Assembly: GCA_050259635.1 (NCBI GenBank)
Contig: JBLNBA010000002.1
Coordinates: 90,681 to 154,680, forward strand
DNA length: 64,000 bases
Source: Bacillota bacterium
GTDB lineage: Bacteria > Patescibacteriota > Patescibacteriia > Patescibacteriales > UBA12465
Reading direction: 5' to 3'
This document shows, one piece after another, positions 1 to 64,000 of this stretch (position 1 is its first letter; each line of letters begins with the position of its first letter). Under the pieces are notes generated by a model. The model worked only from the letters and a program-made list of their open reading frames with translations. It had not been told where the DNA came from and did not search any database. The position numbers and the translations under genes are program-made.

Positions 1-3000
1 ACACTCCTCTCGCTGGTGGCCGTATTTGCCTTTTCGTCGCTTGCTTTGGCAGCGCCAGAACCCGGAGGGCAGACTGTCAATATGCCGGGAGTTGCCAGCG
101 ATGATAGCGATGTGATCGCCGTGCGCGTCTTGCCTAATCCTAACCACTTTAGCGCCGCGAGCTGGTATCGTTCGCAAGGATTTAGCGGCTCTCCGCAAGC
201 GATGCTGGTAGACGGATACGACGCCGTTCGTGATGGGCGCACTGTTTACGTCAACGCGGCTAATGTAAATCTGGCCAATAAGTTGATCTATACTAATATC
301 TACTTAATTTCTTATAATCAGAATCCGGATTTTAAGACGGTGGATGCGCTCGGGCAGATGGTCAAGCATTGGCAATTCAATAGCAACCTCGCGACTCCCG
401 GTTATTGTTCTATTTCTACCTTGCGCTGTTCTTCTGATACTGATTGCAGCGAAGGATATGAATGCGTGGGCGAAGGAGAAGCGCCGGGGCGCTGTTTATC
501 CAAAGAGGACGACGCCTGTAACACTGATAAGGATTGTGCTTCGGGCATATATTGCGACAATGTCCGTTCTAAAGTTTCCCGCGATGTCCGCCGGCTTTCT
601 TCCTTGATCGATCTCCGTACTTCTTTGACCGCCTTTCGGGAGGCTAATGGCAAATATCCGGTGATGGGAGCTGGAACTTATCTGCCCTTACGGAGCCTTT
701 CTGTCTGGCCAAGCTGGCAAGCTTCCTTGCTTCCGCAGCTGGGAGCGTCCCAATCGATGGCTGATCCGGTCAACCATTTGGGGCAGTGCGCCGGGTTTGA
801 TCCGGTAACTTGTTGGAATGCGGAAAACAAAACCTTTGCTGACCCTCATCCGAGCGATGATGTCTTCGAATTGCCGGCGGGTAGCTACGCCTTTGCTTAT
901 AAAGGCGATGCCAACGGTTCTAATTTCACCCTTTGTTCTTCCATGGAAACCAAAGCTCTCGGTTTCAATACCGCTGAGGGTAATTTGGCGGACTACGGCT
1001 GTGTTGCTAGCGGAGCCGCCTATATCGGATCAAGCGAGAATAATGCTCCGGTCTTGGTGTCTGTTAGCCTGCAAGGAGAAAGCGACCAGGAATTCGCCGG
1101 TTTTATTCGGGTTATCGATCCGGACGGCAATCCTCTTAGCTGGACCCTCAATACGGCCGGTACTTCCTGGACGAACTGGAAAAATGGAGGGGTGAACAAC
1201 GCGGCTCCCATCATCCAAGATACGGCAAATCCCAGCCAGAAAAAGATTTATGCCCAAGCGGCTGGAAATTCCGGGAAATATAACATGTCCATTATCGTGG
1301 ATGACGGCCGGGGCGGAACCCTGGCAACGGTCACTCCGATTGTCGTCGGGAACGGCGCGCCAGTCATCCGGTCTGATGATATTGAGTATTATCCGAGTTC
1401 GGTTATTCCTTTAATGGTGAAGTTTAGTATTACCGACAAGCACCAGCCATTTAGTTATACGATAGCGAAATCACAATACAGTTCGGGACCCTTTGATCTT
1501 TTGTCTTCGGCTAATGCTCAATTCCTGGGCGAGAGCGTGACTAAGGTGGGCGATACTTCTTATTATATTTTAAAATACAATATCATCCCGGCGCCAAAAT
1601 ACGGATCTGACCAGAATTTTGTCTATACCGTTTCGGCAAGGGATGCTTATAACAACGTTTCTACCAGGCAGATAAATATCTTGGTAAAAGCGGACCACCC
1701 CAAACTTGACCTCAACTGCCCCAAGGCTGTGCGGCTCAACGCCCAGTATTATTGTGGTCTCGGCTGGCGCAATCAAGGCGATCATACTATCGTGTATTCG
1801 GCGGTGGGCAATTTGCCAGCCGGTTTGGCGATCGTCAGTTCGGAAAATATCGGTATTGATACCGGCGGGGAGAACGATTTGAAATCTCCGGACGGAGGAG
1901 GGGAAGTAGTAGACCCGGCGGGCAAGGATACGAGTTTTCTCCCTCGTCTTATGGCGGGACTCCAGCGATTGTTTCCTCGGGTATCCGCCGCCTCACCGTC
2001 TTTGTTCTATGCTTTAAGCGGAAAGCCGACTAGAGCCATTTCATCATTTCCCGTCAAAATTAAGGCAATGAATGAATATGGTGCGGATACCGTCAAGGAG
2101 TTTGCTCTCGATATAAATACCTATTGTGGAGACGGCGCGAAGCAGCAGCCCAATCAGGAAGGCCGGGGGGGTTATTATAATGATGGTCAGGAAGATTGCG
2201 ATGGCAATAGCGGCATTATCCTGGATCGGGCGCGGATCGCCAGTTCGAGCTCTCAATTGCGGTATGGCTGTACGACTTTAGCCGGTGAAAAAGTCCCTTA
2301 TCCGATCACCACCAACCAGTTCTGCGTTTATAAGGGTGGCGGTCCGGAAGAAGGAGGCGGTTATTGCGGGGATGGAGTTTGTCAGTTCAAACTGTTGACC
2401 TCCACCGGCCTCGTTCCCTGGGAAGCGGAGAAGTATTGCATGGCAGATTGCTTTTGCGATGGTCTACACCAGTTTGCGCAGGGAGCTGAATGCCTCTGCG
2501 AAGAGGGGTGGAGAGATTGCGACGGTTTGCCCGGTTGTGAAAGCGACAAACAGTGTGAAGCTTGCCCGGCAGGACAATATAATTGCGGTAATGCTTGTTA
2601 CAATACAACTTCTTTCAAGTGCGGAATGCAAAGTCCTACCTGCTATACCGGCGGGACCAGTTGCACTGGAAGCTGCGCGGTCAATATGTATAACTGTGAC
2701 GGTATAAATGGCTGCGACGGGCCTACTTGCACTTGTCCGGCAGGACAATCATGGGATAACGCTCCTTGGCCGAACGGCAAGTGCGTAGCGGAAAGTACCT
2801 GCGCGTCTCCGCTGCTTGAATGTAATGGCGCTTGTTATAATCCTAATACCCAAAAATGCTGCAGTAGCGGGGATGTTTGCGGAGCTAACCAGGTGTGTTG
2901 CGGAGCAACCGCCACCTATCCCTGCGCCTCTAGTGCCGCTTTCTGCGTCATGGAAGTTGATCCGATCGGCGGCGGAGGTACGCCTAGCGATGGCGGGCGA

Positions 3001-3003
3001 TAG
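1..3003 (+). CDS. Large secreted cysteine-rich surface protein; 5' end runs off the window. Contains a pilin-like domain, Ig/cadherin-like repeats and a Cys-rich C-terminus
   Basis: Frame is open from nt 1 (track 16..3003). N-terminus has a signal-like hydrophobic stretch ...SSLALA|AP. 'DLRTSLTAFREANGKYP' resembles the pilin/pseudopilin globular-domain motif. 'YCGDG...EDCDGN' and 'YCGDGVCQ' Cys repeats are present, and the last ~250 aa have very dense CxxxC spacing. Confidence 0.6.
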   Translation, partial: TLLSLVAVFAFSSLALAAPEPGGQTVNMPGVASDDSDVIAVRVLPNPNHFSAASWYRSQGFSGSPQAMLVDGYDAVRDGRTVYVNAANVNLANKLIYTNIYLISYNQNPDFKTVDALGQMVKHWQFNSNLATPGYCSISTLRCSSDTDCSEGYECVGEGEAPGRCLSKEDDACNTDKDCASGIYCDNVRSKVSRDVRRLSSLIDLRTSLTAFREANGKYPVMGAGTYLPLRSLSVWPSWQASLLPQLGASQSMADPVNHLGQCAGFDPVTCWNAENKTFADPHPSDDVFELPAGSYAFAYKGDANGSNFTLCSSMETKALGFNTAEGNLADYGCVASGAAYIGSSENNAPVLVSVSLQGESDQEFAGFIRVIDPDGNPLSWTLNTAGTSWTNWKNGGVNNAAPIIQDTANPSQKKIYAQAAGNSGKYNMSIIVDDGRGGTLATVTPIVVGNGAPVIRSDDIEYYPSSVIPLMVKFSITDKHQPFSYTIAKSQYSSGPFDLLSSANAQFLGESVTKVGDTSYYILKYNIIPAPKYGSDQNFVYTVSARDAYNNVSTRQINILVKADHPKLDLNCPKAVRLNAQYYCGLGWRNQGDHTIVYSAVGNLPAGLAIVSSENIGIDTGGENDLKSPDGGGEVVDPAGKDTSFLPRLMAGLQRLFPRVSAASPSLFYALSGKPTRAISSFPVKIKAMNEYGADTVKEFALDINTYCGDGAKQQPNQEGRGGYYNDGQEDCDGNSGIILDRARIASSSSQLRYGCTTLAGEKVPYPITTNQFCVYKGGGPEEGGGYCGDGVCQFKLLTSTGLVPWEAEKYCMADCFCDGLHQFAQGAECLCEEGWRDCDGLPGCESDKQCEACPAGQYNCGNACYNTTSFKCGMQSPTCYTGGTSCTGSCAVNMYNCDGINGCDGPTCTCPAGQSWDNAPWPNGKCVAESTCASPLLECNGACYNPNTQKCCSSGDVCGANQVCCGATATYPCASSAAFCVMEVDPIGGGGTPSDGGR

Positions 3004-3020
3004 TTGAGTAATTAAGAAGA

Positions 3021-3299
3021 ATGGATATGAATAAAAAGAAAATTTATATTTCCGCCGGTATTTTACTGGCGATAGTGGCCGTTTTACTACTTATTTTCGG
3101 TCTCCCCGGCAACAAAGAGAAGCCGTCGGGCTCTGATGCCCTGGGGCAAACAAAAGCGCCGGTGCTAATGACGACTGAAGAAAAGCAGGTTGTGGGGCTA
3201 CAGCCAGAGACGCAAGTAGAAGTTCTCGGACGCGACGATAGCGGCGCGGTGTCTTCTTACCGCATTCTGCGCGACGATAAAGGCTATCCTTTGAAGTGA
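3021..3299 (+). CDS. Small N-terminally membrane-anchored protein, unknown function
   Basis: 92 aa ORF with one N-terminal TM helix (IYISAGILLAIVAVLLLIFGL). Lies in the same-strand cluster as the surface proteins. Confidence 0.5.
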   Translation: MDMNKKKIYISAGILLAIVAVLLLIFGLPGNKEKPSGSDALGQTKAPVLMTTEEKQVVGLQPETQVEVLGRDDSGAVSSYRILRDDKGYPLK

Positions 3300-3355
3300 G
3301 TGCAAACTCGCTTGAAATGATATATAATACGCTTATCTGTAATTAATCAATTCAT

Positions 3356-4012
3356 ATGTTCAACGATCTCAATGCGCAAGGAAGTCAGGCAGTCGACGAT
3401 ATTTTCGCCGAAACTGATCGAAGCGGATCTCCGGCCGCTTCTAACATCGAAACCCAGCCAGCCGGCCTTTCTGCTCAATCATACGGAGAGCCCGAAGAGG
3501 ATAAGGGGGGAGGCTCAAAACTTAAGCTCATCTTAATCATTGTTTTAAGTGTTCTCATTCTCGGTGCCGCCGCTTACCTTGTGTATTCTAAATTTATGCG
3601 CCCGAGCGAAGATTTACCTTTGGAGGATCAGCAGACTCAGGTTCCGTCCGGACAAAATACTACAACCACCGCTCCGATAGTGGAGGATGATGTTGTAGTT
3701 CCTCAAGTCGAAGGTGAAGAAAGCACGGCTAGTAACACCGCGCCGATTGTCGGTAGTGATGCAAGCACCACGGTTGAAATGCCAGTGACGGCCGCCGTTG
3801 ATTCGGACGGCGACAGCCTCCTCGATAGTCAGGAGGAAGTTATCGGCACCAATCCGAACGTCATCGACTCGGATTTTGACGGCCTTTCCGATTACGAGGA
3901 ATCTACCGTTTATGGTACTAATCCTCTTAACCCAGACACTGATGGCGATACCTTTAAGGACGGGGATGAGGTTAAGAATGGCTATAATCCGAAGGGAGAT
4001 GGGAAACTCTAA
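3356..4012 (+). CDS. Membrane-anchored acidic protein with thrombospondin type-3-like Ca-binding repeats
   Basis: One TM helix, then DSDGDSLLD...GTNPNVIDSDFDGLSDYEE...GTNPLNPDTDGDTFKDGDE (repeated DxDxDG motif). Confidence 0.6.
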   Translation: MFNDLNAQGSQAVDDIFAETDRSGSPAASNIETQPAGLSAQSYGEPEEDKGGGSKLKLILIIVLSVLILGAAAYLVYSKFMRPSEDLPLEDQQTQVPSGQNTTTTAPIVEDDVVVPQVEGEESTASNTAPIVGSDASTTVEMPVTAAVDSDGDSLLDSQEEVIGTNPNVIDSDFDGLSDYEESTVYGTNPLNPDTDGDTFKDGDEVKNGYNPKGDGKL

Positions 4013-4020
4013 TTTGAACT

Positions 4021-4206
4021 ATGGACGGATTAAAGTCCACAAATAGGCGAAATGATGCCGGGCGAAAAGGAGTTAAGCTATATTTGCGCGTTCATGTTAT
4101 GCCGAAATTGAATATGCCGCTCAAAGGCAGGCCTTGGCAGTGGATTATCCCGGCTATCTTAATGGCACTTTTAGTGGTAGTGGCCCTATATTATTTTGCG
4201 GAGTAA
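4021..4206 (+). CDS. Possible small membrane protein; true start may be the internal Met at 4099
   Basis: C-terminal TM helix WQWIIPAILMALLVVVALYYF. Short, with no recognisable homology. Confidence 0.3.
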   Translation: MDGLKSTNRRNDAGRKGVKLYLRVHVMPKLNMPLKGRPWQWIIPAILMALLVVVALYYFAE

Positions 4207-4209
4207 ATT

Positions 4210-5196
4210 ATGTTGGGAAAGAATAAGAAACAAGACAAAAATGAAGACGGGAAGTCCGAAGAATTATGGGCTCGATTGGAGAAAGATTTCACCGTGAAGA
4301 ACATGCCGGCCTTTTCCCGTTTTAGTGCTACGAATTATGACGGAGAGGCGGTGAAAGCTCCGCGGCAACCGGGCGACCACCAAAAAGCGCGAAAAACGGG
4401 GGCAGTGATCGTTTTTGCCGGCATCGGCGTTGTCTTGGTTATTTTTTACCTCGGATATCGCTTCCTGATCATGCCATCTCTGAAACAGCCAGTGGCACAG
4501 GTCCAGGAAAATCGTCCAGTTGTAGAAAATGGACCGATAACGAATGAAGAAGAAATCGTTAAGGTCCCTGACGTGCCGGCCGCAGAAGAATTAGCGACGA
4601 GTACGCCGGAAGAGGTGGCGACTTCCTCCCCTCAGCTTTCCTTGCCTTTGCCGGCGGATGCCGACGGTGATGGCTTGAGCGACCAGGCAGAACTCTTGCT
4701 TGGCACTAACCCCCAGTCGTCCGATAGCGACGGCGACACTTACCCGGATCGATCAGAGCTTCTAGGCGGTTATGACCCGATGGGGGCCGGAAAGTTTTCT
4801 GATAACCGCAATTTATCTTTATATGCTCCGCTTGATTCAGACTTTGCTTTAGTTTATCCAAGTGGATGGGAGGTAAATGCCGCTAATGCCGGTTCGGTCC
4901 TGTTTTCTGCTCCAGACCAGTCTTTCATCCAGGTTTCTTCTGAGGATTTTGAACAGGCATCTCCGGACATCCTGTCTTGGTACCATTCACAGTTCAGCGA
5001 TGTTGGTACGCTGGACGCCAGCCGGTTGATCGATAGTAATTTTGGCCCCGGAATTTTTAGCAGTGATGGCAATATCGTTTATTTTTTGGGTGCGGGCGGA
5101 CAGAGAGTATATGTGCTTTCCTATATTCGATCCGGCGAGGCGGCTCCTTATCAGGAGATATTCCGCTTGATGGCGGCGACCATGATGAAGCGTTAA
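4210..5196 (+). CDS. Membrane-anchored protein with TSP3-like repeats and a C-terminal globular domain
   Basis: TM helix GAVIVFAGIGVVLVIFYLGY, then DADGDGLSDQAELLLGTNPQSSDSDGDTYPDRSE, then a ~130 aa domain. Confidence 0.6.
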   Translation: MLGKNKKQDKNEDGKSEELWARLEKDFTVKNMPAFSRFSATNYDGEAVKAPRQPGDHQKARKTGAVIVFAGIGVVLVIFYLGYRFLIMPSLKQPVAQVQENRPVVENGPITNEEEIVKVPDVPAAEELATSTPEEVATSSPQLSLPLPADADGDGLSDQAELLLGTNPQSSDSDGDTYPDRSELLGGYDPMGAGKFSDNRNLSLYAPLDSDFALVYPSGWEVNAANAGSVLFSAPDQSFIQVSSEDFEQASPDILSWYHSQFSDVGTLDASRLIDSNFGPGIFSSDGNIVYFLGAGGQRVYVLSYIRSGEAAPYQEIFRLMAATMMKR

Positions 5197-5210
5197 TATT
5201 TTTTGATAAC

Positions 5211-5236
5211 AAAAAATCCCGCGTTGGCGGGATTTT
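5211..5236. terminator. Bidirectional intrinsic terminator between the surface-protein cluster and clpP
   Basis: AAAAATCCCGC-GTTG-GCGGGATTTT, a perfect 10-bp stem flanked by A and T tracts. Confidence 0.8.
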
Positions 5237-5253
5237 ATATTGGTCGAAATTAT

Positions 5254-5835
5254 TTATTCGCGAGCGATGATTTTGTCTATCAGGCCATAATCCCTAGCTT
5301 CCTCCGCGCTCATGAAGCGATCACGATCGCTATCTTTCTCAATCGTCGCGATTTTCTGGCCGGTATGCTTAGCTAGGATGTGGTTCATCTTATCCTTGAT
5401 CTTAAGGATATGTTCGGCTCGTATCTTGATATCGGAAGCTTGGCCTTCTGCGCCTCCCATCACTTGGTGGATCATAATCTCGCTGTTTGGCAGGGCCAGG
5501 CGTTTGCCTTTTTCACCGGCAGCCAGAAGCACGGAGGCCATGGAGGCGGCCATGCCCACGCAGATAGTGGTAACGGGGCATTTGATATATTGCATGGTAT
5601 CGTAGATTGCTAAGCCTGCGGTAACCGATCCACCGGGGGAATTGATATAGAACTTTATATCTTTTTCTTTGTCCTCCGCGGCGAGGAACAACATTTGCGC
5701 GATGACAATATTGGATACATGGTCATCTATTGCTTCGCCAAGGAAAATAATTCGATCTCTTAGGAGGCGCGAATAGATGTCGTAAGCACGTTCGATCTGG
5801 CCTTCCTTTTCAATGACTGTCGGGATCAATGGCAT
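5254..5835 (-). CDS. clpP: ATP-dependent Clp protease proteolytic subunit
   Basis: 193 aa with [27 protein letters not shown] and active-site context [11 protein letters not shown]. Confidence 0.95.
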
Positions 5836-5982
5836 ATGGATAAAAGTATTAATTTTTTAGCTGATATTAAGTATTATATGATATTTTAAGCCTTTTGTAA
5901 AGGCTTCGCTTGATTTTTTACTTTTTTTAGTCTAAGATTTTTACAGTTTCTAGCCTTTGGCTATAAAAAAAGAAAAAACACT

Positions 5983-7539
5983 ATGTCTAAACTGAAATCC
6001 TTTTCTGCCGGATTGAAGCGCCATCGCCAGCGCTGGCTTTTAGCCCTTCTGGTAATCTTTGCATTCTTGAGCTTCGTGCTGGCTGCCGGAGACATTTATA
6101 ATCGCGGGGCGGACGCTCTAGCCAAGGCAACCAATAACGTTGTCGTATTGCCAAAAGCGCCGGTGAGTCCATTCGTTTTGGGTTTAGACTTGCAAGGCGG
6201 AACGCAGCTCGTCTATCAGGCTGATGTTAGCGGCATACCGGAAGCTGATCGCGCAAGCGCTTTAGAAGGCGTAAGAGACATCATTGAACGGAGAGTAAAC
6301 GGTGCCGGTGTTAGCGAGCCTGTGATCCAGGCTAATCGGACAATCAATGGCGATTACCGCATTATTGCCGAGTTAGCTGGGATCAAGGATGTGAATGAAG
6401 CCATCCGGTTGATCGGAGAAACCCCGTTACTTGAGTTTAAAGAACAAGGAACGGCTGCCCAGCAGGTAGAAGTTGGACAAAATGGAGAAGTGCCCGCTGT
6501 GAATCTGGGTGAGAATTGGGTTAATACCGAACTCTCGGGAAAGAATTTGAAACGTGCGACCCTGCAGTTCAATCCAAATGATGCTTCCCCGGAAGTGGCG
6601 TTGGAATTTGACAGCCAAGGAGCAGAGATGTTTGCAAATATCACTGAACGTAATATCGGCCGCCCGGTCGCTATCTTCCTTGATGGTTATCCGATTAGCG
6701 TCCCGACTGTCAATGACCGCATTCCTGACGGAAGGGCAGTCATATCCGGCCGCTTCAATATTACTGAAGCCAAATTACTCGTACAGAGGCTTAATACCGG
6801 GGCTTTGCCCGTGCCGATTGAACTTATTGGCCAGCAGACCGTGGGGGCCAGCTTGGGCCAGCAGTCTATAAATAATAGCTTGAAAGCTGGTCTTATAGGC
6901 TTTGCCTTGGTCGCTTTATTCATGATCTTATTTTATCGTCTGCCTGGGCTGCTGTCAGTCGGATCCTTGGCCATATACGCGCTTACAGTCCTTACTATTT
7001 TCAAGGCCTCTCCGATCTTGCTGGCGCTCCTTCTTATCTCGCTCTTAGTCTTGCTGTTTGTGAGCGTGTTCAATCACCTTAAGATATTTGACGGTATATT
7101 TTCTGCGATCCTATTCTTGGTTATTCTGGTCTTCCTTGTCTATTACGCTAACCAGCCGGTGACCTTGACCCTGGCCGGTATTACCGGGTTCATCCTTTCT
7201 ATCGGTATGGCGGTTGATGCCAACGTCCTTATCTTTGAGCGCATGAAAGAAGAACTCCGCGGAGGGAAGCCTTTGTCCGCGGCTTTGGATGAGGGATTCC
7301 GTCGGGCTTGGCCATCAATTAGGGATGGCAATATTACCACCATTCTTACTTGTTTTATTTTGATGGCTTTTGGGACGGGCTTGATTAAAGGTTTCGGAGC
7401 GACGCTGTTCATTGGCGTTTCCGTCTCGATGTTCTCGAGTATCGTCATTACCCACATCTTAATCAAAGCCTTTAAGAGTGGCTGGTTGGATCGCCATCGC
7501 TGGCTGATTGGCAGCGGGACTGGCAGTAAGCAGATATAA
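5983..7539 (+). CDS. secD: Protein translocase subunit SecD
   Basis: 518 aa. N-terminal TM helix, periplasmic domain (LGLDLQGG), C-terminal 6-TM block with GMAVDANVLIFERMKEE. Confidence 0.9.
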   Translation: MSKLKSFSAGLKRHRQRWLLALLVIFAFLSFVLAAGDIYNRGADALAKATNNVVVLPKAPVSPFVLGLDLQGGTQLVYQADVSGIPEADRASALEGVRDIIERRVNGAGVSEPVIQANRTINGDYRIIAELAGIKDVNEAIRLIGETPLLEFKEQGTAAQQVEVGQNGEVPAVNLGENWVNTELSGKNLKRATLQFNPNDASPEVALEFDSQGAEMFANITERNIGRPVAIFLDGYPISVPTVNDRIPDGRAVISGRFNITEAKLLVQRLNTGALPVPIELIGQQTVGASLGQQSINNSLKAGLIGFALVALFMILFYRLPGLLSVGSLAIYALTVLTIFKASPILLALLLISLLVLLFVSVFNHLKIFDGIFSAILFLVILVFLVYYANQPVTLTLAGITGFILSIGMAVDANVLIFERMKEELRGGKPLSAALDEGFRRAWPSIRDGNITTILTCFILMAFGTGLIKGFGATLFIGVSVSMFSSIVITHILIKAFKSGWLDRHRWLIGSGTGSKQI

Positions 7540-7549
7540 TTATACCTTT

Positions 7550-8452
7550 ATGATCAATTTGAAAATCATCAAGCACGGCAAGATTTGGCTAGCTTTCTCT
7601 AGCACCTTGGTTGTCGCCGCTATTGTGGCTATTTCTCTTTGGGGCCTGAATTTCGGGCTAGATTTTACCGGTGGTAGCATTCTGGAAGTAAAGTTTGCGG
7701 GCGGAAATCCATCAGTGCCGGCTGTGCAGTCTGAATTGTCCGATGCCTCTTTAAGCGGCCTTACTATCCAGCCGACTGAAGGGTCGATGATCATGCGTTT
7801 CCAAGAAAGCGATGAAAATACCCATCAGCGGGTGCTTACGGAACTGAAGAAGATGTCCGAAGCGCAATCTGGCTTGGAAGAGATCCGTTTCGAGGCAATC
7901 GGCCCGTCGATCGGACAGGAGCTTAGGAGCAAGGCGTTTTGGTTGATGATCTTTGTCCTGATCGTAATCATCATTTATGTCGGGTTCGCCTTCCAGCGCG
8001 TTTCTAAACCGGTCGCGTCTTGGAAATATGGCGTCATCGCCATCATCGCTCTTTTGCATGATGTGCTGATTACCGTGGGCGTCTTTGCTGTCCTGGGCAA
8101 GTTCTACGGCATTGAGGTCGGCTCGACATTTGTCGTCGCCTTGCTTACCGTACTGGGTTATAGCGTAAACGATACCATTGTCGTCTTTGATCGTACCCGG
8201 GAAAATCTACCTAAGAGCGCGACCAGCTTTGCTGAGACTGTTAATGAAAGCTTGAACCAAACCTTTGTCCGTTCAATCAATACCGTTATTACTACATTGC
8301 TCGCTCTGCTTGCCGTATTCTTCTTCGGCGGAGAGTCCGTGAGGGACTTCGTCCTGGCTTTGATCGTCGGCATTTTCTGCGGCGCTTACAGTTCGATCTT
8401 TGTAGCCAGTCCGCTTCTGGTCCTTTGGGAAAGAATGCAGCACCGCCGCTAA
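7550..8452 (+). CDS. secF: Protein translocase subunit SecF
   Basis: GLDFTGGS motif and C-terminal TM block with YSVNDTIVVFDR. I chose the ATG at 7550, after the secD stop at 7539; the track start at 7508 overlaps secD. Confidence 0.9.
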   Translation: MINLKIIKHGKIWLAFSSTLVVAAIVAISLWGLNFGLDFTGGSILEVKFAGGNPSVPAVQSELSDASLSGLTIQPTEGSMIMRFQESDENTHQRVLTELKKMSEAQSGLEEIRFEAIGPSIGQELRSKAFWLMIFVLIVIIIYVGFAFQRVSKPVASWKYGVIAIIALLHDVLITVGVFAVLGKFYGIEVGSTFVVALLTVLGYSVNDTIVVFDRTRENLPKSATSFAETVNESLNQTFVRSINTVITTLLALLAVFFFGGESVRDFVLALIVGIFCGAYSSIFVASPLLVLWERMQHRR

Positions 8453-8519
8453 AATATCTCCTATCCTGAAGCTCCTGGCCGCTTGGTCGGGAGCTTTTTT
8501 AATGATATAATCGCCTTAT

Positions 8520-10763
8520 ATGGAGAAGATCGATTGGGCGAAGATCCTTCGTTTACTGTTATCCCTTTCCTTTTGGACGGTTATTGCTGTCATCCCCTTG
8601 GGGATGTCTTTTTTCTTTCCGGTAATGAGTCCTTTTTTGTCGGTGAAGTCCGCCTTGTTATCGATCCTTGGTGCGGCGGCGGCAATCTTGGCGGCCTTTT
8701 CTTTGCGGTTATGGCGAGGTCATATTAATGGCGAATTATCCGGACGGCTCGTCTATCTGGCGCCGGCCTGGATATTTTTTATCATCTTCGCCATGCTCAC
8801 TATTTGGTCATCGGATCCAATGAAAAGCTGGGTGGGGTCATATGAAAGGCAGTTCGGTCTATTATCATATTTTTGGATCTTTTTCTGGTATTCTTTTGGA
8901 GCGATTAAGTTTTCTTCTCAGGGCCGAGGAGGGTGGCTAAACGGGGTTAAACTTTTATCCTTACTCACAACCGCGATCGGGACGCTGATCGCCGTCTATT
9001 CTTTTTTGCAGTTTTGCGGCATTGATTTCTCAATTTGGCAGGAACCCCAATTGTTGAATCGGGCGATCGGGACATTGGGCCAGCCGAATTTTTTGGGTTC
9101 ATTTTTGGCGATGTCCCTGGCCCTGACTACCTATCTATTATTTTCATCTGGACGGAAGGGAAGGGTTTGCATTTTGCCTGCATTGTTAATCCAGTTCTGC
9201 GGTTTGGCTGTCAGCGGGTCACGCTCTGCTTGGTTGGCGGCGATTGTAGTTGGGGTGGGGGTAGTAATAATTTCGGCGTGGAAGCGCTATCGGGCCAAAT
9301 CCTTGCTTATGGCGGCTGCAATTGTGCTTGTCTCCCTTTCCATCTTGTTCTTGATTATGCCCGATAGGATTAATTCCTTATCTGACTTTAACCAGGGGAG
9401 TCCGGCGCTAAGGCGTTATTTTTATCAGGCCGGGTTTAAGGCGTTTGCCGCGAAACCATGGTTGGGTACAGGGCTGGAGAATGGGGGAGAGGGTATGATA
9501 TCCGCTTATGAGCCTGATTGGGGCATCTTTCTGCCCATTGACGGATATACGGATAAGGCTCACAACAGTGTCCTGGATATGGCTATCCAGACTGGCGTTA
9601 TCGGCCTGCTAGTTTGGCTGGGGCTCTACGCTTATCTGGCCTGGCGGGTGGTCCGTCTTTATAAAAAAGAAGAAGGAAAGCCTTTTGCGCTGGCAGCAGG
9701 AGCGGCTATGTCCATTTACGGGATCTCTATATTCTTCGGTCTTTCTGATATCGCCGATTCTTTCTTCTTTTGGGTTATCGCGGCGGCGGTTGTGGGAGGT
9801 AATTTCGTCTTTTATCCGCGGCCTGCTTCGCATATAAGGGATTTCCGATTTCGGCGTCCATTAGGCCTGGCATTTTCCGTATTAATCATCTTATTATCTC
9901 TGGGCCAGCTGGCCTTCAGTCTGGGAAGTCTGCAGGCTGATTATTATTTCCTCCAACTGAATCGGGCGCTAATCCAGGAAGACCATTTTACCGCCGCGAG
10001 CTTATATTCATATCTTTCATCCACCGCCTTCAATGGAGCACATCGGGAGTATTATCAGCGCTCTTATGCTTCTCATCTTTTGGTTGCCTATGAATCCGCA
10101 CAGGATGAAACTACCCGGTCCTTGATATTCAGTCTGCTTAAGGAACTTAGAGCATCCTTGCCCGCCCGCGGTGCGGATAATCTTTTGGTTGTAGCCCGCC
10201 TTGATTGTTTTTTTGAAGATTCCCGCAGCGCACCTCTCTTTGAGACCGTAATCTCTATAAGTCCTCAGCGTCCTCTTGCTTATCGCGAACGGGCGGTGTG
10301 CCGAGCCCGGCATGATGATGTTTCGGGTGCTTTGTCTGACTACTCGCAAGCACTGTCGCTCTTGCCTTCCGCAAATGATCCGCGCATAAATATTGAACAT
10401 TTAAATTATCTTCGTTTTTATACTTATCTCCTCGAGAAGGAAAGAGGGAATCTATTCTCTTCGCAAGGGAAACTTGAAGAAGCTTTAACGTCTTATAAGG
10501 AGGCTTATAATAATTATCCCGATGATATCGGGCTTTATCTCCCGATTTCCGGTTTGTTGGTCGAAATGCACCGGGTTCCCGAAGCGGAAGAAGCCTTGAA
10601 GCATGCGTATCTAAGAGAACCCTTATCATATCGGTGGCCTTTGGAGCTGGCAGCGCTCAAGCAGCGGACTGGTGATAAGGCCTCGGCTATGGATTATGCG
10701 CGAGAAGCTTCGGCCTTGGCGCCAGAGGAGAGCCTGCCTCTACCGACAGCCTCTCAATATTGA
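8520..10763 (+). CDS. O-antigen ligase-like (Wzy_C) polytopic membrane protein with a C-terminal TPR domain
   Basis: About 12 TM helices with SGSRSAWLAA and KAHNSVLDMAIQTGVIGL (Wzy_C hallmarks). The C-terminal ~270 aa are TPR-like (ALSDYSQAL..., EEALTSYKEAYNNYPDD). Confidence 0.8.
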   Translation: MEKIDWAKILRLLLSLSFWTVIAVIPLGMSFFFPVMSPFLSVKSALLSILGAAAAILAAFSLRLWRGHINGELSGRLVYLAPAWIFFIIFAMLTIWSSDPMKSWVGSYERQFGLLSYFWIFFWYSFGAIKFSSQGRGGWLNGVKLLSLLTTAIGTLIAVYSFLQFCGIDFSIWQEPQLLNRAIGTLGQPNFLGSFLAMSLALTTYLLFSSGRKGRVCILPALLIQFCGLAVSGSRSAWLAAIVVGVGVVIISAWKRYRAKSLLMAAAIVLVSLSILFLIMPDRINSLSDFNQGSPALRRYFYQAGFKAFAAKPWLGTGLENGGEGMISAYEPDWGIFLPIDGYTDKAHNSVLDMAIQTGVIGLLVWLGLYAYLAWRVVRLYKKEEGKPFALAAGAAMSIYGISIFFGLSDIADSFFFWVIAAAVVGGNFVFYPRPASHIRDFRFRRPLGLAFSVLIILLSLGQLAFSLGSLQADYYFLQLNRALIQEDHFTAASLYSYLSSTAFNGAHREYYQRSYASHLLVAYESAQDETTRSLIFSLLKELRASLPARGADNLLVVARLDCFFEDSRSAPLFETVISISPQRPLAYRERAVCRARHDDVSGALSDYSQALSLLPSANDPRINIEHLNYLRFYTYLLEKERGNLFSSQGKLEEALTSYKEAYNNYPDDIGLYLPISGLLVEMHRVPEAEEALKHAYLREPLSYRWPLELAALKQRTGDKASAMDYAREASALAPEESLPLPTASQY

Positions 10764-10768
10764 TTGAT

Positions 10769-11578
10769 ATGCTTATCTTATCCCTTACAATCTTTTTCTT
10801 TGGGCTAGCCCTTGGCAGCTATGCAAATTGCCTTATTTGGAGGCTTTATAAAGGTGAGACTACCTTTGGCCACTCATACTGCCCGCATTGCCGTCACGAA
10901 CTTTCCTGGAAAGATAATATTCCGCTGTATAGTTTTTTCTCTTTGCACGGGCGGTGCCGCTATTGCCGTCAGCCGATTTCTTGGCAATATCCGTTGGTGG
11001 AGGCGGCGGTGGGGCTGTTATTTTTATTTTTCTGGCTTCGACATACGAGTGAAGCTTCCTTTTCTTATGACGCCTTTCTTTTCTTAGCCCGGGAGTCGTC
11101 GTTTTGGCTGTTGCTTGTCAGGGATCTTATCGCCGCCTGGGTGTTGACGGTGGTGTTCGTTTTTGATCTGAGATATTTTTTGGTCTCGACTTCACTATCG
11201 GCTGGCGCGGCGCTTGTCTTCTTGGCTATTAATCTCCTCTTAGGAGCAGATTGGCTCTTATCCTTTATCCTTATCCTGTCCGGGGCGGCTTTTTTCGGCA
11301 TCCAGTACTTGGCAACTAAAGGGAAGGGTATCGGGGAGGGCGATATTTGGCTTGGCGGGATGATGGGAGCGCTGTTTATGCATGCTAATCAACTTGTTCT
11401 GGCCGTCTTTGCAACCTACATGTTCGGGCTTCTGGCAGCTTTAGGGCTGTTATTAGCAGGAAAGAAGTCTCTTAGCTCAAAACTTCCTTTAGGGGTCTTT
11501 ATAGCCCTTGGTACGCTCTTTGCGCTTGCCTTCGGCGGAAGGATTTTAGAGAGCTACTGGCATTACTTCCAGTTGTGA
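10769..11578 (+). CDS. pilD: Prepilin (type IV) leader peptidase, A24 family
   Basis: N-terminal CPHCRHEL...CRYCRQPI zinc motif, multiple TM helices, GEGDIWLGGMMGA. The track TTG start at 10760 overlaps the upstream stop; an ATG lies at 10769. Confidence 0.85.
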   Translation: MLILSLTIFFFGLALGSYANCLIWRLYKGETTFGHSYCPHCRHELSWKDNIPLYSFFSLHGRCRYCRQPISWQYPLVEAAVGLLFLFFWLRHTSEASFSYDAFLFLARESSFWLLLVRDLIAAWVLTVVFVFDLRYFLVSTSLSAGAALVFLAINLLLGADWLLSFILILSGAAFFGIQYLATKGKGIGEGDIWLGGMMGALFMHANQLVLAVFATYMFGLLAALGLLLAGKKSLSSKLPLGVFIALGTLFALAFGGRILESYWHYFQL

Positions 11579-11672
11579 ATATCCCAAAAATTTATTATAA
11601 TGGGTGTGTACGCCTAAAATCGCTGTAGAGTCTCATTTCACGGGGTTCTTACAGCCGTTTTAATTATTTCAT

Positions 11673-12929
11673 ATGAAAGATGACATCATCGCCGGCTTAG
11701 ATATAGGCTCAACTGCCGTTCGTCTCGTGATCGGACAGAAAGTTTCCGGTCCTACGGGTGACGAGATCCAGATAATCGGAGCTGTTTCTTCGCCCACGCA
11801 AGGTGTGAGCAAAGGAGTGGTAAATAGCATTGAGGAAACCACTTCTTCTATTTCTGCTTGCTTGGAAAAAGCCGAGCGTATCGTTGGCGTGCCCATAAGC
11901 AGCGTTTGGGTGGGTATTAATGATCCCAACGTGAAATCCGAACGCAGTAAGGGCGTCGTGGCGGTGAGCAAGAGTGACGGAGAAATCAGTGAGGCGGATG
12001 TGAGCCGAGCGATTGAAGCTGCGCGCGCATTGGCAGTGCCAGTGAATTATGAGATCCTCCATGTAATGCCCATCAAATTTGCAGTCGATAATCAGACGGA
12101 TATCAAAGACCCTATCGGGATGAGTGGCATCCGGTTGGAAGTGGAGGCTTTGATTATCCAAGGTCTGAGCACGCAGACGAAGAATCTTACCAAAGCTATT
12201 TTTAGAACCGGCCTTGAGATCGAAGATCTCGTTATCTCGCCCTTAGCGGCGGCTGAGGCTGTCTTGACTCCGAAACAGAAAGAACTCGGCGTCGCCCTGA
12301 TCAATATCGGTTCCTCGACGACATCGCTAGCTGTCTATGAAGAGCGCAATCTCTTGCATGCGGCCGTCTTGCCTATCGGGTCGGAGTATATAACCAATGA
12401 TATCGCTCTTGGTTTGCGTTGTCCGATAAATTTGGCGGAAAGGATAAAGCTGGAGTATGGCAGCGCTAACCCTGATTCATTTGAAAAAGATGAAGAGGTG
12501 GATGTGAGCGGGCTGGCAAAGGAAGAGGATGTCAATGATGATATTTCTATCGTCTCTCGCAAATATATCGCCGAGATCATTGAAGCTCGCGTAGAAGAGA
12601 TTTTTGATAAGGTTGATAAGGAGTTGAAGAAGATCGACCGTTCTGGCATGCTGCCAGCCGGAGTAGTATTTACCGGTGCCGGCGCCCAGTTGGATGGCGT
12701 GATCGAAGCGGCTAAGCGGAAGCTGCGATTGCCGGCCGCGATGGGGCAATGCAAGAACATCAGTGTTGTCATCGATAAGGTTAAGACTCCGGAGTTCCTG
12801 CCGGCTTTAGGCTTGGTGCTTTGGGGAGCCCATGAGTATCCGGGCCAAGGAGGAAATAGCTTTAAAGGAAATTTCAATAACATTGCTGACCGGATCAAGA
12901 ATATCTTTTCCAATATTATTCCTAGATAA
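11673..12929 (+). CDS. ftsA: Cell division protein FtsA
   Basis: Actin-like fold motifs (GLDIGSTAVR, ALINIGSSTT, GVVFTGAGAQL) and a C-terminal amphipathic tail. Confidence 0.9.
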   Translation: MKDDIIAGLDIGSTAVRLVIGQKVSGPTGDEIQIIGAVSSPTQGVSKGVVNSIEETTSSISACLEKAERIVGVPISSVWVGINDPNVKSERSKGVVAVSKSDGEISEADVSRAIEAARALAVPVNYEILHVMPIKFAVDNQTDIKDPIGMSGIRLEVEALIIQGLSTQTKNLTKAIFRTGLEIEDLVISPLAAAEAVLTPKQKELGVALINIGSSTTSLAVYEERNLLHAAVLPIGSEYITNDIALGLRCPINLAERIKLEYGSANPDSFEKDEEVDVSGLAKEEDVNDDISIVSRKYIAEIIEARVEEIFDKVDKELKKIDRSGMLPAGVVFTGAGAQLDGVIEAAKRKLRLPAAMGQCKNISVVIDKVKTPEFLPALGLVLWGAHEYPGQGGNSFKGNFNNIADRIKNIFSNIIPR

Positions 12930-12966
12930 TTAATATATTGCCGCTTCCGAGCGGTTTACCAGAAAT

Positions 12967-14166
12967 ATGGCTGAAGTCAAACCAGACATTGAAACCTTCG
13001 CAAAGATCAAAGTTGTCGGCGTGGGAGGCGGCGGTGGCAGTGCCATCAACCGAATGATTGAAAACGGCATCAAGGGAGTGGAATTTGTTGCCATCAACAC
13101 CGATATCCAGGCCTTGCATTACAATAAGGCGGGCGAAAAAATCCATATCGGCAAGACCGTGACCAGGGGGCTTGGAGCGGGAATGAATCCCGATCTCGGG
13201 CGCGGTGCCGCGGAAGAGTCTCAGAATGAGATCCGGGAAGCGCTTAAGGGCTGTGACATGGTCTTCGTGACTTGTGGCTTAGGCGGAGGTACCGGCTCCG
13301 GTGCCTCGCCGATCGTAGCCCAGATTGCACGTGATCTTGGCGCTTTGACCGTGGCTGTCGTTACTAAGCCTTTCGTATTCGAGGGCGGCCAGCGCAAAAA
13401 TATCGCCGACCGGGCCTTTGCCGACTTAGCAGACAAGGTTGATACCATCATTACCATCTCCAACGACAAGTTATTACAGGTGATAGATAAAAGAACCTCA
13501 TTATTGGAAGCTTTTGCGATTGCTGATGATGTCTTGCGCCAAGGCGTGCAGGGGATTGCGGAAATCATCACCGTCCCGGGCGTAATTAATGCCGACTTTG
13601 CCGATGTGAAAGCGGTTATGGCTAATGCCGGGTCTGCCCTCATGGGTATCGGACAGGCAAGCGGAGAGAATAAGGCGATTGAGGCGGCTAAGGCGGCCAT
13701 CAATTCCAATCTCCTCGATATGTCTATCGACGGTGCTCGGGGAATTGTCTTTACCATTACCGGCGGTCCCGATTTGAGCATGAACGAAGTGAGCGATGCC
13801 GCTAAGGTTATTACTTCTGCTGCCGATGAGGATGCGAAGATCATCTTCGGTGCCGTTATTGACGAGAAGATGAAGGACCAGATCAAGATTACCGTGGTTG
13901 CGACCGGTTTTGATGGGAAGAGCAAGGGAGTGAAGCCGGAGCTGAAGAGCTATACCCCAAATCCTTTCATTGAAAACGAGAATGAGAAGGAGGCGCCCAC
14001 CCCGGCGTCCGCTCTCTGGGGCGACAAGAAAGCCAAAGTCCCTACCATAAAGAACATTCCTCTTAAACCATTAGTAGAGAAACGTGTTGAGAAAGCTCAG
14101 GAACCCGAAGATGACGATGATGATGACTTGAGCGTACCGGCATTTATTAGGAAGAAGATGAATTAA
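12967..14166 (+). CDS. ftsZ: Cell division GTPase FtsZ
   Basis: VVGVGGGGGSAINRM, GGGTGSGASP (tubulin signature), acidic linker and conserved C-terminal peptide DDLSVPAFIRKK. Confidence 0.97.
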   Translation: MAEVKPDIETFAKIKVVGVGGGGGSAINRMIENGIKGVEFVAINTDIQALHYNKAGEKIHIGKTVTRGLGAGMNPDLGRGAAEESQNEIREALKGCDMVFVTCGLGGGTGSGASPIVAQIARDLGALTVAVVTKPFVFEGGQRKNIADRAFADLADKVDTIITISNDKLLQVIDKRTSLLEAFAIADDVLRQGVQGIAEIITVPGVINADFADVKAVMANAGSALMGIGQASGENKAIEAAKAAINSNLLDMSIDGARGIVFTITGGPDLSMNEVSDAAKVITSAADEDAKIIFGAVIDEKMKDQIKITVVATGFDGKSKGVKPELKSYTPNPFIENENEKEAPTPASALWGDKKAKVPTIKNIPLKPLVEKRVEKAQEPEDDDDDDLSVPAFIRKKMN

Positions 14167-14192
14167 TCTTTTTCGATAACCGGGTAGCCTCT

Positions 14193-14222
14193 AAAGAGGA
14201 CTGCTATTAGGCAGCCCTCTTT
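14193..14222 (+). terminator. Probable ftsZ terminator hairpin
   Basis: AAAGAGG-A-CTGC-tatta-G-GCAG-C-CCTCTTT followed by a T-rich tail. Confidence 0.5.
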
Positions 14223-14226
14223 ATTA

Positions 14227-14255
14227 TTGACAAAATAGTGGTAAAGTTCTAGGAT
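14227..14255 (+). promoter_or_regulatory. Sigma70-type promoter for the orphan gene at 14306
   Basis: TTGACA, 17 nt spacer, TAGGAT. Confidence 0.5.
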
Positions 14256-14305
14256 GTGAGGTCGCAAAGTGCGATATTTTTCTTTAACAACAAAAAATCA
14301 TAACA

Positions 14306-15397
14306 ATGGGAAAAGACCAAAATGAAGGGAGTCTTGGGCAAGGACTGGGACTCAGCATGGCTTTGCTGAAAGCAATGGCAGCAGCAGCTAAGAAAAATGA
14401 TCTGAACTTTGGAGAGATCCAAAAGATCATAGAAAATGACAGGATCGTTTATGAAGCGATTGACAGGATGGTTGCGGAACTAAAGCAGCCTGTCGTTATA
14501 AATGAGGGTCGTCGCTCGATAATTGAACCAACAAGAGGAAATAATGAATCATTTTCTAAATTGTTCGTTTCTTCTGATGATGTTAATTCTTGGTTAAGAG
14601 CTAATCATCCACCGACCGTGGCCACAAGAATATTAATGACAGATTTGGGTAGAAATTTGAGCTCCCTGGAAAAGTATCTGGACAGGCATACGGTGGAGCC
14701 GCAGCCGGAAAAATTTGCCTTTACACCTGATCAAATAATGTTAATCTGGGAGAAATATCTTAAAGGATATTTAAAAGATGATGCCCGGGCGCTTATATTG
14801 ACTAAGTATGAGGAATCTTACAGGTATATTGAGCTTAGAATTAAAGATATGAATCCTCATGCGAGAATGTTGGGGTTGCCGTCCGATTTCACAAATAATT
14901 TTAATTCTGTTTTTATTTGTCCTCATTTCCGCTTCTTTGGCATAGACAAGATGGTTAGGATATGGAAACAGAATATCCCGATTCCCAAACAACCGGAGCA
15001 TTCCAGAGTCAATGAATTCGGGCACGTTTGGCTACATGTAGATGAGAATTTTAATATGAGCGAATGCAAACCGTCAACCTTAACAGATGCCGCGGATACT
15101 TATTATTTGATTAAAAATTCTTATTCCTGGGCCGAAATCTTTTACGACATCAATCCGGATTTTAAGGAGATTGCTCTGACTATAAATGAAGCGCTCGCTC
15201 TTAATGAGGAATTAAAATACAACGATTACCCCATGGCCTACCTTATAGAGCAGAATGATAAGTTTTTCGTTCTTGAGTGTAAGCATAGTCTTGGCAATAT
15301 TAAGACCGGGAAGATCTGGAAATTAAGCGAAGGAGGAGCTTTAAACGTTAATGGTAATCACAAGATCATTACACGGGATAATTTCCTGCCTTTCTAG
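14306..15397 (+). CDS. Orphan protein (363 aa), AT-rich, monocistronic; weak paralog of the 47497 gene
   Basis: Long ORF with its own promoter, leader and terminator. Visibly lower GC than neighbours. No recognisable domain. Confidence 0.6.
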   Translation: MGKDQNEGSLGQGLGLSMALLKAMAAAAKKNDLNFGEIQKIIENDRIVYEAIDRMVAELKQPVVINEGRRSIIEPTRGNNESFSKLFVSSDDVNSWLRANHPPTVATRILMTDLGRNLSSLEKYLDRHTVEPQPEKFAFTPDQIMLIWEKYLKGYLKDDARALILTKYEESYRYIELRIKDMNPHARMLGLPSDFTNNFNSVFICPHFRFFGIDKMVRIWKQNIPIPKQPEHSRVNEFGHVWLHVDENFNMSECKPSTLTDAADTYYLIKNSYSWAEIFYDINPDFKEIALTINEALALNEELKYNDYPMAYLIEQNDKFFVLECKHSLGNIKTGKIWKLSEGGALNVNGNHKIITRDNFLPF

Positions 15398-15411
15398 AAA
15401 TGAAACAATTT

Positions 15412-15442
15412 GCCCCTGAATCTATCAATTCAGGGGCTTTTT
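15412..15442 (+). terminator. Intrinsic terminator of the orphan gene
   Basis: GCCCCTGAA-loop-TTCAGGGGC followed by TTTTT. Confidence 0.8.
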
Positions 15443-15459
15443 ATATATAATATAAGTGT

Positions 15460-16176
15460 ATGAGAGTCGACTTTTGCGTGCCGGTGTATAATGAGGGTGC
15501 CATTTTCGACGCTAATGCCGAAAGGATCTGGCGCTTTTTAAAGGCGGCGTCGCTGCCTTATGAGTGGAGTCTGATCTTTATCGTCAATGGTTCTTGTCCT
15601 GATTTTGAGATTCAAGTAGAAAGCTTCGCTAACGCTGTCCGTCCGGAAGTTTCTTGCTATATTATTCCTGAACCTGGTAAAGGAAGGGCGATTAAGACGT
15701 ATTTTAACGCCAGCCAAGCAGATATTATCGCTTATTTGGACATTGATTTAGCGGTTGACCCTTCTGCGTTGCCTAAGCTCATCGAGCCGATTACCCAAGA
15801 GGAAGCGGATCTGGTGTTTGGCTCGAGGATGCTTCCCGAATCGGTGAAGAACCGGTCGTGGGTGAGGGAATCCAGCTCAAGGGCGTACATCGCCTTTTCA
15901 AGGGCCGTGTTGGGGCATCATTTCAGCGACCTCCAATGCGGATTCAAGGCTATAAGGGCTTCGGCTTGGCGGCATATTTCTCCTTACATCGAAAATGAAG
16001 CGTGGTTTTTCGATACCGAGCTTATATATTATGGCCAGCGATTGGGCTATCGCTTAAAAGAGATACCGGTAGACTGGTCAGAGAATCGATATAGCGACCG
16101 GCACAGCAAGGTAAATCTGTGGCGGGACGGTTTACATTTCATTAAGGAAACCATCGCTCTTAAGAGCCGATCTTAA
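15460..16176 (+). CDS. Family 2 glycosyltransferase (polyprenol-phosphate sugar transferase-like)
   Basis: 238 aa GT-A fold: VPVYNEG, YLDIDLA (DxD), FGSRM, CGFKA. Confidence 0.8.
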   Translation: MRVDFCVPVYNEGAIFDANAERIWRFLKAASLPYEWSLIFIVNGSCPDFEIQVESFANAVRPEVSCYIIPEPGKGRAIKTYFNASQADIIAYLDIDLAVDPSALPKLIEPITQEEADLVFGSRMLPESVKNRSWVRESSSRAYIAFSRAVLGHHFSDLQCGFKAIRASAWRHISPYIENEAWFFDTELIYYGQRLGYRLKEIPVDWSENRYSDRHSKVNLWRDGLHFIKETIALKSRS

Positions 16177-16338
16177 AGTAAATTATATAATTATTTTTAA
16201 GCCCGCGTTTACGGGCTTTTATTTTACCCTCCTCCAAAACGCCAATATACATGGGCGTTTTTTTAACAAAAAATCTTATCCACAATGGTAAAATATCGGA
16301 GGCATTTTAGATGATTTTTATCTGAATATTGGCTGATT

Positions 16339-16367
16339 TTGACCCTCTTTTTTGATTCTGCTATAAT
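16339..16367 (+). promoter_or_regulatory. Promoter of the nrdR-nrdD operon
   Basis: TTGACC, 17 nt spacer, TATAAT with an extended TGc. Confidence 0.65.
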
Positions 16368-16375
16368 ATGGTTAA

Positions 16376-16423
16376 CTACAACATTTAGTGGAGTAAAGGA
16401 AAATTGCCCACTAAATATAGCAA
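16376..16423 (+). promoter_or_regulatory. Tandem NrdR boxes
   Basis: ctACAACATTTAGTGg (16376-16391) and cCACTAAATATAGcaa (16408-16423). Each matches 11/16 positions of the palindromic consensus acaCwAtATaTwGtgt. Centres are 32 bp apart, immediately downstream of the -10. Confidence 0.6.
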
Positions 16424-16437
16424 TTTAAAGGGTTTTT

Positions 16438-16899
16438 ATGAAATGTCCCGTCTGCTACCACAACGATACTAAGGTTGTCGACTCACGCGTCGCCGTTGAT
16501 GGTCTTTCTATCAGGCGTCGGAGAGAGTGTTTGAAGTGTAGTTTCCGTTTTTCGACCTATGAGGAAATTGAGATTTTGGACCTCATTATCGTCAAACGTG
16601 ATGGCCGACGTGAATCGTATAGCCGCGAGAAGCTAACGAGCGGTCTGCGCAAGTCCTTGGAGAAGCGGCCGGTGACCGAAGATAAATTCAAGCAGATCAT
16701 CCATGGCATCGAGCGCGACCTGCAGAAGCAACGCCAAGGGGAGGTAACATCTCGCCAAGTGGGCCAGATCGTCATGAAACATTTAAAGAAGACCGATCCG
16801 GTTGCTTATATACGCTATGCGTCCGTTTATGAATCGTTCAAGGATGCTAATGAGTTCCGACGGGAGCTTAATAAGCTTATCAAAGAGAAACATAAATAA
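16438..16899 (+). CDS. nrdR: Transcriptional repressor NrdR
   Basis: MKCPVCYHNDTKVVDSR...CLKC zinc ribbon plus an ATP-cone. Confidence 0.95.
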   Translation: MKCPVCYHNDTKVVDSRVAVDGLSIRRRRECLKCSFRFSTYEEIEILDLIIVKRDGRRESYSREKLTSGLRKSLEKRPVTEDKFKQIIHGIERDLQKQRQGEVTSRQVGQIVMKHLKKTDPVAYIRYASVYESFKDANEFRRELNKLIKEKHK

Positions 16900-16943
16900 A
16901 CTTAATATATCGCGGCGATAAAAACGCTGCCCTCACGAAACAC

Positions 16944-18995
16944 ATGCCCGAACTCATCAGCCAGATCCGGAAACGCTCCGGTGAAATCGTTGACTTCAGT
17001 CAGCAGAAAATTAAGGAAGCCGTTTATAAGGCCGCTCTTTCCGTGGAGATTGATGATAAGGCTTTAGCGGAAAAGCTCAGTGAAGAGGTGGTCATGAAGC
17101 TTTCTAAGAAATTCCACAAGAATAGCATCCCGGCGGTCGAGGAAATCCAGGATTTAGTCGAAGAGGTATTGATAGAAAATAAGCAGATCAAGACGGCTAA
17201 GGCATATATCCTTTATCGTGATCAGCATCGTCAATTGCGTGAATTGAGCAAGGCGACCTCCGATGAGAAATTGATGGAAGACTACCTTGGCCGAGCCGAT
17301 TGGCGCTTGAAGGAGAACAGTAATATGAGTTTCTCCGTCCAGGGATTGAATAATTACATCGCTTCCGCTGTTTCTGCCCGATATTGGTTGAATAAGCTCT
17401 ATCCTCAAGCAATCCGTGATGCCCATATCAACGGCGACCTTCATATCCACGATCTTGGTTTATTGGCTCCTTATTGCTGTGGCTGGGATCTGAAAGACCT
17501 TCTAATCAAGGGCTTCGGAGGCGTGCCAGAGAAGGTGCAGAGCAAACCGCCGAAACATTTCCGCAGCGCATTAGGCCAGATCGTTAACTTTTTCTATACC
17601 ATGCAGGGCGAAGCGGCCGGAGCCCAGGCCTTTGCTAACTTCGACACCTATCTCGCTCCTTTCATCCGCTATGACGGCCTGAGTTTCAAGGAAGTGAAGC
17701 AGGGATTGCAGGAGTTCATGTTTAATATCAACGTTCCCACACGTGTCGGATTCCAAACCCCTTTCACCAATGTTACCTTGGATGTAACCCCTTCGAAACT
17801 AGTGGGCGAAGAGAATGTTATCGTCGGCGGCCAGATCATGCCAGAGAAGTATAAGGATTTTCAGCCGGAGATGGACATTTTTAACCAGGCATTTGCCGAG
17901 GTGATGATCGAAGGAGATTCTACCGGGCGGGTATTTGGTTTTCCAATCCCGACCTACATGATTGATAAGAACTTTGACTGGGATCGCGAGAGCCTTAAGC
18001 CGGTCTGGGAAATGACTGCCAAGTACGGCGTTCCTTATTTCTCTAATTTTGTTAATTCGGACATGGACCGGGATGATGCGCGTTCGATGTGCTGCCGTTT
18101 GCGGCTTGATAACCGTGAATTGCGCAAGCGCGGAGGAGGACTCTTCGGAGCCAACCCTCTTACCGGCAGCCTCGGGGTGGTGACTATCAATCTGGCTCGT
18201 ATCGGCTATTTGGCTAAGGGCAACAAGGAAGACTTCAAGAACCGGATCTATAAGCTTATGGATGTGGCCAAAGAGAGCTTGGAGATCAAGCGGAAGATTA
18301 TCGAAAAATTCTCCGAAGACGGCCTGTACCCTTATTCCCGTCATTACCTGGCCGATATCAAAGCTCGTTTTGGGACATACTGGCAAAATCATTTTAATAC
18401 CATCGGCATCAATGGCATGAATGAAGCGCTTTTGAACCTGATGGGGAAGGATATCACAACCCCGGAAGGGCACTCTTTCGCCCTTGAAGTGATGGATGCG
18501 ATGCGCGAGCGCTTAATGGATTTCCAGAATGAGACTAATAATCTCTATAATCTTGAAGCTACTCCGGGCGAGGGCTGTACCTACCGTTTTGCAAAGAAGG
18601 ACCTCGAGCTCTATCCGGAAATGATTTTTGCCAATACTGAAGCCACTAAGAACGGAGCCGCTCCTTATTATACCAATTCAACTCACTTGCCGGTTGGTTT
18701 CTCGGAGGATATTTTTGCTGCTTTGGATCTACAGGATGATCTCCAGATCAAATATACCGGCGGCACTGTGCTCCATGGCTATCTGGGTGAGCGTCTACCT
18801 GATGGCAATGCCGCCAAGAAATTGGCAAAGCGGATCATTGAGAACTACCGCCTTCCTTATTTCACTATAACGCCGACCTTCTCGATCTGCCCCAAGCATG
18901 GTTACCTGGCGGGTGAACACAAATACTGCCCTAAATGCGACGAGGAGCTCGGTTTTACCGGGACGATGCTTTCCCAGCGCGAGGTAGAAGCCTAA
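16944..18995 (+). CDS. nrdD: Anaerobic ribonucleoside-triphosphate reductase, large body lacking the glycyl-radical loop
   Basis: 683 aa with an N-terminal ATP-cone, class III RNR core (CCRLRLD, GGLFGANPLTGS) and a C-terminal Cys/His cluster ICPKHG...CPKC. It stops before any RVxGY motif. Confidence 0.93.
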   Translation: MPELISQIRKRSGEIVDFSQQKIKEAVYKAALSVEIDDKALAEKLSEEVVMKLSKKFHKNSIPAVEEIQDLVEEVLIENKQIKTAKAYILYRDQHRQLRELSKATSDEKLMEDYLGRADWRLKENSNMSFSVQGLNNYIASAVSARYWLNKLYPQAIRDAHINGDLHIHDLGLLAPYCCGWDLKDLLIKGFGGVPEKVQSKPPKHFRSALGQIVNFFYTMQGEAAGAQAFANFDTYLAPFIRYDGLSFKEVKQGLQEFMFNINVPTRVGFQTPFTNVTLDVTPSKLVGEENVIVGGQIMPEKYKDFQPEMDIFNQAFAEVMIEGDSTGRVFGFPIPTYMIDKNFDWDRESLKPVWEMTAKYGVPYFSNFVNSDMDRDDARSMCCRLRLDNRELRKRGGGLFGANPLTGSLGVVTINLARIGYLAKGNKEDFKNRIYKLMDVAKESLEIKRKIIEKFSEDGLYPYSRHYLADIKARFGTYWQNHFNTIGINGMNEALLNLMGKDITTPEGHSFALEVMDAMRERLMDFQNETNNLYNLEATPGEGCTYRFAKKDLELYPEMIFANTEATKNGAAPYYTNSTHLPVGFSEDIFAALDLQDDLQIKYTGGTVLHGYLGERLPDGNAAKKLAKRIIENYRLPYFTITPTFSICPKHGYLAGEHKYCPKCDEELGFTGTMLSQREVEA

Positions 18996-19030
18996 GTTAT
19001 TAAACCTAATTAATTATAATCCATATAAAT

Positions 19031-19177
19031 ATGAGCCCGATCACCACTCAACGCCAGGAATGCATCGTTTATAGCCGTGTCGTCGGCTGGCTAACCCCCG
19101 TGAAGAATTATAACCCCGGAAAAGCGTCTGAATATAAGGATCGCAAGACTTTCGTGGTTGATTGCTCGGAAAAATAA
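19031..19177 (+). CDS. Separately encoded NrdD C-terminal glycyl-radical mini-protein (48 aa)
   Basis: My own translation; the ORF is below the 60 aa track cutoff: MSPITTQRQECIVYSRVVGWLTPVKNYNPGKASEYKDRKTFVVDCSEK. It matches the class III RNR Gly-radical signature (VYSRVxG[YW]..PV..[WY]N.GK..E..DRK). Confidence 0.7.
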   Translation: MSPITTQRQECIVYSRVVGWLTPVKNYNPGKASEYKDRKTFVVDCSEK

Positions 19178-19238
19178 TACTGGATCGGCGAGCGCGGGGA
19201 AAGGCCGTGATATCCCGGCGTCTCCCGATCGTCTTTCT

Positions 19239-19970
19239 ATGATTATTGGCGGATTAGAAAAATTGACTCTCATAGATTATCCCGATAATCTCGCTGCGAT
19301 CGTCTTTACCCAAGGCTGCAATTTCCGCTGCCACTTCTGTTACAACCCTATGCTTGTCTGGCCCCGTACCGAAAAGCAGGAGCCTGACGAAACCCATAAA
19401 GGACAAGGTTTTCCTCCGATAAAGGAGGAGGACCTTTTTCTTTTTTTGGAGGAACGTCGAGGGAAGATAGACGGGGTAGTGATTACCGGCGGGGAACCGA
19501 CGCTTCATGCGGATCTTCCCGAGTTTATCCGACGGATAAAGGGCTTGGGGTATATCGTGAAACTTGATACTAACGGAACTAATCCTGGGATGCTCGAGCG
19601 CCTCATTGAGGAAGGTTTGGTGGATTATATCGCGATGGATCTAAAGGCTCCTTGGGAACACTATCATGAGGTGGTGGGGGTTCGGCCTGATTTAGGTAAT
19701 TTGCAGAAAAGTGTTAAAATGATAATGTCTTGCGGCCTTCCGTACGAATTCCGCAGCACTCTTCTTCCCGAGTTCCATGATGAAGAGGCTGTTGCGGCTA
19801 TGGGAGAAACAATTGCCGGAGCAAACCGCTGGTATTTGCAAAAATTTAAGCCTGATACCGATTTAGTGGACACGTCCTTCCAAGGGAAGAACACTTTTAC
19901 GGACAAGGCCTTAGAAGAGCTCGCGCTGATTGGCAGCAAATATGTCAAGGAGTGCCGAGCAAGAGTGTGA
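19239..19970 (+). CDS. nrdG: Anaerobic RNR activating radical-SAM enzyme
   Basis: CNFRCHFCYNP (CxxxCxxC) and GGEPT. I chose the ATG at 19239; the track TTG at 19158 overlaps the mini-ORF. Confidence 0.9.
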   Translation: MIIGGLEKLTLIDYPDNLAAIVFTQGCNFRCHFCYNPMLVWPRTEKQEPDETHKGQGFPPIKEEDLFLFLEERRGKIDGVVITGGEPTLHADLPEFIRRIKGLGYIVKLDTNGTNPGMLERLIEEGLVDYIAMDLKAPWEHYHEVVGVRPDLGNLQKSVKMIMSCGLPYEFRSTLLPEFHDEEAVAAMGETIAGANRWYLQKFKPDTDLVDTSFQGKNTFTDKALEELALIGSKYVKECRARV

Positions 19971-19971
19971 T

Positions 19972-20241
19972 ATGGAAGATAATAATAAGGTAGTAAGCGA
20001 ACCGTCCGATATCCATGAAGATCTCAAGGAGCTGCTCAAGCAGAACCTTGAGATTAGCAAGGACATGCAGGCTATGATCAAACATATCAATAGTTATGTG
20101 GCCTGGCAGAGGATTTTCGGGTGGTTGAAATTCATCCTGATCCTTATTCCGATTATAATCGGAGTCCTTTATCTGCCGCCTTTCATCCGGGAGGCTTATC
20201 GGGAGCTTATAAGCATTATTAAATCAGGTTCTGGTATCTAG
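19972..20241 (+). CDS. Small membrane protein, unknown function
   Basis: 89 aa from ATG 19972, with a coiled N-terminus and one TM helix WLKFILILIPIIIGVLYL. Starts 1 nt after the nrdG stop. Confidence 0.5.
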   Translation: MEDNNKVVSEPSDIHEDLKELLKQNLEISKDMQAMIKHINSYVAWQRIFGWLKFILILIPIIIGVLYLPPFIREAYRELISIIKSGSGI

Positions 20242-20253
20242 CGTTAAACAATT

Positions 20254-22221
20254 ATGAGCCAAGATATTGCGGTATTCGCGCAAACGACTTTCCGCAACCA
20301 ATTCAAGAAATTCGGGATCAAAACCGACGACCGTCGCCGGCATATGTATTTAATCGGGAAGACGGGCATGGGTAAGTCAACGATCCAGGAAAACATGATC
20401 GTTGGCGACATTCGCGCCGGTCATGGTTTGGCTGTGGTAGATCCACATGGCGATTTGGCTGAGAAGATCATCGAATATATTCCGGAAGAGCGCATCAAGG
20501 ATGTGGTCTATTTCAATCCGGCAGACATGGATTACCCGATCGCCTTCAATGTCCTTGAACAGGTCGAGCCTCATTTGCGGCATTTGGTCGCCTCGGGCTT
20601 GCTCGGGGTCTTCCAAAAATTGTGGGCTGACTCCTGGGGGCCTCGGCTTGAATATATCCTTCGTAATGCTATCCTGGCCATCCTTGATTTTCCCGGCTCG
20701 ACCCTTTTGGGCGTCGTCCGCATGCTTTCCGACAAAGCCTATCGCAAGCGGGTCGTTTCCAATATTAAGGATCCGGTGGTAAAAGCTTTTTGGGAGAAAG
20801 AATTTGCCTCCTATGCGGACAAGTTTGCTTCCGAGGCGGTTTCTCCTATCCAGAATAAAGTGGGACAATTCTTGTCCAGTTCTTTGATGCGCAATATCAT
20901 CGGGCAAGTGAAATCGGCCATCAATATCCGCGAAATAATGGATGAGGGGAAGATTCTTATAATGAATTTGAGCAAGGGTAGGATCGGGGAGGACAACTCC
21001 GCTTTGTTGGGCGCGATGATGATTACTAAGATTCAGCTCGCAGCTATGAGCCGTGTCGATATGCCGGAGAAAGAGAGAAAGGACTTTTATCTTTATATCG
21101 ATGAATTTCAAAATTTCTCAACCGACAGCTTTGCTAACATCCTTTCCGAAGCTAGAAAATATCACCTCAATCTCATACTGGCGCATCAATATATCGAACA
21201 GCTGAGCGAGAAGGTAAAACCGGCAGTGTTCGGTAACGTCGGTACGATGGTTTCTTTCCGGGTAGGGGCTACCGATGCCGAGGAACTGGCTAAGGAATTT
21301 GCTCCTGTCTTTACGGAAGAGGACTTGGTAAACCTTCCGAAGTATGAAATGTACCTTAAGCTGATGATCGACGGTGTTGCCTCATCCCCATTCTCGGCCA
21401 AAGGCTTGCCTCCTCTTACCGACGAAGAAAAAACCTATAACGTAGACAAGGTAGTGGCGGCCTCGCGCGAAAAATATGCCAGTAGACGAGCTGAAGTGGA
21501 AGAGCGTATTTTGCGCTGGCATGAAGTACAGGAAGATGTGCCGGGTCCGGCGGTATTTATAGAAGAGCCGGCCAGAGAACCGCGTCCTGCGGCCCCTAAA
21601 GGAGTATCTCGCACTTTCACACCTCCCCAGGAAGTACCCATTGTTCCGGAAGCAAAACCATCCGAAGCTGCCGTGCAAGCTCCCTATGCGGTTAATGAGC
21701 CCCGTCCTGCCCCCTATTCTTCGCCTATACAACCGCGTCCCGCTGTTCAGGCGCCGGTAAGGAAGGATCTTGTGCGCCCGGTCTCACAGATGCAACCGGC
21801 GGCGCTGGCTCAAAATGGAGTGGTTAAGACTCAGGCCCATACTCCTCTGGCGCGGCCGTTAGAAGCATCGCCGAAGGCCGGCAAGCCGCTGAAGCAGGGT
21901 TATCCTGCTGTGTGTTCACGCTGTGGTGCTAGCACGACTACTGTCTTTGTCCCTGATGGCATCAGGCCGGTTTTCTGTAAGGATTGCCTGGCTCTGAAGC
22001 GGCAGGAGAAGAGCACGGAACTTGAAGCCCGCAAGAAAGCGAAAAATGAAGAGCTTGAAAAATTATCGCCAGCCATATCCCTGTCTGCTCTTAAGCACGT
22101 GCAGCCGGTTGATTTCAAGGGCCGCCCGGAAAGGAATATCCCTCCGAAACACTCTGGACCCAAGGAAGAAGGCGAAATGTCTGAGGATGAAGTGATCGAT
22201 TTCTCCCGTAAGCCGGAGTGA
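20254..22221 (+). CDS. VirD4/TraD-like P-loop NTPase with a Pro-rich linker and a C-terminal CxxC-x17-CxxC zinc ribbon
   Basis: Walker A GKTGMGKS, Walker B FYLYIDEFQNF, and ARKYHLNLILAHQ (coupling-protein-like). C-terminus is CSRC-(17 aa)-CKDC at 21913-21987. Confidence 0.75.
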   Translation: MSQDIAVFAQTTFRNQFKKFGIKTDDRRRHMYLIGKTGMGKSTIQENMIVGDIRAGHGLAVVDPHGDLAEKIIEYIPEERIKDVVYFNPADMDYPIAFNVLEQVEPHLRHLVASGLLGVFQKLWADSWGPRLEYILRNAILAILDFPGSTLLGVVRMLSDKAYRKRVVSNIKDPVVKAFWEKEFASYADKFASEAVSPIQNKVGQFLSSSLMRNIIGQVKSAINIREIMDEGKILIMNLSKGRIGEDNSALLGAMMITKIQLAAMSRVDMPEKERKDFYLYIDEFQNFSTDSFANILSEARKYHLNLILAHQYIEQLSEKVKPAVFGNVGTMVSFRVGATDAEELAKEFAPVFTEEDLVNLPKYEMYLKLMIDGVASSPFSAKGLPPLTDEEKTYNVDKVVAASREKYASRRAEVEERILRWHEVQEDVPGPAVFIEEPAREPRPAAPKGVSRTFTPPQEVPIVPEAKPSEAAVQAPYAVNEPRPAPYSSPIQPRPAVQAPVRKDLVRPVSQMQPAALAQNGVVKTQAHTPLARPLEASPKAGKPLKQGYPAVCSRCGASTTTVFVPDGIRPVFCKDCLALKRQEKSTELEARKKAKNEELEKLSPAISLSALKHVQPVDFKGRPERNIPPKHSGPKEEGEMSEDEVIDFSRKPE

Positions 22222-22224
22222 ACT

Positions 22225-22797
22225 ATGTATCTATTTTTTGACACCGAAACAACCGGCCTGCCCGCTAACTTCAGGGCCCCGGTAAGTGATAGTAAGAACT
22301 GGCCACGCTTGGTCCAGCTTTCTTGGGCGTGGTTTGACCAGGAAGGGAAGGCTTGGGACCGCTATGATTACATTGTCCGCCCTGAAGGCTTCATTATTCC
22401 TCTGGAATCTACCCGCATCCATCGTATAAGCCAGGAACAGGCCTTAGCAGAAGGTCGTCCTCTGCTTGAGGTCTTGCAAGAATTTGATGAGCATATTTCT
22501 CGCGCCGAGGCGGTGGTAGGCCATAATATAGAGTTTGATGATAAGATCATCGGAGCGGAGATGTACCGGCTTGGTTTGCCTAATTCACTTGAGAGGGCGG
22601 TAAAAGTCTGTACGATGAAGTCCGGGGCGGAAGCGGTAAAGATTAGCAATGGCCGAGGGGGCTTTAAATGGCCGAATTTAGGAGAACTCCATCGAATCCT
22701 TTTGGGCCATGATTTCGCCGAGGCCCATAATGCCATGGTGGATGTATTAGCTTGTGCACGATGCTATTTTGAATTAAAGAGGAGGAACAATCTTTGA
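22225..22797 (+). CDS. DEDDh 3'-5' exonuclease (DnaQ-like)
   Basis: ExoI FFDTETTG, ExoII GHNIEFDDKI, ExoIII HNAMVDV. Confidence 0.85.
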   Translation: MYLFFDTETTGLPANFRAPVSDSKNWPRLVQLSWAWFDQEGKAWDRYDYIVRPEGFIIPLESTRIHRISQEQALAEGRPLLEVLQEFDEHISRAEAVVGHNIEFDDKIIGAEMYRLGLPNSLERAVKVCTMKSGAEAVKISNGRGGFKWPNLGELHRILLGHDFAEAHNAMVDVLACARCYFELKRRNNL

Positions 22798-22799
22798 AT

Positions 22800-24380
22800 A
22801 TGAATTATCTTAAAGTTGGAAAAGCTACGGATTTGCAGGGACGGGACCGGCGATGGTACCGTTTCTTCGAAATACTCCCGGGGTCTTTATCTTATCTCAC
22901 CCTTATTGCCCTTGTGGCTTTATCATATTTTAAGCCGGTGTGGGTAGCTTTTTTTATTATTGCCTTTGACGTTTACTGGCTGTTATTAGTCATCTATCTG
23001 GCAGTGCATCTCATCGCATCCTATCGGAAACTGAAAGCAAATGCCGTGATCGATTGGAGGGGGCGCTGTGAGGCTTTGGCTCGAGGAGAATTCAATTATA
23101 AAGATATCACCCCGGATAGCCTTTCTCGGACGGGCATGACCTGGAAGGATGTCTGGCAGCTCATCATTTTGCCGAACTATAACGAAAGTGAAGAGATTAT
23201 CGCCTCTGCTTTAGATTCGCTCCTAAAAGACGGATATCCGGCGGATAAGCTGATGATCGTTTTAGCGATGGAAGAAAGGGCCGGGACGGCGGCCCATGAG
23301 CGCGCCAGGAATATCGAGCAGCGCTTTGCCAAAAGTTTCGGACGGTTTATCATTACTTTCCATCCGGATGGCATCGAAGGGGAACTGAAAGGGAAAGGCG
23401 CTAACCAGGCATGGGCGATCAAGCAGGTAAAACGCGATCTGCTCGATGCCGAGAAATTCGATTACGATAAAGTATTAGTGAGCGTCTTTGATATCGATAC
23501 CATGGTGAAGCCGGGCTATTTCTTTGCCCTCACATATAAGTTCCTTACCGTGAGCGATCCATATCGGGCTAGTTACCAGCCTATTCCTGTATATCATAAT
23601 AACCTTTGGGAGGCGCCGTTTTTTTCGCGTATCGCCGCTTCTTCTAATACCTTCTGGCAAATGATGATGCAGATCCGCGTCGAACAGCTTGTGACTTATT
23701 CTTCCCATTCCATGACATTGCGCGCTCTCTGTGATATTGGATTTTGGTCGACAAATATGGTTAGTGAGGATTCACGCATCTTCTGGCATTGCTTGCTCTA
23801 TTACAAGGGAGATTATAGGGTAGAACCGCTGTACTTCCCGGTTTCGATGGACATAACTTATGACCGCAATCTCAAACAAACGGCTCGGAGCCTATATAAG
23901 CAGCAGCGCCGCTGGGCTTGGGGTTCTGAGAATGTCCCGTATTTGATGTTTAACACCATGAAGCGCTGGAAGGAAATTGATCGCAAGAAGCTGGTGGGGC
24001 ATATTGTTACCCAGATTTACGGGTTCCACTCTTGGGCTACGAATGCTTTGATCATCGGGGCGATCGGCTGGTTGCCAATGCTAATCGGAGGTGAGCGCTT
24101 CAATACCACTGTCTTGTCGGGAAACTTGCCGGAAATCACTCAATCGCTGATGAACATAGCGATGATCGGCTTGGTCTTATCGGCGATTATTTCCACTTTG
24201 CTGCTGCCGAAGCGCCCTAAAAAGTATTCTTTCCTGAAGAATGTCCGCATGGCCTTGGAATGGGTCTTTGTGCCTTTCACCATCATCTTCTTTGGTGCCA
24301 TACCCTGTCTTGATGCCCAATGGCGCTTGATGACCGGGAAATACATGGGATTCTGGGTGACCCCTAAATCTCGCGGCTGA
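22800..24380 (+). CDS. Processive family 2 glycosyltransferase, membrane-embedded (cellulose/chitin-synthase-like)
   Basis: N- and C-terminal TM helices, DxD-type FDIDT, SED, and the QQRRW motif (KQQRRWAWG). ATG at 22800 is preceded by AGGAGGA. Confidence 0.8.
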   Translation: MNYLKVGKATDLQGRDRRWYRFFEILPGSLSYLTLIALVALSYFKPVWVAFFIIAFDVYWLLLVIYLAVHLIASYRKLKANAVIDWRGRCEALARGEFNYKDITPDSLSRTGMTWKDVWQLIILPNYNESEEIIASALDSLLKDGYPADKLMIVLAMEERAGTAAHERARNIEQRFAKSFGRFIITFHPDGIEGELKGKGANQAWAIKQVKRDLLDAEKFDYDKVLVSVFDIDTMVKPGYFFALTYKFLTVSDPYRASYQPIPVYHNNLWEAPFFSRIAASSNTFWQMMMQIRVEQLVTYSSHSMTLRALCDIGFWSTNMVSEDSRIFWHCLLYYKGDYRVEPLYFPVSMDITYDRNLKQTARSLYKQQRRWAWGSENVPYLMFNTMKRWKEIDRKKLVGHIVTQIYGFHSWATNALIIGAIGWLPMLIGGERFNTTVLSGNLPEITQSLMNIAMIGLVLSAIISTLLLPKRPKKYSFLKNVRMALEWVFVPFTIIFFGAIPCLDAQWRLMTGKYMGFWVTPKSRG

Positions 24381-24435
24381 GCATTTTATTCCTGTCTTCA
24401 TATTTGCTATCATAGAAGAGCAGGGAGATATTAAT

Positions 24436-24861
24436 ATGGTGAAAGCAAGGAGGAACATCTCAAGTATCCAGGCAGCGCGGCGCCCGCAAGCGTCGTTTTT
24501 AGCGCGCTGGATGTCCGATAAGCGCATGTTCATCATTATTGCGCTTGTTTTCCTGTTGTTTATCCTAATCCCTTTGGCGAAGAATTATAGCCGTAAGCGC
24601 TTGGTTGAGAAAGAGATCCAAGGCATCCAGGCGGAAATAGCTGATTTCGAGGCTAAGAACAAAGATTTGAGGGAGATGATCGATTATCTGCAGTCGGATC
24701 AGTCGTTAGAGGAGCAGGCGCGCCTCAATATGGGCCTGAAGCGTCCTGGTGAGACCGTGGCCGTCATTACTGAGAGCGAACCCGGGATCGCCCTGCCGGA
24801 AAAAGACCAGGAGCCTGCCCGTTCCAATTACAGTAAATGGATAGAATATTTTCTCGATTGA
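24436..24861 (+). CDS. ftsB: Septum formation initiator (FtsB/DivIC family)
   Basis: One TM helix (MFIIIALVFLLFILIPL) followed by a coiled coil (IQGIQAEIADFEAKNKDLREMIDYLQSD). Confidence 0.7.
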   Translation: MVKARRNISSIQAARRPQASFLARWMSDKRMFIIIALVFLLFILIPLAKNYSRKRLVEKEIQGIQAEIADFEAKNKDLREMIDYLQSDQSLEEQARLNMGLKRPGETVAVITESEPGIALPEKDQEPARSNYSKWIEYFLD

Positions 24862-24906
24862 GACAAAAAAATAAAGCCGGTGAAACCGACTTTATTTAGT
24901 TATCCG

Positions 24907-24979
24907 AGCCGAGAATGGGACTTGAACCCACAACCTACGGTTTACGATACCGTTGCTCTACCAGTTGAGCTATCTCGGC
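24907..24979 (-). tRNA. tRNA-Thr (anticodon CGU)
   Basis: Hand-folded cloverleaf: acceptor GCCGAGA/TCTCGGC, anticodon arm ACGGT-ATCGTAA-ACCGT, T arm GTGGG-TTCAAGT-CCCAT. No encoded CCA. Confidence 0.88.
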
Positions 24980-24986
24980 GAATTTG

Positions 24987-25057
24987 AGCGGGTGAGCGGA
25001 ATCGGACCGCCGTCTCAAGCTTGGGAAGCTTGCATAATAACCATTATACGACACCCG
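24987..25057 (-). tRNA. tRNA-Gly-like (anticodon CCC) with non-canonical features
   Basis: Acceptor GCGGGTG/CACCCGC, anticodon arm CAAGC-TTCCCA-GCTTG (I read only 6 loop nt), T loop TCCGATT. Confidence 0.65.
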
Positions 25058-25112
25058 CGGACTCCAATATTATAAGCAGATGCAGGCGCATCCGTCAAAC
25101 ATCCTTAATTTT

Positions 25113-26654
25113 ATGAAAAAAACTCTAATTGTCATTACGCTCGTTTCTCTTCTCACTTTAACCGACTTGCCGGCGGGAGCGGAAACTATATCAGCCGCTC
25201 TTCCTTTGAAAGCAAAGGCCGCCCAGTCTGTTTCGGCCGGAATATTAAAAATATCCCTTCCGGATGGAGCGGTTACCGCGAATACATCGGTTAAGGTAGA
25301 GAACCTAGGTGAAGCTTCCAACCTCCCTTGGAATTACAACGCCTTAACTCCCGTTTATCAATTTGATTTTGCCGACAAAGGCGCTTCTTATGACCGCAAA
25401 AAACCTTTGCGTCTGCAGTTTTCATACGGACAGGCGAACAATTATTATAAGCAGATTTTTTTCTACGATGGCGGACAGAAAGCGTGGCGGGCGTTACCGT
25501 CCGTCGATGATCCTCTGAAAAAGACAATCACCGCCGATATCCATCTGCCTTTCGCCCGTATCGCCGTCCTCGCCAATCCTCAGATCCTTACCGTAGGGAA
25601 GGCGAGCTGGTATCGCTATAAGGGCGGCCTGTTCGCAGCTTCTCCGGATTTCAAGGCCGGAACCTTGCTTAAAGTAACTAACCTTGCCAACGGGAAAGCG
25701 GTTACCGTCACGGTAAACGATTTTGGCCCTGATAGGAAGCTGCATCCCGACCGCGTCGTCGATCTTGATGCGGTCGCTTTCGCGAAGATCGCCTCGACTA
25801 AAGATGGAATCATCCGCATAAAGATTGAGCCCATTAAGCTCATCGCTTCTTCGGACCAAGAGAAGCTTACTCCTGCCGGAAGCGAAATCGCGATTACCTC
25901 CAAATCGGCGGTCGTCTATTCCGAAAAGAATGGGGTCGTCCTTTATGGCAAACAAGCGAGCTCTACCTCTCCTTTAGCCAGCTTGACTAAGCTGGTGGCC
26001 GCTCAAGTATTCTTGGATACAAATCCCACCTTAAGCAAGATCGTATCTTATTCCGTTAAGGATGAGGAATATAATAATCTGTATTGCAAGCCGTGGGAAT
26101 CCGCTCGTCTGCGAGTATCGGACGGGGAGACCCTGACCATCCAAGACCTGCTTTATGCGGCTTTAGTCGGTTCGGCCAACAATGCCGTGGAGAGCTTGGT
26201 CAGGGTGAGCGGTTTGAGCCGGCCGGAGTTTATTGCGAAGATGAATGAGAAAGCGGCGGGCTGGGGCGCGACCTCGACCCGTTTCGTGGAACCAAGCGGT
26301 CTATCGCCTGAGAATGTGAGTTCTCCTTTTGATTATGCTATAATGACAAAAGAGATTTTCAAAAATCCTTTATTGAAAAAGATAAGTTCCACTTTGAAAT
26401 ATTCTTTTACGACCCTGGATAAGAAGATAAAGCACAACCTTTCCAATACCAATAGCGGCCTTCTTTCTTCCGGCTACAATATTACTGGTTCAAAGACCGG
26501 TTATCTCGATGAAGCCGGCTATTGCTTGATGACGAGGGTCGAAAGTCCGTTCGGGGGAATGATTGTCGTAAATTTCGGCGCCAAGAGCAAGGCGGATAAT
26601 TTTAAGGATAACGAGAAGCTCATAAATTACGGCTTAAAATTGCTTTCCAAATAA
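25113..26654 (+). CDS. Secreted fusion of an RlpA-like DPBB domain and a D-alanyl-D-alanine carboxypeptidase (S11)
   Basis: Signal peptide from the Met at 25113. GKASWYRYKGGLFAAS...VTVNDFGP (DPBB/RlpA-like). S11 motifs ASLTK (SxxK) and KTGY. Confidence 0.8.
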   Translation: MKKTLIVITLVSLLTLTDLPAGAETISAALPLKAKAAQSVSAGILKISLPDGAVTANTSVKVENLGEASNLPWNYNALTPVYQFDFADKGASYDRKKPLRLQFSYGQANNYYKQIFFYDGGQKAWRALPSVDDPLKKTITADIHLPFARIAVLANPQILTVGKASWYRYKGGLFAASPDFKAGTLLKVTNLANGKAVTVTVNDFGPDRKLHPDRVVDLDAVAFAKIASTKDGIIRIKIEPIKLIASSDQEKLTPAGSEIAITSKSAVVYSEKNGVVLYGKQASSTSPLASLTKLVAAQVFLDTNPTLSKIVSYSVKDEEYNNLYCKPWESARLRVSDGETLTIQDLLYAALVGSANNAVESLVRVSGLSRPEFIAKMNEKAAGWGATSTRFVEPSGLSPENVSSPFDYAIMTKEIFKNPLLKKISSTLKYSFTTLDKKIKHNLSNTNSGLLSSGYNITGSKTGYLDEAGYCLMTRVESPFGGMIVVNFGAKSKADNFKDNEKLINYGLKLLSK

Positions 26655-26659
26655 GGCAT

Positions 26660-27340
26660 ATGATAACCCTGCTCCATGTTTCGAAGAGCTATTCCCGGAA
26701 CGCCCGGGTCTTAAATGACATTAACCTCCATATAAAGGCGGGAGAGTTCGTGTCTCTGGTAGGGCAATCCGGAGCAGGAAAAACGACCCTTGTTAAGCTC
26801 CTTATCGGCGAAGAGAGGGCGAACGAAGGGCAGGTCGTGATCGGCGAGTGGGATATCACCAAGGTGAATCGTCATGAAATCCCTTATTTGCGCCGCCAGA
26901 TCGGTGTCATCTTCCAGGATTTTAAGCTTCTGCCGAAAAAGACTCTTCGTGAAAACGTTGCTTTCGCCTTAGAAGTCTGCGGTGCCAGCCAGGCGAAGAT
27001 AAAAAAAATCGTTCCGAGCGTAATGAAGATAGTGGGCTTGGAAGACAAACAGGATCGTTACCCGCATGAGGTATCCGGCGGAGAACAGCAGCGAACGGCG
27101 ATTGCCCGCGCCTTAGTCCATCAACCGAGGCTCCTCTTGGCCGACGAACCCACAGGGAACCTTGATACGATCAATGCGGATGAAATTATCGATCTTCTAC
27201 TGAGGATAAATAAATTTGGGACGACGGTCATTCTCGTGACACACAATAAGAGCATCGTTAATCGTCTGGACCGCCGCGTTATTACCATGGACAAGGGGAA
27301 GGTTGCCAGTGACCAGCCTCATGGGAAATACCTGCTTTAA
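26660..27340 (+). CDS. ftsE: Cell division ATP-binding protein FtsE
   Basis: Walker A GQSGAGKTT, ABC signature VSGGEQQR, Walker B LLLADEPTG. Confidence 0.93.
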   Translation: MITLLHVSKSYSRNARVLNDINLHIKAGEFVSLVGQSGAGKTTLVKLLIGEERANEGQVVIGEWDITKVNRHEIPYLRRQIGVIFQDFKLLPKKTLRENVAFALEVCGASQAKIKKIVPSVMKIVGLEDKQDRYPHEVSGGEQQRTAIARALVHQPRLLLADEPTGNLDTINADEIIDLLLRINKFGTTVILVTHNKSIVNRLDRRVITMDKGKVASDQPHGKYLL

Positions 27341-27349
27341 GCGAATCTT

Positions 27350-28255
27350 ATGCTTACTTTCTTGCGCATAATCAAGTTCAGCCTGCAGGACATTGCCCGT
27401 AATGTCTGGCTGTCTATCGTGACGATCACCATCCTATTGATCGCTCTGTTTTCCATCAACACGCTCTTCACCGTAAGGGTGGTAAGCGAAAACGCCGTTT
27501 CGGCGGTGAAAGAAAAAATTGACGTTAGCCTTTATCTTAAATCTGAGGCTGCCGAGAATGAGATTACGGCTTTGAAGCAGCGTTTGCAAAGCATGCCCGA
27601 AGTCCGTAGCGTTTCTTATACATCTAAGCAGGCGGCCTTAGAGACGTTTCGCCGCCGGTATCAGGATAATCCGGAGATCCTGCAAGCGCTAAGAGCGCTG
27701 GGAAATAATCCGCTATCACCCAGCTTGGCGATAACGCCTGCCGATTTTAATAACACTGCTAATCTTATTAATGCCTTAAGGCAAATAGATTCAGATATAA
27801 TCGATTCCAGGGATTTTAGCGATAATGCCGCTGTTATCACCAAGATCCAGTCCATTACCAATCGCGTCAATGAAGTGGGGATGGTGGTGATTGCAATCTT
27901 TATCATCACGAGCTTGCTTGTTGTCTATAACTCTATCCGAGTGGCTGTTTATACTCATAAGAAGGAAATCGAGATCATGAGATTAGTGGGAGCATCCAAT
28001 TACTTCATTTACATGCCCTTCCTGTTCTCCGCCTTTATCTATGCCTTGGTGAGCGTGTTGATCATGATTGCCATCTTCTATCCATTCTTAACCATCTTTC
28101 AGCCATATCTTGAGGTTTTCTTGGCGGGCTATAATGTCAATCTCCTTGAATATTTCGTTTTGAACTTCTGGCCCGTTTTTGGCGCTCAGTTCGGGGCCGT
28201 CCTATTCATTACTACCTTTGCCAGTTTCTTTGCTGTACGTAAGTACGTGAGATAA
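27350..28255 (+). CDS. ftsX: Cell division permease FtsX
   Basis: TM1, periplasmic domain, then 3 C-terminal TM helices with EIEIMRLVGAS. Confidence 0.88.
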   Translation: MLTFLRIIKFSLQDIARNVWLSIVTITILLIALFSINTLFTVRVVSENAVSAVKEKIDVSLYLKSEAAENEITALKQRLQSMPEVRSVSYTSKQAALETFRRRYQDNPEILQALRALGNNPLSPSLAITPADFNNTANLINALRQIDSDIIDSRDFSDNAAVITKIQSITNRVNEVGMVVIAIFIITSLLVVYNSIRVAVYTHKKEIEIMRLVGASNYFIYMPFLFSAFIYALVSVLIMIAIFYPFLTIFQPYLEVFLAGYNVNLLEYFVLNFWPVFGAQFGAVLFITTFASFFAVRKYVR

Positions 28256-28269
28256 TACAAGCATAAAGA

Positions 28270-28291
28270 GGCGTCCGGCGGGCGTCTTTTT
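28270..28291 (+). terminator. Intrinsic terminator after ftsX
   Basis: GGCGUC-loop-GGCGUC hairpin (pairs with G-U wobbles) followed by TTTTT. Confidence 0.55.
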
Positions 28292-28349
28292 CGTCCGATT
28301 GACTAAGTCTTTAGCTTAGATTAAGATAGCGTTGAAGCAAAACCTATAT

Positions 28350-28420
28350 TCGGGGATCGTCTAATGGTAGGACAGTGGCCTTTGAAGCCATCAATCATGG
28401 TTCGAATCCATGTCCCCGAG
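28350..28420 (+). tRNA. tRNA-Gln (anticodon UUG); coordinates +/-1
   Basis: Acceptor TCGGGGA/TCCCCGA, anticodon arm GTGGC-CTTTGAA-GCCAT, T arm CATGG-TTCGAAT-CCATG. Upstream promoter TTGACT-16-TAAGAT at 28299-28326. Confidence 0.85.
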
Positions 28421-28426
28421 CAATGT

Positions 28427-28777
28427 ATGGAAAACCTTGATAATCAAAACATGGCCGCTTATGAGAGAGCCGCTAAGAAATCAAAAGAAGGCGGATTTTT
28501 TGCTTTGACCTTGGAAGATCATTTAGCTCTTGGAAGTACTCCGGATGATGAGTTAGAAAACAATCCCGGAAAATCCCAATGCGAAGTAATGTCACTTGAG
28601 GAAATAGAGGGATATTTAAACAGTGCGGTTGATGCTATAAGAGAGAATGATGAATATCTTAAATATAATGGTTATATAGACCAACAAAAAGATTTTTTAC
28701 GAGCTAGCATACCATTTTTAACAAGAGTTGGCCGTCTGCCAGAAAAATTCAGAGATTTTGACTTAAACTCTTTATAA
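28427..28777 (+). CDS. Small acidic orphan protein
   Basis: ORF from the internal Met (MENLDNQN...); the track ORF start lies inside the tRNA. AT-rich, followed by a terminator at 28803-28826. Confidence 0.45.
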   Translation: MENLDNQNMAAYERAAKKSKEGGFFALTLEDHLALGSTPDDELENNPGKSQCEVMSLEEIEGYLNSAVDAIRENDEYLKYNGYIDQQKDFLRASIPFLTRVGRLPEKFRDFDLNSL

Positions 28778-28887
28778 ATTCCAGCCGCCTTCATATTTGG
28801 TAAAAACAGCTTTTAGCTGTTTTTTGTTTTTAAGCAGGGGATGGTCGAGATTTACAAAAAGCTGGTATAAATGCTATTTTGTTCTAT

Positions 28888-29532
28888 ATGAATATGGAAA
28901 TAGATAACATCGCACCGAATATTTCTGGCCTCGCCGTGGATATCGACGAAACGCTTTCTGCGACAATTACTCATTGGGTTGAGCAGATGCAGAACAAGTT
29001 CGGCAATCCGGAAGGATTGACCAGCAAGGAAGTGGTGGAGAAATATCGTTATGCTCAGAATGTGCCATATTGGCAGCATGATGAAGCCCTTAAATGGGTG
29101 GATGAGCAGATACATTCCAATGAGAGCCAGGAAGCCCTTCCTTTGATAGAAGGCTCGGACCTATATCTCAACCGCATAAACAAAATCATACCGGTGGCGG
29201 CCTATATAACCGTCCGTCCTCGGCGTGTTGTTGAGGGGACGAAGAATTGGCTCGATAAACACGGTTTTCCTTCCGCGCCTATCATCTGCCGTCCGGAAGA
29301 GGTCTCTCATAGCAGCGGCAATGAATGGAAGGCCAAGGTGCTGGAAGGCCTGTATCCCCAGATTGTTGGGATCATTGATGATAATGCTAAACTGCTCCAA
29401 TGTTTGAGCCGGGATTATCCAGGAAAAGTATTTCTTTACGACCATAAGGATAATTTAGGATACCCTTTCGCAGTTGCCTGTAAGGAGTGGGAAGAGGTGT
29501 ACGAGAAAGTAAATCGTTTTATAGAGGTATAA
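28888..29532 (+). CDS. HAD-superfamily hydrolase-like protein
   Basis: Motif I VDIDETL (DxDxT) and motif IV GIIDDN. ATG at 28888; the track TTG is at 28879. Confidence 0.55.
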   Translation: MNMEIDNIAPNISGLAVDIDETLSATITHWVEQMQNKFGNPEGLTSKEVVEKYRYAQNVPYWQHDEALKWVDEQIHSNESQEALPLIEGSDLYLNRINKIIPVAAYITVRPRRVVEGTKNWLDKHGFPSAPIICRPEEVSHSSGNEWKAKVLEGLYPQIVGIIDDNAKLLQCLSRDYPGKVFLYDHKDNLGYPFAVACKEWEEVYEKVNRFIEV

Positions 29533-29604
29533 AGCCTAAGCTTCAAAAAAGAGCGTTTTTCTGCTATAATAGATGAACGCTTTTTTAATTGTAAGTTCAA
29601 ATCT

Positions 29605-30771
29605 ATGGCCCCAAGACCTAATCGGTATGCCCTCATCATGCTTATTGTTGTAGCCTTGATCGGATTGGGCTATCTGATATATAAATCCTCGCCCGATGCG
29701 AACACTCCTCAATCCCAATTAACTGATAATAATGGGAACGCTACTACCACTTCTACCGGCGATCAGACAAGCGACACCTCGAAACCGGTGGTGTTGGCAC
29801 AGGATTTGGATATCCCTTGGGAGGTGGCCTTTATCGAGGAAGACGGATTCTTGGTTACTGAGCGTCCCGGCCATCTCGTCCGCATTACCTCTGACGGCCG
29901 TCGTTTGATTACGGTGGACGGAGTCCGACCTACCGGGGAAGGAGGCCTGTTGGGCCTAGCCCTTCATCCAAAATATAAAGAAAATGGATATATCTATCTT
30001 TATCTCACATCGGAGAGCGGGACGCAGGTCGTTAATCGGGTGGAAAGATATAAATATGATGACAGCCGCAACCAGCTGAGCGACCGTAAGGTGATAATCA
30101 GCGATATTCCAGGATCGCGCAATCATGACGGCGGACGGATCGCCTTTGGTCCGGACGGAAACTTGTATATTGCTACAGGCGATGCCGGTAACTCAAGCCT
30201 GGCGCAAGATCGCAACTCCTTGGCCGGAAAGATCCTGCGAGTCCATGATGACGGGACGGTTCCCGATGATAATCCTTTCGGCAGCCCCATCTGGACATAT
30301 GGCCATCGGAATCCGGAAGGGCTGGCATGGGATGGCGAGGGCAGGATGTGGGCGACTGAGCATGGCCGCTCCGGGGCCCAGTCCGGCCTGGACGAGCTCA
30401 ATCTCATCGTCAAGGGTAATAATTACGGCTGGCCGGATATCGAGGGAGACCAAATGAAAGAAGGGATGCAGAATCCGGTAATTAATTCGGGGGAAAAATC
30501 GACTTGGGCGCCGGCCGGCTTGGCCTATCTTAACGGGAGGCTGTTCTTTGGGGGCTTGAGAGGAGAGGCGTTATATTCCGTTTCCGTATCCGGTGACGGC
30601 CGAGTATCTGATTTCAAAACCCATTACCAGGGGCTGTTCGGGCGCATACGGGCGGTGGTGGCCTGGGATGGAGAACTGTATATAACGACTTCCAACCGGG
30701 ATGGGCGAGGGGCAGAGAAAGAAGGGGATGATAAGGTTATCCGGCTCCCCTTAGATGAGTTGTTTAATTAA
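29605..30771 (+). CDS. PQQ-dependent sugar (glucose/sorbosone) dehydrogenase family beta-propeller
   Basis: N-terminal anchor, GLLGLALHP, HDGGRIAFGPDGNLY, GHRNPEGLAWD, YGWP. Confidence 0.8.
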   Translation: MAPRPNRYALIMLIVVALIGLGYLIYKSSPDANTPQSQLTDNNGNATTTSTGDQTSDTSKPVVLAQDLDIPWEVAFIEEDGFLVTERPGHLVRITSDGRRLITVDGVRPTGEGGLLGLALHPKYKENGYIYLYLTSESGTQVVNRVERYKYDDSRNQLSDRKVIISDIPGSRNHDGGRIAFGPDGNLYIATGDAGNSSLAQDRNSLAGKILRVHDDGTVPDDNPFGSPIWTYGHRNPEGLAWDGEGRMWATEHGRSGAQSGLDELNLIVKGNNYGWPDIEGDQMKEGMQNPVINSGEKSTWAPAGLAYLNGRLFFGGLRGEALYSVSVSGDGRVSDFKTHYQGLFGRIRAVVAWDGELYITTSNRDGRGAEKEGDDKVIRLPLDELFN

Positions 30772-30781
30772 TCCTATATAA

Positions 30782-31684
30782 ATGGTATATAATAGACTTA
30801 ATGAGGAAGAAGATCGAATAATATCAGGAAAAGGCACAGAAAAGCCCTTTAGCGGCATTTATGACGATTTCTTCCAAGAAGGCGTTTATCTCTGCCGGCG
30901 CTGTAACGCTTTGCTTTATGAAGCCAAGGATAAGTTCGATGCGGGTTGCGGTTGGCCTAGTTTTGATGATGAAGTAACGGGGGCGGTCCGTCGCTCTCCG
31001 GATCCGGACGGTCTCCGTACAGAGATAAGCTGTTCTAGTTGCGGCGCCCATCTCGGCCATGTCTTTACAGGCGAGAAGCAGACGGCCAAGGATACCCGCC
31101 ATTGCGTGAATTCCTTGTCCATGCGCTTCATTCCCTGGGATTACAAAGCGGGAGAGGTGGCAGAAGCCTATTTTGCCGGCGGCTGCTTTTGGTGTCTGGA
31201 GGCAGTCTTCCAAATGATTAAAGGGATAGACGAGGTGAGCTCCGGTTATAGCGGCGGGCAGATAGACAAACCCACCTATGAACGGGTATCATTAGGCGAC
31301 ACCGGCTATGCCGAAACGGTACGGATTGATTATAACGAGGCTGAAATTTCCTTTAAGCGTTTGTTGGAGGTATTCTTTTCCGTTCATGATCCGAGTACTT
31401 ATAATCGCCAGGGTAATGATATCGGCACCCAATATCGTTCCGTAATCTTCTATAAGACTTGGAGACAGCGCCAAGAAGCGCGGAAAATGATTGAGGAATT
31501 AGATGAGAAAAGGATATTTGGCGGAAAGATTGTGACCGAGTTAGTGCCGTTCATCCAATTTTATCCAGCCGAAGAAGAACATAAGGAATATTATCGTAAA
31601 CATCCAGAACGGGGATATTGTCGCTTGGTTATCGATCCTAAGATCACTAAGCTAAGAAAAGATTGGCAACATTTATTAAAGTAG
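30782..31684 (+). CDS. msrBA: Bifunctional methionine sulfoxide reductase MsrB-MsrA
   Basis: MsrB part: CRRC...CGWPSF...CSSCGAHLGHVF...RHCVNS. MsrA part: GGCFWCLE...GYAETV. Confidence 0.9.
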   Translation: MVYNRLNEEEDRIISGKGTEKPFSGIYDDFFQEGVYLCRRCNALLYEAKDKFDAGCGWPSFDDEVTGAVRRSPDPDGLRTEISCSSCGAHLGHVFTGEKQTAKDTRHCVNSLSMRFIPWDYKAGEVAEAYFAGGCFWCLEAVFQMIKGIDEVSSGYSGGQIDKPTYERVSLGDTGYAETVRIDYNEAEISFKRLLEVFFSVHDPSTYNRQGNDIGTQYRSVIFYKTWRQRQEARKMIEELDEKRIFGGKIVTELVPFIQFYPAEEEHKEYYRKHPERGYCRLVIDPKITKLRKDWQHLLK

Positions 31685-31688
31685 AAAT

Positions 31689-32939
31689 ATGGGACAATAT
31701 AAGAAACCGGAGCTTTTGGCGCCGGCGGGTAATTTAGAAAAATTAAAGACGGCCATTGTCTTTGGGGCGGATGCCGTCTATTTTGGTTTGCCAGATTTTT
31801 CATTGCGATTGCGCGTCAATGATTTCAGTCTGAGGGATATTAAATCTGGTATTGCTTATGCCCACGCCGCCAAGAAGAAAGCTTATGTCACGGTAAATAT
31901 ATTTGCTCGGGATAGGCATTTTAAAAAGCTAGAAGCGCACATTTTAAAATTGAAGGAATATGGGGCAGATGCCATTTTCATATCGGATCCGGGAGTCGCC
32001 CGTATCGTGAAGAAGGTGTGGCCGAAAGCTCGTCTAAGCTTGAGCACGCAAGCCAACTGCACTAATTTGCAATCCGCCTTGTTTTGGCGGGAGCAGGGTT
32101 TCCGGAGACTCATCCTATCAAGGGAATTAAAGCTAGCCGAGGTGAAAGCGATCAAGGACGGGATGGGGGATAGGGCGGAGATAGAAGTCTTCGTCCATGG
32201 AGCCCTTTGCGCCGCTTATTCCGGCAGGTGTTTCCTTTCGGATTATTTCGTCGGTCGCAGCGCCAATCTCGGAGACTGTTCGCAGCCTTGCCGCTGGGAG
32301 TATGAAATAAAGCCAAGGGGGCACGAGGCTTCGTTGTTATTGGGAGAAGATCGTCATGGTTCATATCTCCTAAATTCCATGGACTTATGCTTAATCGCCA
32401 GGATACCTGAATTGATTTCCGCCGGGGTGGATGCCATGAAGATCGAGGGCAGGGCCAAGAGCGTGTATTATCTCGCTAATGTCGTCGGGGCATATCGCCG
32501 AGCGATAGATTTGTGCTTTTCTGGGATTTCGAAGAAAGAAATATCCTCAGAATTAACTCGTCTTAAGAAGGAATTGACCGAGAAGCTCAACAACCGTCGT
32601 TATTGCGAAGGCTTTATGTTTGAAAGTGGCGGTTTACAGAATTATCAAGGAAATGAGATGAGCTCTCCTTGGGAATTCTGCGGACAAGTATTATCTTCGA
32701 CGAAGAAGGACGGGAGGTATGAGCTGCAAGTCCGCGCCCATAATACCATCCTCAATCATGGAGAATTAGAAATCGTTGGTCCTTCTTATGAATTAGCAAT
32801 GCTGGATGCTTCGAGCATACGCGATGCGGCAAGCGGCGGAGAAATCGAGGAGGCTCATGGCGGCGGCGGAGGCACTAAAGTGATTATTTCCTCGGATAGG
32901 GATTGGCCCGTGAGAAGCGTCTTGCGCCGCAGGATCTAA
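31689..32939 (+). CDS. Peptidase U32 family protein
   Basis: KPELLAPAGNLEKLKTAIVFGADAVYFG, E.FVHGALC..YSGRC. Confidence 0.85.
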   Translation: MGQYKKPELLAPAGNLEKLKTAIVFGADAVYFGLPDFSLRLRVNDFSLRDIKSGIAYAHAAKKKAYVTVNIFARDRHFKKLEAHILKLKEYGADAIFISDPGVARIVKKVWPKARLSLSTQANCTNLQSALFWREQGFRRLILSRELKLAEVKAIKDGMGDRAEIEVFVHGALCAAYSGRCFLSDYFVGRSANLGDCSQPCRWEYEIKPRGHEASLLLGEDRHGSYLLNSMDLCLIARIPELISAGVDAMKIEGRAKSVYYLANVVGAYRRAIDLCFSGISKKEISSELTRLKKELTEKLNNRRYCEGFMFESGGLQNYQGNEMSSPWEFCGQVLSSTKKDGRYELQVRAHNTILNHGELEIVGPSYELAMLDASSIRDAASGGEIEEAHGGGGGTKVIISSDRDWPVRSVLRRRI

Positions 32940-32980
32940 AAAACGCCCAGGGTAGGGCGTTTTGGAAGAAGAAAGCAATT

Positions 32981-33463
32981 TTATCCGAAGTATTTGGAGA
33001 TCAGATGGCCGAAGTAATAGGTTGCGCCCAGAACTAGCACCGCGACCCCCAAATGTTCCCCGACGCTTTCGAACTTGCTCTGGGAATCGCACTTTACATG
33101 GCGGTAGCTGAAATATGATAAAATGCTCAAGCCCCAGATGACATTGATGATGAGTGCAGGGCGAAGTTCAAGCAGAAGCACCGGGATGAGAAAACTAAGA
33201 GAGAAGATCAGTTTGAATATGAAGGTAAAACCAGTGGCCTTCCAAACTTCTTTTGACACAGCTCCGGGTTCGGCTTCTTTTGAGACATGGACGCCGAGAG
33301 CGTCCGAAAGGGAATCCGCGATAGCGATGGTAAGGATGCCGCCTATTACCACCAGTTTTGAGCCGGTGGTGGCGTTGAGACCGATCATTAATCCAAGGGT
33401 GGTGATGACGGCGGAGGTAAGGCCGAATCCCAGGCCGGATTTAAGTGCGCTGCTTAGTATCAT
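32981..33463 (-). CDS. VIT1/CCC1-like small integral membrane protein
   Basis: 160 aa with 4-5 TM helices; GILTIAIADSLSDALGVHVSKE resembles VIT-family helices. Confidence 0.55.
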   Translation of the reverse strand: MILSSALKSGLGFGLTSAVITTLGLMIGLNATTGSKLVVIGGILTIAIADSLSDALGVHVSKEAEPGAVSKEVWKATGFTFIFKLIFSLSFLIPVLLLELRPALIINVIWGLSILSYFSYRHVKCDSQSKFESVGEHLGVAVLVLGATYYFGHLISKYFG

Positions 33464-33484
33464 ATTCTATATTATAACATTCTT

Positions 33485-34603
33485 ATGAGTGTAAAGACTA
33501 GTATTATCGCTCGATCGCTATCTATTATTCTATTATTAGCGGTTTTTGTTCTATCAGGATTCGTTATTATTAATAAGGCTGATGAAGAGAATTGGTCTAT
33601 TATCCCCTTACATCTAAGTGAGGCTGACCAGAATCCAAGTATGCGGGAGATACCCGAAAAACCGGAGCCGCTTACGATCATCTTCGGCGGCGATGTAATG
33701 CTGTCTCGCACGGTAAATGCTAAAATCAATTCCTATGGCGACTACGCTTGGCCTTTTCAAAAAATTGCTTCCACCACGGCCGCGGCGGATATCGCCGTCG
33801 TGAACCTTGAATCCCCATTCCTCAAAGATGCGGATTATCGCGTCCTCACCGGATCTTTTTCCTTCCGTGCGGACCCAAAAGCACTCGAAGGTATTAGTCT
33901 TGCGGGTATAGATATGGTATCGCTTGCTAATAACCATATTCTGAATGCCGGGAAAAAAGGTCTTTCGGATACGACATCTCTTCTCGATGAGGCGGGCATT
34001 GCCTGGAGCGGCGCAGGATTAAATGAAATGGAGGCGCGGCGTCCGGCTATAATAGAACGTAAAGGGAAAAGGATCGCTTTCTTAGCCTATGCGTATCCAA
34101 ACGATAATAGTGTCGCTACGGTTTCGCGGCTGGGGACTGCTAATCTTGATAAAGCCAAGATGGAAGAGGATGTGCGAGCGGCTAAAGGATTAGCGGATAT
34201 TGTCATTGTGCAGATGCATGCAGGGACGGAATATGTGGTGGAGCCGGGCAAGGAGCAGAAAGATTTTGCCCGGGCCGCTATTTCCGCAGGAGCGGATGCG
34301 GTCATCGGACACCATCCTCATTGGCCGCAATCCTGGGAGATATTTGAAGGCAAGCCGATCTTCTATTCTCTAGGTAATTTCATCTTTGACCAAATGTGGT
34401 CTACCGAAACGAGCCGCGGTTTATTGGCTAGTTTGTCTTTCGCAGCCGATGGATCAGGGAAAGCTCGATTGTTACCTATATTGATCGACGATTATGGACA
34501 GGCAAAACCCTGGCCGTCGGAAAAACCGCTTAGTGAGTTCTGGTCTCTGTATGGCCTATCGGATCCGGGAGAGATAAGCTGGCCAGGCATTTCTGGCAAT
34601 TAG
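33485..34603 (+). CDS. CapA/PgsA-family metallophosphatase (poly-gamma-glutamate capsule synthesis-like)
   Basis: N-terminal anchor, GGDVMLSR, NLESP, SLANNH, MHAGTEY, GHHPH. Confidence 0.8.
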   Translation: MSVKTSIIARSLSIILLLAVFVLSGFVIINKADEENWSIIPLHLSEADQNPSMREIPEKPEPLTIIFGGDVMLSRTVNAKINSYGDYAWPFQKIASTTAAADIAVVNLESPFLKDADYRVLTGSFSFRADPKALEGISLAGIDMVSLANNHILNAGKKGLSDTTSLLDEAGIAWSGAGLNEMEARRPAIIERKGKRIAFLAYAYPNDNSVATVSRLGTANLDKAKMEEDVRAAKGLADIVIVQMHAGTEYVVEPGKEQKDFARAAISAGADAVIGHHPHWPQSWEIFEGKPIFYSLGNFIFDQMWSTETSRGLLASLSFAADGSGKARLLPILIDDYGQAKPWPSEKPLSEFWSLYGLSDPGEISWPGISGN

Positions 34604-35363
34604 CTTCTACGGTTGCGATCAAAGGCGATAAAATATCCCTATCCGAAAGCATGGGGATTTTTTTTATTATCTTTCTCGATTTGGAACAAAGATTCAGGAT
34701 GCGCCTGGCATAGCGGTGGAAATATGCGGGTAGTTCTGCTGTTGTGGGCAGGGAAGACAGTCCTTCGTGAGCAAGGCTGCGTTTTCCCTTAAGCCAATCC
34801 TCCTGATAATCGTAAACATCATCTGCTAGTTGCTTTGCCGCTAGACTGAAACGTAAAGCGCTTTCAAGCCGATTAATTTCTTCAGCGGAAATACGCCCTG
34901 AAGCTAAATAGAGAAGAGGAGCAATTAAGAAAACGGACTTGCCGCAGGCTGAGACTTCGTTCGCTGGCGGGACATGTTCTAACTCATCAGCGTTAGCCGC
35001 CGAGCTTTCTAAGAGCAGCCTTAGATAGCGTCCGGAGAAGAAATGGCGTCCGATAATCCTGGCGGCGGAAATCAAGCAGGCTTCCGATAAAAGGCCATTA
35101 GAACGAGGAGCGTTATCTTCGTCCAGAACGTCGTCTTGGAGGTTAGCCGCCGTCCAGAGAAGAAGGCTTGCGGCCGCGGATTTTCCAGCGCTCTCGGTAA
35201 GGCCTAAGGCTTCGCCAAGCGCCATGGAGACGCCGCTAATCAATCCGTTCTCATCGTCCGTCAAGGTTTTCTGCCAGTATGGCTTTATCAATCTCCTCAG
35301 GGTGGCTGGCCATGTGGAAAACTCTGAATTAATCAGGCGGCAAGCAAATGTGAAGGCAGGCAT
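34530..35363 (-). CDS. Divergent polyprenyl synthase-like (class I isoprenoid fold) protein
   Basis: Two Asp-rich motifs, LQDDVLDEDNAPRSNG and LADDVYDYQED, with CGKSVFLIAPLL between them. Start is uncertain (35363 or the internal Met at 35225). Confidence 0.5.
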   Translation of the reverse strand: MPAFTFACRLINSEFSTWPATLRRLIKPYWQKTLTDDENGLISGVSMALGEALGLTESAGKSAAASLLLWTAANLQDDVLDEDNAPRSNGLLSEACLISAARIIGRHFFSGRYLRLLLESSAANADELEHVPPANEVSACGKSVFLIAPLLYLASGRISAEEINRLESALRFSLAAKQLADDVYDYQEDWLKGKRSLAHEGLSSLPTTAELPAYFHRYARRILNLCSKSRKIIKKIPMLSDRDILSPLIATVEANCQKCLASLSLPDPIGHTETRTH

Positions 35364-36706
35364 AGGCTGAAGGCGCTACCTTTTCCTCGTCTGCTTGAAA
35401 CTTTGATTTGCCCCCCAAAATCGTTTTCGGTGATTTCTTTGACGACGCTTAATCCGAGTCCGAGATTTTTTCCATTTTCCGCCTTAGTGGAGTAGAAGGC
35501 GGTGAAGATCCGCTGCAATCTATCAGCCGGGATTCCGCAGCCTTGGTCTTCGACTTTGATGATAATCCCGTTCCGCGGGTGTTCTGCGGCGCTAATCCTG
35601 ATTTCTTTGCCGTTTGCCTCTGGGGAAGCACAAGCCTCGATAGCGTTGGAAATAAGATTCATCACGACCTGACCGAAGCGGGTAGAACCGCCAGTTAGGC
35701 GGATTTCCGGTCCCGAGTCCTGGGAGATGGATATTCCTTGAGCACCGGCTTTAGCACGCATTATCCGGCGGATTTTGGAAATTTCGCTTCTGACACCGAA
35801 GACATCTCCGCGAGGCCGCCGGCGCAGGCAGGAGGTCGCGCTTTCGATGAGGTCACGGATCCTGCCCGTAGCGGCCAGGGCTTGTCCTAATTTTTCTTTA
35901 TTGTCAGATTGCGTATCTTGAGAAAGCTGTTCTAAATTTAAGCTGACCGAGGTAAGAGGATTAACGATGTCATGGAATATGCCTCCAGAAAGTTGCCCTA
36001 TTGCCGCCAAAACTTGCAGCTGTTCCACTTTTTCTCTTTGCATGGCGGCTATGGCTTTTGTCCTTTCTGCGACCGCCATCTCTAAACCGTCCCTTTCTTT
36101 AAGCAAAGCCGATTGCGCTTCCTTGAGCGCCGCGAGGGCTCGCCGGTTTTCCCGGACGATCAGCCAAGCAAGCAGAAAGATGGCGGCAAAAATAAGGACA
36201 TAAGAGACAGAGTCTACTGGGTGGTTCGGATTTAGACGCCAATCGGAAGCGATAGGTATTAACTTTTTAAATTGAAGGATAGAGAGCGATATCATTGCCG
36301 CCGATAAGCCGCTGGCGACTAAAAGAGCAGGTAAAGAACCCAGGAACATTCCGGCTAAAAGCGATATCAACACCGACATCAGGATGCCGGCAGGGAGGTC
36401 CGCGCCCCAGAGGAAGAAACAATATACGGTGGGCATTGCATAGGCGGTGATGAGTAGCCAGGCTGCCGGTCTTTCGTAACCATGTCGCGCGAGGCGCCAG
36501 AGGAAAATCAAAACGAGTAACAGCAGCAAGGTTGCATATAGGGGCAGACCGGTATTGTGAGGATCGACAATATAATCGTATATCCGGATTATATTAAGTA
36601 GAGCGACAATGATAGCCGAAAAAATGGCACAAGCCTGGATTTTTTGGCTAGATGAATGTGCTGGCGTTTTTCCGAAGATGGCGGCGTATATTCTTTCTCG
36701 GTTCAT
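35333..36706 (-). CDS. Sensor histidine kinase with a multi-TM N-terminal domain
   Basis: About 6 TM helices, H-box GGIFHDIVNPL, N/G boxes (NLISNAIEA, DQGCGI, GLGLSV). Confidence 0.85.
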   Translation of the reverse strand: MNRERIYAAIFGKTPAHSSSQKIQACAIFSAIIVALLNIIRIYDYIVDPHNTGLPLYATLLLLLVLIFLWRLARHGYERPAAWLLITAYAMPTVYCFFLWGADLPAGILMSVLISLLAGMFLGSLPALLVASGLSAAMISLSILQFKKLIPIASDWRLNPNHPVDSVSYVLIFAAIFLLAWLIVRENRRALAALKEAQSALLKERDGLEMAVAERTKAIAAMQREKVEQLQVLAAIGQLSGGIFHDIVNPLTSVSLNLEQLSQDTQSDNKEKLGQALAATGRIRDLIESATSCLRRRPRGDVFGVRSEISKIRRIMRAKAGAQGISISQDSGPEIRLTGGSTRFGQVVMNLISNAIEACASPEANGKEIRISAAEHPRNGIIIKVEDQGCGIPADRLQRIFTAFYSTKAENGKNLGLGLSVVKEITENDFGGQIKVSSRRGKGSAFSLCLPSHLLAA

Positions 36707-36899
36707 ATAATAAAAGCCTTCCCTCCTTGCGGAGGGAAAGAATTTAGCTTCGCCAGGGCGTCCCTGGGTTGTCGACCCTGCGCTCGGGGCTAAGAGTTTC
36801 GTTTAACATAAGAGTGGTAGCGATATTTTTTATAGCTGCGGTCGACCCGGAGTTTTGCTCCCCGCTTTTTTATTTTAGCGCAGAGCGATTAACGGCAGC

Positions 36900-37595
36900 T
36901 TAACAATTTTTTGACAGCTCCAGGCGGTACCCTCTTCCGGGAATATTAGCAATGAGGCGTTCTCCCTTTTTTTCTACCTTATGTCGGAGGCGGTAGATAT
37001 GGGTTTCGAGCGTATTCGAGAAAGTATCGATGTCACCTCCCCAGACATGCTCCAAGATATCTTCTCTCTTGATCAATCGTCCGGCATTGCGGATTAAAAA
37101 ATAGAGCAATGAAAATTCCTTATTGGATAAGTACAAGGTATTCTTACCGCGAGTCGCTTTGAAACTGGCAGGATCGACCGAAATATCCCCGAAGCGGGCG
37201 ATGGTGGGCTTGATGGCGGTTGGCCGGCGCAAGAGTGCGCGGACTCGTGCCAAAAGCTCTTCGCCGGCGAAAGGCTTAGGAAGGTAATCATCCGCGCCTG
37301 CATCGAGAATGCCGATCTTGTCTTTCAGGGATTGGCGCACGCTCAACATGAGGATGGGACAGCGGACGCCGTCCTCGCGGATTTCCTTGATCATACTGAA
37401 GCCGTCTAGCTTCGGCATGATGTAATCGGTAATAATGAGGTCGTACTCATTGGTACGGGCCAGAAAGGAGCCTTGTTCTCCGTCTCCTGCCTGGTCGGCG
37501 GCGTAACCAGCCTTTTCCAATAAGGAAGTGATGAGTGAACGTAGGTCTTTTTCATCTTCGATAAGAAGGATTCGCATATTAAAATATTTTATCAT
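36900..37595 (-). CDS. OmpR-family response regulator
   Basis: REC domain (LLIEDE...DLIITDYIMPKLDG...KP) plus a winged-helix domain (LSNKEFSLLYFL...GRGYRL). Confidence 0.9.
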   Translation of the reverse strand: MIKYFNMRILLIEDEKDLRSLITSLLEKAGYAADQAGDGEQGSFLARTNEYDLIITDYIMPKLDGFSMIKEIREDGVRCPILMLSVRQSLKDKIGILDAGADDYLPKPFAGEELLARVRALLRRPTAIKPTIARFGDISVDPASFKATRGKNTLYLSNKEFSLLYFLIRNAGRLIKREDILEHVWGGDIDTFSNTLETHIYRLRHKVEKKGERLIANIPGRGYRLELSKNC

Positions 37596-37707
37596 AATTT
37601 TCGCTAAAATGTCTCTTTTAAATATTATAAGCTAAACGGGATAACATCCGATTAACATCTCCCGTTGCCATTAATAAGGAATCAAGATAATATAAATGTA
37701 GTTATAT

Positions 37708-39786
37708 ATGGGCACTTTCAAGAAAAAACGCTTTTTTTTGGGTGATTATTCCGCGCAGGAGAAGATCAATGATCCTTTCGTAATTAAGGAAGGCGGCTTT
37801 CGTTTTGGCCAGCTCAAGGATTCTGCTTATTATACTGATTGGACTGAACATTCTTTTATTTCTCAGGAAAGCGACAAGGAGGTAGTCGGCCGCACTTTCA
37901 ATGAACGGAAGTTCTTTGTCATCAAATTCATTTTTGCTTCACTGATGATCGTCCTCGGCGTAAGAACGGCGTGGCTGCAAGTGGCCAGAGGGGAGCATTA
38001 TGCAGGTTTAGCGGAGGGCAACCGCTTACGGATTGAAAACATAGAACCAAAGAGAGGCATTATTTATGACCATCAAGGCCGGGCTTTGGTCGGCAATACC
38101 GCGAACTTCGTGCTTTCTCTCAGGCCGATTGACCTGCCCAAGGATGAATTGGAAAGAGATGAGCTCTTGCGTTACGTGGGCAGGATTTTAGACGGGATCC
38201 AAGAAGAAGGAACTCAGCCTGGAGGCATCGCCTTATTGCCGGATGGCCCATCTTTTGCCTTGATGAAGGAAGAATTATCCAAGATCAAGCTGCGCTCGCT
38301 CGAAGCCTATCAGCCAATTTTTATCGCGGATAACATCGAATACGAAAAAGCGATGCGTCTCATTCTCGAGCGAGATAATCTAAGCGGCGTGACTATAGAT
38401 ACTAAAATCCGCCGCCAATATCCCTATACCGCCTCCGTTCTGCCTGAAGAAATAAAAGTGGAGAGTCTGGCGCATATCCTCGGCTATACGGGAAAAATCA
38501 CTCAAGACGCCTTGGATGCCGCTGAGCCCGACCAGTACACCCTGATTGATTACGTCGGAAAAACAGGCCTGGAATATTCTTGGGAGAAGGAGCTTAAAGG
38601 AGTGAAAGGGCGTACGAGCATCGAAGTTGATGCTCTTGGACGGCGGAAGAAGATCGTTAGCGAGACTCCGGCCGTTCCCGGATATAATCTCAGGCTCTCC
38701 TTGGATTTTGATTTGCAGCACCAGGCGGAAACAGTCGCAAAAGCCTGGATGGAGAAGACGAACACCCATCGGGTTTCGATTATCATCGAGGAGCCAGCTA
38801 CGGGCCGGATCTTATCCCTCGTTAGCCTGCCTGCTTATGACAACAATCTATTTGCCCGCGGAGTGACGCAGGCGGAATATGACATTTTTTTAAAGGATGA
38901 AGATAATCCTCTGTTTAATCGGGCGATAAGCGGAGAAGTGCCATCGGGTTCAACTATCAAGCCGGTAATAGCGTCGGCGGCTTTGCAGGAGAAGGTGGTA
39001 TCAGAAAATACGAGCTTCCTCAGTTCCGGAGGCTTGCGTATCGGCCAGTGGTTTTTTCCTGACTGGAAAGCCGGTGGACACGGGACGACCGATGTCCGCA
39101 AGGCGTTGGCGGAATCCGTGAATACCTTCTTCTATTACGTGGGCGGGGGTTATCAGGATTTCGTCGGTTTAGGCGTCGATCGCTTAGTGAAATATATGCG
39201 CCTCTTTGGCTTGGGTGTGAAGACGGGCATCGATCTCAATGGTGAAAGCGCCGGTTTCGTTCCGACTAAAGAATGGAAAGAAGAGACCAAGAACGAGGCA
39301 TGGTATATCGGCGATACTTACCATATTTCCATCGGGCAGGGAGATGTTCTGGTCACGCCTCTGCAAGTGGCCAATTTTACCGTGGCGGTCGCTAATGGAG
39401 GGAAACTCATGAAGCCTACTCTGGTCGAGGAAATCTTAGATGAAGATAATAAGCTAATTAGAAAGATTGAACCGGAAATCATCCGAGAGAATTTTATCGA
39501 CAGTTATAATCTCCAGGTAGTGCGCGAGGGAATGCGGCAAACGGTTACCGCCGGTTCTGCTCGCAGCCTAAGCATCGTGCCGGTAGCGGTGGCTGGGAAA
39601 ACCGGGACCGCTCAGTGGTCCAGCAAGAAAGCGAACCATGCTTGGTTTACCGGTTTTGCTCCTTATGAGAATCCAGAAGTGGTTATTACCATTCTCGTTG
39701 AGGAAGGACGTGAGGGTAGCGAGGTGGCGGTGCCGATGGCTAAAGAAATCCTGCAATGGTATTTCCGGGACAGGGTAGCGCAATAG
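37708..39786 (+). CDS. mrdA: Penicillin-binding protein 2 (class B transpeptidase)
   Basis: N-terminal anchor, dimerisation domain, SGSTIKP (SxxK), KTGTAQ. Confidence 0.9.
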   Translation: MGTFKKKRFFLGDYSAQEKINDPFVIKEGGFRFGQLKDSAYYTDWTEHSFISQESDKEVVGRTFNERKFFVIKFIFASLMIVLGVRTAWLQVARGEHYAGLAEGNRLRIENIEPKRGIIYDHQGRALVGNTANFVLSLRPIDLPKDELERDELLRYVGRILDGIQEEGTQPGGIALLPDGPSFALMKEELSKIKLRSLEAYQPIFIADNIEYEKAMRLILERDNLSGVTIDTKIRRQYPYTASVLPEEIKVESLAHILGYTGKITQDALDAAEPDQYTLIDYVGKTGLEYSWEKELKGVKGRTSIEVDALGRRKKIVSETPAVPGYNLRLSLDFDLQHQAETVAKAWMEKTNTHRVSIIIEEPATGRILSLVSLPAYDNNLFARGVTQAEYDIFLKDEDNPLFNRAISGEVPSGSTIKPVIASAALQEKVVSENTSFLSSGGLRIGQWFFPDWKAGGHGTTDVRKALAESVNTFFYYVGGGYQDFVGLGVDRLVKYMRLFGLGVKTGIDLNGESAGFVPTKEWKEETKNEAWYIGDTYHISIGQGDVLVTPLQVANFTVAVANGGKLMKPTLVEEILDEDNKLIRKIEPEIIRENFIDSYNLQVVREGMRQTVTAGSARSLSIVPVAVAGKTGTAQWSSKKANHAWFTGFAPYENPEVVITILVEEGREGSEVAVPMAKEILQWYFRDRVAQ

Positions 39787-39813
39787 GATTATATCTAAAG
39801 GAATTTAACCGCA

Positions 39814-39840
39814 TTAGCACTCTCTTGACTTGAGTGCTAA
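39814..39840 (+). promoter_or_regulatory. CIRCE operator (HrcA binding site) overlapping the hrcA promoter
   Basis: TTAGCACTC-N9-GAGTGCTAA, a perfect consensus. It overlaps the -35/spacer of promoter TTGACT-17-TATAAT (39825-39853). Confidence 0.9.
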
Positions 39841-39874
39841 TTTTGTTTATAATGGGTCTAGCTAAAGAAAAGTT

Positions 39875-40564
39875 ATGGAACTAAATGAACGCCAGAAATT
39901 AATCCTTAAGACCTTGATCAGGGAATATGTGCACAGTGCCCAACCGGTTTCATCCGGCGTATTAGTGGAGAAGTACCGTTTGGATATCTCTCCTGCTACA
40001 GTGCGTAACGAGCTCATGGTCTTGGAGGAACAAGGATATATCTATCAGCCGCATACTTCAGCGGGGCGGGTTCCGACCGAAGCGGCCTATCTCCTTGATT
40101 TGGAAGAGAGCAGCTTGCGTCGCCGGGAGCTAAAGGCATCTGATAAGGAAATACTTCAGGAAGCCCTTGAGGTGGCAGCGGATTCTCTTAAGCCGGCCGC
40201 CAAAGCCTTGGCGGAATTATCTGGTAACGCCGTTTTCTGGGCCTTCCATAAGAATGATCTCTATCATACTGGTTTGTCCAATCTCTTCGCACAGGCAGAG
40301 TTCCGCCAATCTGACGTCCTTTTCGATGTATCGAAAGTGATTGATCGGATGGAAGAGATAATCGACGGATTATTCGATGAGATCCCAGACGGCACTAAGA
40401 TTTATCTGGGCAATGAGAATCCCTTCGGCGCCTTTCTAGGGACCGCTATCCTCAAGTATCGTCGCGGAGGCGTTTCCGGATTGTGCGGCATTCTTGGTCC
40501 GATGCGGATGGATTATCCTCGCAGCCTTTCTTTACTTGTTCATCTTGAAGATAATTTAAAATGA
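39875..40564 (+). CDS. hrcA: Heat-inducible repressor HrcA (short form, 229 aa)
   Basis: N-terminal wHTH LNERQKLILKTLIREYVHSAQPVSSGVL...SPATVRNELMVLEEQGYI. Confidence 0.85.
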   Translation: MELNERQKLILKTLIREYVHSAQPVSSGVLVEKYRLDISPATVRNELMVLEEQGYIYQPHTSAGRVPTEAAYLLDLEESSLRRRELKASDKEILQEALEVAADSLKPAAKALAELSGNAVFWAFHKNDLYHTGLSNLFAQAEFRQSDVLFDVSKVIDRMEEIIDGLFDEIPDGTKIYLGNENPFGAFLGTAILKYRRGGVSGLCGILGPMRMDYPRSLSLLVHLEDNLK

Positions 40565-41214
40565 TTATGACAAAGCTTGGGATTTATAAACACTATAAAG
40601 GTGGAGAATACGAACTGGTAGAAATCGCTACTAACAGCGAGGACAAGAAAGAGATGGTCATATACCGTTCAATGGGCGATGGCAAGCTATGGGCGCGCCC
40701 GCTTGCGCTGTGGGAGGAAGAGGTTGAGCTGGAAGGAAAGAAAGAGCCGCGATTCCGCTTTTTGCGGGAATCAGAGAAAGATAACTTCGAGCATAAGTAT
40801 CTTCGCGCTTTGGCGGATTATCAAAACTTGTTAAAGCAATCGGCTAAGGATAAGGAAGAGTTTATCAAATACGTGCTGGAAGATTTCCTCCACGAAATCC
40901 TCCCGGTCTATGACCATCTTAAGCTCTCGGTTTCAAGCTTAGGGGAGACTGAAAAAGACAGTGCCTGGGTGAAGGGAGTGGAATATGTGCTCAAGCAATT
41001 CAAAGACGTCTTGGAATCGCATGGAGTGAAAGAGATAAAGACGGTAGGCGAAGCTTATGATTATCACCGGATGGAAGCGATCGATGGGAAAGGCGACAAA
41101 GTAGTGAAAGAAGTCCGCCCCGGATATGATCTTAACGGCCGGGTGATCCGCCCGGCAAAAGTCATCGTTGGCGGAGAAGAAAGCGATCTAAACAACACAA
41201 ACGAGAAAGAATAA
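40561..41214 (+). CDS. grpE: GrpE nucleotide exchange factor with an N-terminal DUF1653-like domain
   Basis: N-terminus LGIYKHYKGGEYELVEIATNSE...VIYRS...WARP...RFRF. GrpE core YLRALADYQNL...; ATGA overlap with hrcA. Confidence 0.85.
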   Translation: MIMTKLGIYKHYKGGEYELVEIATNSEDKKEMVIYRSMGDGKLWARPLALWEEEVELEGKKEPRFRFLRESEKDNFEHKYLRALADYQNLLKQSAKDKEEFIKYVLEDFLHEILPVYDHLKLSVSSLGETEKDSAWVKGVEYVLKQFKDVLESHGVKEIKTVGEAYDYHRMEAIDGKGDKVVKEVRPGYDLNGRVIRPAKVIVGGEESDLNNTNEKE

Positions 41215-41271
41215 ATATTTTATGAGCCCTTCTTTAATCAAGCAAGTTGATAAAGAAAGGCAACGAAATCT

Positions 41272-41718
41272 ATGTCAATTATAAAATGGAACCCATTCTT
41301 ATCCGACGGTTACGGATACGACGACATGGATAAGCTGATGAGCGAATTCTTGCCGGCCGTCCGCGGTAGCCAGTTCGGTTTTACGCCTGCTCTCGATATG
41401 TACGAGGACAAAGAAAATATCATTGTCGAGACGCAGCTCGCGGGCATTGACCCGGAAAAAGTAAGCATCTCCATTGAAAACGACATCCTCTGCATTAAGG
41501 GAGAAAGCGAGCGGAAGAGCGAAGTGGATGAAAAGAATTATTATCGCAAGGAAATCAGGCGCGGTTCATTCTACCGCACGGTTCCTTTGCCGGCCAAGGT
41601 AGACGGGGATAGGGCTACAGCTGTAACGGAAGAGGGTATCCTGAAGATTACCATCCCTAAAGCTCCCGAAACCAAGCCCAAGAGCATTAAGATCCAAGCA
41701 GGCAATAGTAAGAAATAA
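41272..41718 (+). CDS. Hsp20/alpha-crystallin small heat shock protein
   Basis: [26 protein letters not shown]...GILKITIPK. Confidence 0.9.
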
Positions 41719-41761
41719 GTTTTTAAAAAGACAAATTAATTCAGCTACAAAAAACAATAAT

Positions 41762-43648
41762 ATGGGAAAAATTTTAGGCATCGATCTGGGTACTACGAAT
41801 TCGGCCATGGCTATCATGGAGGGAGGAGCGCCAAAGATCTTAGAAAACATCGAAGGTAATCGCACGACCCCATCCATTGCGGCCGTCTCTAAGAACGGTG
41901 AACGCTTAGTGGGAGCATCCGCCAAACGCCAAGCAGTGATCAACCCGGAAAATACTGTATACGCAGTCAAGCGCCTTATCGGCCGTAGCTTCGGAGATGA
42001 AGAGGTACAGCGCGACCTTAATACCGTCCCTTATAAGATCGTCCAATCTGGACAGGGCGTAAAAGTCAGGATGAGCGACAAGGAATATTCCCCGCAAGAG
42101 ATCTCGGCGATGATCCTCGCTAAGCTTAAAGCTGACGCCGAAGCGAAGATTGGCGAGCCGATTACCGAGGCGATTATTACCGTACCCGCTTATTTCGACG
42201 ACTCACAACGCCAGGCGACCAAGGATGCCGGCCAGATCGCCGGCCTAGAAGTGAAGCGCATCATCAATGAGCCGACAGCGGCCGCCCTGGCATATGGTTT
42301 CGATAAGAAGCAGGGGCAGAAAATCGTCGTCTATGATCTTGGCGGCGGGACCTTTGATGTATCCGTTCTAGACATATCCGCCGATACGGTCGAAGTGAAA
42401 GCGACGAATGGCGATACCCATCTTGGAGGAGAAGATTTTGATAAGCGCATCATCGATTGGATCATAGAAGAATTCAAGAAGGACCAGGGCATTGACCTTT
42501 CCAAGGATACTTTGGCGCTCCAGCGTATTAAGGAATCGGCGGAGAAGGCGAAGATTGAGCTTTCGACCGCTATGGAGACAGAGATCAACCAGCCTTTCAT
42601 CTCGACCGACCAGAACGGTCCTAAGCATCTGGTAATGAAGCTTAGCCGGGCTAAGCTCGAGTCTCTGGTTGCCGACCTTGTCGAGAAGACGATTGAACCC
42701 TGCAAGAAGGCTTTAGCGGATTCCGGCTTTAACCTGTCCGATATCAATGAGGTTCTAATGGTTGGCGGCATGACTCGCATGCCCCTGGTTTTACAGAAAG
42801 TGAAAGGATTCTTCGGTAAGGAACCTAATTTGAGCGTTAATCCTGATGAGGTGGTAGCAATGGGAGCGGCCGTGCAGGCCGGTGTCTTACAGGGCGACGT
42901 CAAGGACGTCCTCTTGCTCGACGTTACCCCTCTTACCTTAGGAATAGAGACCTTGGGAGGAGTATCAACTCCTCTCATTGAACGCAATACGACTATCCCT
43001 ACCTCTAAGTCCCAGATTTTTTCCACGGCCGCGGATGGACAGACTAGCGTTGAGATCCACGTTGTCCAGGGCGAACGCCCGATGGCCGGGGACAACAAGT
43101 CTTTAGGCCGGTTTATCCTTGATGGCATCCCTACCGCTCCGCGCGGCGTTCCGCAGGTTGAAGTCAAATTCGACCTTGACGCCAACGGCATCTTGAATGT
43201 AAGCGCTACCGATAAAGCGACCGGCAAGCAACAGAAGATTACCATCACCGCTTCCTCCGGTTTGTCTAAGGAGGAGATTGAACGGATGAAGAAGGAGGCG
43301 GAAGCCCATGCGGAAGAGGATCGCAAGAAGAAGGAGGAGGTTGAAACGAAGAACCAGGCGGACGCGGTGGTTTTCACGGCGGAAAAAATGCTTAAGGAAT
43401 CCGGCGATAAGATGAAGGCTGAGGACAAGGCAGAATTAGAGGCTAAAACCTCTGATCTTAAAAAATCTAAGGATGCCGGTGATATCGAAGGCATGAAGAA
43501 GGGTATGGAGGCCCTAAATGCCGTCGCTCAGCGGATCGGCGGGGCCATGTATCAGCAGGCGCAACCTGAAGCCGGGGCCGCCCCTGAGGATAAGAAGAAT
43601 GATAAGGATGATACGGTGGTAGAAGGAGAAGTTGAAGAAAAAAAATAA
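41762..43648 (+). CDS. dnaK: Chaperone DnaK (Hsp70)
   Basis: [25 protein letters not shown] and a C-terminal lid. Confidence 0.98.
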
Positions 43649-43726
43649 TTAATTTTTTATCAGGACTTCTTTCAGCGGCTCTCTGGGTGAGGGCCGCTGT
43701 ACTGAATTTCGGATCAAATAGTATTT

Positions 43727-44785
43727 ATGGCTAAAGATTATTACGATATCCTAGGCGTCTCGAAAGACGCGAATGCGGATGAGATCAAAGCCGCCTTCCG
43801 TAAGAAGGCCCATGAGCATCACCCGGATAAAGGAGGGGACGAGGCCAGATTTAAGGAAGTCAATGAGGCCTATCAGGTTTTAGGAAATGCCGACAAGCGC
43901 CGCCAGTATGATCAGTTCGGCTCTTCTTTCCAGAATGGGCAGGCGGGGTTCGGTCAGGGCTTTGGCGGATTTAATGGCAATATCAATATGGATGACCTCG
44001 GAGACATCTTCGGGGGTTTTGGCGATATCTTCGGTTTCGGTGGTAGCGGCAGAAGAGGCGGTCCGGAGCGTGGGCGTGATTTGGAAATGAGCCTTTCTAT
44101 CAGCTTCTTAGAGTCGATCCATGGCCTGGAGACGGAAATCAAATTTCCTCATCTTAAAACCTGTTCTCATTGCGGAGGCAGCGGCGATGCTCCCGGCGCT
44201 AAAATCGATACTTGTCCAACCTGCCACGGCAGCGGCCGAATAAGCCGGATCCAGCGCACCATCCTTGGTTCGGTCCAAACGCAATCGACTTGTCCTGATT
44301 GCCATGGGGAGGGAAAGAAAGCCAGCGCGCAGTGTTCCATTTGCCATGGTCAAGGACGGGTAAAGCATGATGAAAAGCTAAAGGTAAAGATTCCGGCCGG
44401 CATTAGCAACGGCGAAAGCATCCGTCTCTCCGGTTACGGCGATGCCGGTGAAAGAGGGGCTCCATCCGGAGATCTTTTCCTCAAGGTTCGGGTGGCAACG
44501 CATGCGGAGCTCAAGAGGGAAGGAGATGATATATATTCTCAGTTTGAAATTACTATGAGCGAGGCGGCTTTAGGAACCACGATCGGGGTCGAGACCGCAT
44601 ATGGGGAGGTGAAACTCAAGATACCTGCCGGGACGCAGCCGCAAACTGTTTTCCGCATTAAAGAAAAAGGGGCCCCGAGATTGCATGGACGCGGACAGGG
44701 AGACCATTTCGTGAAGATCAAAGTCCTTATCCCTAAGAGCCTGACCAAAAAGCAGAAGCAGCTCTTGGAAGAATTAGGGTTATAA
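43727..44785 (+). CDS. dnaJ: Co-chaperone DnaJ
   Basis: J domain with HPD, G/F region, four CxxCxGxG zinc motifs. Confidence 0.95.
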   Translation: MAKDYYDILGVSKDANADEIKAAFRKKAHEHHPDKGGDEARFKEVNEAYQVLGNADKRRQYDQFGSSFQNGQAGFGQGFGGFNGNINMDDLGDIFGGFGDIFGFGGSGRRGGPERGRDLEMSLSISFLESIHGLETEIKFPHLKTCSHCGGSGDAPGAKIDTCPTCHGSGRISRIQRTILGSVQTQSTCPDCHGEGKKASAQCSICHGQGRVKHDEKLKVKIPAGISNGESIRLSGYGDAGERGAPSGDLFLKVRVATHAELKREGDDIYSQFEITMSEAALGTTIGVETAYGEVKLKIPAGTQPQTVFRIKEKGAPRLHGRGQGDHFVKIKVLIPKSLTKKQKQLLEELGL

Positions 44786-44789
44786 ATAT

Positions 44790-45401
44790 ATGGATAGGAC
44801 CCAGCTCTTATACATCCACGGTGGCATGACCTTCCTGAAGCATGAAGACTATTTGCGCTATCTCCGTACGAGGGAGGTGATTCTAGAGCGTCCGTCTTTC
44901 TGGACGGAGGTTTTAGAGGAACAATTAGGTCCGGATTTCCAAATAATCCGGCCACGCATGCCGCTTCGGGAGAACGCGTCTTATGAGGATTGGAAAATCC
45001 ATTTTGAACGCTATATCCCGCTCTTGGATGGCGAGGTGATTCTAGCGGGTTATTCCCTGGGGGCTATTTTCCTGGTGCAATATCTATCTGAGAATAAATT
45101 TCCGAAAGAGATCATCGCCCTGCATTTAGTGGCGGCCCCTTTTGACGGTAATCTGCCCGGGGAAGATCTTGTCGGCGGTTTCCGCCTGCAATCCGACCTT
45201 TCCTTGCTCCAAGAAAATTGTAGCCATATCCACTTCTGGTTTTCCGCCGATGACGAGGTGATTCCGCTTTCTCATGCGGAAAGTTATCGACAAAAACTGC
45301 CTGGTGCTCAGATAGATATTATCGACGGAGCGCAGGGCCATTTTCGTTTAGAGGAATTCCCAGCCTTCGTGCAAGCGATAAAGAAGGACGCCGGAAAATA
45401 G
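44790..45401 (+). CDS. Alpha/beta hydrolase (YdeN/RBBP9-like serine hydrolase)
   Basis: 203 aa with nucleophile elbow GYSLGA and a C-terminal His region GAQGHF. Confidence 0.6.
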   Translation: MDRTQLLYIHGGMTFLKHEDYLRYLRTREVILERPSFWTEVLEEQLGPDFQIIRPRMPLRENASYEDWKIHFERYIPLLDGEVILAGYSLGAIFLVQYLSENKFPKEIIALHLVAAPFDGNLPGEDLVGGFRLQSDLSLLQENCSHIHFWFSADDEVIPLSHAESYRQKLPGAQIDIIDGAQGHFRLEEFPAFVQAIKKDAGK

Positions 45402-45450
45402 TGGATGGTATCGTTATATACAAGCCTCTGCGGGGGCTTTTTGGTAATCC

Positions 45451-45479
45451 TTTACAGGTGAACAAATGTTCACTATAAT
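45451..45479 (+). promoter_or_regulatory. lexA promoter with an embedded SOS (Cheo-type) box
   Basis: TTTACA-17-TATAAT. GAACAAATGTTC (45460-45471) fits GAAC-N4-GTTC inside the spacer. Confidence 0.8.
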
Positions 45480-45499
45480 ATAGTCGTCACTATGAATAT

Positions 45500-46066
45500 A
45501 TGAAAAAAGACTATAAAGGGTTGATTACCGGTTTCTATAAAGAGAAGCGCCGGATGCCGGATTATGCGGAGATGATGCATCTCTTGGATTTCCGTTCCAA
45601 GAATGCGGTCTTTAAGCTAGTGAACCGGCTGGAAACTGAAAATTTCTTAGAGAAGGACGGAAAGGGAAAGCTTATCCCAAAGAATATTTTCGGGGAGCTG
45701 AAAGTTTTGGGCCAAGTGGAGGCGGGCTTCCCTTCGCCGGCGGAAGAAGAATTGGCGGATACTATGAGTTTGGATGATTTTCTGATCAAAAATAAGGAGG
45801 CGACCTATCTCTTAAAGGTGAGCGGTGATTCCATGAGAGATGCCGGCATTATGCCGGGGGACATGGTGCTTGTCGACCGCAGCCTTACCCCGACGGATGG
45901 AAATATTGTCATTGCCGAGGTAGACAAGCAATGGACAGTGAAATATTTTCGCAAGAGGGGAAAGGAAATATATCTAGAACCGGCGAACAAGAATTTTCCT
46001 ATCATCCGTCCGACGGAAGAATTGCGGATTGCCGCCGTAGTGAAGGCAGTCATCCGTAAATATTGA
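45500..46066 (+). CDS. lexA: LexA repressor
   Basis: N-terminal wHTH, cleavage region VEAGFP, S24 peptidase GDSM...K. Confidence 0.9.
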   Translation: MKKDYKGLITGFYKEKRRMPDYAEMMHLLDFRSKNAVFKLVNRLETENFLEKDGKGKLIPKNIFGELKVLGQVEAGFPSPAEEELADTMSLDDFLIKNKEATYLLKVSGDSMRDAGIMPGDMVLVDRSLTPTDGNIVIAEVDKQWTVKYFRKRGKEIYLEPANKNFPIIRPTEELRIAAVVKAVIRKY

Positions 46067-46067
46067 T

Positions 46068-47372
46068 ATGCCGCTTTCAATCTCATCTTTTCCGCAAGCC
46101 ATTCTCCACGTGGACGGGGATTGCTTTTTTGCCTCCTGCGAAATCGCTCGGCGTCCGGAGCTCAAAGGCCGTCCAGTGGTTACGGGGCTGGAGAGAGGAA
46201 TCGTGTCCTCTCTTACCTATGAAGCGAAAGCGAGAGGGGTGAAAAGAGCAATGCCTTTTTGGGAGGTGAAGAAGATCTGTCCCGAGGTCGTTTTTTTGCC
46301 TTCCGATTATGAATCATACAGCCTGTATTCGATGCGGATGTTCAATATTGTCCGACGCTTCACGCCGGAGGTGGAGGAATATAGCATCGATGAATGTTTT
46401 GCCGATCTTACCGGTTTGCGCCGTCCTTTGCGCATGAGCTATCCCGAGATGGCAGAGAAGATAAAGGCAGAGCTGGATAGCGAGCTGGGTTTTACCTTTT
46501 CCGTGGGCTTAGCCCCGACCAAGGTTCTGGCTAAGATCGGATCCAAATGGAAGAAGCCCTCCGGTCTCACCGTCATCTCCGGAAGGGAGATAGAGAAGTT
46601 CCTAGCTCCGCTCGAAGCCGGGAAAGTTTGGGGCATCGGGCCGCAGACCGCAGCACTCCTCGCCAAATACGGAGTGCGTACGGCCTTGGATTTCGTCCGC
46701 CATGATTTAGATTGGGTGAAAGTCAGGCTTACCAAGCCTCATATTGAGATCTGGCGGGAGCTGCGCGGAGAATCTGTTTATCCGATCGATACGGCAAGGA
46801 GGGAATCATATCAGTCTATCAGTAAGACAAAGACTTTTACGCCGCCTTCCGCGGATGCCGGGTATGTCTTTAGCCAGTTGTCCAAGAACGTGGAGAATGC
46901 CTGCATCAAGCTCAGGCGTCATCATTTGGCGGCTAAGAAGGTTTTCTTCTTCCTCAAGACCCAAGATTTCCGTTATCACGGTTATGAGTTTAAGCTTATG
47001 CGCCTGACAGATAATCCGGTAGAGATCATCGCCATGATCCGGCAGTATTTTGACTCTGTTTTCAGGGAAGCATCCCAATTTAGGGCCACGGGAATCGTCC
47101 TGATGGATATCGGAGAAAATAGTTGCCGCCAAGCAGACCTATTCAATGAAGTGGCCAGGGCGGAGAAGATCTCTAAGATCTTCGGAAGCGTGGACGGAAT
47201 CGCCAAGAGGTATGGGAAGCATACGATGTTCCTCGGCTCCAGCTTCTCGGCCATGAAGCGCCCCCAGCATGAGAATAGCCGCCAAGAGGCACCTGAGCGG
47301 AAGAGGGAGTTGTTCAAGGGAGAAACGAAAAGGAAGCGGCTGGCTATTCCATATTTGGGAGAAACTTGCTAA
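46068..47372 (+). CDS. dinB: Y-family DNA polymerase IV
   Basis: ILHVDGDCFFASCE, SIDECFADLTG. Starts 1 nt after the lexA stop. Confidence 0.9.
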   Translation: MPLSISSFPQAILHVDGDCFFASCEIARRPELKGRPVVTGLERGIVSSLTYEAKARGVKRAMPFWEVKKICPEVVFLPSDYESYSLYSMRMFNIVRRFTPEVEEYSIDECFADLTGLRRPLRMSYPEMAEKIKAELDSELGFTFSVGLAPTKVLAKIGSKWKKPSGLTVISGREIEKFLAPLEAGKVWGIGPQTAALLAKYGVRTALDFVRHDLDWVKVRLTKPHIEIWRELRGESVYPIDTARRESYQSISKTKTFTPPSADAGYVFSQLSKNVENACIKLRRHHLAAKKVFFFLKTQDFRYHGYEFKLMRLTDNPVEIIAMIRQYFDSVFREASQFRATGIVLMDIGENSCRQADLFNEVARAEKISKIFGSVDGIAKRYGKHTMFLGSSFSAMKRPQHENSRQEAPERKRELFKGETKRKRLAIPYLGETC

Positions 47373-47496
47373 ATTCATGGATTGACAAGATATCATAAAT
47401 GTTTTAAAGTATAATATTACTTAAATAATTTTTTGGGTAATACTCAATTTCGCTGGGAGAAGTGCGAAAGTTTCTTTAACAAAATACTGGTGCAAA

Positions 47497-48129
47497 ATGA
47501 ATAAAAATGACAACACTGGTCTCGGTCTCATCAAAACAACCATTGAGAGGGCCCAAAATGAAAAATCGCTGTTTAATAGCGCTCTGAAAAAACTCGTCAA
47601 TTCGACGGAAGAAGAATTAGCTGATTTCCTGAAGAAGAAGATGGAAAAAAATGCTATTGGTAATCTTTGCTGTATTTCCGGCAAAGAAATGATAATGATT
47701 GAGGCTCTCGATGGCAAAGCGTATATCTCTAATGCCAAGAAGACATTCAAATCTGGCATTGATGAAGATTTCAAAAAATGGGGACTTAATCAATCCGGTC
47801 TGGCCACTGCTGAAACATTGTTTGATGTGAGCGAAATGTCCGCCGACGGAACCTTCACCCAAATTTTTACCGGCATTACTTCCGATCTAGACAAAATCGT
47901 CATGACACAGGCTCAAATTATACGCTTCTGCGAAAAATACCCTACCTGGCTCCGTCACTACGCTACCTTCTTCCTAACGAAGGTCCGTGGAAAATATTTC
48001 GTGGTCTACGTGTACGTGCGTTTGGACGGTCTGTATGTCAGCGTAGGTCTCTTTGAGCGTGACGTTATCTGGTATGGCGGGGGTCGTCATCGCGTTGTTT
48101 CCCCACAACTTATTCCTTTGCCCGAATAG
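47497..48129 (+). CDS. Orphan protein (210 aa), AT-rich, monocistronic; weak paralog of the 14306 gene
   Basis: Own promoter (TTGACA at 47382), leader hairpin and terminator (48153-48208). No recognisable domain. Confidence 0.55.
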   Translation: MNKNDNTGLGLIKTTIERAQNEKSLFNSALKKLVNSTEEELADFLKKKMEKNAIGNLCCISGKEMIMIEALDGKAYISNAKKTFKSGIDEDFKKWGLNQSGLATAETLFDVSEMSADGTFTQIFTGITSDLDKIVMTQAQIIRFCEKYPTWLRHYATFFLTKVRGKYFVVYVYVRLDGLYVSVGLFERDVIWYGGGRHRVVSPQLIPLPE

Positions 48130-48256
48130 TTCTCAAAGTCATCTCTTCTTTGTCCCTTGGATTCTTTCCTAGTTTAATACTAAGAGCTAGAATTCCGAGG
48201 GATTTTTTATAAGAAGACAAAAATAGGGGTAATATCGAGCAATTTTTGCAAATTCG

Positions 48257-48285
48257 TTGACTTTTTGAGCCTAGAAGGCTAAACT
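48257..48285 (+). promoter_or_regulatory. Sigma70-type promoter upstream of the Cys-rich smORF
   Basis: TTGACT, 17 nt spacer, TAAACT. Confidence 0.55.
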
Positions 48286-48319
48286 AAGTTCAGGAGTTTT
48301 TAATAAATGATAGCAATTT

Positions 48320-48457
48320 ATGTGCAAATGCGCTTGGTTAAAGAGATTGTTCGGAATTAAGAAAGAATGTTGCTGCCACAGTCATGAGCAGGTCGCAACT
48401 ACTCCCGCTCCAGAGACCCCTAAGGCTCCGGAAGCTCCGGTGATGGAACAAAAGTAA
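48320..48457 (+). CDS. Unannotated 45-aa Cys/His-rich small ORF
   Basis: My own translation: MCKCAWLKRLFGIKKECCCHSHEQVATTPAPETPKAPEAPVMEQK. It is bracketed by a good promoter and a strong terminator. Confidence 0.4.
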   Translation: MCKCAWLKRLFGIKKECCCHSHEQVATTPAPETPKAPEAPVMEQK

Positions 48458-48470
48458 GAACGATCAAATT

Positions 48471-48497
48471 AAAAAAACGCGCATTCCGCGTTTTTTT
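48471..48497 (+). terminator. Intrinsic terminator after the smORF
   Basis: AAAAAAACGCG-cattc-CGCGTTTTTTT. Confidence 0.8.
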
Positions 48498-48511
48498 ATC
48501 ATTAAACACTT

Positions 48512-49366
48512 ATGTTTATCGACACGCATGCCCATATTAATTTCAAGGATTTCAAGGATGACGCCGAGGAGGTTATCCGGAGGTCTTTGGACAATGATAC
48601 CTGGATGGTCTTGGTCGGTTCGGAATATAAGACATCCAATCGAGCCTTAGCTCATGCCAATCGCTATCAGCGAGGGGTATATGCTGCCGTGGGTTTGCAC
48701 CCTATACATTTGGAAGAGCAAGACGTGGAAGAGAATGATGACGAGAACGGAGAGTATAGTTTCCGGACCCGTGCCGAAGATTTTAATTACGATAGCTACG
48801 AGAAGCTCGCGAAGTTTGAGAAGGTGGTTGCAATTGGGGAGATCGGGCTGGACTATTATCATCTGGACCCCACCAAAGACGTAAGCGCCGCTAAGCGCAA
48901 GCAACAGGAAGTCTTCTTGAAGCAGCTTCTTTTGGCTCGCAACCTTGATCTGCCGGTAATTATCCATTGTCGGCAGGCACATGATGACCTAATGGCCATC
49001 CTTCAGGATTTTCGTAAGGTCTATTCGGACTTCATCCCGACCGATCGACCCTGGGGAGTGCTCCATTGCTTTTCTGGTGACGAGGATATGGCTTGGAAGT
49101 ACTTTTCCATGGGCTTGATCGTCTCTTTTACCGGGTTAGTGACATTTAGCAAGCAGTGGGATGATGTTTTACGTAAGATTCCAATTGATAAATTCATGAT
49201 CGAAACCGATTCTCCTTATATGACCCCCGAACCTTATCGAGGGAGAAGGAATGAACCGATCTTAGTCCAATATGTTGCCGGACGGATAGCAGAAATCCGC
49301 AATTCAACCATTGAGAAGATAGCAGCGGCAACGACCGATACGGCCCGAAAATTTTTTAGGATTTAA
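48512..49366 (+). CDS. tatD: TatD-family metal-dependent DNase/hydrolase
   Basis: FIDTHAHINF, GEIGLDY, IHCRQAHDD, ETDSPYM. Confidence 0.9.
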   Translation: MFIDTHAHINFKDFKDDAEEVIRRSLDNDTWMVLVGSEYKTSNRALAHANRYQRGVYAAVGLHPIHLEEQDVEENDDENGEYSFRTRAEDFNYDSYEKLAKFEKVVAIGEIGLDYYHLDPTKDVSAAKRKQQEVFLKQLLLARNLDLPVIIHCRQAHDDLMAILQDFRKVYSDFIPTDRPWGVLHCFSGDEDMAWKYFSMGLIVSFTGLVTFSKQWDDVLRKIPIDKFMIETDSPYMTPEPYRGRRNEPILVQYVAGRIAEIRNSTIEKIAAATTDTARKFFRI

Positions 49367-49415
49367 ATGGGCTAAAAATAGCAAATATTGCTCCTAAAGT
49401 TGATTTTCCTCAGAC

Positions 49416-49444
49416 TTGACTTTTTTCGTATCGGGGTGTATATA
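49416..49444 (+). promoter_or_regulatory. ATP synthase operon promoter
   Basis: TTGACT, 17 nt spacer, TATATA. Confidence 0.6.
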
Positions 49445-49481
49445 ACTAGTGGTTTTCTGAAAATTTATCTAATTTAAGCCT

Positions 49482-49733
49482 ATGGATAAGCAATCGCCGA
49501 GACAGCTCATTGTCTCGAGCGTCGCCTATAGCCTCTCATCTATTCTGGGGCCTTTATTTATTTTAGGGCTTCCGGCATATTTTGCCGATCGTTTTTTTGG
49601 TACTAAGCCGGTAATTTTCCTTTCGGCGGTCGGTTTGGCTTTCATAGTTACGAATATAATACTTTTTAGGAAGGTTTCTAAAGTAAGGCAAGAAATTTTA
49701 CGCATATCCCCGGTAAAACCGGATAAGGAATAA
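49482..49733 (+). CDS. AtpZ/AtpI-like small membrane protein
   Basis: 83 aa with two TM helices, first gene of the atp operon. Confidence 0.5.
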   Translation: MDKQSPRQLIVSSVAYSLSSILGPLFILGLPAYFADRFFGTKPVIFLSAVGLAFIVTNIILFRKVSKVRQEILRISPVKPDKE

Positions 49734-49744
49734 GCAATTAATTT

Positions 49745-50581
49745 ATGGAATCAGGAGCAGCAAATTCCGAAACCATTGAGCTCAAGCACGAGAGCCCGTT
49801 ATATGCCGAACCGATTTTTGAAATCGGTGGCTTTCCCATTACCAATTCCTGGATCAATTCCTTCGTTGTGGTGTTGATTGTGGTTACCCTTTGCCTTTCT
49901 TTGCGTGGTCGGATCAAGTTAATACCGAAAGGCTTGCAGAATCTGATGGAGACGGCTATCGAAAGCCTGATGGACCTTTTTGATACTGTTACTCATTCTC
50001 GAGAGAAGACGATTAAGTTTGCGCCTTTAGTCCTCTCTCTCTTCTTCTTTATTCTGATAAACAACTGGCTGGGTCTCCTTCCCGGAGTAGGGACGATCGG
50101 GAGGGTGGTGTCGGAGAACGGGGAGGCCGTCTTCGTTCCTTTCCTCAGAGGAGGTACGGCTGACCTTAATACCACTCTTGCCCTCGCTATCATCGGTGTA
50201 TTCATGAGCCACGTATTAGGCGTAGTAGCAACTGGCTGGTGGCATTATTTCAACAAGTTTATCAATATCAAGGCTTTTTTACAGATTCCGAAAAAGATCA
50301 TGAAAGAGCCGACTATTGTCTTAGTGAATCCGATCAAGGCCTTTGTCGGTTTGATCGAGATCATTGGCGAGGCCGCGAAAGTGGCGAGCTTATCCTTCCG
50401 TCTTTTCGGTAATATCTTTGCCGGGGAAGTACTGCTGGTTTCCATGTCTGCCATCATGGCCTTTGTGGTTCCGATACCGTTCATGTTCCTGGAGATCATC
50501 GTCGGCTTGATCCAAGCTTTTATTTTTTCTATCCTTATCTTGACTTACCTGTCGATAAACACTACCAAGGAAGAGCATTAA
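49745..50581 (+). CDS. atpB: F0 subunit a
   Basis: SLSFRLFGNIFAGE (conserved Arg helix), 5-6 TM helices. Confidence 0.9.
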   Translation: MESGAANSETIELKHESPLYAEPIFEIGGFPITNSWINSFVVVLIVVTLCLSLRGRIKLIPKGLQNLMETAIESLMDLFDTVTHSREKTIKFAPLVLSLFFFILINNWLGLLPGVGTIGRVVSENGEAVFVPFLRGGTADLNTTLALAIIGVFMSHVLGVVATGWWHYFNKFINIKAFLQIPKKIMKEPTIVLVNPIKAFVGLIEIIGEAAKVASLSFRLFGNIFAGEVLLVSMSAIMAFVVPIPFMFLEIIVGLIQAFIFSILILTYLSINTTKEEH

Positions 50582-50626
50582 TCTTATAATTAATAATACC
50601 GGATACATTTGTGTCCGGAGTAATAA

Positions 50627-50848
<222 letters not shown>

Positions 50849-50913
50849 GTTGAAGATTGGAAGATCGGCCTTGGGCCTCCCGAGCCCGATTTCAAGTTTT
50901 TAACTATTAATTT

Positions 50914-51402
50914 ATGGAATCAATAATTTCCGATTTCCACGTTGACTGGCATCTGCTGGTCGCTCAGGCCGTCAATTTCGGCATCGTCATTTCTGTTTTG
51001 TATTTCTTCGCCTTCAAGCCGATCGTCAAGATGATGGCGGACCGTTCAGCGAGAATCGCTCAGGGATTAAAGGACGCGGAAGATAGCCGCACAAAGCTTT
51101 CCTCGACTGAACAAGAAACCCAAGGCATGCTTAAAGATGCGCGCAAGCAGGCGGATGCCGTGGTGGCTGAAGCTGGGCGCCAGGCTGAGGCTAGCCAGGC
51201 CGAAGCTGTCATCAAAGCCAAAGAGCAAGTGAAATCCGTTATTGAGCAGGAGAAGTCGAAATTGGCTCGGGAAAAAGAACAAACCATGGAAGAAATCCGC
51301 CTGGAAGCTTCTGCTCTGGCTGTTTCTTTAGCCGAGAAAGTGCTGGGAGAAAAACTGGATGCTCAAGGAGATGAGAAATTTATTAATAAGGTAATCAAGT
51401 AG
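50914..51402 (+). CDS. atpF: F0 subunit b
   Basis: N-terminal TM helix plus a long charged helix. Confidence 0.8.
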   Translation: MESIISDFHVDWHLLVAQAVNFGIVISVLYFFAFKPIVKMMADRSARIAQGLKDAEDSRTKLSSTEQETQGMLKDARKQADAVVAEAGRQAEASQAEAVIKAKEQVKSVIEQEKSKLAREKEQTMEEIRLEASALAVSLAEKVLGEKLDAQGDEKFINKVIK

Positions 51403-51403
51403 T

Positions 51404-51805
51404 ATGAAGGCAAGCGTCAAACAATATGCGCAGAGCTTATATGAATTGGTAGCAGAGAAGTCTGAGAAAGATTCCGAAAAGCTTATCGCTGCGTTTATTG
51501 AGCTTTTGAACAAGAATGGCGACCTGAGTAAAGCTGAAGCGATCATCGAAGAGCTTAGCCGTCTGTTTACCGAAGAGCGGGGAGTGCTGTCTGCGGAGCT
51601 TACCAGCGCTCGTTCTTTATCTCAAACTGCCAAGGACAAGCTCGTATCTTTTTTGCGGAAGAAGACTGGGGCCAAGGAGATTGAGGTGATGGAAAAGATT
51701 CAGCCAGAACTGCTTGGCGGTTTTATTTTGCGTTATGACGGTTACGTAATTGATGGTAGCGTAAGAAGCAATTTTGCCCGTTTTAAAAATCAACTTAGTA
51801 ATTAA
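51404..51805 (+). CDS. atpH: F1 subunit delta (short, 133 aa)
   Basis: Position in the operon; C-terminal [20 protein letters not shown] is OSCP-like. Confidence 0.7.
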
Positions 51806-51813
51806 AAATATAT

Positions 51814-53334
51814 ATGTCTAGTACTAAAGACTTCATAGTCGAACAGATTAAGAAGCAGATTGCCGGCTTCAAGGCAGGGATGGAGGAGACCAGCGTCGGA
51901 CGTGTCCTTAAGATTTCCGATGGTATTGCCTTGGTTTCCGGGTTGACGGAAGCGATGATGAGCGAAATCTTGCTTTTCCGGTCAGCGGGCAAGGAAATTG
52001 CCGGCGTAGCTCTGAATCTGGAAGATAATCTGGTCGGTGCTATTATTCTCGGCGAGTATGCCGGTATCAAAGAAGGAGACGAAGTCGTCTGCACCAAGCG
52101 CATCTTGAGCGTTCCGGTCGGAGAGGCCATGATCGGCCGCGTCGTTAATCCTCTCGGGGAAGCTTTGGACGGCAAAGGAGCTTTAGATACTAAGGAATTC
52201 TACCCCGTAGAAAAGATTGCTCCGGGTGTCATTACTCGCGCTTCGGTAAACCAGCCGGTCCAGACCGGTATCAAGGCGATAGATGCCATGATCCCAATCG
52301 GACGCGGACAGCGCGAACTCATCATTGGCGATCGCCAGATCGGTAAGACCGCCATCGCCATAGACGCTATCATCAATCAGAAGGGCCAGAACATGAAGTG
52401 TATTTATGTCGCTATCGGGCAGAAAGAATCCAAGGTGGCCGAGATCGTGCGCAAGCTCGAAGCGGCCGGTGCCATGGAATATACGACCATTGTCATGGCG
52501 GGCGCTTCCAACCCGGCTTCTTTGCTCTATATCGCTCCTTATGCCGGTACGGCGATTGCGGAATTTTTCCTTGATAAGGGGGAAGATGTGCTTATCGTCT
52601 ATGATGACCTTACTAAGCATGCCGTTTCTTATCGTGAAATATCGCTCTTACTCCGCCGTCCTCCGGGCCGCGAAGCTTTTCCGGGCGATGTCTTCTATCT
52701 CCATTCTCGTCTTTTGGAGCGTGCTTGCAAACTGAATAAGGATTTTGGCGGCGGTTCGATTACCGCACTCCCGATTATCGAGACTCAGGCTGGAGATATT
52801 TCCGCCTATATCCCGACCAATGTTATCTCCATCACCGATGGCCAGATCTTTCTGGAGCCGGATATGTTCTATAAAGGCAACCGTCCGGCGGTAAACGCCG
52901 GCTTATCCGTGTCCCGCGTCGGCTCTTCCGCTCAGATTAAAGCGATGAAAAAGGTAGCTGGAAAAATGCGCCTTGAGGCGGCCCAATTCAGAGAATTGGC
53001 CGCTTTCGCCCAGTTCGGATCCGATATCGATGAGGATACGAGCCGCAAGCTTGAAAGAGGCAAGCGCCTTTACGAAGTGTTCAAGCAGGATCAATATCAG
53101 CCCTTGTCCGTGGATAAGCAGGTTGTAATATATTATGCGCTGGTCAACGGTTATGTGGATAATGTCCCGGTTGAAAAAGTACGGGAGTTTGAGGCTGGCC
53201 TGTATAAATATATGGACCTAAACAGCGACGTCTCCAAGCTTATTATTGAGAAGAAGGAATTAGACGCGGAAATCGAGGAGAAAATCAAGCGCGTTTTGGA
53301 AAACTATAAGGAAGCTCTCGATTATCTTGCTTAA
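51814..53334 (+). CDS. atpA: F1 subunit alpha
   Basis: GDRQIGKT (P-loop). Confidence 0.97.
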
Positions 53335-53344
53335 TTAATTCACT

Positions 53345-54292
53345 ATGGCCAAGACCAAGGAAATATCTCGACGAATAAAATCCATCAGCAGCACCAAGAA
53401 GATTACTAGGGCGATGGAGATGGTCGCTGCCGCTAAAATGCGGAAGGCCGTTGAGGCTGTTTTACGTACGCGTACCTACGCCAATTTAAGCTGGGAAACG
53501 GTCATCCACCTATCTGCGATGGCGAGTAACAAGGGAGAGGCCATGCATCCTTTGCTGGTTAAGCGTCCTGAGACAAAGCGCGTAGCGATGATCCTGATTA
53601 GCTCTAATCGCGGCTTATGCGGCGGATACAATGCCAATATTCTGAATAAAGCCAAGGATTCTATCCGCAAACATCCTGAAGTACCCGTCGACTTTGTGCT
53701 GGTGGGGAAGAAGGGATCGGCGGTTTATTCGCAAAATTATACCGTCGCCGCCGAATTCCCCAAAAGCGACCTGTTAGGTAGCGTCCAAGAAGTCGTTCCT
53801 ATCGTCAGCTTGGCCATAAAGGAATTTTTGGCTGGTACCTATGACAAGGTTTTTGTCGCTTATACCGATTTCGTCAATGCTGCTAAACAGATACCGCGGG
53901 TCAAGCAATTGTTGCCGGTGGATGTAAGGGCGGAAGACCAATATTTAGGGATTGTTGGTGACCCGAAAGTGAGTGTTACGAAAGAGCTTATCGAAGAGAA
54001 GGCGCAGAAGCACGTCGCTCCTAAGGAGGGTTTTGAATTCATCTTTGAGCCCAGTGCTACGGAGGTACTTGATAGCATCATTCCCCGTTTGCTTGAGGTC
54101 CAGGTTTTCCAGGCGATGCTTGAAGCCAATGCCTCCGAACATAGTGCGAGCATGAGTGCCATGCATCAGGCAACCGAGGCGGCGACCGACATGGTCAAAG
54201 AGCTTACTCTTTTCTATAATAAGGCCAGACAGGCCGGCATAACCGCGGAAATCGCAGAAATTAGCGCCGGCGCCAATGCTCTGCTGGATTAA
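53345..54292 (+). CDS. atpG: F1 subunit gamma
   Basis: IKSISSTKKITRAMEMVAAAK...ITAEIAEISAGANAL. Confidence 0.93.
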   Translation: MAKTKEISRRIKSISSTKKITRAMEMVAAAKMRKAVEAVLRTRTYANLSWETVIHLSAMASNKGEAMHPLLVKRPETKRVAMILISSNRGLCGGYNANILNKAKDSIRKHPEVPVDFVLVGKKGSAVYSQNYTVAAEFPKSDLLGSVQEVVPIVSLAIKEFLAGTYDKVFVAYTDFVNAAKQIPRVKQLLPVDVRAEDQYLGIVGDPKVSVTKELIEEKAQKHVAPKEGFEFIFEPSATEVLDSIIPRLLEVQVFQAMLEANASEHSASMSAMHQATEAATDMVKELTLFYNKARQAGITAEIAEISAGANALLD

Positions 54293-54302
54293 TCGATTAT
54301 AA

Positions 54303-55706
<1,404 letters not shown>

Positions 55707-55730
55707 AAAAAACAGCTCTAAGCTTTTAAT

Positions 55731-56180
55731 ATGGCCGACAAGAAGAGTATACAATTCGAAATCGTCACTCCGGAACGCGTCCTCTTGAAGGAAGAGGTGT
55801 CTCAAGTCGTTGTTCCGACCCAAGCCGGCGAGATTACGGTCCTGCCGGATCATATCCCTTTGGTGTCCATCATCAAGCCGGGAGTTTTGGAAGTGAAGAC
55901 GGCGGCCGGCGCTACGGAAATAATTTCAATCTCCGGCGGATTCCTTGAAGTTCTCTTGGGTAAAGTGGTCGTTTTGGCGGACATGGCCGAGAGAGCCCAA
56001 GAATTGGATGAATCCTGCATCGAGGCAGCTAAGAAAAAAGCCGAAGAAGCTAAAGAAGAGGCAGCCACTCGGCAAGATTATGACTTTTCTGCCGTGGCGG
56101 CCCGGCTTGAGGTGGAAATGGCAAGAGAGCGGGCTTTACACAAGTGGCGTAAGCTTAATAATATCAATCCAGGAAAATAA
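55731..56180 (+). CDS. atpC: F1 subunit epsilon
   Basis: FEIVTPERVL..., a beta-sandwich plus a helical hairpin. Confidence 0.9.
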   Translation: MADKKSIQFEIVTPERVLLKEEVSQVVVPTQAGEITVLPDHIPLVSIIKPGVLEVKTAAGATEIISISGGFLEVLLGKVVVLADMAERAQELDESCIEAAKKKAEEAKEEAATRQDYDFSAVAARLEVEMARERALHKWRKLNNINPGK

Positions 56181-56206
56181 AATAGTAAACTAAAAAAGGA
56201 GAGATT

Positions 56207-57004
56207 ATGAACACTAAGGAGGCTGTGCCGGCCGTGGAATCGGTAAAGACGACAAAGTTAGAGCTTTGGGAGGAGAACATGCATAACTCACTTTTGCAGG
56301 AACTCAAGAAGGGAAAAACCCTTGATGAAGCCCTGCATGCTTTTTCCGGGTTCAATGAGGCGTTTAGAGAACTCGATACTATCGATTGCTCGGATGGCCG
56401 CGTGCTCGGAGGCAGGAAGATCGGCTTAGCCGGTTCCGGTATTTTGCTTTCAGCAGAAGAGAAAGAGGCGTTTATCCAAGCCAATAAAGGCAAGGTGAAG
56501 AAGGTGACCAGCCATGAAGACTGCGGAGCCGCCAAGCTTGCTTATTCTCTGCTTGAATCGAAGCCGGAAGGAATGACCGCGGATGAATATGGCCGGAAAT
56601 TGGCTATGGAATTCGCAGCTGCTTTGGGTGCCGAGCATGAATTCTTGCCCATGGGCGAGATGGCAGAAGAGCATCACAATGAAGCTGGGCTGACTATCGA
56701 TGGGACCGGAAAGTTCGATAGCACCAACTTGTTCGGATTTCCACCTCATTTTGTCTGCAGTGCTGCCGGTTTTGGCATTAGCGACGAGTATGTCGTGAAG
56801 GAAGCCGATACTCTTATCGGAATCACTTTTGGCGGACATGGCTTCGGTGAGCTTATCACTAAGGAGGATCCTTTTCGCTTAATGGTAATCGCTCGTGATA
56901 AAGAGCAAGCAGACCGTCTTCTCCAGGCCGTAAAGCCGATAGTCGATAAGTACGAAGGAAGGGTAAAAGCAGAAGCTGTTATCCGTGCTTCAATGACCGT
57001 GTAA
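56207..57004 (+). CDS. Uncharacterised protein with a beta-carbonic-anhydrase-like CxDxR / HxxCGA signature
   Basis: 265 aa with DCSDGRV (aa 60-66) and SHEDCGAAK (aa 102-110). Starts 26 nt after atpC. Confidence 0.5.
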   Translation: MNTKEAVPAVESVKTTKLELWEENMHNSLLQELKKGKTLDEALHAFSGFNEAFRELDTIDCSDGRVLGGRKIGLAGSGILLSAEEKEAFIQANKGKVKKVTSHEDCGAAKLAYSLLESKPEGMTADEYGRKLAMEFAAALGAEHEFLPMGEMAEEHHNEAGLTIDGTGKFDSTNLFGFPPHFVCSAAGFGISDEYVVKEADTLIGITFGGHGFGELITKEDPFRLMVIARDKEQADRLLQAVKPIVDKYEGRVKAEAVIRASMTV

Positions 57005-57022
57005 GAATTATTTTCTGAATTG

Positions 57023-57054
57023 AAAAAGCCGCCCGATAAAAGGCGGCCTTTTTT
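57023..57054. terminator. Bidirectional terminator between the atp-linked gene and uppP
   Basis: AAAAAGCCGCC-cgataaaa-GGCGGCCTTTTTT. Confidence 0.8.
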
Positions 57055-57063
57055 ATTCCGAAA

Positions 57064-57846
57064 TTATGAAAGGAAGATCCAGGATAGCAGGATGATCCCG
57101 AGCCCGATACGGTACCAGCCGAAAGCCTGGAAATCATTGCGCTGGATATATCTGAGGAAAAACTTAATCCCAAGAATAGCGGTGATGAAAGCGGTTACTA
57201 GGCCGATGATCCAGATCCAGAGGTCATTTCCTTGGAGTGCGGGAGGGGATTGATATAGGTCAAGGACGGTGGCGCCAAGCATCGTGGGCAAGGCTAAAAG
57301 GAAAGAGAATTCGACGATATTCTTCCGGGATATCCCGAGAGAAAGGCCACCCATGATCGTGGCTGCCGAGCGAGAAACGCCGGGTACGATGGCGAGCGAT
57401 TGGAAAACACCGACTATCGCCGCTTGCTTATAGCTCATAGCGCTCAATGCTTGTTCCGGGTCGGCTATTGTCTTCTTGCCGAAGCGGCGCTCAAGGATGA
57501 TAAGGATAATACCACCTATTAATAGTGTAACGGCGATAAGCGGGATACTGTCTAATAGGTATTGTTTGATCAGTCCATAGGCTCCAAAACCGATGATGGC
57601 CGTAGGGATGAAACCGGCGGCAATCTTGAGGATGATCTTCGGCTCCTTGAGGATCATCCTGGCGTATAAAGCCGCTACCGATAGAATCGCACCTAACTGG
57701 ATGGAAATAAGGAAACTAGAAAGGAAGCCGCTCTCCGGCAGGCGTAGAGCCTTAGAGGCAAGGATGAGGTGGGCGGTCGAAGAGATAGGGAGGAATTCTG
57801 TTATTCCTTCTATAATGCCCAGGATGATTGAATGGATGTAGGTCAT
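57064..57846 (-). CDS. uppP: Undecaprenyl-diphosphate phosphatase
   Basis: IIEGITEFLPISSTAHL, PGVSRSAATI. Confidence 0.92.
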   Translation of the reverse strand: MTYIHSIILGIIEGITEFLPISSTAHLILASKALRLPESGFLSSFLISIQLGAILSVAALYARMILKEPKIILKIAAGFIPTAIIGFGAYGLIKQYLLDSIPLIAVTLLIGGIILIILERRFGKKTIADPEQALSAMSYKQAAIVGVFQSLAIVPGVSRSAATIMGGLSLGISRKNIVEFSFLLALPTMLGATVLDLYQSPPALQGNDLWIWIIGLVTAFITAILGIKFFLRYIQRNDFQAFGWYRIGLGIILLSWIFLS

Positions 57847-57905
57847 ATAGTTACATTTATTATATCCGATACTTCTTTGAGAGTCGAATCAAGTAAGTTG
57901 CATCC

Positions 57906-57972
57906 TTGACACTTACCCTAAAAAAGCATAAAATGTGCTTAGGAATTAGCAGTCAATATAATCGAGTGCTAA
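57906..57972 (+). promoter_or_regulatory. groESL promoter plus CIRCE operator
   Basis: TTGACA-17-TAAAAT (57906-57934), then TTAGCAGTC-N9-GAGTGCTAA (57946-57972, one mismatch to consensus). Confidence 0.85.
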
Positions 57973-58047
57973 TATCATCTATTTAATATTTATTTTAAAA
58001 TAAGCTAAATCTGGAAGTATTTTCTTCCAGTTTAGCCCTTCTGCGTT

Positions 58048-58338
58048 ATGAAACTCAGACCACTATCAAACCACGTAATCATCAAGGCGGCTGCCCAGGA
58101 GGAAATGACAAAGTCAGGCATCGTCCTCCCTGGAACGTCTGACAAAGATCGTCCAGAAAAAGGCGAAGTAATTGCTGTTGGACCAGGAAAACAATTAGAC
58201 AATGGACAGATCGCTCCGATGAGCGTAAAGATCGGAGACCAAGTAGTTTTTAAAAAATATTCACCCGACGAAATCAAGATTGATGGTGAGGAGTATCTCA
58301 TCCTCGATGAGACGGATATCGTCGCTGTAATCGAATAA
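58048..58338 (+). CDS. groES: Co-chaperonin GroES
   Basis: 96 aa: LRPLSNHVIIK...GIVLP...GDQVVFKKY. Confidence 0.95.
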   Translation: MKLRPLSNHVIIKAAAQEEMTKSGIVLPGTSDKDRPEKGEVIAVGPGKQLDNGQIAPMSVKIGDQVVFKKYSPDEIKIDGEEYLILDETDIVAVIE

Positions 58339-58342
58339 TTAA

Positions 58343-60016
<1,674 letters not shown>

Positions 60017-60035
60017 TATTCATTAAACATAGTAG

Positions 60036-60068
60036 AAAAAAGGAGCTCGAAGATGGGCTCCTTTTTTT
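60036..60068 (+). terminator. Intrinsic terminator after groEL
   Basis: AAAAAAGGAGC-loop-GCTCCTTTTTTT. Confidence 0.8.
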
Positions 60069-60130
60069 AATTTTCGAGTTTGTTATCGAGCATCTTTTCT
60101 GCTATAATAGCACCATAAAACCTAAGTTAA

Positions 60131-60604
60131 ATGGTTATGGCACAGGTAAAGCTTACTAAGAATAAGAAAAAAACAGTCGTGGCAGTCTCCGGATATTTTA
60201 ATCCGCTCCACGTTGGGCATTTGGAAATGATTGAGCGAGCTAAAAAGCTTGGCGACAAGCTGGTTGCTATCATCAATAACGATTATCAGGTAAAGCTTAA
60301 AGGCAGCGTACCTTTTATGAAGCTGGCGGATCGGGTCCAGATAGTGTCCGCTTTACGGGCGGTTGACCAAGTCTTCGTTTCTATCGATCGCGATAAGACT
60401 GTCTGCAAGTCTCTCGCTAAAGTTCGGCCGGATATATTTGCTAATGGCGGCGACCGAAAGAATATCGGCGATGTTCCTGAATATGGTGTTTGCCAGAAAT
60501 TTGGGATAAGGATGGTGGATGGCTTAGGGAAGAAGATCCGTGCCAGTTCCGCGCTTATCGCTTCCGCGGCCCAAAAGAAAGAGAAACTGGCGATTAAAAA
60601 ATGA
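60131..60604 (+). CDS. Cytidylyl/adenylyltransferase-family nucleotidyltransferase
   Basis: VSGYFNPLHVGHLEMI (HxGH motif), 157 aa. Confidence 0.75.
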   Translation: MVMAQVKLTKNKKKTVVAVSGYFNPLHVGHLEMIERAKKLGDKLVAIINNDYQVKLKGSVPFMKLADRVQIVSALRAVDQVFVSIDRDKTVCKSLAKVRPDIFANGGDRKNIGDVPEYGVCQKFGIRMVDGLGKKIRASSALIASAAQKKEKLAIKK

Positions 60605-61488
60605 TTATGACGAATACGAGGAGGACATTATACATATTATTCATTCTTCTTGCCGCCGGGGCTTTGCTTGGCGGCGTTTTTGGAAAGAAAACCTGGCATC
60701 GCCTTGAGAACATATTAGCTAAAGAAGAGCCGGTAAGCCCTGCCTTACGTCCGGAGATATCAGTCCGTTTTTTGGAAGGATGGAATAATACGGAGATGGG
60801 AGAGTATTTAGAAAAACAGACTTCGTGGAGCAAGAAAGATTGGCTGGACGTTGTCGGTTATCCGCGTGAAGACCATTCTTCATCCTTGGATCTTTCCGCT
60901 CGTTATAGTCTTTTAGCGGATAAACCTGCGAACGCCGGTTTGGAAGGTTACCTTTATCCCGATACCTATCGCATCTTTGCTTCCAGTTCCACTCCGGAAG
61001 ATTTGGTTATAAAGATGCTGGATAATCTTGATAAGCGCCTCACTCCTAAAATGAGGGCGGATATTGCCAGCCAAGGAAAGTCCATCTTTGAAATCATGAC
61101 GATGGCGTCGTTGCTTGAGAAAGAAGCTCCTATAAATTATACAAACGGCGATAATAAAGACGCTAAAATAATAGCTGGTATCTTTTGGGATCGGATCAAG
61201 AATGGACAGGCTTTGCAGTCTTGCGCTTCTCTTGCGTATATTCTGGGCGTGAATAAGCCGCAGTACAGCGCGGAAGATACCCAGGTCGAGTCCCCATATA
61301 ATACTTATCAAAATCGGGGCCTGCCTCCGGGGCCGATCAGCAACCCGGGAATATTGGCGATAGAAGCGGCTATTTATCCGACTTACACCAATTATAATTA
61401 CTTCCTTACTCCTTCTGGGAGCAAGGACATAATTTACGCGGCTACATACGAGGAGCACTTGCGGAACAAGCGCCAGTATCTGCCGTAA
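60601..61488 (+). CDS. mltG: Endolytic murein transglycosylase MltG (YceG-like)
   Basis: N-terminal TM helix, LEGYLYPDTY, MASLLEKEA, NTYQNRGLPPGPISNPG. Confidence 0.88.
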   Translation: MIMTNTRRTLYILFILLAAGALLGGVFGKKTWHRLENILAKEEPVSPALRPEISVRFLEGWNNTEMGEYLEKQTSWSKKDWLDVVGYPREDHSSSLDLSARYSLLADKPANAGLEGYLYPDTYRIFASSSTPEDLVIKMLDNLDKRLTPKMRADIASQGKSIFEIMTMASLLEKEAPINYTNGDNKDAKIIAGIFWDRIKNGQALQSCASLAYILGVNKPQYSAEDTQVESPYNTYQNRGLPPGPISNPGILAIEAAIYPTYTNYNYFLTPSGSKDIIYAATYEEHLRNKRQYLP

Positions 61489-61493
61489 CGCAT

Positions 61494-63851
61494 ATGTTCG
61501 ACGAGACTGGAAAGAAGGAAGAGAAGGGCATACAGTCGACCGGGGGGAATAATTTCCTTGATCCGGGGATGCCGATAAACGACGGCCTGGACGAGAAAAA
61601 AAGGAAACTATTGATCCTGGGGACAATATTTGTCCTCATCGTTGTCGCGGTCCTTTTCTGGATCTTATTTCACGCGCTCCGTAGCCCTAAGAACGATCAA
61701 CCTGAAGACGCCTCCGCCTCCACGACGGATCCTGCCCGTTTGGGTGATGCCCATTTAGAGGGCGGCCCCGGTGATAAGGGGAATGAAAACGGGGGCTCGG
61801 CGATTGAGAACGTGGAGTATCTGTCTTTCGCCGATTTTTATCGTGAGCCGGCGACGCCGATTCCGTCTGCTTTTGCTTCCTTCGATCTGCCTTTGAATGT
61901 GAAAGCGGACGTGTCCAATTATTATGATATTTCTCGCAAGATCGACCTTGAAAAATCCTTAACCGCCTTGAATTCCAATGGTTTTGCCGTAGTAAATAAT
62001 CCATGGGAAAAACAGTCTTCTAATTTCTATTCTCTCGCTCAGACTTTATCGGATAATGGAGTGCCGCTATATATCAGTGCAGATTTTCTTTCCTATTATT
62101 ACCAGGGGGCCCTGAAAGCATCATTCAAGGATATCGAGGAAGGCGTTTTTTTTGATAGCCTGTGGCAGATTAGCAAGTCTCTTTTCGATTCTTCCCGCGC
62201 CCGCTATGAAGCGCGGGTAGCGGAAGCTCCGGTTGGGAATGACCCGATATTAGAGGGCGAACGGCTTGAGACCGCTTTTTTTGCGGTTGCTTTAGAACTC
62301 CTTAAACCCCAGCCGTCCCAAGTGGATGAGCAGAATAAGTTTGCGGCGGGGAAATTCAGTCCTCAGGAGAAAGAAAAGCTCGCTTTCAATGTCCCGGGAT
62401 ACTTGAATGACGATGTCGTCAAGGAGCTGGAATTGATCCGGGCCGCGCAAGACCGCCGGATCTCTCCGGTACTGTTATATGACCGGGATTATAAGCAATT
62501 CGTTGTCCCGTCCGAGTACCGATCGAATGCCAAGCTTAATAATTTTTATCTCGCCGCCGCTTGGCTAAATTCCATTTTTCCTTTGAATTATCGAGCTGAT
62601 TCCTGTAAAGACTGTTTGCTAGATAAGGATGATTGGCGTATCAATATTACCGCCGCCGCCCTGATCGCCCAGGATTTTTCGAAAAATCAGGAGCTTAAAG
62701 ATGAATGGGCGAGAGTATACAAGACGATGGCGTTTTTCAAAGGCTTGCGTGATTCTTGGGATTACGTAGATTATCGCGATGCTTCTAAGAATCTTTTCGG
62801 GGAGGAGTATGATATCGCTTCTGTTTTTGGCACCGAAAAAGGCGACGAGGAAAGAGAACGGTTACGGAACTTGCTTCTGGAACGCCAACCTTCGCCGATG
62901 CAGGGAGGTAACAGTCTTAAGACGATGGACGGTTACCAGAATGCCGGTTTCCAATTTTTGGCGGATTTCTATTGGCCCAATGAGTTCATTTTCGGACGCT
63001 TAAGCTATCCTGCGACCGGCATCCTCCAAGGGAAGCTGACCGAGGGTAATGTTACCTCTTGCCTTTATGATCGCAAATACCAACGCTGCCAAGGAAGTGG
63101 ACAGGATATCTTGAAAATTCTTAATCCTGCTTGGGAAAGCGAGGCTTATGCGATAAACGCCGGCTATGAGAAATATGGGGAAGCCTTAACGAATCTTCGC
63201 CCCGAAGCGGAAGCGGCGATGGGCAGCCAGGTAAACAATTACTGGTCCAGTCTCTTCCTCTGGAATACTTACCTGGATTCTTCCGCCGATTCATTGCCCG
63301 CCAATTTACGGACCGAAGCTTGGAGGGAAAGGATGGCTCAAAGCGCGATGGGCGGCTGGATCGATCTTCAGGTTCCGGAGGACAAGCTGGCCGTGAGGAA
63401 GGAAGATGCAACTGGCGGATTGTCTGCGTCTTCCGGGAATGCGGAATATGCCTCCGTCGAGCCACAGGTAGCTTTCTATGACCGCATGCTTGCTCACGGC
63501 AATATGGTAATGGGGATGTTCCAGGCTTTAGGCTTGGACTTGCGTTCCAGCTTAGCGGCTAACCGCTTGCGGGAGACCCTTTGGCAAATTGCCGGCTTGA
63601 AAGCGATCGCCGAGAAGCAGGCGGCGGGACAAGCTATATCTGCAGAAGACATCCAGTTCGTGAAAAACTTTATCCGTTTACAGACTGTGGAAAGCGAAGG
63701 GGAGAAACTTATACTCCTGCGCAATGGATTTCTCGGGATGGCGATAAAAGAACAGATGCTTAGCCCAGGTATAATCGTCGTTGCTAATAAGGTCGGCGAT
63801 GAGATAGTTTTTTCAGCCGGTCCGATATACAGGTTTAAGGAAAGCAAATAA
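61494..63851 (+). CDS. Large (785 aa) membrane-anchored extracytoplasmic protein of unknown function
   Basis: One TM helix (LILGTIFVLIVVAVLFWILF), then ~700 aa with no motif I can assign. DUF3160-like is a guess. Confidence 0.6.
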   Translation: MFDETGKKEEKGIQSTGGNNFLDPGMPINDGLDEKKRKLLILGTIFVLIVVAVLFWILFHALRSPKNDQPEDASASTTDPARLGDAHLEGGPGDKGNENGGSAIENVEYLSFADFYREPATPIPSAFASFDLPLNVKADVSNYYDISRKIDLEKSLTALNSNGFAVVNNPWEKQSSNFYSLAQTLSDNGVPLYISADFLSYYYQGALKASFKDIEEGVFFDSLWQISKSLFDSSRARYEARVAEAPVGNDPILEGERLETAFFAVALELLKPQPSQVDEQNKFAAGKFSPQEKEKLAFNVPGYLNDDVVKELELIRAAQDRRISPVLLYDRDYKQFVVPSEYRSNAKLNNFYLAAAWLNSIFPLNYRADSCKDCLLDKDDWRINITAAALIAQDFSKNQELKDEWARVYKTMAFFKGLRDSWDYVDYRDASKNLFGEEYDIASVFGTEKGDEERERLRNLLLERQPSPMQGGNSLKTMDGYQNAGFQFLADFYWPNEFIFGRLSYPATGILQGKLTEGNVTSCLYDRKYQRCQGSGQDILKILNPAWESEAYAINAGYEKYGEALTNLRPEAEAAMGSQVNNYWSSLFLWNTYLDSSADSLPANLRTEAWRERMAQSAMGGWIDLQVPEDKLAVRKEDATGGLSASSGNAEYASVEPQVAFYDRMLAHGNMVMGMFQALGLDLRSSLAANRLRETLWQIAGLKAIAEKQAAGQAISAEDIQFVKNFIRLQTVESEGEKLILLRNGFLGMAIKEQMLSPGIIVVANKVGDEIVFSAGPIYRFKESK

Positions 63852-63874
63852 TTAAGATATGATATCTTACTAAT

Positions 63875-64000
63875 ATGAGAGGCACTTTAGAGAGCTTGTC
63901 ATTCGCTAAGAGCGACGAACAGTCCAAGCTGTGGCGAAAGAGCGCCGAGGAAGTCGCTAAGTTTATCCTCGATCATCTTGAAAGTCCTGGATTCTTAGAT
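63875..64000 (+). CDS. Start of an unidentified ORF truncated by the window end
   Basis: ATG at 63875; MRGTLESLSFAKSDEQSKLWRKSAEEVAKFILDHLESPGFLD... stays open to nt 64000. Confidence 0.3.
   Translation, partial: MRGTLESLSFAKSDEQSKLWRKSAEEVAKFILDHLESPGFLD

Follow-up and report, generated by a model that had tools for sequence, protein, structure and literature searches.

Sequence comparisons point to a two-polypeptide class III ribonucleotide reductase with its glycyl-radical loop on a separate 48-residue chain

In the textbook view, a glycyl radical enzyme is a single catalytic chain with the radical at its C-terminus, the PFL repair protein GrcA/YfiD being the sole accepted exception. The 64-kb window analysed here (the whole stretch of DNA, 64,000 nt) holds a class III ribonucleotide reductase (RNR) gene, nrdD, that stops short of its radical loop, followed by a mini-ORF that encodes such a loop in a different frame, and the question that this locus raises is whether the two products form one enzyme or are what is left of a broken one. 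We consider it highly probable, from family models and comparison with relatives, that the nrdR-nrdD-(mini-ORF)-nrdG operon specifies a class III RNR that is obligately made up of two polypeptides and would carry its glycyl radical on a small subunit made in trans. No description of a class III RNR with a split radical loop was found in the searchable literature.

Table 1. Features of the nrdR-nrdD-mini-ORF-nrdG locus (positions are those of the window)
Feature	Position	Strand	Basis
Terminator-like hairpin, end of upstream transcription unit	16199..16218	+	Consensus scan, pattern match only
Best sigma-70-like promoter of the region, putative operon promoter 5' of nrdR	16339..16367	+	Consensus match
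nrdR, transcriptional repressor of nrd genes, 153 aa	16438..16899	+	Pfam
nrdD, large subunit, 683 aa	16944..18995	+	PF13597, NF006126
Putative zinc-ribbon motif of the large subunit, C649-x2-H652-x9-C662-x2-C665	18888..18938	+	Motif
Post-zinc-ribbon tail of nrdD, including the TAA stop	18939..18995	+	Comparison with relatives, AF2
Intercistronic spacer, 35 nt, 86% A+T	18996..19030	+	Sequence
Mini-ORF, predicted glycyl-radical subunit, 48 aa, MSPITTQRQECIVYSRVVGWLTPVKNYNPGKASEYKDRKTFVVDCSEK	19031..19177	+	PF13597
nrdG, radical-SAM activase, 243 aa	19239..19970	+	TIGR02495

The putative operon promoter (TTGACC-17-TATAAT, 11/12 matches, TG before the -10 element) is the sole strong sigma-70-like promoter that a consensus scan finds in the region, and it lies upstream of nrdR. 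The product of nrdR matches the Pfam models Zn_ribbon_NrdR (72.7 bits) and ATP-cone (69.1 bits), and that of nrdG scores 199 bits with TIGR02495 (NrdG2), for which the cut-off is 131; the locus includes a gene for the cognate activase, as in canonical class III RNRs. A search of the whole window for NrdR boxes returned zero matches to ACACWATATATWGTGT at three or fewer mismatches.

The large ORF is recognized by every class III RNR model applied to it, at 1026 bits for NF006126 (cut-off 548; model positions 3-652 of 684), 513 bits for TIGR02487 (cut-off 326) and 605 bits for PF13597 (cut-off 26.2), with the last of these alignments covering positions 1-529 of 562 and ending before the glycyl-radical loop. 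An ATP-cone (residues 7-96) and the alpha/beta barrel are present, as is a catalytic-cysteine finger loop, SMCCRLRLD (Cys383/384, nt 18090-18095), of the double-Cys type described previously (PMC9669993). The putative zinc ribbon, with His at its second position, is kept in 81 of 81 related large ORFs and aligns with the corresponding Zn ribbons in NrdD from P. copri and T. maritima. The chain then ends 18 residues past the ribbon in ...CPKCDEELGFTGTMLSQREVEA, its TAA codon occupying 18993-18995. In this tail a short conserved segment, DEE(I/L)G(Y/F), gives way to a poorly conserved stretch of variable length: the relatives' large chains are conserved through CPKCDEEIGY and thereafter carry tails of 4 to ~40 aa, and in the AF2 model described below pLDDT falls below 50 at residues 674-676. 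A preliminary description of this DNA had stated that the 683-aa chain contains no RVxGY-type glycyl-radical motif; it does lack a radical domain, but the wording was too broad, as one R..G[FYW] string, RVFGF, is present at residues 329-333, in the barrel core and not in a radical domain.

The mini-ORF supplies what the large chain lacks. Its product aligns with positions 530-562 of 562 in PF13597 (28.6 bits against a gathering cut-off of 26.2, E = 7.7e-7) and with positions 649-682 of 684 in NF006126, and from the coverage of these two models the large ORF and the mini-ORF are complementary parts of one family model, which bears out the earlier assignment of the mini-ORF to the C-terminal radical domain of NrdD. 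The radical Gly is residue 19 (GGC, 19085-19087) and is followed by Trp, and ~10 residues precede the conserved CxVYSR. PF13597 (NRDD) is the only Pfam match of the mini-ORF at E ≤ 1, with no match to Gly_radical (PFL-type), and the 64-kb window contains no second radical-domain sequence. When searched alone against PDB sequences, the mini-ORF gives one chance match only, and the joined sequence is needed to align the loop with T. maritima NrdD. An AF2 model of the joined chain (pLDDT 85, pTM 0.79) matches all solved NrdDs with E = 1e-30 to 1e-21 and folds the mini-ORF into an ordered beta-hairpin with the Gly at its tip, connected by a disordered junction; built from the joined chain, this model is unable to test assembly in trans. 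The radical domain of NrdD is known to move as a unit and to come out of the barrel (PMC11226230).

We then compared 78 informative related loci, from distinct species and independent assemblies, which together with the window make 79. All 78 show the same order of nrdD stop, spacer, ATG-initiated mini-ORF of 44-54 aa and nrdG, a layout beyond chance and just the recurrence of stop, AT-rich spacer and restart that the preliminary description had suggested looking for in related genomes. The ATG of the mini-ORF stands at the homologous position in 79/79 loci, in relative frames 0, 1 and 2 with respect to nrdD at 33, 22 and 24 of them, and nrdG lies 3' of it in 79/79, with a median gap of 15 nt. 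Among the 120 closest large-subunit clusters, all of 673-703 aa, no NrdD is fused, and at 6 of the 33 same-frame loci the removal of one stop codon would suffice for fusion. The mini-ORF is under strong purifying selection (pN 0.136 vs pS 0.79, with synonymous sites saturated; dN/dS ~0.07). These results uphold the earlier claim of a genuine split.

Used as a query, the mini-ORF returned stand-alone proteins only, in 124 homologous clusters of 41-65 aa at 66-96% identity. M1, P3, R8, E10, C11, Y14, S15, R16, V17, G19, W20 and P23 are invariant in the relatives' mini-ORFs. The residue after the radical Gly is Trp in 119/119 sequences of this clade vs Tyr in 64/66 intact forms, and Cys occupies the Gly-8 position, that of the invariant Cys11, in 112/119 stand-alone forms vs 18/66 intact forms. 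Cys11 may be an inter-chain zinc ligand, although Thr occupies this position in many intact NrdDs whose ribbon is of the C-H-C-C type, and a Cys there is not generally required for zinc binding.

The preliminary description gave the end of nrdD, the spacer, with 30 of its 35 nt A or T and a TATAAT at 19015-19020, and the 48-codon ORF in another frame correctly in every coordinate and sequence. An upstream stop in the mini-ORF frame lies at 19007-19009 and a second stop in the nrdD frame at 19011-19013. The spacers of the relatives range from 11 to 249 nt, with a mean AT content of 0.82 vs 0.61 in coding DNA. The start of the mini-ORF is preceded by an A-rich region with T at -1, and this context (T at -1, A at -6) matches the one at which nrdD and nrdG begin in these genomes; a special signal at -1 can be set aside, since the T is a clade-wide feature found at 75/79 nrdG and 56/72 nrdD starts. 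The further proposal that the mini-ORF is expressed from its own near-leaderless promoter is unsupported. The consensus scan calls neither promoter nor terminator in the spacer between nrdD and the mini-ORF, and its TATAAT has no -35 partner. A naive count does find TATAAT in 47 of 79 spacers vs 20.5 expected, and TTTATAAT in 32 spacers vs 3.8 expected; when spacers sharing a 14-mer are collapsed to 32 groups and compared with dinucleotide-preserving shuffles, TATAAT is present in 10/32 groups vs 7.5 ± 2.3 expected, and the enrichment is gone. Rfam gives no match to a structured RNA or intron near the split at E ≤ 1.

The split is also found outside this clade; that it reaches far past one CPR genome was absent from the preliminary description. 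Of 138 cluster representatives of the NrdD subfamily, 72 are without a radical loop and 66 are intact. Separate loop genes adjoin five distant loop-less NrdDs, L082 (Caldimicrobium sp.), L083, L086, L089 and L090, and the five further subclades with a confirmed separate loop gene include Caldimicrobium and phage-like contigs; in L083 a foreign DUF7487 gene directly follows nrdD, and one must go past nrdG to reach the loop gene. A search of 2-6 kb around the other 5 of 10 distant representatives that are loop-less revealed no loop gene, and their loop partner is either elsewhere or missing. Deposited phage genomes gave only two weak matches to a stand-alone loop gene in a short-query tblastn search. 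A fully resolved NJ tree yields 27 changes of state and hard-polytomy parsimony 34, both of which overcount; a conservative soft-polytomy bound gives 4 changes at ≥70% bootstrap and 2 at ≥90%, and the split/fused state has thus changed at least 2-4 times. Inteins and LAGLIDADG elements heavily invade this NrdD subfamily.

How does this arrangement relate to known systems? The canonical single-chain NrdDs with their NrdG (phage T4, E. coli, T. maritima, P. copri, S. thermophilus) belong to the same PF13597, TIGR02487 and NF006126 families and share the ATP-cone, barrel, finger loop SMCCR, zinc ribbon, RVxG[YW] loop and neighbouring NrdG. They differ in that the loop here is a separate polypeptide, with ~18 extra residues past the zinc ribbon and 10 before CxVYSR. 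Class I RNRs, NrdA plus NrdB, likewise keep a stable radical on a separate small subunit that delivers it to the catalytic subunit, but that subunit is an unrelated ferritin-like protein with a metallo- or tyrosyl radical, and its radical transfer is long-range rather than by insertion of a loop beside the active-site Cys. A small stand-alone glycyl-radical loop, as in the mini-ORF, is found in GrcA/YfiD of E. coli and Y06I of phage T4, both autonomous glycyl radical cofactors of PFL. GrcA/YfiD receives its radical from the cognate radical-SAM activase and acts in trans with a chain that lacks an intact loop; even in isolation it accepts a radical, and it is able to complement a truncated PFL (PMC8683613). 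The comparison drawn in the preliminary description is apt as an analogy. Two differences stand out: the mini-ORF is homologous to NRDD and not to the PFL C-terminus, and GrcA backs up an oxygen-cleaved, otherwise intact PFL, whereas the NrdD partner here never has a loop, so that the mini-ORF protein would be an obligate subunit. The partner nrdD is loop-less at all 78 related loci and in the 120 closest clusters, and the 64-kb window shows no second radical domain.

Split RNR genes are also known, as RNR genes are hot spots of interruption: NrdA-a/NrdA-b of Aeromonas phage Aeh1, P. aeruginosa NrdJa/NrdJb and phage nrdD genes broken up by introns or fragmentation (T4, phiAS4, Lactococcus phage 949) likewise encode the catalytic chain in adjacent pieces that must reassemble (PMC2988022, PMC3653736, PMC9669993). 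As in the Aeh1 type of split, created by a homing endonuclease, two adjacent ORFs here cover a single-chain homologue. Those splits are single instances in which the fragments overlap or the break holds an endonuclease or intron; the break described here isolates precisely the radical loop, is kept throughout a large clade of bacteria and recurs in several subclades, and the 35-nt spacer contains no endonuclease gene or intron, having neither an ORF nor an Rfam match.

A single window would leave an indel possible, and the locus could be read as a sequencing or assembly artefact or as a recently inactivated pseudogene; this is effectively refuted by the same 683-aa protein, called independently and 100% identical on a 72.5-kb contig (P0271), by the layout shared among 78 independent assemblies that differ in spacer length and frame, and by the strong purifying selection on both pieces. 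It is very unlikely that the two ORFs are rejoined, whether by recoding (stop read-through with frameshift, or ribosomal bypass), RNA splicing or protein trans-splicing, although T4 nrdD has a group I intron, phages carry intron-bearing split nrdD genes (PMC3653736) and homologues commonly carry inteins. The spacers have no common structure and no Rfam match, all three relative frames occur, in the window the nrdD frame is closed by two stops and the mini-ORF frame by one, and the ATG kept at 79/79 loci is something that no rejoining mechanism needs; 35 nt is, moreover, below the size of a group I or group II intron. For bypass, a GCC take-off/landing pair is present, but the landing is out of frame and the frames vary across loci. 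A split intein, the halves of which total ~120 aa or more, can be dismissed, as the non-family flanks of ~18 and ~10 residues, with a tail of 4-40 aa that is not conserved, make up ~25 residues without intein motifs and are far too short. The YfiD/GrcA precedent (PMC8683613) raises another reading, that the mini-ORF encodes a repair protein for an intact NrdD elsewhere and is not used by the 683-aa chain. This we find scarcely credible, given that the mini-ORF sits between a loop-less nrdD and nrdG at 79/79 loci, that the large ORF retains every other catalytic feature, that 120 clusters contain zero intact close homologues and that the window has one radical-domain sequence.

Two further accounts concern the origin and benefit of the split. 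In one, nrdD was interrupted by a mobile element or a small insertion at a disordered linker that tolerates breakage, and the pieces reassemble without gain in repair or regulation, leaving a neutral gene in pieces. This account addresses why the split exists and is compatible with the two-subunit mechanism. We take it as a serious candidate that falls somewhat short of probable: the subfamily is rich in inteins and LAGLIDADG elements, L083 has its foreign DUF7487 gene directly after nrdD, the break sits in an AF2-disordered segment, the length and sequence of tails and spacers are free to drift, and Aeh1 NrdA-a/b and NrdJa/b are precedents (PMC2988022, PMC9669993), but there are zero re-fusions in 78 species and 120 clusters even where one stop loss is enough, the split has recurred at least 2-4 times, conserved motifs that are new lie on either side of the break (DEE(I/L)G(Y/F) in the large chain, MSP...RQEC in the small one), and the 35-nt spacer has no visible endonuclease remnant. 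The other account is adaptive: because oxygen cuts the chain at the radical glycine, only the 48-aa subunit would be destroyed, then replaced and re-activated, sparing the 78-kDa subunit. It is established that oxygen cuts at the radical Gly and that a stand-alone radical domain can rescue PFL (PMC8683613, PMC13450708), the mini-ORF and the activase gene are closely linked, and the split is kept throughout a large clade of small-genome organisms; yet a separate promoter has no statistical support and phage-like contigs and a thermophile, for which the rationale is less obvious, have the split as well, and we regard this spare-part role as possible but doubtful.

In the two-subunit enzyme that we favour, the 683-aa chain would contribute the ATP-cone, the catalytic barrel with its Cys finger loop and the zinc ribbon, while the 48-aa chain, with an ATG start of its own, would have Gly19 converted to a glycyl radical by NrdG. 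We infer that the activated small chain docks into the barrel in trans, at the site taken by the covalent C-terminus of a canonical NrdD. The break separates the zinc ribbon from the glycine loop and so lies within what is, in canonical enzymes, the glycyl radical domain, in the stretch predicted by AF2 to be disordered. The simplest mode of expression would be co-transcription from the promoter 5' of nrdR with independent translation of the small subunit. Any benefit, such as replacement of only a 5-kDa piece after oxygen cleavage, is conjectural, and a free peptide bearing a glycyl radical would be poorly protected until docked.

If correct, the two-chain arrangement is apparently obligate in an essential enzyme, clade-wide and recurrent elsewhere, and would be a candidate means by which class III RNRs repair oxygen damage; a 2026 review recognizes stand-alone radical-domain proteins for formate-lyases only (PMC13450708). 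It would also offer separable parts, in place of synthetic peptides, for studying how the activase reaches a buried glycine and how the radical domain exits and re-enters the barrel. More speculatively, and with less expectation of being right, we suggest a class of free 5-kDa "cartridges", in which the natural target of NrdG is the 48-residue peptide, the radicalised peptide plugs into a loop-less NrdD and an oxygen-cut cartridge is replaced; such a class might have several independent origins (CPR bacteria, Thermodesulfobacteriota, phages) and make up about half of the clusters of one major NrdD subfamily, and cartridge release could be a step controlled by the ATP-cone and dATP. In genome annotation, a 44-66-aa subunit will escape notice through ORF length cut-offs and "partial" flags, and metabolic reconstructions could wrongly call the enzyme broken. 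Length-filtered surveys will misclassify such NrdDs; an RNR phylogeny published in eLife in 2022, for example, retained proteins of 400-1100 aa (PMC9531940).

We find that the class III ribonucleotide reductase (RNR) of the window is encoded in two pieces, a 683-aa nrdD and a separate mini-ORF that encodes the glycyl-radical loop, and is a class III RNR by all testable criteria but one, the radical loop being off the catalytic polypeptide. The coordinates reported for nrdD, spacer, TATAAT and mini-ORF in the preliminary description all match on re-reading. Stops in both frames within the spacer, together with the frame difference, mean that a fused product would require read-through and a frameshift together.

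Features of the nrd region and of other genes in the window
Feature	Coordinates	Strand	Remarks
973-aa ORF	82-3003		no Pfam match at E <= 1e-5
Terminator-like hairpin	16199-16218		just ahead of nrdR promoter
Sigma-70-like promoter	16339-16367		upstream of nrdR; 11/12 matches, extended -10; sole strong one in 16100-20400
nrdR	16438-16899	+	upstream of nrdD
nrdD large ORF	16944-18995	+	683 aa; C-terminus ...SICPKHGYLAGEHKYCPKCDEELGFTGTMLSQREVEA, then TAA
Variable tail, large ORF	18939-18992		
Spacer	18996-19030	+	35 nt, 86% A+T; TATAAT at 19015-19020
Upstream stop closing mini-ORF frame	19007-19009		
Second stop, nrdD frame	19011-19013		
Mini-ORF	19031-19177	+	48 codons, frame unlike nrdD's: MSPITTQRQECIVYSRVVGWLTPVKNYNPGKASEYKDRKTFVVDCSEK
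Extreme C-terminus, mini-ORF	19160-19174		
nrdG	19239-19970	+	downstream of mini-ORF
Terminator-like hairpin within nrdG	19405-19446		13 pairs (6 G-C), then T-run; in a stretch inserted vs the NrdG2 model (...KGQGFPPIKEEDLFLFLEE...)
655-aa protein	20254-22221		immediately downstream of nrd operon; type IV secretion coupling-protein ATPase domain, long Pro/Ala-rich linker, C-terminal treble-clef zinc finger

Profile matches to the two pieces are complementary. In a Pfam scan, positions 1-529 of PF13597 (NRDD, 562 positions) align to the large ORF (605 bits) and 530-562 to the mini-ORF (28.6 bits, above the gathering cut-off of 26.2; E = 7.7e-7), and NCBIfam model NF006126 (684 positions) is divided in the same way, at 3-652 and 649-682. 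The large ORF carries an ATP-cone, a finger loop with a double Cys (SMCCR, Cys383/384) and a zinc ribbon (C649-x2-H652-x9-C662-x2-C665), and NrdG scores 199 bits against an NrdG2 equivalog cut-off of 131. The "glycyl radical domain" of P. copri NrdD runs from zinc site to glycine loop to tail (PMC11226230), which places the window break within this domain, between zinc ribbon and loop. Where the nearest intact relatives, e.g., protein cluster P0124, read ...CPKCKKA-CEVYSRVVGYLRPV..., the window has ~18 extra residues after CPKC, a stop, the spacer and 10 residues ahead of CIVYSR. Two conserved cistrons jointly make up one NrdD, the smaller with a start codon of its own.

Three independent searches concur in excluding an indel, a misassembly or a recently formed pseudogene. 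A search of 5.8 billion proteins with the mini-ORF returned 124 clusters, and all 120 listed are stand-alone proteins of 41-65 aa (66-96% identity), several already named "anaerobic ribonucleoside-triphosphate reductase" by NCBI/JGI in Falkowbacteria, Parcubacteria and Patescibacteria MAGs. With each GTDB species represented by a single genome, a scan found 80 loci that encode an NrdD 75-90% identical to that of the window; two end too early, and the remaining 78 all show the nrdD stop, an AT-rich spacer, an ATG-initiated mini-ORF and nrdG in this order, so that the split first described from a single sequence is genuine. Spacers are 11-249 nt long (median 77) with an AT content of 0.82, vs 0.61 in coding DNA, mini-ORFs span 44-54 codons, and the median gap to nrdG is 15 nt; counting the window, the ATG occupies the homologous position in 79/79 loci, with the mini-ORF in relative frame 0, 1 or 2 in 33, 22 and 24 of them. 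Finally, the 120 closest large-subunit clusters listed (79-100% identity) are all 673-703 aa long, and one of them, from a separate 72.5-kb contig record, is the identical 683-aa protein. These sequence comparisons support the proposed two-piece enzyme and extend it well past one genome. One 43-aa stand-alone homologue (P0077) has Trp in place of the radical Gly (RVVWW); an error and a dead copy are among the possible reasons. A near-identical operon appears in many records labeled 'uncultured Gammaproteobacteria', Planctomycetota, Saccharimonadales and Methylomirabilis (loci L002, L006, L012-L014, L026, L063 and others; cluster P0065); these MAG labels are probably wrong, since the closest named relatives are Falkowbacteria/Patescibacteria.

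The small gene is under strong constraint. No variation is seen among 79 sequences (70 distinct) at M1, P3, R8, E10, C11, Y14, S15, R16, V17, G19, W20, P23 and several positions further on; with saturation at synonymous sites (mean pS 0.79) but a pN of 0.136, the median dN/dS is 0.07, similar to the 0.04 of the final 42 conserved large-ORF codons. Large ORFs are conserved through CPKCDEE(I/L)G(Y/F), followed by an unconserved tail of 4 to ~40 residues. Position -1 of the mini-ORF start is T in all 79 loci, but we reject this as a special signal, as nrdG (75/79) and nrdD (56/72) starts in the same genomes share it, each of the three genes also having A at -6. By this context the ATG is an ordinary, well-maintained start site. 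Starts at 19031, 16944 and 19239, and those of the same genes in the related loci (L001-L080), have an A-rich leader along with these two bases; Shine-Dalgarno-like strings occur in the spacers of only 7/79 loci.

The suggestion that the mini-ORF has its own promoter gains no support from these data. A scan of 16100-20400 calls no promoter in the spacer and no terminator between the two genes, and while a naive count finds TATAAT in the spacers of 47/79 loci vs 20.5 in shuffles, this excess is lost (10 vs 7.5 ± 2.3) once related spacers are merged into 32 groups and compared with dinucleotide-preserving shuffles. With the only strong promoter upstream of nrdR, the simplest reading of these sequence signals is that nrdD and the mini-ORF are co-transcribed and independently translated. 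Neither the NrdR-box consensus nor any Rfam family gave a match.

We modeled the large ORF and mini-ORF joined end to end, from an input alignment that combined intact relatives with loop-less large subunits and stand-alone peptides. The model (mean pLDDT 85.2, pTM 0.79) matches every solved class III RNR (E = 1e-30 to 1e-21), with lowest confidence at the junction, where residues 674-676 and 686-689 fall under 50; in the mini-ORF part, 695-700 and 703-706 make up a beta-hairpin that has the invariant Gly 702 at its tip and a helix after it. The peptide is predicted to be compatible with the canonical loop position, the chain having been joined for modeling and hence providing no test of assembly in trans. 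By analogy with established enzymes, NrdG would take the H atom from Gly19 (residue 702 of the model) on the small chain, whose hairpin would enter the barrel beside Cys383/384, with catalysis thereafter as in other NrdDs. Precedents for these steps are YfiD, which is radicalized alone by the PFL activase and restores the activity of loop-less PFL (PMC8683613), and the NrdD radical domain itself, which behaves as a mobile unit and exits the barrel when the enzyme is dATP-inhibited (PMC11226230). Candidates for holding the chains together are DEE(I/L)G(Y/F), which follows the zinc ribbon, and the N-terminal MSP...RQEC of the peptide, both conserved only in the split clade, and possibly a near-invariant Cys at Gly-8, present in 112/119 stand-alone vs 18/66 intact forms. 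In the set made up of the window and L002-L008, L038, L049 and L063, both chains, the large one in its variable tail and the small one at its extreme C-terminus, often finish in Cys pairs (...ERCSTC, ...CC, ...CSE, GGGCGSCGCDK), which recalls the redox tails known from class I and II RNRs.

Used as query in an exhaustive HMMER search of 1.84 billion cluster representatives, the large ORF gave 7460 matches, of which the best 150 (42-77% identity) were analyzed; the C-terminus is covered in 138. Among these, 72 lack the radical loop and end 0-41 residues past the zinc ribbon, and 66 are intact (...CPxC-x3-5-(C/T)EVYSRVVGYLRPV..WN.GK..EF..R...). We fetched the genomic context of ten loop-less representatives from other subclades (L081-L090) and find a separate loop gene nearby in five. 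In Caldimicrobium sp. (Thermodesulfobacteriota; L082), a 25-nt spacer that includes a strong Shine-Dalgarno site separates an intein-bearing nrdD from a 59-aa ORF (...PCEVYSRVVGYFRPV...), and in the cellular context of L089 a 59-aa loop gene lies between nrdD and nrdG. The other three are phage-like: the loop ORF overlaps the nrdD stop in L090, with an HNH gene nearby, a 64-aa loop gene follows immediately downstream in L086, and in L083 (DnaB, MazG; 4116-6023) a 353-aa DUF7487 gene directly follows nrdD and a 61-aa loop gene lies past nrdG, showing that the position of the small gene is not fixed. No loop gene was found within 2-6 kb in L081, L084, L085, L087 and L088. Split and intact forms are interleaved in a bootstrapped neighbor-joining tree of query-anchored alignments; with nodes under the support threshold taken as soft polytomies, the lower bounds are four state changes at >=70% bootstrap and two at >=90% (27, an overcount, on the fully resolved tree), which argues that the split, or re-fusion, occurred more than once.

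Such a split could be adaptive, an economy in oxygen damage, and the repair rationale of a replaceable radical cassette is plausible as a hypothesis; or it could be a tolerated outcome of insertion, the NrdD family being rich in inteins. The mini-ORF would resemble GrcA/YfiD in its way of working but falls outside that family, as it has no homology to the PFL-type domain and its partner NrdD is never intact. The system also resembles genes-in-pieces RNRs (Aeh1 NrdA-a/b; NrdJa/b; phage nrdD with introns or fragments; PMC2988022, PMC3653736, PMC9669993); unlike in these, the break has no mobile element, isolates exactly the radical loop, and is conserved and recurrent. We found no description of a stand-alone radical subunit for NrdD in the open full-text literature, earlier mention in subscription-only literature being possible; the 2021 YfiD paper raises the existence of others only as speculation, and the 400-1100 aa protein filter of the eLife 2022 RNR phylogeny (PMC9531940) would have dropped small subunits. 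As read from these sequences, a split NrdD would contradict, for an essential enzyme, the textbook view of glycyl radical enzymes as single chains, and offers a natural system for questions on radical-domain dynamics and activation.

This NrdD subfamily (P0121-P0270) is heavily interrupted by inteins (e.g., P0138, 1879 aa; P0159, 1776 aa; L082, L085, L087, L089), as seen from Intein_splicing and LAGLIDADG Pfam matches and 2-4 matched stretches, with recurrent sites near query residues 172, 271, 384 and 546; the window nrdD is intein-free. Six loop-keeping NrdDs (P0155, P0163, P0184, P0189, P0200, P0212) have a C-terminal thioredoxin/glutaredoxin-like domain (...TTCPNCK...), and two others (P0170, P0230) are apparently fused to an NrdG-like C-terminus.

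Follow-up and report, generated by a model that had tools for sequence, protein, structure and literature searches.

The window analyzed here, a 64-kb stretch of DNA, holds two genes of interest, ORF-A and ORF-B, whose positions and lengths (Table 1) agreed with those given in the initial annotation. ORF-A is flanked upstream by lexA-dinB and downstream by a small Cys-rich ORF and then tatD, and ORF-B sits directly after ftsA-ftsZ. Both genes are richer in AT than their neighbors, as had been noted: the GC content was 43.4% for ORF-A and 39.6% for ORF-B, compared with 48.2% for the window and 46–52% for the neighboring genes, and GC3 was 0.48 and 0.42, respectively, compared with 0.54–0.62 for the surroundings. 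The earlier description of both genes as monocistronic is plausible, but no terminator was found between the dinB stop codon (position 47372) and ORF-A. A phage origin was considered and was unsupported, with only 2 matches among 2.9 million viral contigs.

Table 1. Positions of ORF-A, ORF-B, and their associated elements in the window
Feature	Position	Strand	Description
ORF-B promoter-like site	14227–14255	+	TTGACA, 17 nt, TAGGAT; 10/12; consensus match only
ORF-B promoter-like site and leader	14227–14290	+	Hairpin GTCGCAAAGTGCGAT, then TTTCTTTAACAA
ORF-B	14306–15397	+	363 aa
ORF-B N-terminal module	14306–14485	+	aa 1–60; homologous to type 2 (..SFGQGLEL.....KAIA.AAKK..)
ORF-B core repeat 1	14690–14851	+	aa 129–182; weak family-core match, 6.2 bits
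ORF-B core repeat 2	15047–15307	+	aa 248–334; better match, core plus hairpin, 12.9 bits; no Asn/NNY variable signature
ORF-B intrinsic terminator	15412–15437	+	Strong, 10–11-bp stem
lexA-dinB	45500–47372		Upstream of ORF-A
ORF-A promoter-like site	47382–47410	+	TTGACA, 17 nt, TAAAGT; 10/12; consensus match only
ORF-A leader element	47448–47482	+	Weak hairpin (TTTCGC...GCGAAA) with AAGTGCGA, then TTTCTTTAACAA; common to ORF-B
ORF-A	47497–48129	+	210 aa
ORF-A N-terminal helical module, type 1	47497–47664	+	aa 1–56, M.K.DNTGLGLIKTTIER...
ORF-A conserved alpha/beta core	47665–47997	+	aa 57–167; invariant TQxQIIxFCEK helix; purifying selection
ORF-A VR equivalent	47998–48111	+	aa 168–205, FVVYVYVRLDGLYVSVGLFERDVIWYGGGRHRVVSPQL; codon-for-codon alignment with family TRs FVVNVNVNSDGLNVNVNRLENDNVWNGEYRHRVVSPQL
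ORF-A 3' hairpin and U-run	48152–48210	+	Imperfect hairpin 48152–48203, -22 kcal/mol, then U6

The regulatory elements that had been described for each gene were recovered. A TTGACA promoter-like site precedes both, and the TTGACA of ORF-A is kept in the syntenic relative L045; matches to TTGACA followed by a 17-nt spacer and a hexamer were no commoner than in shuffled sequence, and these sites are thus weak evidence. The conserved leader could be traced to an exact 12-mer, TTTCTTTAACAA, which lies just upstream of the ATG and has two copies in the window, in the leaders of ORF-A and ORF-B only; in both it is preceded by AAGTGCGA, and the hairpin part of the ORF-A leader is kept in L045. Because the small leader hairpins of both genes were no more stable than shuffled sequence, a reading of the leaders as attenuators or riboswitches was dropped, and a known RNA family was also ruled out, an Rfam search of the window having given tRNAs only. 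At the 3' ends, ORF-B has a strong terminator, and that of ORF-A, which was missed by a simple terminator scan, was recovered as an imperfect long hairpin.

ORF-A had been regarded as an orphan. At E ≤ 0.01, however, it has at least 167 homologues across Patescibacteria, typically 45–75% identical, all of them unannotated, lacking a Pfam domain, and from Patescibacteria-type assemblies. When ORF-A, ORF-B, and 31 other members of the family were scanned against Pfam, NCBIfam, PHROGs, and PADLOC, no match rose above noise, and a PDB sequence search with the family profile and with a profile of the N-terminal module returned low-complexity helical proteins only. In the family alignment, the C-terminal ~150 residues are strongly conserved, and the N-terminal 50–60 residues come in three kinds: type 1, as in ORF-A (M.K.DNTGLGLIKTTIER..); type 2, the kind found in ORF-B (MEKSSQNPSFGQGLEL....KAIASAAKK..); and type 3 (MATKQQ..), which is carried by P0019, the ORF-A orthologue in L045. 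The N-terminal module of ORF-A is thus swappable, its syntenic orthologue bearing an unrelated one. No hydrophobic N-terminal segment was found in any family member, in agreement with PMC8144416. The N-terminal G(L/Q)GL was considered as an encapsulin-type or secretion-type targeting peptide, and no result spoke in its favor.

The surroundings of the family genes in other genomes connect them to a known system. On a 162-kb JGI contig (L001), two tandem family genes are followed by an opposite-strand bAvd gene and an RVT_1 reverse transcriptase (RT), and a 173-nt sequence is present in three copies: both family genes carry one at the 3' end, and the remaining one lies between these genes and avd. 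Translation of that remaining copy gives FVVNVNVNSDGLNVNVNRLENDNVWDGENRHRVVSPQL, in which Asn (AAY) stands exactly where family members vary. Scanning of GTDB species-representative genomes yielded 40 family loci, all of Patescibacteria type, many titled Falkowbacteria and some evidently mislabelled. At 17 of these 40 loci, the family gene has Avd and RT, with 59–84% identity to their L001 counterparts, no more than ~1.5 kb downstream, and the order TR, antisense avd, RT directly after the family gene was seen at 17 of the 40 and at two metagenome loci; about half of the family loci have no RT within 10 kb. The closest homologue of ORF-A, P0002 (73%), belongs to a locus with two targets, TR, avd, and RT (L042), and ORF-A is 45–76% identical to the TR-followed genes of L001–L005, L009–L011, L017, L020, L028, L029, and L042.

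Mismatches at TR adenines are the defining signature of mutagenic retrohoming by a diversity-generating retroelement (DGR). Our set comprised 13 TRs and 37 VR blocks, 114 nt in length, with 17 cognate TR/VR pairs among them. In these pairs, 238 of 254 mismatches fell at TR adenines and 16 at other bases, and adenines make up only ~23% of the TR; the TR/VR repeats of related loci thus carry the adenine bias at the level of the family. By its linkage to TR, avd, and RT and by this bias, the ORF-A family is identified, from its sequences, as the variable-protein (target) family of a DGR and so belongs to a known system; no known domain had been assigned to it before.

It is accordingly very improbable that the two genes belong, as first proposed, to a lineage-specific, co-regulated orphan family that expands beside core operons and is unrelated to known systems. 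Such a family would have accounted for the lack of any Pfam, NCBIfam, PHROG, PADLOC, or PDB sequence match, for the leader motif common to both genes, and for their low GC, but the family is widespread, its genes are tied to DGR cassettes both by position and by mutation pattern, and only two members were present in the 64-kb window, which does not describe a private family expanding in one genome. The term "inserted" could not be backed by a clean presence/absence pattern either: L045, the one close relative, has the same dinB-X-tatD order, and more distant relatives have a different synteny altogether. Both genes do evolve fast beside core operons, and the guess at a host-interaction or conflict role pointed in the right direction. 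Our explanation is that ORF-A very probably belongs, as a stand-alone gene, to a family of DGR variable proteins specific to Patescibacteria, and that ORF-B is a distant, non-diversified derivative of this family.

The ORF-A protein consists of a swappable helical N-terminal module of ~55 residues, a conserved alpha/beta core of ~110 residues, and a C-terminal VR of 38 residues. At canonical loci, the TR just downstream would be transcribed and then reverse-transcribed by the DGR RT with Avd; copying would be unfaithful at adenines, and the cDNA would replace the variable region. The window sequence carries the marks expected of such a target. ORF-A was identical to the consensus TR at 11 of 26 A-sites and 79 of 88 non-A sites (Fisher p = 2e-6); in this comparison, made with no cognate TR at hand, 15 of 26 A-sites (58%) and 9 of 88 non-A sites (10%) differ, and divergence of the block from the family TRs is thus not equal at the two classes of site. 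Against the L045 orthologue, the VR was identical at 6 of 26 A-sites and 77 of 88 non-A sites (Fisher p = 1e-9). At the TR Asn positions, ORF-A has the NNY codons TAC, TAC, CGT, TAT, AGC, GGT, CGT, GTT, and TAT. It is highly likely, judging from these comparisons, that ORF-A was diversified by a DGR at some time in its history. Three substitutions, S176L, R185L, and V191I, occur at positions fixed in all 13 TRs and suggest drift since the last homing event.

ORF-A had no cassette of its own within the window. No TR copy was detected anywhere in the 64 kb by blastn with word size 7, and no RT or Avd by tblastn, which leaves the surroundings of ORF-A cassette-free for 47 kb upstream and 16 kb downstream; because TR, avd, and RT are absent from the window, a TR/VR pair of ORF-A itself was never observed. 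Furthermore, none of the 120 best homologues of the family-linked RT (≥64% identical) was traced to the contig or MAG of ORF-A. With the cassette absent from the window, ORF-A would therefore be a target served from a distance or else a copy that was frozen recently.

The sequence downstream of the VR bears on this question. All 21 aligned 3' flanks of family genes, that of ORF-A included, have a hairpin that is homologous among them (TCCCTYGGA...TCCGRGGGA and an inner stem), after which comes a U-run; 3 of 8 outer pairs show compensatory changes. At cassette loci, GTATAAT and then the TR come after the hairpin; homology of the window to these loci stops at the U-run after the ORF-A hairpin. 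In other DGRs, a hairpin/cruciform downstream of the VR serves target recognition (Guo et al. 2011, as summarized in PMC8144416 and PMC5006420). The hairpin after the ORF-A VR may be a terminator, a DGR target-recognition structure, or both.

We compared ORF-A with its counterpart in L045. Among 80 metagenome loci with close DinB relatives, only L045, the closest, has the arrangement seen at ORF-A, in the order lexA, dinB, family gene, Cys-rich small ORF, tatD, atpB, with DinB 83% and TatD 88% identical; the DGR cassette is absent from this locus too. Nucleotide identity between ORF-A and P0019 was 40% in the N-terminal module, 79% in the core, and 73% in the VR, and the unequal values for module and core indicated that the module had been swapped at ~47665. 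In the core, pN was 0.107, pS 0.447, and dN/dS 0.17 against L045, and dN/dS was 0.12 against P0002. Purifying selection on the core means that the ORF-A protein is functional. For dinB, tatD, ftsZ, and ftsA between the two genomes, pN was 0.03–0.11 and pS ~0.8, synonymous sites being saturated. On these values, the two copies of the ORF-A gene are younger than the split of the window genome and L045, and other family members would have been their source, by conversion or transfer. The VR gave a pN of 0.31 and a pS of 0.17 against L045, with 5 synonymous differences at 29 sites (p = 0.004 versus the core rate). Its silent and non-adenine sites lie near the clade-wide TR and its adenine-templated sites are scrambled, exactly as predicted if a conserved TR serves as the template. 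We infer that rewriting by a DGR took place in ORF-A later than the divergence of its core from those of its closest relatives.

Two readings of the present state of ORF-A were weighed. It may be an active remote target, with a cassette (TR-avd-RT) elsewhere in the genome rewriting its VR in trans and finding it through the conserved VR end and the downstream hairpin; we hold both the trans action and this mode of recognition to be possible but short of probable. Complete randomization of the adenine-templated sites between the two syntenic orthologues would follow from such action, as would the fact that the VR is better conserved at its silent and non-A positions than is the remainder of ORF-A, and the 3' hairpin has been kept; moreover, L018, another solitary copy, is only 2 non-A sites off a heterologous TR, and remote targets have precedent in other DGRs (PMC5758913). 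Yet the flanking sequence revealed no cassette, none of the 120 RT homologues was traced to this contig or MAG, ORF-A has unique changes in its non-A scaffold (R185L and others), the otherwise invariant Arg has been lost solely in copies without an adjacent cassette (window, L045, L012, L025), and distances above 100 kb between target and RT were found only outside the CPR set (PMC5758913).

The other reading, which we favor slightly, at a little better than even, is that ORF-A is a frozen ex-target that was copied or converted together with its leader and 3' hairpin from a DGR locus, then lost contact with the retroelement and now evolves like any ordinary gene, with a single fixed specificity. 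The lack of a cassette in the window and the scaffold substitutions at TR-fixed positions speak for it, as does the occurrence of about half of the family loci without an RT inside 10 kb. Purifying selection on the core argues that the protein is in use, and the swap of the N-terminal module, together with a core pS below that of the neighbors, shows renewal of the locus by recombination and not by homing alone. What fits a frozen copy less well is that silent sites are significantly more conserved in the VR than in the core (5/29 versus a rate of 0.45; p = 0.004), a pattern that templating beyond the divergence of the cores would explain more readily. The solitary ORF-A and its syntenic orthologue constitute a natural experiment on trans action of CPR DGRs at targets far from the cassette, and surveys of DGRs anchored on the RT would miss many family loci, since about half lack an adjacent RT.

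An AlphaFold2 model of ORF-A, built from a 31-sequence alignment, had pLDDT > 90 for residues 70–200 and low confidence for the N-terminal helices. Its elements are, in order, beta 107–114, helices 120–125 and 138–147, beta 157–163, 166–175, and 178–185, a loop, and beta 199–203, and the VR is predicted to form a beta-hairpin plus loop. Variable residues 171, 173, and 175 and 180, 182, and 184 would lie on one face because they alternate along the two hairpin strands, a placement drawn from the alternation and secondary structure; the remaining ones (188, 190, 193, 195, and 196) were placed by secondary structure in the following loop, around the invariant W192. Foldseek, which had been proposed as a route to a fold assignment, returned nothing below E = 0.2 for this model in PDB and BFVD; sub-threshold C-type-lectin (CLec) chains were 7qaj_B, 1ukm_B, and 3whd_A, with TM of 0.24–0.40.

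A CLec domain pairs beta1 with beta5, has two roughly perpendicular helices, and forms a sheet of beta2-beta3-beta4; in the DGR CLec fold, the variable part starts at beta3 (PMC5006420). The secondary-structure order of the ORF-A model would fit a minimal C-type-lectin fold. We compared ORF-A with CLec DGR proteins, namely Mtd of Bordetella phage BPP-1, TvpA of Treponema, AvpA of Nanoarchaeota, and TaqVP of Thermus (PMC5006420, PMC6328139). Like these, ORF-A has the predicted order beta1, alpha1, alpha2, beta2, beta3, beta4, loop, beta5, a VR running from beta3 to before beta5, an invariant aromatic residue (W192) inside the VR, and AAY variable codons in the TR. Unlike these, it has no sequence match to CLec or FGE-sulfatase families, and its domain is much smaller and has no inserts; the family motif, VxVxVxSDGLxVxVxRLExDxVW, also differs from the published CLec VR classes. 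A further proposal is that the family is a new minimal DGR scaffold distinct from the C-type lectins, displaying a beta-hairpin face on a cytoplasmic or peripherally attached protein free of export signals, with genes repeatedly detached from the retroelement by Patescibacteria and fixed beside core operons and with ORF-B as a duplicated, non-variable derivative exapted for a conserved role tied to ftsA-ftsZ; we consider this unlikely.

DGRs of Patescibacteria offer a closer comparison in host range. Targets of the CPR/Patescibacteria "clade 2" DGRs have, as a rule, no transmembrane domain and no domain of known type (Roux et al. 2021, PMC8144416), the modularity of DGR targets suggests intragenic recombination (PMC8144416), and several variable regions of the CPR set, termed "UVR", fall into no established class (Wu et al. 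2018, PMC5758913). The ORF-A family resembles the clade 2 targets in its host group, in its modular N-terminal parts, in a C-terminal VR templated by an adjacent AAY (Asn) TR with RT and Avd in relatives, and in having no transmembrane segment, signal peptide, or known domain; the window copy differs from them in lacking a nearby cassette. In that respect ORF-A resembles the remote targets known for other DGRs, such as that of Treponema denticola as summarized in PMC5758913, being a target gene with a VR and a downstream hairpin away from RT and TR, although the known remote targets have an identified cognate TR from which they differ at adenines only. A dedicated clade of CPR DGRs was thus known already, and the specific assignment of ORF-A and ORF-B to a DGR-target family is what is added here.

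ORF-A is most likely a small soluble or peripherally attached ligand-binding protein, the binding surface of which would arise from mutagenic retrohoming. Whether CPR DGR targets without membrane anchors are truly non-membrane proteins is still to be established (Roux et al. 2021, PMC8144416). With its many sequences, an evident variable face, and a model of high confidence, the compact 210-aa family is tractable for work on structure and ligands.

We then examined ORF-B, for which a collinear weak similarity to ORF-A had been reported. Pairwise BLASTP was marginal (E = 0.018) and aligned residues 88–202 of ORF-A with 245–356 of ORF-B. A family profile (A1) built from 31 ORF-A homologues matched ORF-B with 38.1 bits, collinearly, with profile positions 3–187 on residues 3–180 of ORF-B, and a second core copy was found at residues 249–332 (profile 105–191). 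When the profile was split, the N-terminal module scored 30.5 bits (residues 4–60) and carried most of the signal; the core plus VR scored 21.2 bits, with 6.2 bits for residues 129–182 and 12.9 bits for residues 248–334. Among 2000 shuffles of ORF-B, the best score across the four profiles tested was 9.4 bits, and 7.5 bits for the N-terminal module. The block proposed earlier, residues 136–176 of ORF-A and 139–180 of ORF-B, is collinear as stated but is the weakest part of the match (~6 bits), and BLASTP aligns other segments. A phmmer search with ORF-B against 1.84 billion representatives returned ORF-B itself, its orthologue P0122 (~44–45%), and four ORF-A-family proteins, of which P0123 was the best match (E = 4.5e-7). 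The comparison between the ORF-A family and ORF-B is therefore significant, and the two genes are true distant paralogues.

P0122 occupies the same slot in a relative, in the order ftsA, ftsZ, X, GT2, nrdR, nrdD. The FtsZ pair is 96% identical with a pN of 0.03, and ORF-B and P0122 have a pN of 0.36; ORF-B thus evolves about ten times faster. Substitutions between ORF-B and P0122 in the C-terminal hairpin region are ordinary ones. No VR-like block with a TR-type signature was found in ORF-B, no TR, RT, or Avd was found near it in the window, and none was called in the P0122 loci. An AlphaFold model of ORF-B was too poor for use (pLDDT 41). From its sequence, ORF-B is best described as a distant, fast-evolving derivative of the DGR-target family, with two degenerate core repeats, that is not diversified by a DGR. 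By its position, it may be linked to cell division. Two "hypothetical proteins" thereby become interpretable, one as a probable retroelement-diversified binding protein and the other as its degenerate relative.

A profile search of the 498 six-frame ORFs of the window identified ORF-A (E = 9e-101) and ORF-B (3e-11) only as family members. A third, weak profile match at positions 19930–20241 was rejected as a family member: it is a small membrane protein that, by synteny with L043, is conserved beside a gene resembling a T4SS coupling protein.

We compared ORF-A, a solitary 210-aa member of the DGR variable-protein family located between lexA-dinB and tatD, with its orthologue in the syntenic relative L045 (L045 3095–3751). 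Nucleotide identity was 40% over the N-terminal module versus 79% over the core, and the L045 orthologue carries a type 3 module (MATKQQ...) that is unrelated to the type 1 module of ORF-A (window 47497–47664). Unrelated modules joined to a similar core show that recombination exchanges the modules preceding the variable domain. For the core, pS between the window and L045 was 0.45; for the flanking dinB and tatD it was ∼0.8, which is saturated. The ORF-A gene copy is thus younger than the split of the window and L045 genomes, which points to conversion or transfer.

Position 18 of the variable region (VR) is Arg in 13 of 13 template repeats (TRs) and in every VR linked to a cassette, that is, to a TR, the accessory gene avd and a reverse transcriptase (RT) gene. 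Replacement of this Arg by Leu, His or Cys was found only in copies without an adjacent cassette (window, L045, L012 and L025), suggesting drift of solitary copies at template-fixed positions. We read the cassette loci in L001 (9816–11319) and the equivalent regions of L002–L005, L009–L011, L017, L020, L028, L029 and L042. In those that yielded a TR block, avd separates the TR from the RT gene and is on the opposite strand, and antisense passage through avd would be expected for any TR-RT transcript. A conserved hairpin (CTCCTTCG...CGAGGGAG) followed by a U-run is located 3′ of the TR in these cassette loci.

ORF-B, the distant non-variable relative of ORF-A that follows ftsA-ftsZ, showed a non-synonymous rate ∼10-fold that of the adjacent ftsZ and ftsA (pN 0.36 versus 0.03–0.05; window 14306–15397 compared with L044 3317–4405). 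Its middle part (aa 61–240) is only 28% identical to the L044 counterpart. Despite this fast change, both the position and the reading frame of ORF-B are retained in L044.

Between the dinB stop codon and the promoter-like site of ORF-A (window 47372–47382), a terminator is absent, and readthrough into ORF-A from the SOS-type lexA-dinB operon could occur. The small Cys-rich ORF of the window is kept in L045 at 3959–4099 (MCKCAWLKKIFSCKENCCCHAHE...).

Coordinates of small ORFs and associated signals in the window
Feature	Window position	Strand	Remarks
Conserved small membrane protein, ...WQRIFGWLKFILILIPIIIGVLYLPPFIREAY..SGSGI	19930–20241	+	L043 counterpart 5975–6226
Promoter-like site of Cys-rich ORF	48257–48285		
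Cys-rich small ORF, 45 aa, MCKCAWLKRLFGIKKECCCHSHE...	48320–48457	+	Between ORF-A and tatD
Hairpin and T-run of Cys-rich ORF	∼48475–48500		

The small membrane protein was considered as a family member and rejected, its match to the family profile being weak and due to chance. By synteny with L043, the gene downstream of it is T4SS coupling-protein-like.

The MAG containing the window is labeled “Bacillota bacterium” at NCBI, and many of the related loci from GTDB carry the title “uncultured Gammaproteobacteria.” Because gene content and all named relatives of this MAG and the related loci are Patescibacteria (Falkowbacteria and others), both labels are likely taxonomic mislabels.
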